From Podarcis melisellensis (taxonomy: Eukaryota), in the NCBI GenBank assembly GCA_964234715.1, contig OZ174278.1: 64,000 nt of DNA. The stretch is one strand, 5' to 3'. The notes under the pieces were generated by a model. That model had not been told where the DNA came from, did no database searches, and was given only the letters and a program-made list of their open reading frames with translations. This document shows positions 1-64,000 of this stretch, in pieces. Position 1 is the stretch's first letter, and every line of letters begins with the position of its first letter. The translations under genes were made by a program, and so were the position numbers.

Positions 1-170
1 GCAGCCTGCCATAAAGCATTGCTTCAGTGGGTAGAGGGGACATGGTGGCCACCAGGAGGAGCTCCAGTGTTAGTGGTGGTTTGGGGGTATCCAATTCACA
101 TATTGCCCCTCAAAAATACCTGGAAACCACAACATTCATCATCTGCTAATGGGATGGCAAAATGTGGGGA

Positions 171-224
171 GGTTTGTAATTTTTTTTAGTAAATCTTGCT
201 GGTTTGTAATTTTTTTTAGTAAAT
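171..224. repeat. Tandem duplication, 30-bp period
   Basis: ggtttgtaattttttttagtaaat repeated at 171 and 201. Confidence 0.9.
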
Positions 225-279
225 ACTGGTTCTCCTTAATACTACTTTAAGCCTTTTGTACTATTTTTTCTCTCTCCAG

Positions 280-531
280 ACCATTTGGACAGTGCTATGA
301 GTTTCTAACACTGCATACAGTGAAGAAATACTTCCTTCCAATTATAGAAATGGTTCCACAGTTTTTAGAAAACTTAACTGATGATGAACTGAAAAAAGAA
401 GCCAAGAATGAAGCCAAAAATGATGCATTGTCAATGATAATCAAATCTCTAAAGAACTTAGCCTCAAGAGTTCCAGGGCAAGAGGAAACTGTAAAAAACC
501 TAGAAATATTTAGATTAAAAATGATACTTAG
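280..531 (+). CDS. USP9X: USP9X exon (human exon 8 equivalent), 252 nt
   Basis: ccag|A CCA TTT GGA...CTT AG|gtaagg; PFGQCYEF...RLKMILR. Confidence 0.95.
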
Positions 532-3500
532 GTAAGGCCTTTTATTTTATGACTACAGTGTTTTCTATGTTTAGTACCCGATTCTGCTTCTCTTATACAT
601 ACATTTCTCCACAGGTTGTTGCAAATTTCATCGTTTAATGGAAAAATGAATGCACTAAATGAAGTTAACAAGGTGATATCTAGTGTGTCATATTACACTC
701 ATCGGCATGGCAATCCTGAAGAGGAGGAATGGCTTACAGCAGAAAGAATGGCAGTAAGTTCTTTGAATTATATCATTGTATATGTTCAAAGCATTTGTCT
801 GCCTTTCTTTCCAGGAGATGTTTTCCTTAACTTTGATTTTGATTTTATTATTTTACCTTGTTTTGTTGTCTATGGACACAAAGTAGCTTATGAGATTAAA
901 AACAACAGGACATTAAAATGTAAGTAAGAAACAATCAAAATAAAAACATACACTATTTGATAAAACCAAACTCAAAACGACCCACTAAAAAGCTCAGTAT
1001 ATGGTAAAAATTCAAGAACCAAAGACTTTGTGTAACAAAACCATTTCCAGCAAGGTATATAAACCAAGGGTGGGGAACCTGTGACCCTTCAAATATAGTT
1101 GGACTTCAACTTTCCTCAGCCAGCATGGGAAATGGTCAAGGATTAAGGGAACAGCATCTGGAACACCACAAGTGTGAAAAAGTGAAGGATTCCACATCCT
1201 TGGGGCAACTACTGAAAAAGCCATGTCATAAATAGCTCAGTGGAGTTAAGACTTCTCTCAGCATACCCTGTGTACTTTCTACTCTATGCTCAAATTTAGT
1301 GGGGTTGATAGTGGAAGTTTTAATTTTAATACTGCAACATTATGAGTTTGGGGTAGGGAATTTGTGGCCTTCCAGATGTTCTTGGACTCCAACATCCCAT
1401 CAGCCTCCAGCCAGTATGACCAATGATCAGGAGTGGTTGAGAGTTGTAGTCCCACAACATCATGTTATAGCGGCTGGAGATGCTTAGGACGAGGTGCAGA
1501 AATGGAAGGGAAGCACTGGGAAAATGAGAAAATGAACAGATATTGTGAGTTGTACTATGGAAGTTGCTCTGTTTGCCTGTTGTTTAACTCAGATAGGTAA
1601 CCAGGTGTACTCTGTAACTCCCATCAACTGCAGCCAGCATGGCCAATGGCCAGGGGTTGATGGGAATTGTAGTTCAACATCTGGAGGGCCATAGGTTAGC
1701 CACCCCTGGTGTAACAAGCATCTCCCTTTTGACACTTCTGTGAAATGGCTTTTGATGCTTCTGCCAAATAGCTGGTTCTTGGCATTACTTTTGGTTTCTG
1801 CTTACATTCCTATATAGTATATTGCGCCTGAATAGTGTAAAATGTGGAATTGCCAGTATATAACATTGCTTATGAATAAGATAAACTCTGGTGGTCAGAG
1901 TTGGACTCCCTGTTCCATATTGTTACAAAAATAAGTTTGACTTTCATTTTTTGGGCGTGTTTATAATGTGCTGCTTGCTGTCATCTGAAATTTTCTTTAC
2001 CTTCTTAAATTTAGGAGTGGATTCAACAGAATAATATCTTATCGATTGTGTTAAGGGATAGTCTACATCAACCTCAGTATGTAGAAAAATTAGAGAAAAT
2101 TCTTCGTTTTGTCATCAAAGAAAAGGCCCTCACCTTGCAAGACCTTGACAACATTTGGGCTGCACAGGTAGGGACTAAACAACTGTCACCTTGAGTGAGA
2201 GCAGTTTATTTTGAACTACTTATCATGCATGAGTTGGAGTTGCTTATATTTCGTGATGCAGATGTTAAAGTATAATTCGTCCGTCTGTCTGCAAATACCA
2301 TAGTTTATTATATTATGTTCTTCTGTGGTGGACACAAACTTTTGGTTAGTTAATATATGCTGTGCTACCAAAAGAAGCTAAATGTGGCACAGGAAGCCTG
2401 ATGAATTATTGGTGTGCTCTTTTTTCTTGGGTCATCAAATTTAAGAAGTTAATCATTGTAGGTTTTGCCTTTTGATCAACCCCTGTTTCCATTCCCTATG
2501 GCATAAACACATATAACTGAAACAATTGCATATTATTTGATTTATCCTGCCTTTCCTTTCTCTGTTTTGTGTATGGTAAGCTCCTTGGAGCAGGAATTTA
2601 TCATCTTGTTGTTCTGTGAAGTGCCATTCACACTGAGAATGCCATATAAATATTATTATTACTAAGTTAAATGGGTCTAGTAGATTGAGCTGACATTGCG
2701 GTCATAGCGCTAATTGCCTGCTTTTTCAAACTTGGCTAGTTAAGTTCTATTAATGTTTTGGAACAGGAAGATTTAAGCCTAGTTTTGCTGTTTCTCTAAG
2801 TCAGTTGCAATTCTAAAGTGTAAATTAAAAAACCCAATTTTTATTAGCTTAAATGTTCAAAAGCAAATGTGCATTAGAAATATGAAGGAGTATCAACTAT
2901 TGGCTGTACCTTTCTTTGGGAAATGTAATGATGATCTGTAAACTGATCATCTAGCCTCTTTATATAGAGTATTGATTTTGTAAATAAAAAGCCAAAGGGG
3001 TTTTAAAGAATAGGAATTGAAAAAGTCAAGAGAGCAAGAGATAAGTGCAGTTTAAAGTCTGAGGTATTATATAAGCTATCTTTTCCAACCTGCCATAGAA
3101 AAATGAGAACAGGATGAGAACAGTGCTAGTTTTACAAGAATTGTTCTAAGGTCACTGTAAGTGCAGGTCAATTCCACTTTGTAGGATAACATGTGGGGAA
3201 ATGGCTGTAATAGAAATTCAAGTCTCAGAAAAATAAAGACAATCCTGTCTTTTGTAGAGATAGCAGTAAATGGTGTTAACTCTTTCTTATCAAGGCAGGA
3301 AAACATGAAGCCATTGTGAAGAATGTACATGACCTCCTTGCCAAACTGGCCTGGGATTTCTCTCCTGAACAACTTGACCACCTATTTGATTGTTTCAAGG
3401 TAAGCATACATATTAATCTGCTGTTATTAATTGGAACAAGGGACAGCCTCAGGGTCAACAGTGGGAGTTCCTGGTAATGAAGGAACTTTACTTTTCCTTT

Positions 3501-6500
3501 AGTGCTTTACTATCACTGAACTTGGGGATAGGCTAAGCTCTTCCAGAGTCCTGAGTTTTTTGTACTTCAGCAAATTGGAAGGAGCAAATGTTATGTTTCA
3601 TCATGTGGAAAAGCAGCCTCTCAGTGCTTAGTGTGCATGTTTTAGTGGTGGAAGATGAATTTTCAAAGGATGAAGGGGGTCAAGAAACCGTATTTTCTGT
3701 CCAGTCCTCTGGGATGTTTTGGCTTATAGTAAAATTGAGGGATGGTGGGAGAATGCAACAAAGGAAGTCTTTGTTTGAGCAGCAGTTTTGCCATCAACCA
3801 CCAGGTGGTGCCGAAGTCCTATAACGACAGCAGATTTATGTGCACACAGATATCCCCTTCACACTCATGACTAATGCTTCTTTTTCACCCTCTCATAATA
3901 GTAGAATCCAGGGCCATCCAGCGAAGCTAATGTTGGAAGATTCTAGATGGGCAAAATGAAGTATTATTTCACTTAAGGCATAAAAAACAGTATTCACTCC
4001 TAGAAGGTGTAGAGATGACCACCAATTTGGATGATTTTAAAAGAGGAGTAGGCAAATTCATGGAGGATGAGGCCATCAACAGCTGCTAGCCATGGAGGCT
4101 ATGTATGGCATCCATTGTTGCAGACAATACGCTTTTGAATACCTGTTGCTGGTATTCACAAGTGCAGATTGTGCTCATCTACTGTGTGTGAACTTCCCAT
4201 AGTCTGTTTGGCCACTTAGAAGTTGATTCTGGTGTTGATGGGACTTTGTCCTGATTCAGTAGGGCAATTCTTAACAATCTTGGGTAACAAAGGAAATTTT
4301 GCTTGGCTTCTGCTCTTCTGCTGAAGCAGGAACATGGATTTATTTTGAATGGGAGAAGAAGAGGCCTTTCTGTCTGACTTCCTATTATTTCCTATTACTG
4401 TGAAATGCAGTCACTGAACAATTAATATTATTACTGATTACAAATCCATTCAAGTGAAGTATTTGAAAATGATCTAAAAATAGCTTAGTTCTTCCATTTT
4501 TTGGTAAGCTACTCAGTACTGACATCCTAATTGGTGTTACTGGAAAGAACAGTAGAATTACTATCATATCTTAATTTGCATTATGACAATATAACTTAAT
4601 TTTAACACTTTTAGTATTTCAATTCACATACCTTTGATTTTCAGGCCACATTAAAATATTCTGATGGTGTCCCTTTATTTTCTAGGCAAGTTGGACAAAT
4701 GCAAGCAAAAAGCAGCGTGAAAAGCTACTTGAGTTAATTCGTCGTCTTGCAGAAGATGATAAAGATGGTGTGATGGCGCACAAAGTACTGAACCTTCTAT
4801 GGAATTTAGCACATAGTGATGATGTTCCAGTTGATATCATGGACCAGGCTCTCAGTGCCCACATTAAAATCTTAGATTACAGTTGTTCTCAGGTAAATAT
4901 ATGCTGTTTGGTAGTCATTGTCTTTGGGTTGGCTGACATTATGCTTGTGTGTTCCTACCTTTCTCTCTCCTTAACAGCAACTAGTTTGCTGTTAAATATG
5001 AAATGGTGACGTTGCTGTTGAATTCTTTCAGACTAGGATTGCATCTCTGGTTTAGAGGGGTTATGAAAATCATAGTTTGGCAGTTCAGATGTAACAAGAA
5101 ATTGTTTTTGGTGATGGAACTTAATTGAAATTAGAGCATGTGATGAAGGGAACTTGTGAACACAAGTATAATTCATGTATGTCCAATAATCTATAGTCCC
5201 ATTGGTACTAACACTGGGATTTGATACTATAGTGGCATTAAGGCTGTTGTATTATTTTCACAAAAATAAAGGAAGAGGGTAGATATCAAAAAGCTCGTTT
5301 CAGATGCTACTCCTAACCATAGCTTAGAGCACGGGTGTCAAACACAAGGCCCGCGGGCCGAATCCGGCCTGCCAGACCTTGTCATGTGGCCCGTGTAGCC
5401 GCCGGCGGCCGCCAGCCTTCACCTTTTATTCTCGCTTTTTTTTTTTTGACACAAGAAAGCCGCCTCTTCAGCACATGCGCGGCAGCCTACAAGCCAGAGA
5501 ACGTCTGCCCTCTAGTGGCACCGGCTGTTCTACACAGGAAACCTCCACTTTACAGATACAACCAGCCCTTTGAGGGTGACCAAACTGCTGATGCGGCCCC
5601 CGATGAATTTGAGTTTGACACCCCTGGCTTAGAGGATTATGAGCAAGCTGTGGGCTGGCATATGTTCTCCCTCCCTTTCAGCTTCACTTTGTCTTCCTCC
5701 CTTTTGATTAGTGTTAACGAGAGCTTGCCATGGTGTCCATATTATTTATGTATTGAATTTGTACCCAGCCCTACTCTCAAAAGGATACCAGGGCAGCAGA
5801 CACCAAAGGGATAAAAACAAATGATATTAGATGTTGCAGGGGAGGGTTGGTCAATTTCCTGTTGTGCTGTGTATGTGATGAAGGAGACCCATATTGGGCT
5901 GAAGGTGCCCTCCTTTGCTTCTACCTGTGCTATTTTGAGTTTGTTGGTTAACTTCTCTAGTAGGCTGTTTTCTAACCTAATGATTCAGTTCCAAAGTATT
6001 TAAAACAGGGAGCCAGAAATGGATAAACCACTTTAAAAATACTTAATTGTTGCAAGCTAAAATAAAAATATTTGTTTTTTAAGGATCGAGATACACAAAA
6101 AATACAATGGATAGATCGTTTTATAGAAGAGCTTCGCACAAATGATAAATGGGTCATTCCTGCATTGAAACAAATTAGGGAAATTTGTAGTTTGTTTGGT
6201 GAAGCACCACAAAACTTGAGGTGAGACTTTAATATAAACTTTTCATTTCTTTAATGTATTGGGCTAGAAAAGGGTACACAGTTCACATAATCCATTAGTA
6301 TTGCTGAAATATAATGGGAAATGTTAATACATAATGGATGCAATTCCATTTGAGATGGTTGCTGATGACCCAGATGGATGGGTTGGGTAACTTTTCTAAT
6401 CATGTGACGGAGGCAGGAGAGCAAAGAACTCTGGGAGGCAAGCTCAGTCTCCTCAATTTTCTCTCTCCTGTCTGACGATCAGATTATTTCCCCCTGGTTC

Positions 6501-9500
6501 TCACTGGTCATTCCTTTCAGTTAAATTGCCTTATGGCATTCGTAAAGCTGAAGCCTATAGAAGCCAGAAAATTGGGAGTAACTCACTCCATTGTCTGAAG
6601 ATGGAACTTGTTTCACACTGAATGCTGAAGACAAGAACTCATGTCTTTGCTGTTACCTTGGGGTGAGGGCACTGTTGCCCAATCACAATTATACCTAAAT
6701 ACTGGATTTTTTTCAGTGTTTTCTGTGGGAAGCTCTTGTCTTGGGGTAGGGGGAATAAAGACTTAAAGGGCGATCAAAAGCTTGGCAGTCTGCATGAGTA
6801 TGTCAATGCTGTGATTGAGAGAAGTTGAGATACAGAATTCTAATGCATTCATTGAAAATAAACGAGACAGAACTGGGGAGAACTAATTGGTCTGCTGAAG
6901 TCCCCGAACCCCTCTGATATCTAAGGGGATTAGGAGCTTTGGGAGGGAGTGTGCATAGTTTTGCAATATGGTAGCCATTTGGAATGGATTGTTTTAAACT
7001 CTCAGTAACAGGACTTGTAACACTTTGATGTGTGTTTAAACTGCAGTCAAACTCAGCGAAGCCCCCATGTGTTTTATCGCCATGACTTAATCAATCAACT
7101 TCAGCACAATCATGCTCTAGTAACTTTAGTTGCAGAAAATCTTTCAGCGTATATGGAAAGCATGAGACAGTATGCTAAAGGTGAGTTTAATTTAATTTTG
7201 TCTAGAACTACATTACGAGATATATTGCTATTTATTTCCTCCTCATATGCTGAAGGAAGCGGGGAAAGTCACTTTCCACCTAGATTCTACTTTAGGTATT
7301 TTTCCAGACCCAACTGTACATATTTAAGCAAATAATTCGTTGATGGAGGTGGGGAGGGGCAGAATAATTTTATTGGCAAAGCTGCCAGTTTTGTGTACAT
7401 TTGTGTGTTTTTACAATAGCTATAAAATGTGCTGTGATTGAAATTTATATCTCCCACATTTTGCTTAACTACTTCTGGAAAAGTTAATTTCAACATTTGC
7501 TGCAAATATGGTATCTAATATTGGGTACTTTCTGATAATTTTCCAAAGTAATTTTGTTGTTGGAATGTAAACTTTGCATATACCTTTCAAATAGAAAAGT
7601 CATCACTAATATTAAATACTCTTTTAATAGATAAGACTGGATAAGAAACTTAAAAATGTATGCAATCCTAAGAACTTTCTTGGACATAATGGGACGTCCT
7701 TTAGAGAAAAACTGAAAAGGTTTTGCTGTTGGATTAAAAAAAATGTATTATAATATTTTGTATTAAATTTTCAGAGCATGGAGAATACGATCCACAAACT
7801 GTAAGACCTGGGAGTAGATATAGTCATGTGCAAGAAGTCCAAGAACGTCTGAACTTCCTACGGTTGGTTTTAGTGATACTTGCTTTACATTGGGTGTAAA
7901 AGTAGCAATCTATGCTGTTCAAAAAAGCAAAAAAATGAATGCCCCTTTTTGCTGTTGAGAACAGCTGATCTACAAAATGATATTTGTCTTGTGGCTGAAT
8001 CTATTTCTAGACAAGGTCGCAGTAAGGCACATGGCTAGAAACAAGTTTCCCTTGCATGCTCTTTAGTTCCAGGTCTTACCAGCTAGAATGCACAATCCCT
8101 TTATTTGTCTCATTCCCATGTCACAGATGAAGACTCACTGGCTGCTTTCATTTATCCACATACCATCTCTCTATTGCTCCTAGCGCAAGCACTGATGGTC
8201 TTTATTCTAACTAGTTGAGCTACTGCTTAATTGCTCTGCTGCCCCCAGAAGAATAGGGACAGAGAGTGTACTGGTACACTTTTTAGTCTGATACAGCTGA
8301 TGCAGACATATCCCTTGTTTTATCAAAACATGTTTGAAGGAGGAGGTTTTCTGATGGTAGGACAGCGATGATATGTGATAACACTAGAAACCTTTCCGTA
8401 TACAAGGGATTAGAAAGAGGCATGCAGTACTTCGGTCAAGGAAAGAGATGACTCATGTGCAAGTTCTAATGTTCTGTGGTTTGAAAATATAGAGAATGAA
8501 TATTTCTAGCCAAGTGGCCATTCCACAGACAAGGTTCCTCACTTAAGTTTACTCTGACATCCCTATACTTACTGCTTACACACACACACACCTCAACCAC
8601 TTGGCTAAAAGAATAAAGCCTTGAATATTAGGTGAGATAAGCCCAGAATAATCTACTAAGATCAAAGCACACGTATTCTTAACTATGATGGTGGGTGTTT
8701 TATTTAACACTTCTGAAGAAGATACAGTTGTAATCAAAAGCATAACAAAGTATTTCCCCCCTAAATATTTGCAGTAGATAACACCATGAGAGGAATGGTA
8801 AACGTTCTGATTATGGCTGATACTACTCATTTTCCTTCTAGATGTGAAACGTATCAGTTGGGATTCATGGGGGGAAGATACCTTTATTTATCCATGTGTG
8901 ACCACTGGATAGAAGAATTGTTCTTTGGACACAGTAGTTAGGCTCTGTGTGAAATTCGCACAATTTTCTCTATGCAATTTGTACACAATTTTCTCTTCTC
9001 CTCTGTTCTGCTTTGGAGCATTTTTCTGCTTATAGTACTGAGACAGATGCATCTATGGGAAATCAATAGCTGGGATTTTTTTGTAGGACTGAAGGATGTT
9101 CAATGAAATTGAACCTGCCAACTAGTCCAAAAAAGTACATAATACCTATTTATCTAGGCTGCTTGGCATGATACAAAGGCAATCTGTTTGCTTAACTCAA
9201 ATTTTCTTTTATAGTTGGGATTCTAACATCTTTTACCTGCTTAAACATGTCAGTATGTGACTGACATTTGTGTACAGAGTAGTTGTGTGAAATGTCAAGT
9301 TTATAATATGCATATTATTTAATCTGGATACCGTATTTTTCGCTCCATAGGGCACACTGGACCATAGGGCGCACCTAGGTTTTTTTTGGGGGGGGGGCGG
9401 AATAAAGAAAATTCCCGCATCACTCCAAAGGCTTGCGGATAGCTTCCTGAAGCCTGCATTCGCTCCATAGGACGCACACACATTTCCCCTTCATTTTTGG

Positions 9501-12500
9501 AGGGGGAAAAGTGCGTCCTATAGAGCGAAAAATACGGTAGATTGATCTCTTTTCTGTGATTGAGGAATATTCCAGAATATATGAATACATTGGAGAACAG
9601 TTGAAAACAGCATCAACTACCGAGTTTCAATTGTTAATTCATAGAATTAGAACGACATTTCTAATTTTAATGACTTTTTGTTTCTCTCTGTTTCATGCTA
9701 GATTTTTACTGAAGGATGGTCAACTATGGCTCTGTGCTCCTCAGGCAAAACAAATATGGAAGTGTTTAGCTGAAAATGCAGTCTACCTGTGTGATCGTGA
9801 GGCCTGTTTTAAATGGTATTCTAAACTCATGGGAGATGAACCGGATTTAGACCCTGACATAAATAAAGACTTCTTTGAAAACAATGTTCTTCAGTTGGAC
9901 CCTTCACTCTTAACAGAAAATGGAATGAAATGTTTTGAACGTTTCTTCAAAGCTGTGAACTGTCGAGAAGGGAAGCTAGTTGCAAAGAGACGAGCCTATA
10001 TGATGGATGACTTGGAGTTAATAGGATTAGATTACCTTTGGAGGGTAAGTGTAAAAGTACATCTAACTTATTCAAGTTGTAGTTTATAGTAATTTGACAA
10101 AAAAGTTGGTTTGTATGGTTAGGCCAATAAAATAAAAGTTCTGCAACTGTTATTACATGTGAGTTCTACTCTGTACTCCAGCTGCACATTGCCTATTTTG
10201 ATACGCTGTGATTTGTACAAAGTGCAAAATCAGCACATGGCTTGGTGAAAAACTCATTTGATGTTGAATATGAGGTTGCCACAGATATTTATTCTTTCTA
10301 GTGCTGCTGCAGAAGTCTGCTATGTCCATGCAGCTACACAATGCTTCCTGAAGTCATTATATATGTGGAGTATCAGGTTGCAACTGTGGCTTTGGCAGTT
10401 CGTTGCTGTCACACTGTAAAAGGAGCGCTCTCTCTGTAGGAATGGCAATCAGTGTCAGGAAAGCTGCCAATTATGTAGTTTGCTCTCATTTTCTTCCTCT
10501 GTTCAATTAGTTCAGCTGTCTCACTACCCAAACTGTCAGAACTAGTCTTGGGTGTAGGGTTGGAAAATTCCCAGACTTGGTGATTTCAAAATCCATGCTG
10601 ATTTGGGACATTATGGCTGCCATGGCAACCAAGGGGCTGCCTCAGTACAGAATTGACCTGACAAATAACAGGACATAGCTTTGATCTTTTATTTACAAAA
10701 GGATGACCGGTAGATGGATTGGTGTTGTAGGGCGGGGTAGGGGGTATGTTTGCATTACCCTGTTATGGAGCAACCATTTGACTTTAGCCTGCAGGAGTGG
10801 AGTACTTAATCAGCAGGTTTGCCCCTGGACTTGGGGGATTTTCCATTTGGTATTATCTAGTGCTCCTGCCAAGTCCCTGGTCTCACAATGGAAAGTGTCA
10901 TTGACACAAACACTTCTATGTGTCCTTTGGTGCTATGGATCCCAATGGTGCCCTGGTTTTCAAGGGAACTCCAGGGAATATAGCGAGTTTTATAAATGAA
11001 AAATGACTGAGCACAGGTGAAAGCACATAATAGTACCTACTGTATGCTGGTGATGGAAGCTAAGAAAGCTTGCTTCTGTGCCACTATTGCATCCTCAAGT
11101 AGCCATCCTGAGGGGTGAATGGGCTGTTGAAATCTAGTCCTAAGGTACAGTTCTTGGAGATGTGCTTTGACAATGCTGCAAGGCACTTGCAGGGTATGGT
11201 TGCTCATATTTGTGCAGAACTTGGTATCACTGTTAATATAGTTCCAGAGGAGGTGTCCAGAAAACATTGATGATACCCAGCTCAATTTCTTTGTAACATC
11301 CAGCTCAATTTCTCTGTAAAATTGGAATTGGAAGAAGCCTTACAAGCCCTGGACTGGTGCCTGCACTTGGTGGTGCGTTTATGGCTCTGAATCCTGGCGA
11401 TACAGAGGTGCTGTGAATGAGCAATTTCCTAGCCTGGATAATTGGTCAATTGCCTGCTTTGGATGGCTTGTATCCTCCTGAAGGAGCAGGTTCTTAATGT
11501 GGGGATGCTGCTGGACCCATCTCTGTCACTAGAAGCCTAGGTGACCTTGGGAGCTAGGAGTGCAGTACACCAGCTGCAGTTGGAAAGATAGCCCAACCAT
11601 TGCAGCCCAACCACTGTCATCCATATGTTGGTAACCTCCAGATTGGATTACTGCAATGCATTGTATTTGGGGCTGCCCTTGAGACTGACCCAGTAACAGC
11701 AGCTATGCGGCAGCTGGACTGCTCAATGTGGCGGAATATCATTATATGACACCACTGCTGAAAGAATTGCACAGGCTGCCAGTAAGCTACCAGTCTAGGT
11801 TCCAGGTGCTGGTATTGGTGTGCAAATCTCATATCCACTATGGACCAGGGTATCTAAAAGATCACCTCATCTCCTACATACCCATTCTGCAGGAGAGAGC
11901 ATCCTGCCAGGAGGTCTGTTCCACACAATGTATAAATTGGGCCACCTACACTTTGGAAACCTTCACATTGCATATCAGACAGGCACATTCTCCATTATCA
12001 TTTCAGCACCTTCCAAATACATTCCTTTTTTTCTACAAACCTTCTAAAATCTTTATCCCAGTTGGTATTTATTTTGTATTTGAATTGATTTTATGTAGGT
12101 GCTACTGTTTTAAGTTTGTTATTTATAGTTGTCATTTAAATTTGTTTGTATATATACAGTTGTTTTGTTTTTATATATGTTCTGTTGTAAATCACAATTG
12201 CTGGTCAAGTAAACCTCTAAATGTTCAGAGCTGGCACTGCTCAATCTTTTAATGGGAGGCAACACTAATTTACAGTTAAAACCCCCGATAAGTTATTTTT
12301 TACTATTGGCCAGGCTTGTAATGAGATACTGGAAGAACTTGGAGGGCATTTCTTTGACAGACTAGTACAATAATGTAAGGCAAATAGCATTTGGGGAAAA
12401 ATAGACTAATAAAATAAAATTGGCACAAGGTTTGAACCATAAAATTATTTTGCAACTGATTGGTACAGCTTTGTTATATATGTGGCTAAAACTGAAAACA

Positions 12501-15500
12501 TTAGACTCCACATTATAAAACTTTTTGATTGTATTTGATAAATTGTATATTGCTTTCTATATAAATGGTTGTCTGGGATAGGGCTTATTACGTTCTTTGG
12601 ATGTTATTTCTGATGTATTGCTTTAACTTCATCTCATGGGCTAGGGTGGGAAAATTTATTTTATGTGTGTATGATGTTGTCATAAGTTAGACGAATCTAA
12701 TGACTTTTAAAAAAATTGTAAATCACTTTGGGATGCCTTATGGAAAATAGTTCATAAATGAAATAATATTACTGTGTGTTGTATCAAAGCCAAGAATGGG
12801 TCATAAGACCATTTACAGTAGATTTTATATACATATTTTTGTCAAGATTGCACTTAGAGATTTTATTCTCATAGGCCATAATGCTTAAGTTAAAGTGGTA
12901 TATGCTTTATATTTCTGCCTTAGGTTGTAATTCAAGGAAGTGATGACATTGCCAGTCGAGCAATAGATCTACTAAAGGAAATCTATACCAATCTTGGTCC
13001 GAGATTGCAAGTAAATCAGGTAAAATTACGAAAAAAACTTGTTTTTAAAAAATAGGTAGCATTTACCATTTTCATTGATCAAAGTCTCCTTCCTTAGTAT
13101 GCTTTGCTTGAGGATATTTTACAAAAGTAAATCTTTGAGAACATACATTTCTTCTTTAGCTGGCTCTTCATTCAAATAAGAATTCATACTAACTAATGGC
13201 TTTTAAATTGTTAATTGCCATGTATTTTCATCATTCCAAAAATGAAGCCTGTTAAAAATACTAGTGTTGCTGGAATCTTCTGCTCAGGAGTGTCATCCAC
13301 GCAAATTACAGATGTAGGATTAGTTTGTCTCTCTTGTGACCTTTTATATTGTTTTGTTGAGATATAGCTATCTCTTCGCATTTCTGTAGGTAGTAATCCA
13401 TGAAGACTTCATTCAGTCCTGCTTTGATCGTTTGAAAGCATCCTATGATACTTTGTGTGTTTTGGATGGCGATAAAGACAGTATTAATTGTGCAAGGCAA
13501 GAAGCGATAAGAATGGTGCGAGTGTTGACCGTTTTAAGAGAATATATAAATGAATGTGACAGTGATTACCACGAAGAGCGAACAATTCTACCAATGTCAA
13601 GGTTTGTGGAAATTTCAAAACTCTGGTGAATTAGGATGCAATATTAAGTAATTTTCCAAGTAATTGTGGTGTTAGGATTCTGCTATGCATCTCATATTGT
13701 GTAAAATCTTTTAAATAACATAGCCTGTGTAATATATTAGTACAGTATATTTGTAGAATCATAAATCTTATATTTCTGATTTCTTTGCCACATACATAAA
13801 GGCAAAAGATAATCCATTCATTATATGCTGTAGATAAAGTTTTCAGATTTATTCCCCTTTAGTCTAGCAAACAAGTAGAAGAATTATTAAAAAGTAAGCA
13901 AAATTTTCTGAATTCCAGTTTTATTGGAGTGTTGTAATCTTTTGAAAATAAAATAAAACTTAACAAGTAAAGTCAACTATGTCAGCAAAATACCGCTATT
14001 GGAACAATTACTAGGTATTGTTCTAATGTGACATTTTGGCTGGCCTATTAAAGGCATTGCCCCAATATAAATTTAGTTCTGTAATTCTCCCTGGCAGTAG
14101 TAAACGCTTTTAAAGACTTTTGATTGTTTAAAGTGGTATTATCTTTATCTTTGTTCTCAGAGCTTTTCGTGGTAAACACATCTCTCTGGTAGTTCGTTTT
14201 CCAAATCAAGGCCGGCAAGTGGAAGACTTGGATGTTTGGTCCCATACAAATGACACGATTGGTTCAGTTAGACGTTGCATTCTCAATCGTATTAAAGCCA
14301 ACAGTGCACATACAAAAGTAGAATTATTTATTGGAGGCGAGCTAGTAGATCCAGCAGATGATAGAAAATTAATTGGACAATTAAATCTCAAAGATAAAAC
14401 AGTAAGTACTGTAAATATCATATATTGATCTTACTTATTTTTAAATGTTCTCTTTTGAAAGGTAGATGAATGCATAAATATAATTTGAAATAATGGCATG
14501 CTTTGTGAGTAGCTATAGTATTAACAGTTTAATATATTCAGTCAAGTTTGCTATTAGAAAGATAACCGTTTCAACAATTTTGTACAATCTCTCCATTTTA
14601 TCACTTTCTATTACTCCCCACCCCCCAGCTAATTACAGCCAAGCTTACACAGATAAGTTCCAATATGCCTTCAAGCCCTGATAGCTCATCTGATTCCTCG
14701 ACTGGTTCTCCAGGCAACCATGGCAATCACTATAGTGATGGTCCAAACCCAGAAGTTGAAAGTTGCTTGCCTGGAGTTGTAAGTAAAGAACAGACACACA
14801 CTCAAAATTATAGACTGAATTTTATTATCTGATATTGGGAGCTGGTATCTCATGACAGGTTTTTACTTTTATTTTAGATCATGTCACTGCATCCTAGATA
14901 TATCTCGTTTCTTTGGCAAGTTGCAGACCTAGGCTGTAGCCTAAATATGCCACCTCTTAGAGATGGTGCACGGATCCTTATGAAATTGATGCCACCAGGT
15001 AAAATTTATTTTCAGTGTATTTTCTATTTATAGAAAGTGAAATGTAGAGCATCTTAGAAGCTACCTGTACAAAACAATCAAACTGCATGTTTAACTATCC
15101 AAGTTCAAAATCAGTGTGGGGATTCATCTGTGTGAGTGTTTAAAAGCAGTGCACACACACTGTTGTCCTTTCTACTCCAGAAAGTTCAAAAGCAAGTATC
15201 AAGCTGCTTTTCCTCAAACTGTTTTTGGGGTTCTTTGAAGACACATGCTGAAAGAGGTGGTCATGGAAAATTTCTGGTGCATGCTATTTCTCCAGTTTGC
15301 AGCATTTGTCTTGGGACTGAAGCAAAATGTGATTTTCAAAGAAAAAAAGACAAACATTCTCCATGTTCTTCAGTGCTATCTCTTCCTTTGCAGTTTCAAT
15401 ATATTACACTTTCCAAAATGCTTCAGAAATCTATATTGTATTCTCTGTGAGAAGAAACATCTTTAAATTGTGCTTTTATTCCAGATAACACTACTGTAGA

Positions 15501-18500
15501 AAAACTAAGAGCTATTTGTTTAGACCATGCAAAACTCGGAGACAGCAGCCTTAGTCCATCCCTTGATTCTCTTTTCTTCGGCCCTTCTGCATCACAAGTG
15601 CTATATCTTACAGAGGTTTGTAATATCTCATTTTTAATATTTTGATACTTGAAATTTTCCTTCTAGTATTATTTTTACACTGAATTCAGGGATCACACCC
15701 AAATTACAGAGTACAGTGGTACCTCTAGTTGCAGACATGATCCGTTCAGGGGTGCCATTTGCACCCCAAAAAGTCGTAACTAGAGCGGCGCTTCTGCACA
15801 GAGCGCAATAGAGCATTTCTGTGTATGCACATGCGGTGAAACCTGGATGTATACACTTCTGGGTTTGCCGCGTTCTCAAGCCGAAAAGACACAACATGAA
15901 CCTAACACAACACGAGGTGTGACTGTACTGCAAGGCCTTCCCATAGGACTGGATTGTGGGGAAGGTTGCTCATGGAGAAAAGAGCTTCATCACAAAATGT
16001 AAAGGAAACAAATATGCAAAAACCATCCTCTCATCTTGCATTTCAGTATACTTAGTTTAAAAGTTTGCTGAATTATTTTTCCTGTTTTCTTTCTCCCCCT
16101 TCTTTCCCCCTTGCAGGTAGTTTATGCCTTGTTAATGCCTGCCAATTTACCTCTGGGAGAAGATGCCACTGACTTCCAGTACAACTTCTTAAAAAGTGGT
16201 GGCTTACCTCTTGTGCTGAGTATGCTGACCAGAAATAACTTCCTGCCAAATGCAGATATGGAAACAAGAAGGGGTGCCTACCTAAATGCTCTAAAAATAG
16301 CAAAACTATTGCTAACTGCAATTGGCTATGGCCATGTGAGAGCTGTGGCGGAAGCTTGTCAGCCAGTTGTAGAGGGCACAAGCCCAATGTCACAGGTAAT
16401 GTTAACTTTGTTCTTAAAACAAAATTGTGAATGCTTTATTGTGATCTGATAACCAGTAAATATTTAAAGTCTGATATTGTCGAGTATTGCTTAAATTGTA
16501 AATGGCTGTGGAAATATATTTTTTCTCCACCATCAACTTTTACAGTTGAAGATAGTAATGTTCTTTCTTTAAAATACTGAAAATAAATTGTTCCAGATCA
16601 ACCAAGCAACTCATGATCAAGCAGTGGTGTTGCAGACTGCTCTACAGAACATTCCCAACCCAACCTCAGAGTGCATGCTAAGAAATGTAGCAATACGCCT
16701 TGCACAGCAAATATCTGATGAGGTTAGTATAATTTTCGCTATTCCCCCAGTTCCTGATTTAGGCTTAAGGCGGTGACTTGGGGAGTGGGAGAGGAGAATC
16801 TGTACTTTCCTCAGCAGTTGCTTATATATCCTTAATGGAAGCCTGTCTCTAGTGTCCAAAATAGAAGGAGCTTCCTTGGTGGCATATGGTCACACCTTAA
16901 CGCTTCCTGGTTCTGTAGTTGCTGATTTGTACCCGTGCCAGGATACTGTCCCTTTCGAGAGAAGCACATACTTTGCATTCAGAAATCTCAGTGCCGTTTT
17001 AAAAATATATGGTAGTAGGTGATGAGAGAGACTTTGGCTAGAGACCCTGGAGAACCACTTCCCAAGTTGACAGTACAGGGCCACGTGGACTTGGTATGAG
17101 CTTCATCCTCAAGTGCAAGAATGCAGACTCTCGTGGATTCAGATTTGTGGGAAATGTATTAAGCGTTTGCTGTTTTTTACTCTTGCTCTCTATGCTTCTT
17201 TCTCCCTGTCTGAAGGAAAAAACATTTGGAACAGTTATATTTGATGCTATCTTTCTATTTTCAGGCTTCAAAATATATCCCTGATATTTGTGTTATTAGA
17301 GCAGTGCAGAAAATAGTTTGGGCTTCAGGATGTGGATCAGTACAGCTGGTATTCAGTTCAAATGAGGATATTAGTAAAATTTATGAGAAGGTAAGAAATC
17401 CTAAGCAACCTTTTCTCTCAAACTGATCTTTGATAAGGGCTATCCTAGGAAATTCAGACTTCAAGTGGCCTGTTTAGAAATTGTAAGCATTTTTATATGA
17501 TTTTAAATAATTTTCATCTAATAGATTTCCGAGTTAAATCATTGATAGTTACTTTGCTGGCACTTTTGTTGAGAGAATGCCTTTATAGCTTTTAAGAAAG
17601 CACTTCAGTGTTACCTCATTGAAGCATAACTTTGTAGCAGTCTCAGGGCCTTTTTACAGTCTCATGTGGATGGAAAATTCTTGGGTTGGGGCAACTGACT
17701 AAAATGATTTAAACAGTTCTAATTTTGGTTTCTCTGTTTTGTTTTTTTCGGGTTGGTGTTGGCGGTTCTTTTAATTTGGGTCTTCTTCTTCGTCTTCATT
17801 TCTATTGATTTATTGGTTTGTTTGTTGCTTTTATAGGATCTTTTTGTGTGTTTTTTTCATTTTTGATGTTTTGTTACATTTTTATATATGTTGTAAGCTG
17901 CCCAGAGTGGCTGGGGAAACCCAGCCAGATGAACGGGATATAAATTTAAAAAATATTTTTTATTTATTACTATATTCCCCCTGACTTTACACTAATGCCT
18001 TTCCCCTTTCGCATAATTTCAGCATTGTGTCAAAATTCATGTTTGTATGCGTGGCTATAAATAAGATATCAGACGACATTATTATAATTATTCCTGTTTC
18101 AGTTGTAGGCCTTACTCAGGCTGTAGGTTGTAGTAAGTAGATGTTTGTCCTCAGTATTGGTTTGTATCTGAAGGGAACAGTTAAGAAAATCATTAGTTCT
18201 TCTTCCATTCCTATTTTATGCTACTTATTTCTGATTAATTTTACAGACAAATGCAGGCAATGAACCAGATGCAGAAGATGAACAAGTTTGCTGTGAAGCA
18301 CTCGAAGTGATGACCCTTTGTTTTGCCTTGATTCCAACAGCGCTGGATGCACTTAGCAAAGAAAAAGCTTGGCAGACATTTATCATTGACTTGTTGTTGC
18401 ACTGTCACAGCAAGTAAGTGGTTTTTTTCATCTCACAGTTGCTGACTCCAGGTGGCAGCAGGTGACTGTAGATGCCCAATTCAAAGTACACTTGCTGGGC

Positions 18501-21500
18501 TGTGATTTCATTTGTATATCTTTAGATCATAATGGCTATGACTGTAACTGTGGTATGGTGAAGAGGCAAAAGCCCTTCTGTATAAGCAAATGTGATTGCA
18601 CAGAGCTTTCACTGATAGGACTGGTTAAGTCAATCCCGCCTAATGGATCTGGATTTTTAGCTAGAAGCCAGAGGAGAGCAGCAACAATCATGATGTCATA
18701 AACACTCAACATTTCAGATGAAGTGTGCCCACAACTGGCTATGTCTTATCTCTTAAAGAACGATTCTCAAATATCTATATTTGTCATTCCCCAAAACATT
18801 ACAGATGTGGTGGACATCCTTGATTCTAAACTATCAACACCAATTTGTGGGCTATCATAGATTCCACATTTAACATTCATCAGAAAGGACAGGTGATCTC
18901 CTGTCCTTTATGGATCTGATGTTCAGGCTCTTGTTTTTGTTTTCTGTCAACTAAATAACTTATAAGTGCCATTGCATTTGGTCCTTTTTGGTTCAAGTGC
19001 CTTCACAAAACACAGCTTCGCTTGTCACCCTCCTACACCTGCAGGTCTGCATGCCCACTGCTACTTGGAAGACCTGCATCTCCAGTGGTCTTTTTGGAAT
19101 CTGACAGCACCTTCTTAATGTACATTTCAAATTAAATTCCTCTTCCCTGAATTCTAGGAACTGGGAAAGCAATGACACTCCTGATGAACATGCAGGGAAA
19201 CTGTCCAGCAAATCTCAAATAAGATTTGTCTTGTTTACAAAGTATCTATTAATTTGATTTTTTCTGGTTAATTTTTTTCCAGAACTGTTCGTCAGATGGC
19301 ACAGGAACAGTTCTTCCTAATGGCTACCAGATGTTGTATGGGACAGAGACCTCTACTTTTCTTTATAACTCTGTTGTTCACTGTTTTAGGGGTAAGGCAT
19401 TTAAAACTCCACATTGTTACTTACACTAATGTCTATAAGAATTTCCTGCAATAGATTTTTATAGATGCTTTCCAATAGCTTAGTTAACAAATAATACTTG
19501 AAATACAGAGCTTAGTTAACAAATAATACTTGAAATACAGAAATTAAGATAGTATTATGTATTGCATTTGCTTTTCCTTTTGAGCCCCACATTCAGTGTT
19601 ATGAGCCTCGAGCATTTTATCACTGATACCAGTGTCATGATTAATTCTACAATCAACTGGAGCTGTTCCTAGATTTGAAACCAGGTCCACAAATCGGTAT
19701 ACACATGAAAACATTCAAGGTGGTTTGAATTTGAGCCCTTTGAGTTGCAGCCAATTGATGTAGAAAGAAGGTTGCTTTCGCAGTAGGGCATTTCCCCCCT
19801 CTGTGCCCCCAAAAGTCCCTCTTGGGGGTTGGTGGACCTTCATGAAAGGTCTGGAGTGTGTTGGTGGGGCACAGTGAGAGGCGGAATTGCTGAAACTTGG
19901 GTTGATGCAGCTGGCATTAATTTTGCTTTTGGATGCAACCCATTGGTTTTGGTTATTTAAATCTCCAATTACATTTATAATCGCCTACATTTTTGGACTG
20001 TTTGACAGATGGCTAACCTGTGATACTACAGGTATTGTTGGACTGCAACTCCCATCAGCTCCCACATGGTCATTAGTTAGGGAGAGCATAGGTAAACTAT
20101 GATGGCCACCAACTTGGATGGTTTTAAAAGGGGATTTGACAGATTCATGCTATCAGAGCAGTATGCACTCAGGTCATGCTTGGGGACTTTGCATAGGCCA
20201 TCTGGTTGCATAGGCCAACTGTGAGAACAGGATTCTGAACTACTTCAGGGGTGGGGAACCTTGGTCCCACAGGCTAATCTTGGTCATTCAGGTGGTCCAT
20301 TTGGCCCACCAGGTTTCCCCCCGCAAATCATGGCCACCCACTCACCAGCCATCATCACTAGCAATGTCAGCAGATAGGTGAAAGGGCAGGATTCAATATT
20401 GCATTGGTTGTGCGATCCTGGTCCAAGCAGACAAGAGGATCACACCGCCTAGACATTAGGATTTAATCTCCACATCAGCTAATGAGCGAAGAGTAGAGAT
20501 GGGAGCTAGATCCATGCAATATAAGGTATTTAAAAGGGAAAGGTGTGCGGGGGGGGGGAGATAGATCTGCAAAGGTTTTTGCAAGTCTCCTCCCCAATGT
20601 CAAGTAAAGGCAGTGTGCTGGAGAAGTCTCCATGTTGTCTTTGCTTGCAAGACCCACCTCTCCCTTACATGTCAAGTGATGGAGAAGGGCTAAAGAGGTC
20701 GCCACTCTTGCTTTAAGAAACATTCTGTGTTGCTGCTAATGTAAATTACCTTTTCGAATTTACTCATGACCTCTTTCTCTTACAGAGTACTGCACGAGAA
20801 CGTGCTAAGCATTCAGGGGACTACTTTACTCTATTAAGACATCTTCTTAATTATGCATACAATAGTAATATTAATGTGCCCAATGCTGAAGTTCTGCTTA
20901 ATAATGAAATAGACTGGCTTAAAAGGATTAGGGTAAGTTTTGTTGTTAGTTTTATTAATTTTACTGATCGTTTTATCTGTTAACATTTATGTTTTAGTTG
21001 CCATGTTTATAAGACAGAAAGGTGGGAGCATATTTGTAATGAGTTGTAGCAGTATATATTTTCATTTTAAAGTGAGTTCCCAGAACTCGTGACACAGCAT
21101 TTTTTCTTTCTTTTTCTTTTCTTTTGTTAGGATGAAGTGAAAAGAACAGGAGAAACAGGTGTAGAAGAGACTATCTTAGAAGGTCACCTTGGAGTAACAA
21201 AGGAATTATTGGCATTTCAAACTCCTGAAAAAAAGTACCATATTGGATGTGAAAAAGGAGGTGCTAATCTCATTAAAGTAAGTAATTGCTATATGTAAAA
21301 AACTAAAATCATAATGAAGTAGCTTGGTAAGGAGGAACTTGTAAACAAACATATAGATTTAATTAAATTTGAATAATCTTTAGGAGAGCAGGAAATTGTT
21401 TTTATAGAAATGTACGAATACAGTCCATCATAAAATTGCTGCTGGTAATCTTGTGAGAAACCCACTTTTTGACAAATCAAAGGCAAAAGTGAATGATGGA

Positions 21501-24500
21501 TTATGCTGTGATATAAAGCTGGAATTCAGAACTTCTCAATTTAATGTGAGGAAGGACTTCATTGATGACTTGTCCCTTTGTACTGCCCAGGGCAGGTAGA
21601 GTTGCATGATTTAGCATTACCGTACAGTAATAGATTGGCTCAGTTCAGTGTGCTACCCATTGTGGGTTTTCTAAAACATTTCCTATGAATTTTGATCATG
21701 CTGGAGCATGGCTAAAGGATTGGAAGGGCTAGGATTGGGTGTATGTAAATTATTGAGGGCCAAGTGGGCTGTTTCTTAGACTCAGGAAAATAGTGCCAGG
21801 TTTCCTTTTTGCCTTGGAATCCTTGCTCAGGCTTCCGTTCCTTCTAGCAGTTGACCCCCAAAGGTTTAAAGTCATGAGACATTTTGTGGTGGTAGGTAAT
21901 TCTGGTTCAGGTATTGCCTGTGTGATAGAACACATTTTTCTGTATGTGTTAGACGGGCCATTGAGATCTTTGGAGGGGGCCTTTTTCCGACTGCTGCTGC
22001 TGAATGAGACCCAGGCAAGGGCCTTCTCATTTGTGGTGCCCTTCTTGTGGAACTCCCTTCCTCTGGAGCTGTGTCTAGCATCATCAGTAAACACTCTTCA
22101 CTCGGGCTTTCTTACTGGATTTTGAATCTTTTTGAGTTGTGGAATAATCTATTGAATTGTATTGTCTTGCTATTGTTTGAAGTTATGAGATGTGTTTGTA
22201 ATTTTTAATGTATTTCTCATTGTGTATTTTAATTGTTTATGTGTTGACCAGTTTGCTGTTTTGAATTAAAAACAGTATATAAATGGCAATAAAATTATGG
22301 ATAACTTGATTTTTTTCCCCTTTCCCTTTTTTGTTTTTCAGGAGTTAATAGATGATTTCATCTTTCCAGCCTCGAATGTTTACTTACAGTACATGAGGAA
22401 TGGAGAATTGCCCGCTGAGCAGGCCATACCAGTCTGTAGTTCCCCAGCTACTATTAATGCTGGATTTGAGTTGCTAGTAGCACTTGCAGTGGGCTGTGTC
22501 CGAAATCTCAAACAAATAGTAGATACTTTGACTGAAATGTATTATATAGGCACCGCAATAACTAGTAAGTACTTTTCATATATTTTATGCTCTATTTACA
22601 CGCCTTGAAATGAACTTATTCAGTACTAGGGTATTAAGCTAATGGCTGTTAAGAAGTGTATAGTTTTATTCAGAAGCTGAGCTAATTTTCGAATACAATT
22701 GATTTCTCCTAGCTTGTGAAGCACTAACAGAATGGGAGTATCTTCCACCTGTTGGACCACGACCACCAAAGGGATTTGTAGGGCTAAAAAATGCAGGTGC
22801 CACTTGCTACATGAATTCTGTCATTCAGCAGCTGTACATGATTCCTGCCATCAGGAATGGAATCCTTGCAATTGAAGGCACAGGAAGTGACGTAGATGAT
22901 GATATGTCTGGAGATGAGAAGCAAGACAACGAGGTAACACTATATTGTTCTTGACAAATTTTAATGTAGTTTAAGACTTTCCCTCCTCCCATATCTCTAT
23001 ACTGTATATCTAGTTATAATGGGAGATATTCAACTTTTCACATACTCAGAATTGATAGATGACTTAAAGAGAAATAAAAAGGAATTTATGGCCACTGGGG
23101 GCGGGGGACACGGACCATAAAGTGATACTGTTTGTGAAAACCAGAGAACAATTCCAAACTGGTGCAACACAATAGAATGCCCACTATCAAAACAATTGAT
23201 ATTGCTATAAATAAGCAATAGAAAGTTGGTAGTTCCATGCTGCTTTTTATTGTTTAATTAAACACAAAGATCTCAACCCATTGGGTGACACCCAAGTAAG
23301 GTCATCCTCAGAGTAGTTCAATTGATTTCTGGAACTATTCTTTAATAATGTTAGTGATACATTTTATTTAGCTTTTTTATTAATTAATCTGCAGTTTTCT
23401 TTTATATTGACAGCTGTAGAAAGTGTATTTTCAGTAAAATGTAGCAATTTTTGAAGAATTGATGTGCTAGTTTTCTTAAGCAAAAACAGTCTTACAACAC
23501 CTTAAAGACTATCATATTGATTACGGCAGAAGCTTTTTGTTAGTCTTTAAAGTGCCATAAGACACTTATTATTGTCAATAAGTAATAACAATAACTCTTG
23601 GGTGGTTGTTATTAATTAAAATAACATTTCCCCCTTTTTGGTATATGAGATTTAGTAATAAGGGTCAATTATAATGGGTAATGGGATAAAAGTATAATGA
23701 CAATAAATCATCTTGATTATATTTACTCTGAAAAAAGAGTAAAAAAAAAAAAACCATGAGGGCTGCTTCCCTTGAGTCTTGTTTTTGTACATGAGTATAG
23801 ATGTCCACATACATAGGTGGAAGCAAGTGGGTGCAATATGGCTTTCTAATTCTTTGAAAAGCCTCTCACAAGGGTAAGAGGAGCTTCCTATGCATGGCAC
23901 TGTCGTGGTGTTTTGGACTTACTGAAAAAAGTAATTGGAAAAGACTGGTGTCTGTTTCCATATCTGTAAAAATCACAAGCTGAACAATCCTGTTGCGTAT
24001 GTATGAGAATCTTTAGGTTGCCCACCTGGAATTTGGAACTGAACTGCTTTAGTTGATGTTAGAACCTTCATAGGGTTTCATATGTACTTGCATTTAATCT
24101 GAGCTACTACTGTTATTTCTCTAGCAGACATTACTAGGTTCTGTTCGTAAGGCATATTAATTTCTATTTATTTTTTTCATGCTTACCATTTATATTACAT
24201 TACTTTTTTAATATTAAAAGAGCAATGTTGACCCACGGGATGAAGTATTTGGCTACCCACATCAGTATGAAGATAAACCAAGCTTAAGTAAAACAGAAGA
24301 CCGAAAAGAATACAACATAGGCGTCTTAAGACATCTCCAGGTCATCTTTGGTCACTTAGCAGCTTCTAGGTTACAGTACTATGTACCCAGAGGGTTTTGG
24401 AAGCAATTCAGGTAAATAGGAAATTAACTTATGTTGAACTGTGTTTATGTGAAGTCTTATGATAGAAACAGTATATGTTTAATTAAATGCAGTGGAATTT

Positions 24501-27500
24501 AATATATACCGTATTTTTCGCCCCATAGGGCACACTGCCCCATAGGACGCACCTAGGTTTTTTTGGGGGGAAATAAAGGAAAAAAAAATATTTCCCCCAC
24601 CAGGCACTGGGCTGGCGCGGGGAGAGCCCAAGCTTCCCCCGACCCCAGCCCCCAGAACAGCCTGCTATCCGCAAGGCTAGGGAGCCGTGCCAGTCTCCCA
24701 GGCTTGCAGAGAGCTGCGCGAAGCCCGGGCGTGCTCTTCAGCGCACCCCAGGCTTCGGAATGCAGGCAGCTCTGCACAACGTTTGGGAGCCCAGCGCGGC
24801 TTCGCGCCGGTCTCCCAAGGGTTGCACAGGCTTCATCGAAAGCCTGCATTCACCCCATAGGACGCACAAACATTTCTCCTTCATTTTTGGAGGGGGAAAA
24901 GTGCGTCCTATAGGGCGAAAAATACGGTACTCCTTAAGTGACAGTGTGATATGTATCTTTTTAATCCCAGAATTATTGTATAGATGAAAATATTGGGCTA
25001 GTTCAGAATGAGCTGAGTGGAAGGGCCATAGCTGAGGGGTAAGAGCACCTGCTTTGTATGCAGGCCCCAGGTTTGATCCCTAGCATCTCCAGGTACAGCT
25101 GGGAGAGACCTTAGCCTGAAACCCTGAAGAGCTGCTGCCAGTCAGTGTAGACAAGTATGTTAGATAGACCAGTGGACTGACTCAGTATAAGGCAGCTTCC
25201 TGTGTTCCTCTGTGTAGGGTGTAAATATGGCAGGAACAAGCCATATTTATCCTCCTCTACAATAGGCAAAAGTCTTCAGTGTGAAATGGAACTTAGGCTT
25301 ATACATTTCTATATGAGCAAGCCCCACTCATGAGAGTCGTCTACTGGTGGAGGAGGTGGCTGGAGCACTTGAGTAAGAGCCCAAGTTTCAGGCCCAGGTA
25401 AACATTAATGGTTCCAGGGCCTTAAGGCTCATATCTCTACCACGCTGAACATTTAGCCTTTTTATATCTGTACTAGAGCCGGGTCATTTCCCCCCAGTTT
25501 CAGAGTTCATCCAGTTTTGAGAATACATTTCACATCGCTCCTCCCTCACCTCAGTAAGGGGAAGGCAGTGCAAAGTGATTTGTCTATCGGTGTTCAATTT
25601 GTGGTTCCCCAAATGGGCACCTCCAGTCTGCTATCTCTGTATGCTGAGTGCCACCCCGAGTAAGCCAGAGTACTAGGTTACGCATTTTATGAGCTGTGCG
25701 GCACTTATGAGGATTGCTAGCTAATTGTAATGCTCAGCTTATATGAAGATAAATTTACATAATAGTGATGTAAACTACTTTAATTTTTTCATACTACTTG
25801 ATTTTGCTGTTAGAAAATCTGTGTGCTTTTATTATGAGAATCTCTTCCATCCTAGACTCTGGGGTGAGCCTGTAAATCTACGTGAACAGCATGATGCTTT
25901 AGAATTTTTTAACTCCTTGGTGGATAGCCTAGATGAAGCTTTAAAAGCCTTGGGTCACCCAGCAATGTTAAGTAAAGTTTTGGGAGGCTCCTTTGCTGAT
26001 CAGAAGATCTGTCAAGGCTGCCCACATAGGTAAGTGTTTCTTCTCTATCATCTCATTTTCATAAAATCAAAGTAGTAATGCTCATTCACTAAAAATATGC
26101 TACAAGTCTCCCATTTATGGAAAAGTACAGAGACCATTTAGGAGTGGTTGATATTAGCAAGTTACTCTAAATACAGCTGATGTAACGTTCTGAGCCATGT
26201 TGAGGAAAGTTATCAACCAAAGTTTCCAAAAAAAAATCAGAGTCCACTCTATGAGAGCAAGACACACATTTTCTGATGTAATTAAGACGGCAATCACCAG
26301 ATGTTACATATCTGAGTATAGCCTGGTTCGTGCTGACATCCCCAGAGAAGCCTAGGCAACTCTATGGCTATAGCTGCTGACACTCAAGGCAACATGCTTT
26401 TGTGAGCCCATACTTAACGTTTGTAATTTGTCATTTGGTTTGACAAGATGGACTTGCAACAAAATGGTGCAGTATGGAGCACTCCTCTTCTGGTGCCAGC
26501 CAGGCATGCCTTTTTCCAGGATACTTCATTCCACACCCACCCACCCCAATATGCTCAGAGTTTGTGATCTTATTAGACCTTATTAATTTGGGTTGTCGTC
26601 CCCCCCCCCCCGTCGCCCCTTAAAGAGTTTTGTCCTAAAGTCATTTTTAGAGCCTGTAATATCTCCCTATTGTACATGGATTGTGCTGTTTTGGTTACAA
26701 AAGGCAACTGGAGAATGAATTTGTAATATGATCAAAATAAATACGGTACTATATCTAGAGTGAAATTTCAAAATACTTTTTTGAAAGCTAATGCTGTGTA
26801 AATGTCAAATAATAGTGAAGCACCCTAAATGTTCCTTAAGTGTATTCAAAATACTAGACTTTATGATATTTTACATTTTCAGATTAAGATGTACAATACT
26901 CCCTACCAAAGTTTAAGTCCAGATTCAGAGACTGACTTGCTGCTTGGCTTGTTCACACAGCACAGTTGTGGGTACTTATAGGAAGGTCTTGGTGCTGGTC
27001 ATCATCCACTCATGTCCATTGCTATTTTTCAGGACTGATAAAGTTGTGCTGAGACAGTTGAGAAAAAATGTCATAAGCATATTTATAACCTCTATGGAAC
27101 AGATTTCTTGAGCGTTTTGTACACTTAAAATACACATTTTTGGTACTGTTTTCAAAACATTGCTTCAAGATGAAAATATTTCTTGAATTCATACTATTAC
27201 TATGTCAGCATAACTTAACCTAATCTGCCAATTAATAGGTACGAATGTGAAGAATCTTTTACAACGCTGAATGTAGATATAAGAAATCACCAAAACCTGC
27301 TTGACTCCTTGGAACAGTACGTCAAGGGAGACTTACTGGAAGGTGCAAATGCATATCATTGTGAAAAATGCAACAAGAAGGTAACTGAATTACAGCATTT
27401 TTCTTTTTCCTTTTTCTCTTTTTATAAAAAAAACCTTTGAAAATTCATATGAACGTGTCAACTATTTATTTAATTTTGGAAGACCTAATGCAGGCATGGC

Positions 27501-30500
27501 CAAACTTGGTCATGTTAGCTAGGGATAATGGGAGTTGTAGTCCCAAAACTGCTGGAGGACCAAGTTTGGCCGTGCCTGAAACATTTTAGATGGCTTCATT
27601 GTGTAGGAGAACTGAGAGTTACAGTTACATACTTCATAACTACAATTCAGGAAGGACTGTTACAGCTGCAAACCAATCTTTTCAGTATTATATCAGATTT
27701 GTCTGTGATGTGCAGTGCATAATGTATTGATAGTTACTTGGTATATTATAGCACTTTGACAAAGAATTGTGGCAGTATTTTTCACTTGCATTTGTAGTTG
27801 GCATTGATAATTTACACAGATAGAATACATTAACATGTGAATCTTTTATTCCTTAGGTTGATACAGTTAAACGCTTGCTAATTAAAAAGTTGCCCCCAGT
27901 TCTTGCCATCCAACTAAAACGATTTGACTATGACTGGGAAAGGGAATGTGCAATCAAGTTCAATGACTATTTTGAATTTCCGCGAGAGTTGGACATGGAA
28001 CCTTATACAGTGGCAGGAGTAGCTAAACTAGAAGGGGATGATGTAAATCCTGAAAATCAGCTGATACAGAATGAACAGTCTGAAAATGAGCATTCTGGAA
28101 GTACTAAATACAGACTTGTTGGTGTATTGGTGCACAGTGGTCAAGCCAGTGGTGGACATTACTACTCTTACATAATTCAGAGAAATGGTGGAGATGGTGA
28201 GAAAAACAGGTGGTATAAATTTGATGATGGTGATGTAACAGAATGCAAAATGGATGATGATGAAGAAATGAAAAATCAGTGTTTTGGTGGAGAGTACATG
28301 GGAGAAGTATTTGACCATATGATGAAGCGCATGTCTTACAGACGTCAGAAGAGGTGGTGGAATGCTTACATTCTCTTTTATGAACGTATGGACACAGTAG
28401 ACAGAGACAATGAACTAATAAAATATATTTCAGAACTTACAATGACCACTAAACCCCATCAAATTAAAATGCCATCTGCCATTGAGCGAAGTGTACGGAA
28501 GCAAAATGTCCAGTTCATGCATAACCGAATGCAGTACAGCCTAGAATATTTCCAGTTCATAAAGAAATTACTGACTTGTAACAGTGTCTATCTAAATCCT
28601 CCTCCAGGTTAGTGTTTGGATATTTATAATAAATTTTGACAAGAGGTAGTGAAAGTACATAGCTTTTAACATTTCTCATATTTTTATGTATCATTTTAAA
28701 CATTACAAATTTGGATAAGAGACTATTGCTCCTCAGGCATTTAATATGTAAGAGCGATAGAAAAGACAAGGTTGCTGTTTCCTTGGTATTAAGCATTATT
28801 TACATTTGCTTAAAAACGTATTTGCTTAAAAACGATAAATGCAACAAAAAAGATACTGGTGTCTAACTGGTCTGTAAGTCCAACTGTTTTATAGATCACA
28901 AGAAAAAAAATGTTTAGCAATGCTGGCTGACAACTTAAGTTTGAGTACTGAATTCTCTTAAATATCTTTCCTGGTTTTTTAAAAATAAAATTTATATACC
29001 ACTTAATAGAAAAAGAAATCTCTGAGAGGTTTACATAAAATATAATAATTTTCTAATAATTTAAGATTTATATTGAGAGTCAGGTTGACAAACAACTCGG
29101 AATAATCTGTTGTATCACTTTCAAACAAATGTCTTAACATTTTGTGTTCTCTTTTTCTTTAGGACAGGATCATCTATTGCCTGAAGCAGAAGAAATAACC
29201 ATGATTGGTGTTCAGCTTGCTGCTAGGTTTCTCTTCACCACAGGATTTCACACAAAGAAAATTGTCCGTGGTCCTGCCAGTGACTGGTATATTTTCCTTT
29301 AAGAAGAATTTGACAGTCATAAGTTTTACTGTACTGATTATATGGTACAATTTAATCATTCAAAATGTGAAATAACAGTGCATTGAAACTGAGCCTCAAA
29401 ACCACTGTTTCTAGTTGTTTTTAATTTGGTTAAAACTTGGGTTAATAAGGAATGCTGGTTCATATTAATCATGGTTAACAAAGCTCCTACTACTAACATG
29501 CAGTGCTGGAATTGGAAGTGTCCACCTTTATACACAATCTGTTTTCTGGGTATGTGATGCCATTAATTTATTTTTTTCCAGGTATGATGCTTTGTGCATT
29601 CTCCTTCGTCATAGCAAGAATGTACGTTTTTGGTTTGCGCACAATGTCCTTTTCAATGTTTCAAATCGCTTCTCCGAATACCTTTTGGAATGCCCTAGTG
29701 CTGAAGTGAGGGGAGCATTTGCAAAACTTATAGTATTTATTGCACATTTTTCATTGCAAGATGGACCATGTCCTTCACCTTTTGCTTCACCTGGACCTTC
29801 TAGTCAGGTATGCTTTTTCTACAATCAGAATACAATCAGAGAGCTGTTAAATTCTATATAGTCTAAATATAAATTGATATAATAGAATTTTTGTATAAGG
29901 GTGATTTAATTAATCTCCATTTAGCACAGGGTGGGGAACTGTTGGCCCACAAAGGCTTTTTATGCAAACCCCCAACACATTTTGTGGCCACAGAAGTGTT
30001 GCTGCTTGGGCGAGGTAACACCATTGCTCACTGCTTCTCCTCCTGGCTTCCTCCACCACTTCTGCAAAATTTAATTGCTCCTTGCTTTGAGGCACTACAT
30101 ATGGCTTTTATTGTAATTCCCAAGTAAACCGTCACTCCAAGAGTATTCGGTGATAATCGCCAGTGCTCAGCTATCTTTAGACACCCAAGCACTCCTGAAG
30201 CAGCCGTGGGAACCGTAAGAGAAGCCAGTTGTACCTTGCAGCAAGGGGCAGGGTGAGAGAAGCCAGACCCTTGGAAGTTTGGTGGTGAGGGAGTTGCAAC
30301 CCTTGGGCTCAAAACAATTTCCCACCCCTGGTTTCAGAATTATTTATTTATTTGGTCTTTCTGCTATGTTCTTGACTACCTTCCTGAAGGTTACTGTTTG
30401 AATTGGTCTCATATTTAGCACCCCTGCCTCTCCCAGTTTAATCTGCTAAGTAATGTGTGATACATTCCTCTATTATTCAGTATAGGATAAAACATTTTAA

Positions 30501-33145
30501 CCACAGAAATTTGATACAGTGAATAGTTCAGGAATTGAATTTGATATCATTAGTTCTGATAATTAAACAATAAAAGTTGCATTTCATTCTGGTTCGATAA
30601 TTTACGTTCAGCTGGTCTTTTAACAGGCTGCAGTGAAGCAGCTTTACATGTATAATGATGATGATGATGATGATGATGATGATGTCATCAACCTTTGTGT
30701 TGTTTTATAGGCCTATGACAATTTAAGTTTGAGCGACCATTTGCTGAGAGCAGTACTGAATCTTCTTCGAAGGGAAGTGTCTGAGCACGGGCGCCATTTG
30801 CAGCAATATTTCAACTTGTTTGTGATGTATGCCAACTTAGGTAATGTGATGTTTGTTTCACCCTAAAGGCTTTGTCCATGTTGTTCTGTCAGTGCACTTA
30901 CTTAATAGTCTTGACTCTTGCCCATTGAATGCTTAATGATGCGGCACAAATTGTTATTAATAGCTTAAATCAGTGGTTTTCAGCCTGTGCTCTGGGGATC
31001 CCTTAATGCAGGACAGTCTTCTCTGGAAGGCAGTTTACCCACCACTACCAGTTTTTCCATGATCCCACAGCTGCAAGGGAAAAGAGTGTTGGTTGGTTTT
31101 TCCCCAGAGCTATTCCTCAGCAGATAATTGATGCGTTCTTAATCTTGTTGAATCAGAAAGGTTTTGAGTGATTCTGGCTGGATTCTTGAAGGCATGGATT
31201 ATTGTATTCACAGTAAATGCCCATTTATGGATTTCCCAATGTGAACAGTTATCTGAATAGTTCAGTAGCTTAAATGTAGCTAAGTATGTATTCATTATTC
31301 TTCCTCTTTTTCCAACTTCCCTTTAGGTGTAGCAGAAAAAACACAGCTTTTAAAACTAAATGTACCTGCCACATTTATGCTTGTGGCACTGGACGAAGGC
31401 CCAGGTCCTCCAATCAAATACCAGTATGCTGAACTAGGCAAACTATATACTGTGGTGTCCCAGTTAATCCGCTGTTGCAATGTGTCATCACGTATGCAGT
31501 CTTCTATCAATGGTACTGTTAACCCTGGAACATTTAAACAGAATATATTTGTGATTAAATGTGTGTGGCAGATTATTATTCATCATAGCATCTCACTAAT
31601 CTTTTGTCTGTTACACTGGTCTGTGTTTACTTAAATATTTGGAAAAATTTCATATCATTAAAATACAGTAAGCTCACAACTTACACACGTTTAAGTTGTG
31701 CTCGTTCAGCTTTCCATGCTTGGCATTGTTTAAAAAAAGAAATTAGAAAGGAGATGGGCATTCAGGAGAAAAGACTTTGGCAATCCCACCTGCCATTGTA
31801 CCCAATGTGTTTTGACATTCTTGATTTATTTTAGGAATGTAACCTTCCATGTAAGTTGAGGATTTTCTGTATTACCAGAATTGTATGTGCAAAAGTTGGT
31901 TCTCTTAAATGTGTCTACATGTGACACAACCGTTCCATATTTTGGTAGTGCAAGTTAAGCCTATTCCAAGGGAAGTCTTAAAAAACCTTGTTTAATTGTA
32001 CAGGCTTTGATTTTTCACTAAGGAATACTACCAAACCCCATGTTTTACAAAACCAGCTGCAATGCTTTACAGTGATCATAACTGTTACATCAGAAGTTTA
32101 ATCTGCATCTGTCAGACTTGACCTAGGTGAATACTTATAGAATAGCAATTTTCATAACCGAACAAGAGACATTTCACATATATATGTAATGTACTTCACA
32201 TGTTCTGTGAAGTAATTAAAAAGATGACATTAAATAGTACCTTGTTGGTTTCTGTAGTTCAAATAAAAAATAATATAACAACATTTCTTTTTAGGTAATC
32301 CTCCACTTAGCAACCCTTACGGTGATACTAATTTATCACAGCCTATAATGGCACTTCAGCAGAATGTGGCAGACATCTTGTTTGTGCGAACTAGTTATGT
32401 GAAAAAAATAATTGAAGACTGCAGTAACTCAGAAGAGACCATCAAACTACTTCGCTTCTGCTGTTGGGAGAATCCTCAGTTTTCATCTACAGTCCTTAGT
32501 GAACTACTTTGGCAGGTAAAAAATGATTAAAATGACAGGAAAGGTGTGTTTTATTCAAGAGGTTGATGTGCAGAGGCTATTGTCCCTTGATTTTCACCCT
32601 CTTAGTCTTTAGAGTTGCAACAAGTAGTGGTTACTTCAAAAAAAGTCACCACCAGAGAAAATGAATGCTCTTTCAATGATAAAGCCTAATTTAACAGAAA
32701 TATTTCCTTGGCTTGTGGCGTTGAAACGAAAGCTCATTCATAATATAATACTGTACCCATCCAGTTATTCATAGCATGAATTCTCCTGTACTACACACTT
32801 AAATAATCATTAATTGCATGTTAATATGTTCCTCAAATTCCACTTTTTAAAGGTTGCATATTCATACACATATGAACTTCGACCGTACTTGGATCTCCTT
32901 CTGCAAATCTTGCTAATTGAGGACTCTTGGCAGACTCACAGGTTAGCTCTTGGGTTTTTGGGTTCTGCATTTTTTTGCATTAATAATGTGGTGCTTCTGT
33001 GTGAAAGTCTTTGTGATTGCTTCATGGAGACATAGCAGATTTTAGTTGCCTACTGGAAACAATAAAGTACCTTAAGCCGTATCCAAAGTGACTGTTACCA
33101 GAGCATATGGGGACTGCCAAATGGTTGTGTATTCTATATACCGTG

Positions 33146-33207
<62 letters not shown>

Positions 33208-36200
33208 TGATATATATGATAAATTAGCTAGCAAGGTTTTTGTGCAATTGTTACTTTAAATTAAATTATACAGATGAGTTTAGTTGTTAAAACTGTTAAG
33301 CTGTTAATTCCTTGGTTCAGCTATCTTCTCTGAGAATGCACTAGGTTGTTCTGGATAAAGCATTATTCTCTTCTCTGCTTCCCATCTGTTACATGGGGGT
33401 GATAATACTGGTGTACCTTCTTTGGCGATCACTCGTAGGCGAGTAAGATTGTCTTCCGTGAACACAGTCTTAACAGTGAGTCCATAAGTAACCGGAGGAG
33501 CCAATTCTGGATCCACACATCCTTCCACAGTGGGGACATAGGTTTCTGGGTGGACGTTGATCATGGTGGCATACTTTACCAGGGAGAAGACAAGAAGGAC
33601 TACTGAGATGAGGGGAAACTGTTTTGAGTACTTGGGAAAACTGCTATATAAACACTGAGCCTTATTAAATTGGTTGACTGTTCTGTTTTGTGTGAATCAA
33701 TCTGCTATAAAAATCATTCTGGCTTTGGATTTTTAATTTTATTTCTGCAGGGGAGTGGAGGGAGTTTATGGTAGAGAAACAGCAGCTGGTTTCAGGAAAG
33801 CTTAGGCAGAAATGGAGACCTGAGGTCACTTTGCATGGGCCCTAAAAAAAATTGTTAGACTATAATGGTGATTACCAAGTGAGAAAATGAACACATTCTG
33901 CATATTTAGATGTCACCCTTTTAGAAGAGGGTGTAAAGAAGTAAATAAAAAATATCACTGACAATTCTTCACAACTACTGGTACTCTGTAATGATACGGC
34001 AAGATCCTAGAACAGAGACATTCCATCTTGTTATGAGTAGAGGGAGCATGCATCTCCTAAGATTGTGTCTTACACCCACAGTTTTGCAAGTACAGACACT
34101 GATTATCTGGATCTGCTGGGTCTGAGCTTGTGCAACATTTTAATGCTAGCCCTTTATGATGCTGACATTTACATGCATGTTTATATGTGTGAAATTCTGA
34201 CTTCTTGATGTGTTTGGGATTCTCTTAGGATTCACAATGCACTTAAAGGAATTCCAGATGACCGGGATGGGCTATTTGATACCATTCAACGCTCTAAGAA
34301 TCATTATCAGAAAAGGGCTTACCAGTGTATAAAGTGTATGGTAGCTCTTTTCAGCAACTGTCCAGTAGCCTACCAGATTTTACAGGTAATTACTTTTACC
34401 TCAAAAAAAATTACTTTCTCTATTTTTCTAATGCTACGAAGAGAGGGACAGGACTGAGCCAAGTTTAGTTATAATAGAACTCTTTCTGCAGAGTCACTAA
34501 GATAAAGCCATGGTCTTGTACAGTGGTATCTCTGGTTACGTACTTAATTCGTTCCGGAGGTCCGTACTTAACCTGAAACTGTTCTTAACCTGAAGCACCA
34601 CTTTAGCTAATGGGGCCTCCTGTTGCTGCCGCGCCGCCAGACCCCGATTTCTGTTCTCATCCTGAAGCAAAGTTCTTAACCTGAAGCACTATTTCTGGGT
34701 TAGCGGAGTCTGTAACCTGAAGCGTATGTAACCTTAGGCGTATGTAACCTGAGGTACCACTGTATATTTTATCTAAATAAATTGGAGAAAACACCACCAA
34801 GAGCAAATGTCTATTCCCTCATAGAAATAAAATTAGAACAGAATTGTAGGATTGGAAGGGATTATCGAGTCAAACACCCTGCAATGGAGGTATCTCAACT
34901 AAAGCATCTATGACAAAATAGAACTGTAGGGACCTTACTGGAGTATTTTTTGTTTGCTTTGGTTTTTTGTTTTACAAAAACCTGCATTGGACTGAGGTGT
35001 GTTTAGAAGTAATTTTAAAATATTGAATGGCTTTTTTTTCATCTTTTCAGAGTAATGGAGATTTGAAGAGAAAGTGGACCTGGGCAGTAGAGTGGCTTGG
35101 AGATGAGCTTGAACGTAGGCCATACACTGGCAATCCACAGTATACATATAACAATTGGTCTCCTCCGGTCCAGAGTAATGAAACATCAAATGGCTACTTC
35201 CTAGAGAGATCACACAGTGCAAGAATGACCCTTGCAAAAGCTTGTGAGCTATGCCCAGAGGAGGTAAGGAGTGAATTTACAACTAACTTTGCTTTGGCAT
35301 TCTTTGGGAGACAAACAACTTGTTTCATAAAATTCCTGATAGAAATATATGTTGTTTCTAGCTTAGTGAGACTTCGGAACTCATAAGTAGGCAGGAGTTA
35401 AGCCCTCCACTGTACCAAGTGCCCCCAGTTATCACTGTGAGAGGCAAGGGAGTTTGAGCACTCCTCTGGCCACAGCCTCCAAACCTGTAATTCTTAATAT
35501 AGCAGCATCTACTTCTGATAGCTGTTACATAGTATAGGATTTAGAGAGGTGCCTGCAGAAGGGGTTGGCAGAAGCTGAATTTCCTTCTTGTTCCTTCTTA
35601 AAAAGAGCTTCTTCCAAGTGTCTGGGTATCCTGATTCATTTGGGGGCGGGAGAATCTGCCCAGATTTTTATTTTGGAGTTCCTCCCTTAGGCTCCATGTC
35701 ATAGCCAGCCATATATCAGGGTTGCCCTAACCCTCAAAAGAGGCTGGGATAGTGGGCAGTGATGTGATGGAAGCGGCAGGGTAGTCAGCTTCCACCCACA
35801 CATTCTGCAGGAATTTCTCTGGGTCCAATCAATTGCCAGAAGAAAATAAGGGCAAGGAATTTAAATGTGAAAAGTAGTTTATTTTTTTGTTTTAATGGGC
35901 AATTTTCATTTTTAGGAACCAGATGACCCAGATGCCCCTGATGAGCATGAGTCCTCTCCACCAGAAGATGCTCCATTGTATCCCCATTCGCCTGGTTCCC
36001 AGTATCAACAGGTAAGCAGAGAATTATCTTTAAAACATGTCAGTTCATTTTGGTATCCTTTGAACTTTTTGCTTCAGCTTTTAAAAAACTTATTGCCAGT
36101 TTTATTCCTTTTAGGACAAGGATAACTTTCACAAGAACATCATAGAATGTGATTCAGGTAGAGGGGCTCTTCCAGCAAACTGTAATTAGCAGACAGGGTG

Positions 36201-37505
36201 TTTTTTTAAGTATCTTGTGAATGCCCTCAGACACAACCATTATATGGGAACAATTATCTAACTTTTTTCTCTGTGAGCCAGCAAGCCAACTTGAATCAGC
36301 TCACAGGTGCATCCAGAGAAAAACTAAATTCCCCCAATAGGACATGTCCATTGATGCTTTGAAGACCACTTTAGAAAACAACCTATGCATTGTAAAATGC
36401 CCAAAATTTCACTTAAGTTTTGCACACAGTGATCTGCTAATAGAAGTTTCTGAACCAGCATTGGAAGTCTGATTCTGCCCTCCTGTAGTTCATGTATAAC
36501 ACCATGTGACTTAAGTTGCATGTATGCATATCTCTTAAAAGTTAAGTGCCTTTGTAAATGTAGTGCTAACTCCAGAAAGCTAAAATTGTAATTATCTTGC
36601 ATTACCTTTGTAAGTCATACATAACCAGTATTTGTTCCCTTTCCTAAAATAATTAATTCTATATCCTTAATCTGTTAATTTCCTTTCCTGCTCATTTCCC
36701 TTCATCTTGCTTTCTTTATCGATGTGTTCAGCAGAGCAGTTGGTAAGTGATATAGACCCAATCTCCTCAAAGTTGAAACACGTTTAACCACCAGCTCCCT
36801 TATTTGTTAGTGTGTGGTGTCTTCACTTTCTCACAAGAGCTGGCTTTTTTCACCTCCTAACATGCACAATGGCTATATTTTAAGTCCAATTTTAGGTTCA
36901 TAGTTGACCCAACTTCACATTACACAAAGGTACACGAATGTTTTACATCTGCCAGTTTAGGTGTGTTAACAGTTAAAACAAACATATTTGATGATAATCA
37001 CCTCAAGTCATTTTATTAAGTTTGACACAAGAAATATACTGTCCCTTTGGAAGAAAGGCCATTCACAATGATCACTTCCTGCTTCTGTGTACTAATTAAA
37101 ACTTTCCTCCCCACCATTCCATTTCTGAAGATTTGTTATGAGGACCTTCACATAAAGCTTCAGCTTTTGCATGAAGTTGGAATTAATTAACTGTAACCTT
37201 GACCTTTCAATTTCAGTGCAAATTTATCTGTTCTATTTTTAGTTGGCGGTAAGTGTGAGTAGCTCTCTGGTTGTAATTTAAAAATATAAATTATTGCTTA
37301 CCCAGTTCCCTGAGCTACTTTTTTGGGGAAATACAGAAGTTATTCTTAACATGTGTTTTGTCTCTTCCAGAATAACCATGTGCATGGACAACCATATACA
37401 GGCCCAGCAGCACATCATATGAACAACCCTCAGCGAACTGGCCAACGAGCACAAGAAAATTATGAAGGCAGTGAAGAGGTTTCACCGCCTCAGACGAAAG
37501 AATAG
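280..37505 (+). CDS. USP9X: Ubiquitin carboxyl-terminal hydrolase FAF-X (USP9X), 5'-partial; 38 coding exons, 6889 coding nt in window
   Basis: Exons spliced by hand at GT-AG sites give one open frame from [17 protein letters not shown] to [13 protein letters not shown] Cys box [18 protein letters not shown] (Cys codon 22805-22807) and His box [13 protein letters not shown] (His codon 28157-28159). Peptides recognised as USP9X. Confidence 0.98.
615..753 (+). CDS. USP9X: USP9X exon 9 equivalent, 139 nt
   Basis: acag|G TTG TTG CAA...ATG GCA|gtaagt; [16 protein letters not shown]. Confidence 0.95.
1060..1710. mobile_element. Cluster of degenerate short hAT-derived MITEs (GGGGAACC... / TGGGA(A/G)TTGTAGT family)
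   Basis: Three related ~110-150 bp units at about 1066-1200, 1350-1460 and 1595-1710, each with ccagcatg and most with gttgtagt-type motifs. Confidence 0.55.
2015..2167 (+). CDS. USP9X: USP9X exon 10 equivalent, 153 nt
   Basis: ttag|GAG TGG ATT...GCA CAG|gtaggg; [22 protein letters not shown]. Confidence 0.95.
3295..3399 (+). CDS. USP9X: USP9X exon 11 equivalent, 105 nt
   Basis: caag|GCA GGA AAA CAT...TTC AAG|gtaagc; [22 protein letters not shown]. Confidence 0.95.
3890..4275 (+). mobile_element. CR1 LINE 3' fragment
   Basis: Typical CR1 3' motifs: gatgaccaccaatttggatgattttaaaagaggagtaggcaaattcatggagga. A related fragment lies at about 20100-20240. Confidence 0.65.
4686..4892 (+). CDS. USP9X: USP9X exon 12 equivalent, 207 nt
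   Basis: ctag|GCA AGT TGG...TCT CAG|gtaaat; [25 protein letters not shown]. Confidence 0.95.
5330..5626. mobile_element. hAT (Charlie-like) non-autonomous DNA transposon/MITE
   Basis: TIRs CACGGGTGTCAAAC / GTTTGACACCCCTG; perfect 8-bp TSD GCTTAGAG (5322-5329, 5627-5634). Confidence 0.9.
6084..6220 (+). CDS. USP9X: USP9X exon 13 equivalent, 137 nt
   Basis: taag|GAT CGA GAT...TTG AG|gtgaga; [18 protein letters not shown]. Confidence 0.95.
7047..7180 (+). CDS. USP9X: USP9X exon 14 equivalent, 134 nt
   Basis: gcag|T CAA ACT CAG...AAA G|gtgagt; [19 protein letters not shown]. Confidence 0.95.
7775..7862 (+). CDS. USP9X: USP9X exon 15 equivalent, 88 nt
   Basis: tcag|AG CAT GGA...CTA CG|gttggt; [26 protein letters not shown]. 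Confidence 0.93.
9331..9537. mobile_element. Tc1/mariner-type MITE (short copy)
   Basis: TIRs CCGTATTTTTCGCTC / GAGCGAAAAATACGG with TA on both sides; same family as 24509-24927. Confidence 0.9.
9702..10044 (+). CDS. USP9X: USP9X exon 16 equivalent, 343 nt
   Basis: ctag|A TTT TTA CTG...TGG AGG|gtaagt; [19 protein letters not shown]. Confidence 0.95.
11400..12200 (+). mobile_element. L2-clade LINE 3' fragment (degenerate ORF2 C-terminus)
   Basis: Encodes [15 protein letters not shown] and [26 protein letters not shown], typical of L2 ORF2 ends. Confidence 0.75.
12924..13019 (+). CDS. USP9X: USP9X exon 17 equivalent, 96 nt
   Basis: ttag|GTT GTA ATT...AAT CAG|gtaaaa; [29 protein letters not shown]. 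Confidence 0.95.
13390..13601 (+). CDS. USP9X: USP9X exon 18 equivalent, 212 nt
   Basis: gtag|GTA GTA ATC CAT...TCA AG|gtttgt; [20 protein letters not shown]. Confidence 0.95.
14161..14401 (+). CDS. USP9X: USP9X exon 19 equivalent, 241 nt (ubiquitin-like domain region)
   Basis: tcag|A GCT TTT CGT...AAA ACA|gtaagt; [28 protein letters not shown]. Confidence 0.95.
14629..14778 (+). CDS. USP9X: USP9X exon 20 equivalent, 150 nt
   Basis: ccag|CTA ATT ACA...GGA GTT|gtaagt; [24 protein letters not shown]. Confidence 0.95.
14878..14998 (+). CDS. USP9X: USP9X exon 21 equivalent, 121 nt
   Basis: ttag|ATC ATG TCA...CCA G|gtaaaa; [19 protein letters not shown]. Confidence 0.95.
15485..15615 (+). CDS. 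USP9X: USP9X exon 22 equivalent, 131 nt
   Basis: ccag|AT AAC ACT...ACA GAG|gtttgt; [18 protein letters not shown]. Confidence 0.95.
15714..15925. mobile_element. Tc1/mariner (pogo/Tigger-like) MITE, degenerate
   Basis: TA|CAGTGGTACCTC ... GAGGTGTGACTG|TA. Confidence 0.75.
16117..16395 (+). CDS. USP9X: USP9X exon 23 equivalent, 279 nt
   Basis: gcag|GTA GTT TAT...TCA CAG|gtaatg; VVYALLMPA...[11 protein letters not shown]. Confidence 0.95.
16597..16722 (+). CDS. USP9X: USP9X exon 24 equivalent, 126 nt
   Basis: ccag|ATC AAC CAA...GAT GAG|gttagt; [17 protein letters not shown]. Confidence 0.95.
17265..17390 (+). CDS. USP9X: USP9X exon 25 equivalent, 126 nt
   Basis: tcag|GCT TCA AAA...GAG AAG|gtaaga; [24 protein letters not shown]. 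Confidence 0.95.
18247..18413 (+). CDS. USP9X: USP9X exon 26 equivalent, 167 nt
   Basis: acag|ACA AAT GCA...AGC AA|gtaagt; [26 protein letters not shown]. Confidence 0.95.
19283..19391 (+). CDS. USP9X: USP9X exon 27 equivalent, 109 nt
   Basis: ccag|A ACT GTT CGT...TTA GGG|gtaagg; [20 protein letters not shown]. Confidence 0.95.
19477..19540. repeat. Perfect 32-bp tandem duplication
   Basis: (AGCTTAGTTAACAAATAATACTTGAAATACAG)x2. Confidence 0.95.
20786..20932 (+). CDS. USP9X: USP9X exon 28 equivalent, 147 nt
   Basis: acag|AGT ACT GCA...ATT AGG|gtaagt; [25 protein letters not shown]. Confidence 0.95.
21131..21277 (+). CDS. USP9X: USP9X exon 29 equivalent, 147 nt
   Basis: ttag|GAT GAA GTG...ATT AAA|gtaagt; [27 protein letters not shown]. 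Confidence 0.95.
21955..22260 (+). mobile_element. L2-like LINE 3' remnant
   Basis: Encodes [15 protein letters not shown], typical of L2 ORF2 end, followed by a T-rich tail. Confidence 0.6.
22342..22564 (+). CDS. USP9X: USP9X exon 30 equivalent, 223 nt
   Basis: tcag|GAG TTA ATA...ACT A|gtaagt; [18 protein letters not shown]. Confidence 0.95.
22713..22933 (+). CDS. USP9X: USP9X exon 31 equivalent, 221 nt; catalytic Cys box
   Basis: ctag|CT TGT GAA...AAC GAG|gtaaca; [23 protein letters not shown]. Confidence 0.97.
24221..24411 (+). CDS. USP9X: USP9X exon 32 equivalent, 191 nt
   Basis: aaag|AGC AAT GTT...TTC AG|gtaaat; [13 protein letters not shown]...RGFWKQFR. Confidence 0.95.
24509..24927. 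mobile_element. Tc1/mariner-type MITE (long copy, GC-rich interior)
   Basis: TIRs CCGTATTTTTCGCCC / GGGCGAAAAATACGG, TA TSD; ends nearly identical to 9331-9537. Confidence 0.9.
25021..25209 (+). mobile_element. tRNA-derived squamate SINE (Squam-type)
   Basis: tRNA-like head (tagctgaggggtaagagca box A; ggtttgatccc box B 25070-25080) and 3' tail gactcagtataaggcagcttcctgtgttcc. Confidence 0.75.
25856..26029 (+). CDS. USP9X: USP9X exon 33 equivalent, 174 nt
   Basis: ctag|A CTC TGG GGT...CAT AG|gtaagt; [21 protein letters not shown]. Confidence 0.95.
27239..27380 (+). CDS. USP9X: USP9X exon 34 equivalent, 142 nt
   Basis: atag|G TAC GAA TGT...AAG AAG|gtaact; [18 protein letters not shown]...CEKCNKK. 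Confidence 0.95.
27491..27578. mobile_element. Short hAT-derived MITE
   Basis: TIRs CAGGCATGGCCAAACTTGG / CCAAGTTTGGCCGTGCCTG; internal TGGGAGTTGTAGT. Confidence 0.75.
27857..28607 (+). CDS. USP9X: USP9X exon 35 equivalent, 751 nt; catalytic His box
   Basis: ttag|GTT GAT ACA...CCA G|gttagt; [31 protein letters not shown]. Confidence 0.97.
29163..29286 (+). CDS. USP9X: USP9X exon 36 equivalent, 124 nt
   Basis: ttag|GA CAG GAT CAT...GAC TG|gtatat; [22 protein letters not shown]. Confidence 0.94.
29582..29807 (+). CDS. USP9X: USP9X exon 37 equivalent, 226 nt
   Basis: ccag|G TAT GAT GCT...AGT CAG|gtatgc; [18 protein letters not shown]. Confidence 0.95.
30655..30684. repeat. (ATG/GAT)n microsatellite
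   Basis: About 10 ATG units. Confidence 0.95.
30711..30840 (+). CDS. USP9X: USP9X exon 38 equivalent, 130 nt
   Basis: atag|GCC TAT GAC...TTA G|gtaatg; [29 protein letters not shown]. Confidence 0.95.
31327..31512 (+). CDS. USP9X: USP9X exon 39 equivalent, 186 nt
   Basis: ttag|GT GTA GCA...AAT G|gtactg; [28 protein letters not shown]. Confidence 0.95.
32295..32515 (+). CDS. USP9X: USP9X exon 40 equivalent, 221 nt
   Basis: ttag|GT AAT CCT...TGG CAG|gtaaaa; [10 protein letters not shown]...SELLWQ. Confidence 0.95.
32853..32941 (+). CDS. USP9X: USP9X exon 41 equivalent, 89 nt
   Basis: aaag|GTT GCA TAT...CAC AG|gttagc; [18 protein letters not shown]. Confidence 0.95.
33146..33205. repeat. Compound (TA)n(GA)n microsatellite
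   Basis: tatata...agagag. Confidence 0.95.
34229..34385 (+). CDS. USP9X: USP9X exon 42 equivalent, 157 nt
   Basis: ttag|G ATT CAC AAT...TTA CAG|gtaatt; [23 protein letters not shown]. Confidence 0.95.
34521..34762. mobile_element. Tc1/mariner (pogo/Tigger-like) MITE
   Basis: TA|CAGTGGTATCTCTGGTTAC ... GTAACCTGAGGTACCACTG|TA; internal aacctgaag repeats; same family as 46872-47059 and 50241-50410. Confidence 0.9.
35051..35263 (+). CDS. USP9X: USP9X exon 43 equivalent, 213 nt
   Basis: tcag|AGT AAT GGA...GAG GAG|gtaagg; [23 protein letters not shown]. Confidence 0.95.
35916..36011 (+). CDS. USP9X: USP9X exon 44 equivalent, 96 nt
   Basis: ttag|GAA CCA GAT...CAA CAG|gtaagc; [32 protein letters not shown]. 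Confidence 0.95.
36732..36742 (+). other. USP9X: Candidate alternative USP9X microexon (11 nt; 8 nt from the second CAG acceptor)
   Basis: About 100 nt with no AG (36629-36729), pyrimidine-rich, then ttcag|CAG|AGCAGTTG|gtaagt with a consensus donor. No transcript evidence available. Confidence 0.55.
37371..37505 (+). CDS. USP9X: USP9X last coding exon (45 equivalent), 135 nt to TAG
   Basis: ccag|AAT AAC CAT...AAA GAA TAG; [44 protein letters not shown]. Confidence 0.95.
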
Positions 37506-39120
37506 TGGAAATGCACATAATTAACTTGCCCCATCAAGACTGTGCACCCAGGCCTTACAGTCCAACTTTTCTCTGTGTCTGGNNNNNNNNNNNNNNNNNN
37601 NNNNNNNNNNNNNNNNNNNNNNNNNNNNNNNNNNNNNNNNNNNNNNNNNNNNNNNNNNNNNNNNNNNNNNNNNNNNNNNNNNNNNNNNNNNNNNNNNNNN
37701 NNNNNNNNNNNNNNNNNNNNNNNNNNNNNNNNNNNNNNNNNNNNNNNNNNNNNNNNNNNNNNNNNNNNNNATTCTTAAGCAAGAAACATTTTTTTGTCTT
37801 GATGAGACTCACAGATCTACAACAATTAATTTCTTGATATATCCGCTGCGCTCTACAACCAGTGTTGCCTGCCTAATGGCAGTTGGATCAACTTCTTTCC
37901 CCCAAAAAAGTAAGCCTCTCCATGTCAACCAGAAAAATAGTTTCATGTTAATTCTTTGCCACTGGAGTCAATTTTACTATGAGCAACGTAATGACTGGTA
38001 ACCTTTTAATTATTTGGTTGATGTGGAAAATTGGTGATGTAACATTGTTTCTAGGTCTTTTTTCATTGCCTTTTTCATTCTGGTATTAGGTTAATCACTT
38101 TGAAGCTATAGTTAAGCTGTAACATTTAGCATGGCTTCACACCAGGTTAGTGTAGCCAGTGAGGAAAGAAAAATTACAGTTGTCCCAGAGTGACAACTGT
38201 GTTGTTCAGAGCCTATTCTTCTGCCACCTAGAATATAAAACAGGGAGGGGAGGGTTGGGCAATGTGACAAACAGGTGGTTTTCAGTTGCACATATGTTCC
38301 TCACATCTGATGTTTGACAGTTTTGTCTCTGGGTGGGATAAAAGAACACTTAGTTTTCAGTAATAGGAAATTAAAAGATTTAAAACAAATATGCAAATTT
38401 TTGCTATGCCAGGATGCCTGGAGCATAATAGACTGTATTTGGTGTGCTTGTTTTGTTTCTTTGGTAGAGCTTATTTGATAAACTTCTAACACTTTCCTTT
38501 CTACTGCATTGCAGTGAAGTGGAAGTCAACAAAATCACACAATACTTGTGAGTGCCACTGCACCAAGTTAACTTGCTGGTTTTCTGCTCGTTCACAATTC
38601 TACTTGAAAACAAGAATTGAATCTTAGCTCTTTGTCCATGATAAGAGAAATCAAAACCTTAGAAGCAGAGTTTGATTATTAAAAAACAAACAAACTACTG
38701 GTTAGTCAAATACAAAACTGAGGTATCTCTATTCCAGAGTAAACATTTGTTTAAGGACTTCAAGGAAGACATCAGTAAATACTGTATTTAAATTAAAATT
38801 GGTAACTTGAATGTGTGTAATTATTTTGGAATCTGTCGAAAAACCAAATACCCCTGCAAAACAGATACAGCCCACCCTATACTATTTAAATATTTGCTGT
38901 TTTATTTTATAGAAATTATTTTGCTGAATTCACAAATAGAATTTGATTTAAGAAGACCATTTTTGTCCTGTGGTGTGTGTGTGGTTTTTTTTTTTAAACA
39001 GACTGCACAGGTAGTTGAATTCTGTGCACTATACCGAATTCTGGAACTAAAGTCGCATTGAGAATTGGTGAACAGAAATTTGACCCTTGACAAGAATAAA
39101 AAAGGAAAACTGTAATAGTT
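37506..39120 (+). other. USP9X: USP9X 3' UTR (proximal part; may extend to about 40.9 kb)
   Basis: AT-rich sequence after the stop in which I recognise no repeats. AATAAA at 39095-39100. The exact end is not determinable. Confidence 0.6.
37583..37770. other. Assembly gap (188 N) within the USP9X 3' UTR
   Basis: Run of n characters. Confidence 1.
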
Positions 39121-42100
39121 TCTTAATGTGACTATCTTGTACTTTTTGTATGTTTTATATATACATATATATTTAATGAGCACAAGCTTGAAGGTATTTT
39201 ATACAATTGAGTTAATACAAAAATGCTGCTTATCAAACTGAGGATTTATAGTTGAACAAAGTGAGAAACTCACAAGTGCGTTCTTTTGCATTTAGTGTAA
39301 TGAGATAGTCTTAAACCATTTTTAAATATTCTATGTAGCAGCGATCACTTTACCCTTCCAGATTTTCTCTAGTATTCATGTTAATTGTTATGTTTCTAAC
39401 AGCAGTTAATTGGATTGGTTGACAACGTTTGAGTGAAACATTCCCCATGTACGTGGGTATGTTTAGTGTTGACTTAAATCAAAATATTAGCCTGTTTTGT
39501 ATTAGAGCTGCAACAGTTCATATTTCCTTAGACCAGTAATTATTGTTAAAAATGTTTTTTCAAAGACTATCTTTCTATACAGGAACATGGAACTTGTTAC
39601 TTTGGCCTTGGAAAAATGATTAGTGTCAAGTGATTGTGAAAATACTTTTTCTTTTTCTTTCTTTTTTAAACTTACTTTCACAAGGCTATGACAAAACCCT
39701 CCTGGAGATAGTTTTCAGACAACTACTTAGGAGGTATTGCGGGTTATCTTTTCCCCCTGGAAGAGAGACTCCTGAGACTATTGCCTCTTTAAAATTAATG
39801 TGTAGCAGAAACCTGAAAAATCCTTTTCTTCCTTCTTGGCAAAACGTCTCATTTATTCATTTTAAGTGAAAATGTTCTGAATAATAATTAATGCATGCTT
39901 CTGTCAGAGTTTTGGCAGCAGTCACTTTAAAGCTGTAATGTAATACCTCAATATGAATGGCACACATTAAAACAAGTCCTCAAAGTGCCTAAAGGTTTAA
40001 TTTTACTCTTCTGCTAATTATTGAATCCTAATTTTTGTTTGTAACAGCTAATGAGAAATCCCTGTCTTCCATAAAAGCAATCCATCCAACAGTAATCCTA
40101 CATTTTTCCTAATCATTTGACATTAAATATATAGAAACTGATCACCCGTAGGAAAAGTTTTTAGTGTGTTTGTATCAGACTGTGTTTGTGTAAATAGCTT
40201 CATTTGCTTTACCAGAAGCAGTTCTTTGTGCAAATGATTTTTTGCCACTGACTTCAGTGAGTAAACCTTAACATTCTGTTTTTGTGTTAGCGCTGCTAAA
40301 TCACTCTAGTTAAGGAGGTATGCATGGCTACCAACTTGCTGGGTCTTCATTACATATTGTCACTTTGGGGGAGCTTTTGAATGCTGAAAGTAATGGGAGC
40401 CTCAGTTTTATTTAAAAACTTAATAGATTTTAGTGGTTGTGGTATGTCTGCAGTGTCCACTGAAGATTCAAAAAGCAAAAGAGAAATAAAAAGAATCCAA
40501 AATGGAATTTTAAACCTCATGATTCTTAAGCCATGTTATGTCTTTTTAAAAGGACCGTGAATTTTAAAGAATTAGCTTTAGAAACACAAATATAATGATT
40601 AAATTTGCCTCCCAGTTGGATTTAAGTTGTAACTAGCAAACCTTTTCCAGGCAGTGTATTAAACTCTGGGTGTCATGTCATTACTAAGTTACAAAGGAAA
40701 GTAAAGAGATGGGAGTAGAATAAGTATGCTGTTGTCCCTTTAGCTACACATTTGTATAGAAGCGAATGTTCATCACCACAGTGGTATTATCGCAAAGTGC
40801 AATTCCATTTTGAACTGAATGCAAAATATTAATTTGTTGTGGTGTCCATCTTTTCTAGAAGGACGTTTCCTAAGTGTTTCCTTCATACCTCCCTTGCATT
40901 TCGGTGCAGCTTTCCTGGGACAATTTTCATAAGTTGTTCAAGAGACACCCCCCCCCAAAAAAAGTTCTGTATTATTCATAAACATGCTGGTAACACTAGC
41001 AAATATTATATGGCTAAACATTTACATTTGTTTTTCTTTCTCTGTTCAAGCAAACTATGGTAGTATGTATTTTAAAAAAACACAAAAAACCCAGATCTTC
41101 CCAAAAAGGGAAATGTAGGATGCTAGAGAAAGTTATAGGAAAAAAGCAGTTGGGTGGGGGGGGGGGAGACAAGCACTCTTCTTGAATGGAGATTATGGAA
41201 GATAACAGAATATTGTGGTTGGCATAGTAACGGCTCATCATGACTGTAGATGCATCACCTCATTTACAGTAGATTAGTAGATCTTAGGAACCACTCATTA
41301 AAGGAAATGGGCAGAAAAGAACTTCCCTGCTCTCCCTCCTACATCTCCAAATCACCTTTCCTGAGGGTTGAAAAACCTGGGTGAGTTATGACGTTGGGAG
41401 CTACGGGAAAGGGGAGAATTGCCCAAGATTTTGAAGTGTCTTCAGCAAAGATGCACTTGCACGAGGTTCTGCTTCCTGAGTTGGGACAATCTCCCCATCC
41501 CACTGTGCCATAGCCCACCCACTCAAGGAGAAAAGAGTGTTGGAGAGTGTAGGGAGAAGGACAATCCCCTTTTGTTGTTTTCCTTCCACAAGCAATTCTA
41601 AGGATCCAGCCCGTACTTTTCAGGGAAGCCCATTCACACATGTGGAAATAAGCTGCCATGTGTTAATCACACACTATAAACGTGTGTGAACTCATCTTTT
41701 GTCTCTACCATTTTCCTGTGGCTAGTAGGAGACTCTTGTTGCTTGAGTCCTTATTCGTTGAAAGCCCTAAATGGACAGGGAAGCATTTTATTGTGTTAAA
41801 CTATTGATAGTTAAAATGGGATGAAGCCCATATGCTCCTTTAATTTATTTTACACTAAGCATGGAAGAGGAGCTTGACTAGTGTCTAGAATTTTCTGTTC
41901 GATTTTGAGAACTGCATGCAGCATGAGCAGGAAGGAAAATAATTCTTTGTGACTAGATGCTTGTGCAAACATTGTTCCCTCTCCTATCTTCTCATTGTGA
42001 GTAGCTTGCTATCAGATGTCTAGTGAAATATTAAATTCCAAAGGATTTATTTGCTATATTGTAGAACTGCAGCTGGGCTTTATCTGTGTTAATTGTGAAA

Positions 42101-44841
42101 GAACCTCATTACAGCCGAAGTTGTAGATTACCTGAAGCTTTTTGCGGCATATCATCTGTGCTGGCCTATGAAGGCGGTTTGACTTAATGAATTGCATGAT
42201 TTTGCTCAGATTATCAAAATCCACTTGTGGCAAAAATTCTGTACTGCTGTGGCTTTAAACCATAGTGAATAGTAAACCTGCATGCTTAACAGCAAATACT
42301 GCAGAAGCAGGAGCACTCAGGTAAATCACAGGGCGAGTTAAAAAGATGGTGCTTAAATAGTGCTAGAATACTGCAGTGGCTTAAGAGATTTTAACTACAA
42401 ATCAGGACGTTCCTAGTTGCAAATTCACCTCTGCCGTATACTCACTAGGCAGACTTTTGGGTCTCAGAATTTCAGCAGCGCCATGTGTGATGCCAAAATT
42501 CAGCGCACGCAACTGCCTCTCGCACTCTGTTCTAAATCATAGTTGTGGAGTCCCCTGTGGCGCCCCTAAAGCGCCACACCCAGTGAAGCCAAACCAGTTG
42601 TGCTCCCCTAAATCTGCCTTTGCCCTAGGCAAACTACTCTCAACCTCAGGTCCCCATAATTTTGTAATGGGTTGGATAATAAAACTGATTTGGCTTAGTG
42701 TTGTAAGGATTACAGCTAGATTATGTTTGAAGCACTTTGAATGCTTGAAAGTTATATCCAAAAGTTAGCTGTTATCCTTCAGAGAAATAATTCTTTTTGG
42801 AATGTGGTGTTCCTATGCGTCTTGTCAATATATGATACTGACCTTCAGCAATGCACTATTCTGTCTTAATTCAAAGTGTTAACCTTCCAATTAGCAGTTT
42901 TTCTATCAACTTCACACGTTTGCTCCACACATTCCCTGCCTCGCAAATACATTGGCGTGAACAAAATTATTGGCACATCGATCAGTTACAGATAGGCAGC
43001 AGAAATGCCTGGGGTTACCCCTGTCTGGGCATTGGGCAAGCAGCTATACAGCCCCATGACTGAAACAAGTATATTTGCTCAAGCACAAGAACTGACTTGT
43101 TCACATGTAGAGCATAATGTTTTAATGTGTGGTATTTCTATTGTTTGTTAGTTGTATCAAGCATTTTTTTGGAAGTGATTATGGAGTTTATTAAGCAGCA
43201 TATGTGATAAGCCAGCCAAAGGTTTATCTCCTCTTATCTACCATGATTATATTGGAAACTTTCTCATATCTAACTGGTACTGCCTAATTTTCAAACCTCC
43301 TCTAAGAAATTGATATATTTGCAGAATTGTATTGTGCTAATTATTGGATCAAATTGGCTGGCATACCTATATTTTTCTACTTACTACTTTGAACAGCTGT
43401 TTTTAAAATCTGTTTTTCTGTTGAAGTGTCTCCCATTGCATTGGTTGTTCCTTGGGGTGAGCTTCCTAGTTTTTCAGCTTAATTCCTGCTGCACCTCAGT
43501 TCCTCAAAACAAGTTTCCTTCAGTGCTAAAGGTTCTGGGTGTGTTACTCCACATTTGATTCCTCTGCCTATACTTGCCACCTCATTATGTACTTTTATTT
43601 TGTTCTTGGTTCTTGCTTTCTTGCTCGGTACATAATTATTAATTTTTTTCTTTCTTCAGTGTATGAATCTCACAAATCAACTTCTAGTTTTCAGCAAAGA
43701 AGATTGTTTAGGTGACTTAAAAACTAAGAATATTTTGAACTAAACATTTTCAAAGAAAGGCACATAAGCAGGGATGATGAGAGTTGTATAAATTTATGCT
43801 TAGTGTGAAGGAAGTACATAGCAAAGTTTTTCTCCCTCATAATTTTGGAACCTGATTCAAGATGGGTAATGTCCACTCGTATCTCCTAATAAGGACTAAT
43901 ATATGTTACTTCAAGGACCTGGGGTTCTGTCCGCACTATATTTTTAAAGTACCTTTCCCCTCTTAAAGAATTCTGGGCACTGTAGTTTGTTAAGGGTTGC
44001 TGGAAATTGTAACTGGGGTAAACGACAGTGCTCCAAACCCTTTGAGAAACCATGTGCTTAGAATGTGCTTTAATGGTGGTGTGAGCACACAGAGCTGGTA
44101 TTCCTCTGAAGATTGGATGCTGGTAAGAGCAGGAGAGTGCTGTTGCATTCATGACCTAATTGTCGGCATCCCATAGGCATCTGGTTGACCACAGAGAAAT
44201 GGGAACCTGCACTAGATAGGCCTTTGGTCTCATGCAGCAGGGCTCTTGCTATCTTACATTTTCGGTCCTTGCTCAGCAATTAATTCCCCTGCGAGATAAT
44301 TTTCACACAGGAGTAAGCGGGTTAAGTTTCAATTCCTACCCCATTAAGTGGCTGCTAGCCAGTTCTGTTGCCACAAATGGCATTTCTTCCAGAGATACTT
44401 TACCTCTTAGGGTGGTAACACTGGGCTGGCAGCACCTTTCAGAACCAAATGCTGATTCCTGTATTGTGTTGACATGAGTGATCAAGGCAGAAAGAGTCTA
44501 GTTGGGAAGAGGAAAAGTTAGCATATACTTCCCCCAATTTAACAATTTTGGTAGTCCTTGTTTCATCTGTTAAGACTGCTGTCACTCAACACACTGGCCC
44601 TTCATAGGCTAATATCCAGCTTAGTGCGCAACCATATGCTCTGACCAGCAACGGCAGGGCTTGATGGAACAGCACAGCCCCAGAACTTGTCCCAGTGCAA
44701 CAAAGGCCTAAAATGAGTCAATGCCATCCAGTAGATCCAGTGCTGGCTTTCCCCCACAACACCCCATTTCAGGGCTTCCTGCTGACTACCAACAGGAGAG
44801 TCTGCTGGGTGGTGTAAGGGGGTTCTTGCCTGCGGGGCTGG

Positions 44842-44936
44842 CACCACCCAAACTCCTTCCACTATAGCACCACCCTTTGCACCACCCAAACTCCAACTCC
44901 TTCCTTTGCACCACCCAAACTCCTTCCACTATAGCA
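44842..44936. repeat. Complex short tandem repeat (caccacccaaactcc / ttccactatagc units)
   Basis: Three copies of gcaccacccaaactcc interleaved with ttccactatagc and cctttg. Confidence 0.8.
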
Positions 44937-45542
44937 GATTAGGGGCTTGGATTTCTCTGTAAATCATGCTTGGGGTAGATCTGTTGAAATCAGTGCACTT
45001 TGTCCATTGATTTCCATGAGTCTTATTCTGAGTGTGACTAGTGTCAAAACCTACATGGCCAATTCACCATGAGTTTCGTGTTAGTCCTATTAGGACTGAG
45101 AAATTTGTTCCAGCTATGGGAAGTATTTTTCTCTGTCTAGAGATATATGAGCTAAGCTTAACCCACAATTCTGTCGCCACCTCTATAGGAATTCTATTTT
45201 TGGATATATTATTGTAAATGCTACTGACACATTTTTCATTTCTAATAAGCATTTGTTTTGGCCATGTTACTTTGATTCCGCTGCAGCCCACTTTCAATTG
45301 TATTTTGAGTATTTCTAAGCATTAATTACAATTGAGAGGCGCCATTACCACAAGCAAGCATTAGGGGGAAAGACAATAGAGGGGAAATTTAGTTAAGTGT
45401 GACAGGCCTTTTACTAGACTAATACTGACTTTCTTGCATGTTACAAACTTACAAAAACTGTACATTGTGGTGGGGGAGCAGCTATTTCAATGTGTAAGCC
45501 TATTCTGAAATACTTAATAGCTTTTAGTATATCTCTGCTTCA

Positions 45543-45700
45543 CAGTGGCGTAGCGTGGGGGTGCGGGGGGGGGGCCCCGGGCGCAACACCTGGAGGTTAG
45601 GGTTAGGGGGCGCAAATCCACGGGTTAGGGGGCACAAATCCACGGATTAGGGGGCACAAATTACTTGCCCCGGGTGCTGACAACCCACGCTACGCCACTG
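45543..45700. mobile_element. hAT MITE with internal TTAGGG-containing 22-bp tandem repeat
   Basis: Perfect 17-bp TIR CAGTGGCGTAGCGTGGG / CCCACGCTACGCCACTG; perfect 8-bp TSD CTGCTTCA (45535-45542, 45701-45708). Confidence 0.92.
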
Positions 45701-46124
45701 CTGCTTCATCACCCGCCCCTGCAAGTATATTCAAATAACACTTTACGTCGCCACGAGCGTCAACTACTATTTTGCATTTGAACTAAATTTAAGGTTTTCA
45801 GAAATTCATAATTTTAAATTCAACATAGATCTATGGGGAATATGAAAACTTAGAAACTCCGCGTAACTGCCATTTTTATACAGAAGTATTGGTTTGCATG
45901 ACATACTGTAGATGGTTTCTAGTTCAGCACTTTCTGAAACTGTAGTACAGTACTAACTTGCAAGATTAGTCTTATGTTTAAGGGGAAAGTTCATTTATTA
46001 TGTACATTGATGTCTAGCTACTTTAATGCAGTTGAGCTTTTATGCTTTTCACTGATCTACAGGAATGCTGGAAATTTGGTTTCAATTTATTGTGGTTTAC
46101 TTCAAAGTGTGCTTTCAAGTGTAC

Positions 46125-46474
46125 AGGTAAAGGTACCCCTGACCATTAGGTCCAGTCGCAGACAACTCTGGGGTTACACACTCATCTCAGTCTATAGGCC
46201 AAGGGAGCCTGCGTTTGTCCACAGATACCTTCCAGGTCATGTGGCCAGCATGACTAAACCGCTTCTGGCAAACCAGAGCAGCGCACAGAAATGGTGTTTA
46301 CCTGCCCGCTGGAGCGGTACCTATTTATCTACTTGCACTTTGACGTGCTTTCGAACTGCTAGATGGGCAGGAGCTGGGACCGAACAACGGGAGCTCACCC
46401 CGTCACGGGGATTTGAACCACGACCTACTGATTGGCAAGCCCTAGGCTCTGTGGTTTAGACCACCGTGCCACCC
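46125..46474 (-). mobile_element. Sauria SINE, near full length
   Basis: Minus strand has a tRNA-like head (box B ggttcaaatcccc), the central tcatgctggccacatgacc block and an ACCTTT-type tail (aggtaaaggt on +). Confidence 0.85.
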
Positions 46475-46871
46475 TTCAACAATATACTTCAATATAATGA
46501 AATATTGCATGTACTATCACACTAAGAGTAGTAGAAACTACTACTTGCTGTAGAAACTATTTGCAGTTTCTTAACTTTCTCCTCTAGAATGCTTTGCGCC
46601 TCATGACTGAAAGTAGCCCTTTTTATTGGAAAGCAATGTTTTAGGAATAAGTTACTTTACTACAGTATCTTTTCAGGATTTTTCCTGGTTTGTTAATTCT
46701 GTGAAATAATTTTGGTCCCTGTAATTTTAGTTTTCTCTCCAATGTTCATATGCTGGACAGAGCAACACGTCACTGGACCCTTGTAGCAACATGCATGACC
46801 AGTATACCACTGCGCTGCTATTCTAACACAACAGTTTGACTATAGCCTACTTGTTGCAGCGAATAATCATA

Positions 46872-47059
46872 CAGTGGTACCTCGGGTTACAGACTCTGCT
46901 AACCCAGAAATAGTACCTCGAGTTAAGAACTTTGCTTCAGGATGAGAACAGAAATCGTGCAGTGGCGGCAGCAGCGGGAGGCCCCATTAGCTAAAGTGGT
47001 ACCTCAGGTTAAGAACAGACATCCGGAACAAATTAAGTTCTTAACCAGAGGTACCACTG
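46872..47059. mobile_element. Tc1/mariner (pogo/Tigger-like) MITE
   Basis: TA|CAGTGGTACCTCGGGTTA ... TTAACCAGAGGTACCACTG|TA. Confidence 0.9.
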
Positions 47060-49218
47060 TACACCTGTAGGCTGTCTCAAGTGTCCTACGTATGGTGAAC
47101 GTCATATTCTTCTAGGTTGTACCAGTATTGTTAATCTGTAATCTATTGCTGCATGCTACTTACCTTTTCATAGAGTTAAGAGTTTATAATTGTTTCATGG
47201 GTTATAAGTCTGGCCAAGACTAACATTTTTGAGAGCTCTACAGCTTTCAGGCTGTCAGCAGGACATCCCCAAAAATATTTCAATTCCTTTTTTTTCGCAT
47301 ACATGTATTATGTGTATATTGAATATTGGACAAGAGTAACTGATAGGATTAGTGTCTTGCTGCACCTAGTAGCAGTTTTCAAACTATATAGTCAACGTGT
47401 TGACTTTTTCTGCATTGCTAGTTTACTTCTAATTAAGCAATCCTCATTCTTAGCTCAATGATTCCTTTCAAGAGATTGTTCTTCACTAAGAGTTACATCA
47501 CTGTTTTTCTAAAGGGTTGCTGTGGACTTACAACTTTATTCCACCCCAACCAACAGATCCAGTGGTAAAGGATGTGTAAATTATAGGCCAGCACACCACA
47601 GCTCCCCCCCCCCCCCGGGTAGCCATGCACTTACAAATACAAGCAGTAGTTTTCCAATTGCTGTACATCTAGGAAAAGCCACACCTGCTTCTGAGACTTA
47701 CTGGGTTGCTTTTTAAAGCAATTTGTGCTCACACAGATTTGCTCCACACATACGTAAGGCAGCTGCCTGTTATTTTCAGATAGTGTGCTCTCTACCGTGT
47801 GTATTCTAAAGGTTTGTTAAGCTATATAGTTCTTGAAAGGAAATGATAAAACTGTGCTGCCTGTGACATCATTAAGAGTACATATCATTAGCCCAGCTTC
47901 AAAAATATTCCAATTTCTGTTTTCCAATTAGCAGCACTTGTGTATATTTCTTACATGCTTCAATTTCCTTTTGTGAAAGCAGCCTTCCCTCCACCTCGTT
48001 TATCAGCAAAATACAGCATGCTAGTGATAACATCATGCAAAGCAAGAAGTCTGTTAAGTGTCTAGAAAATGTATGCTCTCACAGCGTTGCTTTTTCTATC
48101 CGTGGTCCTCTGAAAACTATTCCATCTACTAAACATTGAAACTTGTTTTCTCTATATTTGCACAATGTACTTAGGGCACCGATAAATCCTTATGCTATTT
48201 ACATGGTATGGGGCAAAGCAGACTACAGAACAGGAGTTCACTTGTCTTTTCATTAAATGGAAAGCAGGAACTTCTTCCACCTGCTGTAGCAATCTTTCTC
48301 ATGTTGTGCTGCTGCTGTGAGAGCCGTCACAAGAAAAAAGGAGGGGAAGCTGGAAAATATATTGTATAAGCAGTATCCTTAACTCTGGATGCAGTCATTT
48401 GAGCCATGTTCTAAGCAGCCCAAAATGACATTCTAGGGAAACTAATGTACCATCAAAACATCTCTCCACTATTTGGATATGGGCTGCTTGGACTATCCCT
48501 CTTTCCTTGAACAGCTGACCATGTCAAACGGCTTTTGGAGGGAGATGTACCCTCCTCCCAAGTTTGCCAAAAGACCCTTGGGTGCAGCTGCATAGTTTGG
48601 TCCTTATTAAACAGGCTTCTTTAAGACAAAACTGGGCTTTTGTATCCAACACTGCAAACCGTTCTGCTCATGCAACAGGACTTCTTCCACTTGTGTGTAC
48701 CCCCAACCCTCTGGAGAAATTTATAGTGTGCCAGGGAGCAAAGGGGAGAGGAAGGTCCTATTACACAAGCAGAACATTATAAGTGCCTTAAACATACCTA
48801 ACATTTTGTTCAGCATTATGGAACTGTTTAAAGGATTCTATTTTGCCATTAATCTAAGCATATCACTCTCTTTCTACTCCCATTTGACATGTCTTTGCTA
48901 TGTAGCAAAGTGTAAGAATGTTGCATTATGTACTAAGAACCAAGTTTGAGATCTTGCCTTCCTGAAGCTTGATGAGAGAGCACAAGAGACCTGCTGGATC
49001 AGACGAAAGGCCCAAAGTCCTGCTTCCTGTTCTCAAACTGGTCTACCAGATACTTGATCTATCTAGACAACTTCATACACAATCTAAAATAGTTCCTTTA
49101 TAAGGTGATTAAAATTTCAGGGCCATTTACACATGTATAAAATGTTTAGACAAACTGTTAAAACTAAAAAGAAAATGCCTCTCACACACATTGTACCAGT
49201 TTTGAACAAAAGGTGGCA

Positions 49219-49224
49219 TTTATT
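49219..49224 (-). terminator. RPL8: RPL8 polyadenylation signal AATAAA
   Basis: TTTATT on the + strand, about 28 nt past the stop; a short 3' UTR is typical of RP mRNAs. Confidence 0.8.
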
Positions 49225-49251
49225 TCTTTATGAATATATTGAACTGAATAT

Positions 49252-54060
<4,809 letters not shown>

Positions 54061-54639
54061 TTATTAGCATGCTTATTTAGAAAATGCAGCTGTCTCTAGT
54101 GTAGAAAGATTCTTTAGTATGGGTCTCTATCCCACCCATCTTTCAGTTTAAAACACTTTCAGTATCTAGCGTGCTTGTTTTCTATATCACAAGTATTTTA
54201 ACTGTATTTCTGGATCTCACACACAGTGTTCCTATCAATCTAATGCACTATTTGTGGTTTCTCAAAGCCCTCTCAAATGCCAAAGTTTGAGAGTACAGCT
54301 TTTTTGTATGGGAACTTACTTTCTCCTCTATAGTCATGGTCTCACATAGCTCAGTATAGGTTAAACACACACGAACATATACCCCAATGTTTTTATATTA
54401 TTTTGAAAGTTTTTCAATGAAAATGTTTGCAACTCATACTGCTTTCTGCACCAAAAAGTTATTCTTGGTATATGGACCTAAAGCATAAAGACTTGCAATT
54501 TGCAAGTTAGCTTATTTAAAAAATTCAACAGGGCTTTTGACTAAAACGGAGTACGTAGAAGAAAAATATTTGCGACAGCAGGAGTTTCATATATCTTAAG
54601 AATCCTCTAACAATGTTATTCTGTTCAGGATCGCCCTGG

Positions 54640-55830
54640 AGAATGGCTGCCGTTACAGACGTTTTTTAAAACACAAAATCACGAGCACAAAAATATCCCC
54701 CTCCTCCTGTTCCCCTCGAGCTCGGTCTCCCGTCGGAGCCCATTCTCCGCTGCTCGTGGCCTCGGCAGCCAAAGGAAAATCCAGGCTCGCCCGGCAGCGG
54801 GAAGCGAATAGTTCATGGGAGCCGCACGAAGAGACGTGCGAAATGTTCCCCGCCCGCGAAACCGGCCAGGGGAAGCGGAGGCCGATGCCGGCCATAGATG
54901 GTCGGCGGGGTGCCGCCGCGGCCCCGATGGACACGGATACACTCCCGAGGCCTGTTTCGTGTCTTACCTCAGCCGGGGCTTGGCTCGGAAAGAAGGAAGC
55001 TCCGGAGGTCACAGCGCCACCAAGTCCTTCCGGCCTGGACGGCGAGCGGCAGGCGTAGAGGCGTCAGGGGCCTGACGGGTAATGTAGTTCCGGCATCCGG
55101 GTACTTGAAAAGTCTGTGGGGCACGTGACGCGCTCCGAGCCTCCCCGTTCGATTCAATGCAGGACGCGGCTTCTCCGTTTCCCTTGCCATAAAAAATCGC
55201 AAGGATGCGGCAAAATGGCAGCGAAGCGCCCGCCGCTCCCGCTTCTCCTTTCCGCCCCCCATGACGAGAGTTCGTGGGAAAGGCGTTGGAGAGCCGCTGC
55301 TGCTGCCCGCGCCCTGGAAATCGCGGGCTGCCGGCGAAACACCCCCCGTGTATATTTACCCCGAAGAAAATCGCAATAAGTTAAATGGAACTTAATGCCC
55401 CCACCCCACTTTCTGGTATGTTGTTATTTATAGGCGGTTCCGGCTGTTTTGTAATTGACTTGAAAATTGTATTATTTTTTTTAAGAAATAATCCACTGGG
55501 CTCCTTCCTTAGCAACTTTGCTTAGTAAGATTGCCCCTGAAATTTGTCGCCCTCCCTTTCGAATCTGCGCTGTCCCTGCAGAGGATAAAACGCCTGCTTG
55601 ATTCCAGCTGCACTGCTGCTCCCTTTGCACGGCCACACCAGGTTATGTAACGCGCGCCGCCTTCCTTTCAGCGGCAATGGAGCTTGGGCTCTTGTCGGGG
55701 CTTTTTTTCTCTCTCTCGCTCCCCTCCCCGCCCGCCGGGGCTGTGTTGGCATTTAAAAGCTGCGTCACGACAAGCAGCGATTCGGCAGGTGAAGCTGTCA
55801 GCGCAGATACAATGGGCGAGGAAAGCTTCA
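54640..55830. promoter_or_regulatory. CpG island / RPL8 promoter
   Basis: High GC and CpG density. Minus-strand CCGGAACTACATTACCC (ETS + ZNF143-like, about 55077-55093), E-box CACGTG 55122-55127, YY1-like AAAATGGC 55212-55219. Confidence 0.85.
54968..54999 (-). other. RPL8: RPL8 non-coding exon 1 with 5'TOP / TCT initiator
   Basis: Minus strand reads CTTCCTTCTTTCCGAGCCAAGCCCCGGCTGAG|gtaaga: a pyrimidine run followed by a consensus donor. Confidence 0.85.
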
Positions 55831-55996
55831 CATTTGCTGATTTCCTGCTTGGCAGGAGGCTGTTGGAAGACAATCGGAGCCATCCTGAAAAACGAGTCGG
55901 GGTTAGGCCATTAGAGAATTGGGAGGCTTTCATTCAGACAAACTAAAATATCCTTGCTTGCTGAGATTAGGTAATGCTGTCATGTTTCTTTTAAAC

Positions 55997-56208
55997 CAGT
56001 GGCTCTTAACCATGTTTGGGCCATGGGCTCTTCTGAGAACTTGATGAAAGCTATGGACCCCCCTCCCCCAAAAAAATATACACAAACACATATATACACA
56101 AAAACTAAACACAAAATATGCATACAAATTTTATTTACAGCATTGGGAGAAAAAAGTACTGTTATTTTTTGGGTACAGATCCCCTGAAACATAGGTAAAG
56201 AACCCCAT
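55997..56208. mobile_element. hAT Charlie/MER5-like MITE
   Basis: Imperfect TIRs CAGTGGCTCTTAACC / GGTAAAGAACCCCAT; 8-bp TSD TTTTAAAC (55989-55996, 56209-56216). Confidence 0.7.
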
Positions 56209-57589
56209 TTTTAAACTAAGAAGCCGCTCTGCTGACACCTTTCAATTCAGACCCAAGGTCTACAACATCCCTTGTTAGTTTCCAATTTTGGAGAAATACT
56301 GTCTGTTGATCCCTAGGACAGGCAATATCCAAATTCTTCAAATAATACCTTTTTATAGTGTTCTTTATTTTTATTAAATCATTTCGGCATACGACAACAG
56401 TTTGCAGATAAATATTGAAATATCCCACCCTAGCCCAGAAGCTGGTGTTTAGGCAATACAGTACATACATCTACTCTTTGTACAGATGGTGATGAATAGT
56501 TTAGGTTAACCAAAAAGTTTTAAACTGTGAGGGGACCTCTCTACTTTTGTTTTTAGCTGTGTGCATAATAAAACTGCCATTCATTTACAAAGGAGTCTTT
56601 GTGCTTCATTCTAATAATACCTTTTTATTGGATGAATTGCATTGGCAGGTGACAGACTTCTGATATGTACTGAATTCTTTTTTAGATCCAATGGAAACTA
56701 TATGAACCATTTCAGATATTGTTGCCTTTTTAAAAGCAGCATCTAAACTAATATCCAATTCAATCTTTGTTTGGATGCAAGGCACATTAAAATGCTTAAA
56801 ATGCAACTAGGTTGTTCTGTTTCTTTATTTGGATTGAAGCTGGTGTGTGTGTACACCACTTCCCAAACCAGCAACAGGAACACATGGGATGCAGAGTAAA
56901 TGGAAGTGTGTACACAGCCACTCTACACACCTCCAGTTTCTGATTGTCTTTTACATATGTAACACCCGTGTCTGAGAAATTAGCCAGTTGCCTGCCCTGG
57001 AGATGGTTGTACTCCCCTTGAAGGAGCAAGCATACAGTCTGGAGATGCTTTGGGAACCAGCTTTTGTCACTGGAGGCACAGCTGACAATAATACCACACT
57101 GAGAGCTTACACAGAGTTCATCACTCTGTGGCTACAGATTAAGCCGCATTGGAGCTGTGGGACTGAAGGGAGAAAAGAATAAAAATGCCAACCGCCAGGA
57201 AAACCAATTATTCTAAGGGCTTTGGTAAAAAAGGTAACTAATCCATTAACCAAAGGCTTTGGAAAAAGTGGTGCAACTACAAATTATGGATGTGATACTA
57301 ACAGTGGGCCTTATACAGGCAGGTTGATGGTTTCTCATGATATGACAGATACTTGAAGCAAATCTGTAGTGACAATTAATATTTCAGTCATGTCTGAATG
57401 TAAGAACTAGAAACGTCTTTTGTCAGTTTGGCTGGTACAACAGCTACAGCCGTTCTTGGACTTGACCACAGTACAGTAGTAGTCCAGGCACCGTTAAAGA
57501 TTGGATTTTGCCAATGAACTCTGTGTAAGGCTTCCCTTGTGCTTGGTCTGGAAACTGCAGTTAGTGCAGAATGCTGCACGACTGGTAAC

Positions 57590-57900
57590 AGGAGTGAGAC
57601 CCTGTCAGCATATTACACCTCTGCTCAGAGATCTGTACTGGCTGCTGGTTTGTTACTAGGTCAAATTCAAGGTGTTATTATTAGTATATAAAGCCTTCAA
57701 CAGCTTGGGACCAGTTTGCTTGAAGGATCGCCTTACCCCATCTACGCCCATTTGACGGCTTCGATCTGAGGAGCTGGCACTTCTACAAGTGCCACATAAT
57801 AACCATTCTGCACCTACACTCTGAAACGCCCTGCCAATTAATATTAGGCAAGTGCCATCACCATGTTGTTTTCAGCACCTGCAACAGACATTTTTGTTTT
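57590..57900 (+). mobile_element. L2-clade LINE 3' fragment
   Basis: HITPLLRDLYWLLVCY*VKFKVLLLVYKAFNSLGP, homologous to the 11.7-kb fragment. Confidence 0.7.
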
Positions 57901-58114
57901 GGCAAGTCTGCCAAGGCATGCAACTTTAACATGTCATTTTATTATAAACCCTAAACAACATAGGCCCCAAATATCTGAAAGATACTTCCAGCTCTACAGA
58001 TCCTCTTGGGTGTCAAGAGAGGGCCCTTTTGGTTCCACCACCCCTCTGCAGTCTTGTGTGTTTTTTCAAGAAGAGGACATTTCTTGAGAACATTTTCAAG
58101 GAGAGGACATTCCG

Positions 58115-58640
58115 TTATGATTTACAGTATCAAAGGCCTTAGGTCAATAAACACCATATACAGGAATTGGGTTTGCTCTCTGCATTTTTCTTGACGCTGT
58201 CGAGCAGTGAAAATCATACCCACTGCCCCCCCCAAGAAGGTCGAAAACCAGGATTCAGGAAGGGTGTCCTCAGATATAGTTAGGAGAAGGTTTGCTAAGA
58301 TCCTTCAAGAATTTTGCTGGCTGCAGCTAATAAAGAGATGCCTCAATATTTCCGCAATACATTTTATCACCTTTTTTTAAAAAAATCATTGATAATTTTG
58401 GCATCCCTAAAGTCTGCTAGGATCTCTTCTCCCAGATTTTTCTGATGAGCTTCTGTGAAGTAAAACCAATTCTGCCCACTTTGAAGACTTTGGCAGGTAT
58501 CCCATCAGGTCCGCTGACTTTTTTGTTTTTCATTTGGTTAATAGCAGTACACAACTCTCCCAGATTTGGAGATATTGCAAGCTCATGTCTAATTTGTTTT
58601 TGCAGGGCCACCGTTTTTATCTGTAAGCTGCCTTGAGTCC
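58115..58640 (-). mobile_element. RTE/BovB-clade LINE reverse-transcriptase fragment (disrupted)
   Basis: Minus-strand peptides KVSGPDGIPAKVFK, MIFTARQRQEKCREQ and LYMVFIDL..AFDTVN, with frameshifts. Confidence 0.8.
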
Positions 58641-59403
58641 TTGGCAGGGAAAAAGGTAGAGAACAGCTGCCTGGATACTTGTGGAGCGACAAGAGAAACA
58701 CGAGAACAGTGATGACTAGATGCTCATTGTGGGCAGGTGGCGCTGTTACGTGAGTGAATATGGGGAAGAGTGTCATATCACCTAGGGATTCTTACAGTCC
58801 GCATATCTCATCTTTGTCCTTCCTCTCCCAAAGGAAAGCTCCCAGGGTCTCCATTCCAGCTGCACCAGTTGTAGAACACACAAGTAGCCATTTGCAACAT
58901 TACTCATCTTTTCTACAGTAGGGAGTTGCTCTGTAGTTTCAGTTTGTTCTGTTCCATATGCCCTGGTTCATATCCTACACGCATGAGCGTCGTGACTGTT
59001 TGGCCAGCAGCGGCAATACCCAAAGACGAGTCTGCTATTGTGCTCCTCGTTGCTTTCCCTGGGATGTAGTGGAAGTTTGTTTGCAATGGGGTTATAGCAG
59101 CCACCAGGGCCTCTGTTTTTACACAGTACAGATTTACCCTATATCCCATTGTACAAGGAATACTCCTGCGGCCTCGCAGATAAGGTAGTGATGTTAAGCC
59201 AATCCACATTTTGTCCCTATTCTGGTGGGAGATACTATGTGGCCTTGAGTGCTTTCCACGTCTTTCTTTCCTTGGGGGAGTTGGAGTAAGTGCAGGTGCC
59301 ATACTTTGAGGCATGGTCTCCCCTTCCATGCTTACCTGTGTGTCATGGGAGGGTGCCTTGTTCTTAGACCACCATTTGCAGGAGTGGAGATTTTTAATGG
59401 GTA

Positions 59404-59625
59404 CAGTAATACCTCCATGATCGTCCGCTTTGTCTAGCATCCATTCTGGCGAATGTCCACGGTAAACCCGGAAATACCGGAATGGGTTACTTCCGGATTT
59501 GTTGCTTGTGCACGTACAGAAGTGCAAACCGCTCCGTGCACAGACGCGGCACTTTGCCCTGCGTCCTTTTCAGCTAGCGTCCGGGGCTCCGGAACGGATC
59601 CCAGCCGCAAAACAAGGTATTAGTG
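59404..59625. mobile_element. Tc1/mariner-type MITE, degenerate
   Basis: TA|CAGTAATACCT ... AGGTATTAGTG; interior related to 15714-15925 in reverse orientation. Confidence 0.65.
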
Positions 59626-60989
59626 TCCTGACATGTGCTCACAGCAGCCTAAAGAACAAAAGATGAACAGAATCTGGGCCATAACTAGGATAGTCATGTT
59701 TACAGACATTGGACTTTACATGTTGGCCTTTGGCAATCCAATATGTGGCTGTGTGCTAGGACAGGCTTGCCTGCATGTAGGCTCTGAACCATTCCCTGCA
59801 CCATTCTACTTTTTGTAACAGCATTTTAAGTTAACCAGTGTGTTTTACAATCTTCTTATCCTTACGATGACATTGTCAAGCAGATCATAGTGCTGCTTGA
59901 ACGTTATAACAAAACAAACAGCACTAGTCTCTTAAAAATACAGTGGCATGAACTGTCTTGGGCTAGACTCCACTTCACTAGATGCATCATTCTTAGTAAC
60001 CCACAAAAGCATATTGTTACACTTGCCAGCTTTAAACTGCTGCTGGACTGTTGTCTTATTTCTGGTGTAAGCCATGGCTAGCTGGCTACCTCTTTGATTA
60101 AAAGTGTGCCAGAGTTGTGTACTCAGTATCATACAATGAGCCATATTCTGATGGGCTGGTTTTTTTTTTTTTTAAAGGTATAAGACAAGGCTCTTGCCAG
60201 TTGGATTACTGAGAAGGAAAATGTGCTGCCAATATTGTGCCCAATCAAAATGTGACACAACCTAAGTATTTTAAGTTGTATAAGAGGAGACACAATTAAG
60301 AATAATGAGCCTCAGAAATGAATGAATAGCATGAGCATGTACAAGAGTGTGCTTGCTTCCCCAACATGGAATTTGTTTGTATTTACCGTAATAACTTCAG
60401 CCTAAGCCCTTAGTCAGCTATGTGATACATGGAATCACTTTTTTTTACCAAAATGCCAAGGGGGAAAAAGAAAAAAAAAAAGACAAAAGTTGATTTTACA
60501 GCAACAAATAATTATTATTGTATTGCTAAGGCGGGGGGGCGGGGCGGGAATCAGGAATCAGCTACATTGGCAAAGGAAAAGCGCTTTATACGGGTTGTTT
60601 ATCCTTTCTAACACTGTGACACCAGGTGGCGCTGTGGAGTTCTGTTTTTGCCAGCCCGATTTCTCATACAAAGTTTAGAACGCGTTTATGAAATGCTTCT
60701 TTGATGTGTCTCAATCCAGCCTCAGTGTCTTACGTGTTCCAGTTCCCTAGAACAGCTCCAGTCTAGGTTTCACCAAAAACATGGGAAGCTAGGCTCTCTG
60801 GCAGATTTTTGGTGGGCTATATCACACCTAATGATAGAGTTTGTGATTTGGTCACCATCATTTGTACATCTTACAATCACCACCATCGAGTTCTGCAATC
60901 CATCTGCCCAACGGCAGTTTGTACACGTACACAATAAATGTACCTAGGTCCAATCAAGCTATAAATACGAGCACACGCCCTTTCTCAGG

Positions 60990-61337
60990 TGGAACGGGCG
61001 GAGAGAGGCAGCGGCTGTTGGGACTCACATGCTAAAGCCAGGCACCTCGGTGGGCTAGCGCCAGTCGCAGCAGACTGGCTGCATCTCCTGTTCCTCCTCT
61101 TAGCAGACCTTGCTCTCTCATCCCTCCCTTCCTCCTCCTCGCCGCCTTCTGGCTCCCTCTCAGGGACCCCCTTGCCGTGCCGCCATCTTGGGAGCCGGCC
61201 CAGCCGAAACCAGGCAACATCCGGGGACAAGCCTGCTCTGAGCCAATTTTTGTAAGGTCGCGAATATAAGCCGCACTTTAACTTTTCACGGTCAGAATTT
61301 GGGGGAAAAAGTGAGGCTTATATTCAGGCCAATACGG
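60990..61337. mobile_element. Tc1/mariner-type MITE fragment (right end intact, left end unclear)
   Basis: Ends gcttatattcaggccaatacgg|TA, like the CCGTAT-TIR family; GC-rich interior. Confidence 0.55.
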
Positions 61338-62235
61338 TATTTTTATATGACATTCTTGTTTCAAAGCATCAACCTTAAACCAACTTCCTACTGTGCACCT
61401 GTATTACCAAGTTTCCAGGCTCACACCATCCATTACTGGTCAAAAAGAAATATACGTCCCGGCACATCTCTCCTTTCCTCTCAGCATAATTACCCTGTGA
61501 CTTCCATCAGCTGTTAATGAGGGTTAGTTGTTGTAGAATTGACAGATTAGCATTTTAAAAAAATAACTTGAATTCTCAATCTCCCAGTCATCAAACAAAA
61601 ATGGTATAATTGTGGTAACAACATTTATTTTTTATTTTATTTTTTACAAACAAGAGACTCACAGTATTTCCAGTGGTGTTCATTCACACAAACACGCAGG
61701 CCAGTGAAATGAAATGAGATAAGGGAACAGCAAGGCAGCGGAGGGAAAGAAACACGAGGGCTTGGCTCTGCTGCTGTGTAGGTGTGGCCTTGGAAATGAG
61801 CTCGGACCATGTTCGGAGCAGATTTGTGCTTCTGATAGGTCTACCATGGCAGCAGCCCTGTTAATATTACATATGCCACGGCTGAATTGCCATTATGAGA
61901 AGAGGAAGAAGGGAGAACTTGCGAAGCTAGGGCCAAGGAGCTTGCAGTTCTAGTAACATACAAATTTATCACCTGGCGTCAAGATGTCGCCAAATCCCTT
62001 GCAACTTATCAAATGGCATTTGATCTCTCCTGAGAGCTTGCAGTTCTTCGCATCTCTGCAATTGATTGAAGGCAATTCCGAGGAGAACACCATGCACCAA
62101 CAATACAGAGGCCAATTGTATGCCTTGTGTCCCTTCCAGGAATGATCTATTCAGCATGTACATAACAGCCTCCTGGCAGTGGCTGTCAGGAGTTCTTTTA
62201 TGAAGGTTTGCCAAGAAAGGAACAATATCACATAC

Positions 62236-62414
62236 CAGGGCAGCTTGTTGGCAAAACGGAAGGGGCTGCCTTGCCATGCCGCCACCATCTACCTACTCCT
62301 GCTGCTGCTGCATCTGCTACTGGACCAAAATCAGTGCCAATGGTGGGGCACCCATGGAGGCTTCTGCTGCCTGAAGCAGTCGTGTCATCCAGCCCTACGG
62401 CTGGGCCAGCTCTG
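62236..62414. mobile_element. Degenerate hAT MITE
   Basis: Imperfect TIRs CAGGGCAGC / GCCAGCTCTG; 7/8 TSD match TCACATAC / CCACATAC. Confidence 0.55.
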
Positions 62415-63268
62415 CCACATACCATTTCAACAGATTTCACTTCTTCCCCCCTGCCTGTCCTGTCAGTAGCTTCCTTGAACAAGGAGGAACTTTCCAAAAG
62501 AAAGGCCCCAGTAACCCCCCCATTTCAGCTTCCAGTGGAAAATGAGAGGTCTTTGCATAAGGATCCTTGGTACCATGTATTCTATTATCTAGATGTGTAG
62601 ATCATCCAGCACTTTTTATTGTTATTTTCTTACTGATGTTTTATTGATCCTGCAATAATCTATGTTGTTCGCAGGCTTAATAAAAGTGTGGTGTATGCAC
62701 ATCTAAATAAATAATCACAGTAATCCCTGGGTAGTTTCCAGAATATCATAAAAATAACAGCAGTTGCAAAAATACACGCCAGTTAAACCAACAATTAAAA
62801 GTATATTTTAAAGAAGCACAGAACAGTCTAAAACCCTGCAATTTTTTTTTTTTTGAAGTCTCACTGGTTCTCTCCAAATGCCTGAGAGAGCAAGAATGTT
62901 TGGGGTTGGTGTCAGAAGAGCTTCTGCAAGTAATTTGAGACTATGCTGAGCTTGATGGATCAGTGTTTTGACTCAGGATAAGGCAGCTACCCAGGTTCTT
63001 TGTATGCAGACGTTATACAATAATTTCTGTTTGTTTTTATTTTTTCTCTAACAGAAACATGCCAGGTCAATTGTCATGTCAATCAATGTCAAAATGCATA
63101 AAGTATGAGACAGATTCAACTAACATATCCCACTACTAGAAGCCTGCACAAGGACATCCTGTTATGCAATAGGATCCTACTCAGAGTAAATCCATTGAAA
63201 TCAATGAGCATGACTAACTTATCCCTTTAAATTTCAGTGGGCCTACTCCAAGGAGGACTTGCATTGGC

Positions 63269-63317
<49 letters not shown>
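63269..63317. repeat. (AAT)n microsatellite
   Basis: About 16 AAT units; abuts a retroposon 3' tail remnant similar to 17890-17945 in reverse orientation. Confidence 0.95.
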
Positions 63318-63320
<3 letters not shown>

Positions 63321-64000
63321 TTGATATTTATACCCCACCCATCTTGGCTGGGCTTCCCCTCTTACAACTCATCATTGACGGTTTTTACAATGCTACATGG
63401 GTGCATGGACCATTCTAATTTAGGATCATAATTCTACATCAAGCAAATACAAACTAAAATTATTTGTGGGAGAGAAAGGAAGTGTTAGTATTTTTTCATT
63501 TTGGTTAAAATAGTGCTATACCATCATTTTCTAAATGCATGGGAAAGTATGCAAAATATTCAGATGTACTGTATACATTTCCCCCTTTAAAAAAAATGTA
63601 AGAAGATTCAGCTGGGTGGAAGGCAAGCAGAGAAATCATTGGGTGGTAGCCAAAAAGCCATTTTTGAAGTAGGTACTGGAGAAGACAAAGTGGCTAAAAA
63701 AAATGATCTCATTGGGGTGGCATATTTTAAAATTTATAAACTAAAACTGCAATAGAAGCTATAAGAGCAATGCATGCATTTGCCAAATAGTTCTGTCCTT
63801 TTAAGATGCATTTTTAATGCATGCATATTCCATGGCAACCTTATGGAAATCTCAGCAAACGTTCCAAATATAGCGTTTACCCAATTCATCCTAAGGGTTT
63901 GTTTTTAAGTTGCCTTGTTTTTCCCTTCTTTATTTCCTTCTGGACCTCCCAAACACTTTAATGACAGCATTGATTTCATGGCACCTTCCCTGGAGGTTTA

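Follow-up and report, generated by a model that had tools for sequence, protein, structure and literature searches.

Does the last intron of USP9X contain a microexon that, when spliced in, would deprive the protein of its C-terminal tail? The question arises in a 64,000-nucleotide (nt) stretch of Podarcis melisellensis DNA (the window), in which a very short segment with an acceptor and a donor lies between the last two coding exons of the gene. Variants of the dosage-sensitive deubiquitinase USP9X give rise to neurodevelopmental disorders, and male-transmitted pathogenic variants, one truncating variant included, cluster in its C-terminal region (PMC4427618, PMC7725775). The assignment of the host gene to USP9X/FAF-X is based on source names and on PF12030 matches among the relatives of the neighbouring exon.

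We compared the window with four orthologous introns, from a Gallus contig, two other bird-like contigs and one deeper sauropsid-like contig (L016, with L001–L010; L015; L025; and L019; all genomic). L016 derives from SRR8362948, a sequencing run of Ceylon junglefowl (bioRxiv 10.1101/2023.07.18.549606). The penultimate exon shares 89–92% nucleotide identity with all four sauropsid orthologs and the coding part of the last exon 91–94%, and the orthologous last introns measure 1392–1840 nt. The first 24 residues of the tail are 87.5% identical in teleost-like loci, so the segment that would be lost is conserved that far. Mammal-like open reading frames carry tails of the CPEEVKKATSV type. The 3′ untranslated region (UTR) of the lizard gene matches that of a bird-like contig at 86% identity over 1.6 kb, and in the window a run of N (an assembly gap) occupies 37583–37770 within it.

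The site reads ttcag/CAG/AGCAGTTG/gtaagt, with acceptor AGs at 36730–36731 and 36733–36734 and the donor at 36743–36748. AG dinucleotides at 36627–36628 and 36730–36731 delimit an AG-free zone of 101 nt, within which CTGTTAAT may act as the branch point. The UGCs of this tract lie at −24 and −43 in the lizard, within the roughly 50 nt upstream of the 3′ splice site where the SRRM4/nSR100-dependent class carries them. At the level of sequence, the segment has the traits of the microexon class, namely a length of 11 or 8 nt (in a range of 3–27 nt), an acceptor and a donor, and strong conservation. The original prediction, made from these letters alone, had described an AG-free stretch of about 100 nt, a pyrimidine tract bearing UGCs, tandem acceptors and a donor at 36743, and each of these can be read directly from the window. 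The features are collected in Table 1.

Table 1. Features of the 3′ end of USP9X in the window, in order of position.
Feature	Position	Strand	Remarks
Penultimate USP9X coding exon	35916–36011	+	encodes 32 aa ending in ...SQYQQ; starts and ends in phase 0; donor gtaagc; frame and splice sites taken straight from the letters
Last USP9X intron, containing the candidate	36012–37370	+	1359 nt, bounded by two coding exons
AG-free tract upstream of acceptor	36629–36729	+	73% pyrimidine; UGC at 36689–36691 and 36708–36710; branch-point-like CTGTTAAT, A at 36678
Invariant 21-nt core	36728–36748	+	acceptor −4 through exon to donor +6; five-lineage alignment
Candidate microexon, 11-nt form	36732–36742	+	8-nt form, 36735–36742, via second AG of tandem acceptor
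Donor GTAAGT (TTG-gtaagt)	36743–36748	+	7/9 matches to CAG-GTAAGT; invariant in five lineages
Weaker second conserved block downstream of microexon	36812–36853	+	blastn islands and alignment
UGCAUG, RBFOX-type motif	37168–37173	+	436 nt downstream of microexon; counterparts in five lineages
Coding part of last exon	37371–37505	+	44 aa (NNHV...TKE) and TAG at 37503–37505; preceded by ccag; first A would complete TGA

The candidate site exceeds chance expectation. No other AG...(3–30 nt)...GTRAGT pair on the plus strand of the 64-kb window follows 90 nt or more without an AG, and the minus strand has no such pair with a pyrimidine-rich acceptor. Its AG-free zone of 101 nt compares with 29–77 nt at eight real neighbouring exons, and its donor is as close to the consensus as their donors are. 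Both the core 21-mer and the upstream tract are single-copy in the window, and an origin in a repeat or transposon was rejected on this ground.

Conservation of the site is deep and confined to an island that bears the splice signals. The 21-nt core is identical at 21/21 positions in all five sequences (the window, L019, L015, L025 and L016); just one invariant run in the exon–intron–exon alignment, coding exons included, is longer. Its invariance begins at acceptor −4 and stops at donor +6, limits that fit splice signals and not a generic enhancer. All four AGs of the acceptor cluster are invariant, the AG-free zone spans 101–123 nt in the five lineages, and CTG(C/T)TAAT is present in the region of the tract in every one of them. 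A UGC at −24/−25 is common to all five, and the four non-lizard sequences have another at −50/−51. Survival of the acceptor–donor pair in other reptiles, birds or mammals had been named beforehand as a check. Among sauropsids the outcome is strongly favourable: Gallus and the three other lineages retain the pair together with the 11-nt exon, the long AG-free tract and the UGC at −24.

Among the three bird-like sequences, whose introns can be aligned throughout, the core is again invariant (21/21, P about 2e-5), 86/100 of the upstream columns are invariant against a background of 0.60 (P about 1e-8), and the three longest invariant runs of the intron all fall inside the island. When the lizard is aligned with the bird-like contig L015 over 30.7–37.6 kb, exons match together with one intronic island, the candidate, which across seven introns in the 3′ part of the gene is the sole non-exonic alignment. 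Such conservation is not automatic for motifs of this kind, since acceptor–donor pairing is not conserved in the look-alike pairs at 37243–37248 and 31835–31850. A 20-mer scan of metagenomes returned a single match, a contig already in the comparison set. The only open reading frame over the island is antisense, occurs in L015 and covers about 15 conserved residues. Because the invariance is perfect, there are no substitutions by which coding, splicing or other constraints could be separated.

RBFOX-type TGCATG motifs had also been pointed out, and they occur at 36517 and 37168. The latter has a counterpart in all five lineages, inside GCTTT(T)GCATG at +436 to +520, and in birds the invariant run that contains it ranks fourth in length within the intron; the position of the former is not kept. 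The motif at 37168 is a putative RBFOX site.

Splicing the segment in would have a simple consequence for the reading frame. Junctions read by eye give Q-S-S for the 11-nt form and S-S for the 8-nt form, and in both the TG at 36741–36742 joins the A at 37371 to make a TGA across the final junction. The predicted product of either form has its last 44 residues replaced by QSS or SS, in agreement with the original prediction. Stops that lie at the last exon junction, or no more than about 50 nt from it, escape nonsense-mediated decay (NMD), the 50–55-nt rule. Here the opening base of the last exon would complete the TGA, which leaves no exon junction further downstream; the mRNA should therefore not be a target of junction-dependent NMD, and the proposed escape from exon-junction-complex surveillance is sound in its logic.

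Taken together, the sequence makes it very likely that the element is a real, selected splicing element, and our favoured explanation, held with somewhat more belief than doubt, is that the last USP9X intron holds a genuine alternative cassette microexon, maintained by selection and at least as old as the lizard–bird split. It is probably a regulated cassette exon that yields tail-less USP9X. What would define the exon is a distally placed branch point, where the AG-free tract of approximately 100 nt begins, together with UC-rich sequence containing UGC motifs and a strong donor. At this length ordinary exon definition is far out of reach, so that inclusion probably depends on an activator; the UGC conserved at −24 would be compatible with SRRM3/4-type factors, and the conserved downstream UGCAUG with RBFOX. 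Inclusion would shift the frame, the TG of the microexon and the A of the last exon would form the TGA, and the protein would end in QSS (or SS), without its conserved 44-residue tail. Splicing-in, the acting factors, the tissue and a functional difference of the tail-less protein are what we infer from these signals.

The strongest competitor, which we regard as unlikely though worth keeping in view, is a decoy or regulatory pseudo-exon: the pair would be recognized, but mainly for the sake of last-intron removal (detention or retention) or 3′-end processing, and hence of USP9X dose, and mRNA containing the exon would be rare or incidental. Decoy exons occur inside detained or retained introns, and published decoy and poison exons break the reading frame, as the candidate does. 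The conservation pattern reflects constraint on splice signals and is silent on the product, so it suits this explanation too. Moreover, all five lineages keep a second 5′-splice-site-like sequence, GGTAAGTG, at 516–619 nt downstream; no acceptor is conserved with it, a hint of U1-binding elements at work within the intron. However, an mRNA whose stop lies at the last junction should be stable and translatable, and inclusion would then not be unproductive; nothing in the analysis points to retention of this short intron; and the architecture of upstream UGC and UC-rich sequence resembles that of activated microexons.

A second competitor, which we judge improbable, keeps the microexon but changes its effect: use of the AG at 36735–36736 or 36738–36739 would insert 6 nt (Q-L) or 3 nt (L) in frame between YQQ and NNHV. 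Past a long AG-free tract the first AG is normally used, and a competing AG normally lies within a few bases; this speaks against the inner acceptors, and the 6-nt form would in addition require a GAG acceptor, the weakest context. In favour of such insertions are the invariance of the whole acceptor cluster and the fact that frame-preserving microexons are the usual kind (PMC6948980).

Very improbable is a conserved non-coding element unrelated to splicing (an enhancer or structured RNA) that looks like an exon by chance: USP9X is highly constrained in general, its 3′ UTR for example, but the invariance here starts and stops at sense-strand splice-signal boundaries, the AG-free property is itself preserved in five lineages, and the single-copy sequence has no Rfam match in the intron, an unfavourable covariation term and a predicted fold not significantly more stable than those of shuffles (z = −1.7). 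A predicted pairing of the 36812–36853 block with the upstream UGC element likewise has no covariation support. Two further ideas were rejected: recursive splicing, by reasoning, as it serves very long introns whereas this one is 1.36 kb, and an alternative last exon, as the single downstream A(A/T)TAAA in the window (+363) is not conserved in position.

Outside the sauropsids, three teleost-like loci have a last intron of 87–474 nt and lack the element, and blastn and pattern counts did not find the intact motif in a mammal-like copy (L011–L014, perhaps Y-type). Word searches returned genomic open reading frames or canonically spliced fragments, the protein fragments showing the canonical junction or intron read-through, and none ended in QSS or SS. 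In our literature search, no paper connected USP9X with a microexon, placed it among SRRM4 or RBFOX targets, or described an exon in its last intron; the texts of microexon papers do not mention USP9X, and a 2015 review of USP9X does not mention splice isoforms. The supplementary tables of MicroExonator (mouse) and Head et al. 2021 (human tumours), which are possibly partial or coordinates-only, have no USP9X entry. The unkept frame, the missing catalogue entry and the absence from the teleost-like loci and the mammal-like copy were counted against the microexon interpretation.

If the cassette microexon is real, a conserved, regulated tail-less USP9X would give the C-terminal tail a physiological role, and the microexon would belong to a rare type whose effect is to assemble an NMD-proof stop over the last junction, not to insert residues. 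Its limits are known to the base and chicken conserves it, which makes the element directly testable. A more far-reaching version, speculative and rather unlikely, would be an amniote-wide switch, mammals included, enriched in neurons and driven by SRRM3/4 and RBFOX, that produces a stable USP9X without a short linear motif conserved since bony fishes; the C-terminal truncation found in patients with X-linked intellectual disability would in that case imitate, in every cell, a normally restricted isoform.

Among known systems, the candidate resembles the SRRM4/nSR100- and SRRM3-dependent neuronal microexons, which have 3–27 nt, UGC motifs in a pyrimidine tract just upstream, a strong donor and very highly conserved flanking intron. 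SRRM4-dependent inclusion of TAF1 microexon 34′ requires UGCs at −18 and −29 (PMC6948980), positions that compare with −24 and −43 here. Typical neural microexons preserve the reading frame (PMC6948980), whereas the 11- and 8-nt forms break it and make a last-junction stop; many are also vertebrate-wide, whereas this one was not found in the three teleost-like loci. RBFOX-regulated exons carry a downstream (U)GCAUG; a UGCAUG is present downstream of the candidate in five lineages, but at 436–520 nt this lies beyond the usual proximal enhancer position; it is also 80–105 nt upstream of the second conserved donor-like site and may serve another element. Like the decoy exons of detained or retained introns, the candidate is a conserved, frame-breaking, cryptic intronic exon, but its inclusion would not trigger NMD. 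It would share a last-junction stop with NMD-escaping stop-creating exons, although here the microexon would assemble that stop from two exons. Finally, the truncating variant of MRX99 (X-linked intellectual disability) likewise removes the extreme C-terminus of USP9X, and C-terminal variants did not rescue axon growth or neuronal migration, according to a review (PMC7725775, PMC4427618); the MRX99 change is a human germline mutation, whereas the tail-less form proposed here would be a natural isoform of sauropsids.

The last intron of USP9X contains a candidate microexon of 11 or 8 nt, which would create a stop codon at the final exon junction. The gene was identified through relatives of the neighbouring exon, which either go by the name ‘ubiquitin carboxyl-terminal hydrolase FAF-X’ in their sources or carry PF12030. 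Consecutive AG dinucleotides in the intron fall at 36627–36628 and 36730–36731, leaving the tract between them free of AG, and the layout ttcag/CAG/AGCAGTTG/gtaagt follows directly. Read in frame, the 11-nt form yields Q-S-S and the 8-nt form S-S, and in both the TG of the microexon is completed to TGA by the A that opens the last exon. Direct reading of the sequence thus bears out the original prediction, both in its AG-free pyrimidine tract, tandem acceptors and gtaagt donor and in its QSS and SS endings with a junction-spanning stop; the two TGCATG motifs that it listed, at 36517 and 37168, are present as well. A run of 188 N (37583–37770) lies in the 3′ untranslated region (UTR), just past the stop codon.

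Features of the 3′ end of USP9X in the window
Feature	Position	Strand	Description
Penultimate coding exon	35916–36011	+	32 aa; phase 0 at both ends; ends ...SQYQQ, then gtaagc
Last intron	36012–37370	+	1,359 nt
AG-free tract	36629–36729	+	101 nt; 73% pyrimidine
Invariant core	36728–36748	+	21 nt
Candidate microexon, 11-nt form	36732–36742	+	Q-S-S
Candidate microexon, 8-nt form	36735–36742	+	S-S
Weaker conserved block	36812–36853		GTGTTCACTT...TGGC.TTT.TCAC
Conserved TGCATG	37168–37173		within GCTTT(T)GCATG
Second 5′-splice-site-like element	37248–37255		GGTAAGTG
Last exon, coding part	from 37371	+	after ccag; 44 residues (NNHV...TKE), then TAG at 37503–37505

Both strands of the 64-kb window were scanned for an AG followed 3–30 nt later by GTRAGT, giving 58 pairs per strand. 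A pyrimidine-rich acceptor coincides with an AG-free zone of 50 nt or longer in just two of the + strand pairs and in none of those on the − strand; among + strand pairs, the microexon site alone has a zone of 90 nt or longer. At 101 nt, the AG-free zone of the microexon site is longer than those of eight real USP9X exons nearby (29–77 nt); in the same comparison the site ranks second for pyrimidine content at −42 to −3, and its donor fits the consensus equally well. Comparable sites must arise by chance many times genome-wide, so conservation is the decisive test.

Orthologous sequences were collected by word search. The last-exon ORF as query returned a short ORF (P0001) on ten Logan contigs (L001–L010), and the preceding-exon ORF returned many genomic ORFs, for which contigs L015, L016–L018, L019, L020–L023, L025 and L026 were fetched. 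The source run of L016 (SRR8362948) is Ceylon junglefowl according to a preprint (bioRxiv 10.1101/2023.07.18.549606), which assigns the group L001–L010/L016–L018 to Gallus. Judged by sequence, L015 and L025 look like other birds; their introns can be aligned to that of L016 over the full length, at 76–83%. L019 aligns with the bird-like sequences in islands only, and a small tree of exons and 3′ UTR places it between the birds and the window.

When the window is compared by blastn with each of the four other lineages (L019, L015, L025 and L016), the exons and a single stretch of the last intron, 36651–36870, align. Across 30.7–37.6 kb, a segment with eight exons and seven introns, this island is the sole non-exonic match to L015. 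The five-way alignment contains an invariant 21-nt core that begins at acceptor −4, ends at donor +6 and is the second longest invariant run even with coding exons included. The predicted acceptor–donor pair is therefore kept in other sauropsids, with a core identical in the window, Gallus, L015, L025 and L019. Per 50-nt bin, invariant columns make up 68–80% of the island, 79–92% of the exons and ~20% of the remaining intron. Introns of the three bird-like sequences align throughout, with a background of 60% invariant columns, against which the core (21/21 invariant; P about 2e-5) and the upstream 100 nt (86/100; P about 1e-8) were scored; in this trio, the intron's three longest runs of invariant columns all fall within the island. 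The AG-free zone measures 101–123 nt in the five lineages, all of which have a UGC at −24 or −25, with a second at −43 to −51. CTG(C/T)TAAT, which could plausibly serve as a distal branch point, is kept towards the 5′ end of the zone. Two further pairs in USP9X introns provide internal controls. The 16-nt pair at 31835–31850 in an upstream intron (tttattttag/.../gtaagt; AG-free zone of 59 nt) is probably a chance pseudo-exon, as it is unconserved against L015, and in a look-alike 6-nt pair at 37243–37248 the donor alone is conserved.

Three teleost-like loci have no donor-like site inside their last introns (L020, 87 nt; L022, 474 nt; L023, 90 nt), indicating that the element is not vertebrate-wide or was lost in teleosts. 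The intact motif was not found in the 938-nt last intron of L011–L014, whose C-terminal peptide is of mammal type and which also contain a mammal-like repeat. The USP9X 3′ ends of the teleost-like loci are compact, with last introns of 87–474 nt (L020:6101–6189, L023:9154–9245, L022:7683–8158), and one such locus has a long Pro/Thr/Gly-rich insertion within the C-terminal tail, after a conserved 14-residue motif. The 3′ UTR of the lizard (37771–39386) shares 86% identity with that of the bird-like L015 over about 1.67 kb, and lizard and birds differ by only about 7.4% over the concatenated exons and first 830 nt of UTR; judged by such comparisons, this non-coding UTR is under exon-like constraint.

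A decoy or regulatory pseudo-exon, whose role would be to govern how the last intron is removed, is the main rival to a spliced microexon. The second 5′-splice-site-like element, GGTAAGTG, is conserved in all five sauropsid lineages, 516–619 nt downstream of the microexon and 80–105 nt past a conserved UC-rich/UGCAUG block. The acceptor before it is unconserved, lying 6 nt upstream in the lizard and 18–20 nt upstream in L019 and L015, and L025 and L016 have no obvious acceptor ahead of it. This element may act as a poison exon, as an intronic binding site for U1 or as one component of a decoy arrangement. A generic enhancer is opposed by sense-strand invariance that is bounded by splice signals. 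RNAalifold predicts base pairing between the upstream CATCTTGC (UGC) element and part of the weaker conserved block, which lies 70–110 nt downstream of the microexon; the microexon would thereby be looped out, but this pairing shows no compensatory changes. Conserved RNA structure was rejected on an unfavourable RNAalifold covariation term and a single-sequence z-score of −1.7, and no Rfam family matched in the last intron. A repeat origin was dismissed, the sequence occurring only once in the window.

The most likely reading is a spliced microexon, in which the acceptor–donor pair would be recognized by the spliceosome; this step and the later ones we infer. An exon of 11 nt would lie beyond ordinary exon definition, and SRRM4, which activates microexons through UGC-bearing pyrimidine tracts like the one conserved here, may by analogy act on it. 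SRRM4-dependent inclusion of the TAF1 microexon needs UGCs at −18 and −29 (PMC6948980). RBFOX input is suggested by the conserved UGCAUG, present in each of the five lineages 436–520 nt beyond the microexon; in birds it belongs to the intron's fourth longest invariant run. Inclusion would place a stop across the last junction. Junction-dependent nonsense-mediated decay (NMD) spares stops at the last exon junction, and the mRNA would therefore be expected to escape it, yielding a USP9X that lacks the final 44 residues. Of these, the first 24 retain 87.5% identity even at teleost-like loci, so the tail itself is constrained. According to reviews, the C-terminal region of USP9X harbours male-transmitted pathogenic variants, one of which truncates the protein, and C-terminal variants did not rescue axon growth and migration (PMC4427618; PMC7725775).

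Searches across 8 million full texts turned up no description of a microexon, or of an exon in the last intron, for USP9X; the microexon catalogue supplements of MicroExonator (mouse) and Head et al. 2021 (human tumours) contain no USP9X entry, and a 2015 review of USP9X is silent on isoforms (PMC4427618). The microexon may already be part of an automatic RefSeq or Ensembl gene model. Its sequence features point to a conserved alternative microexon, a known class, within which it would be unusual in building an NMD-proof stop.
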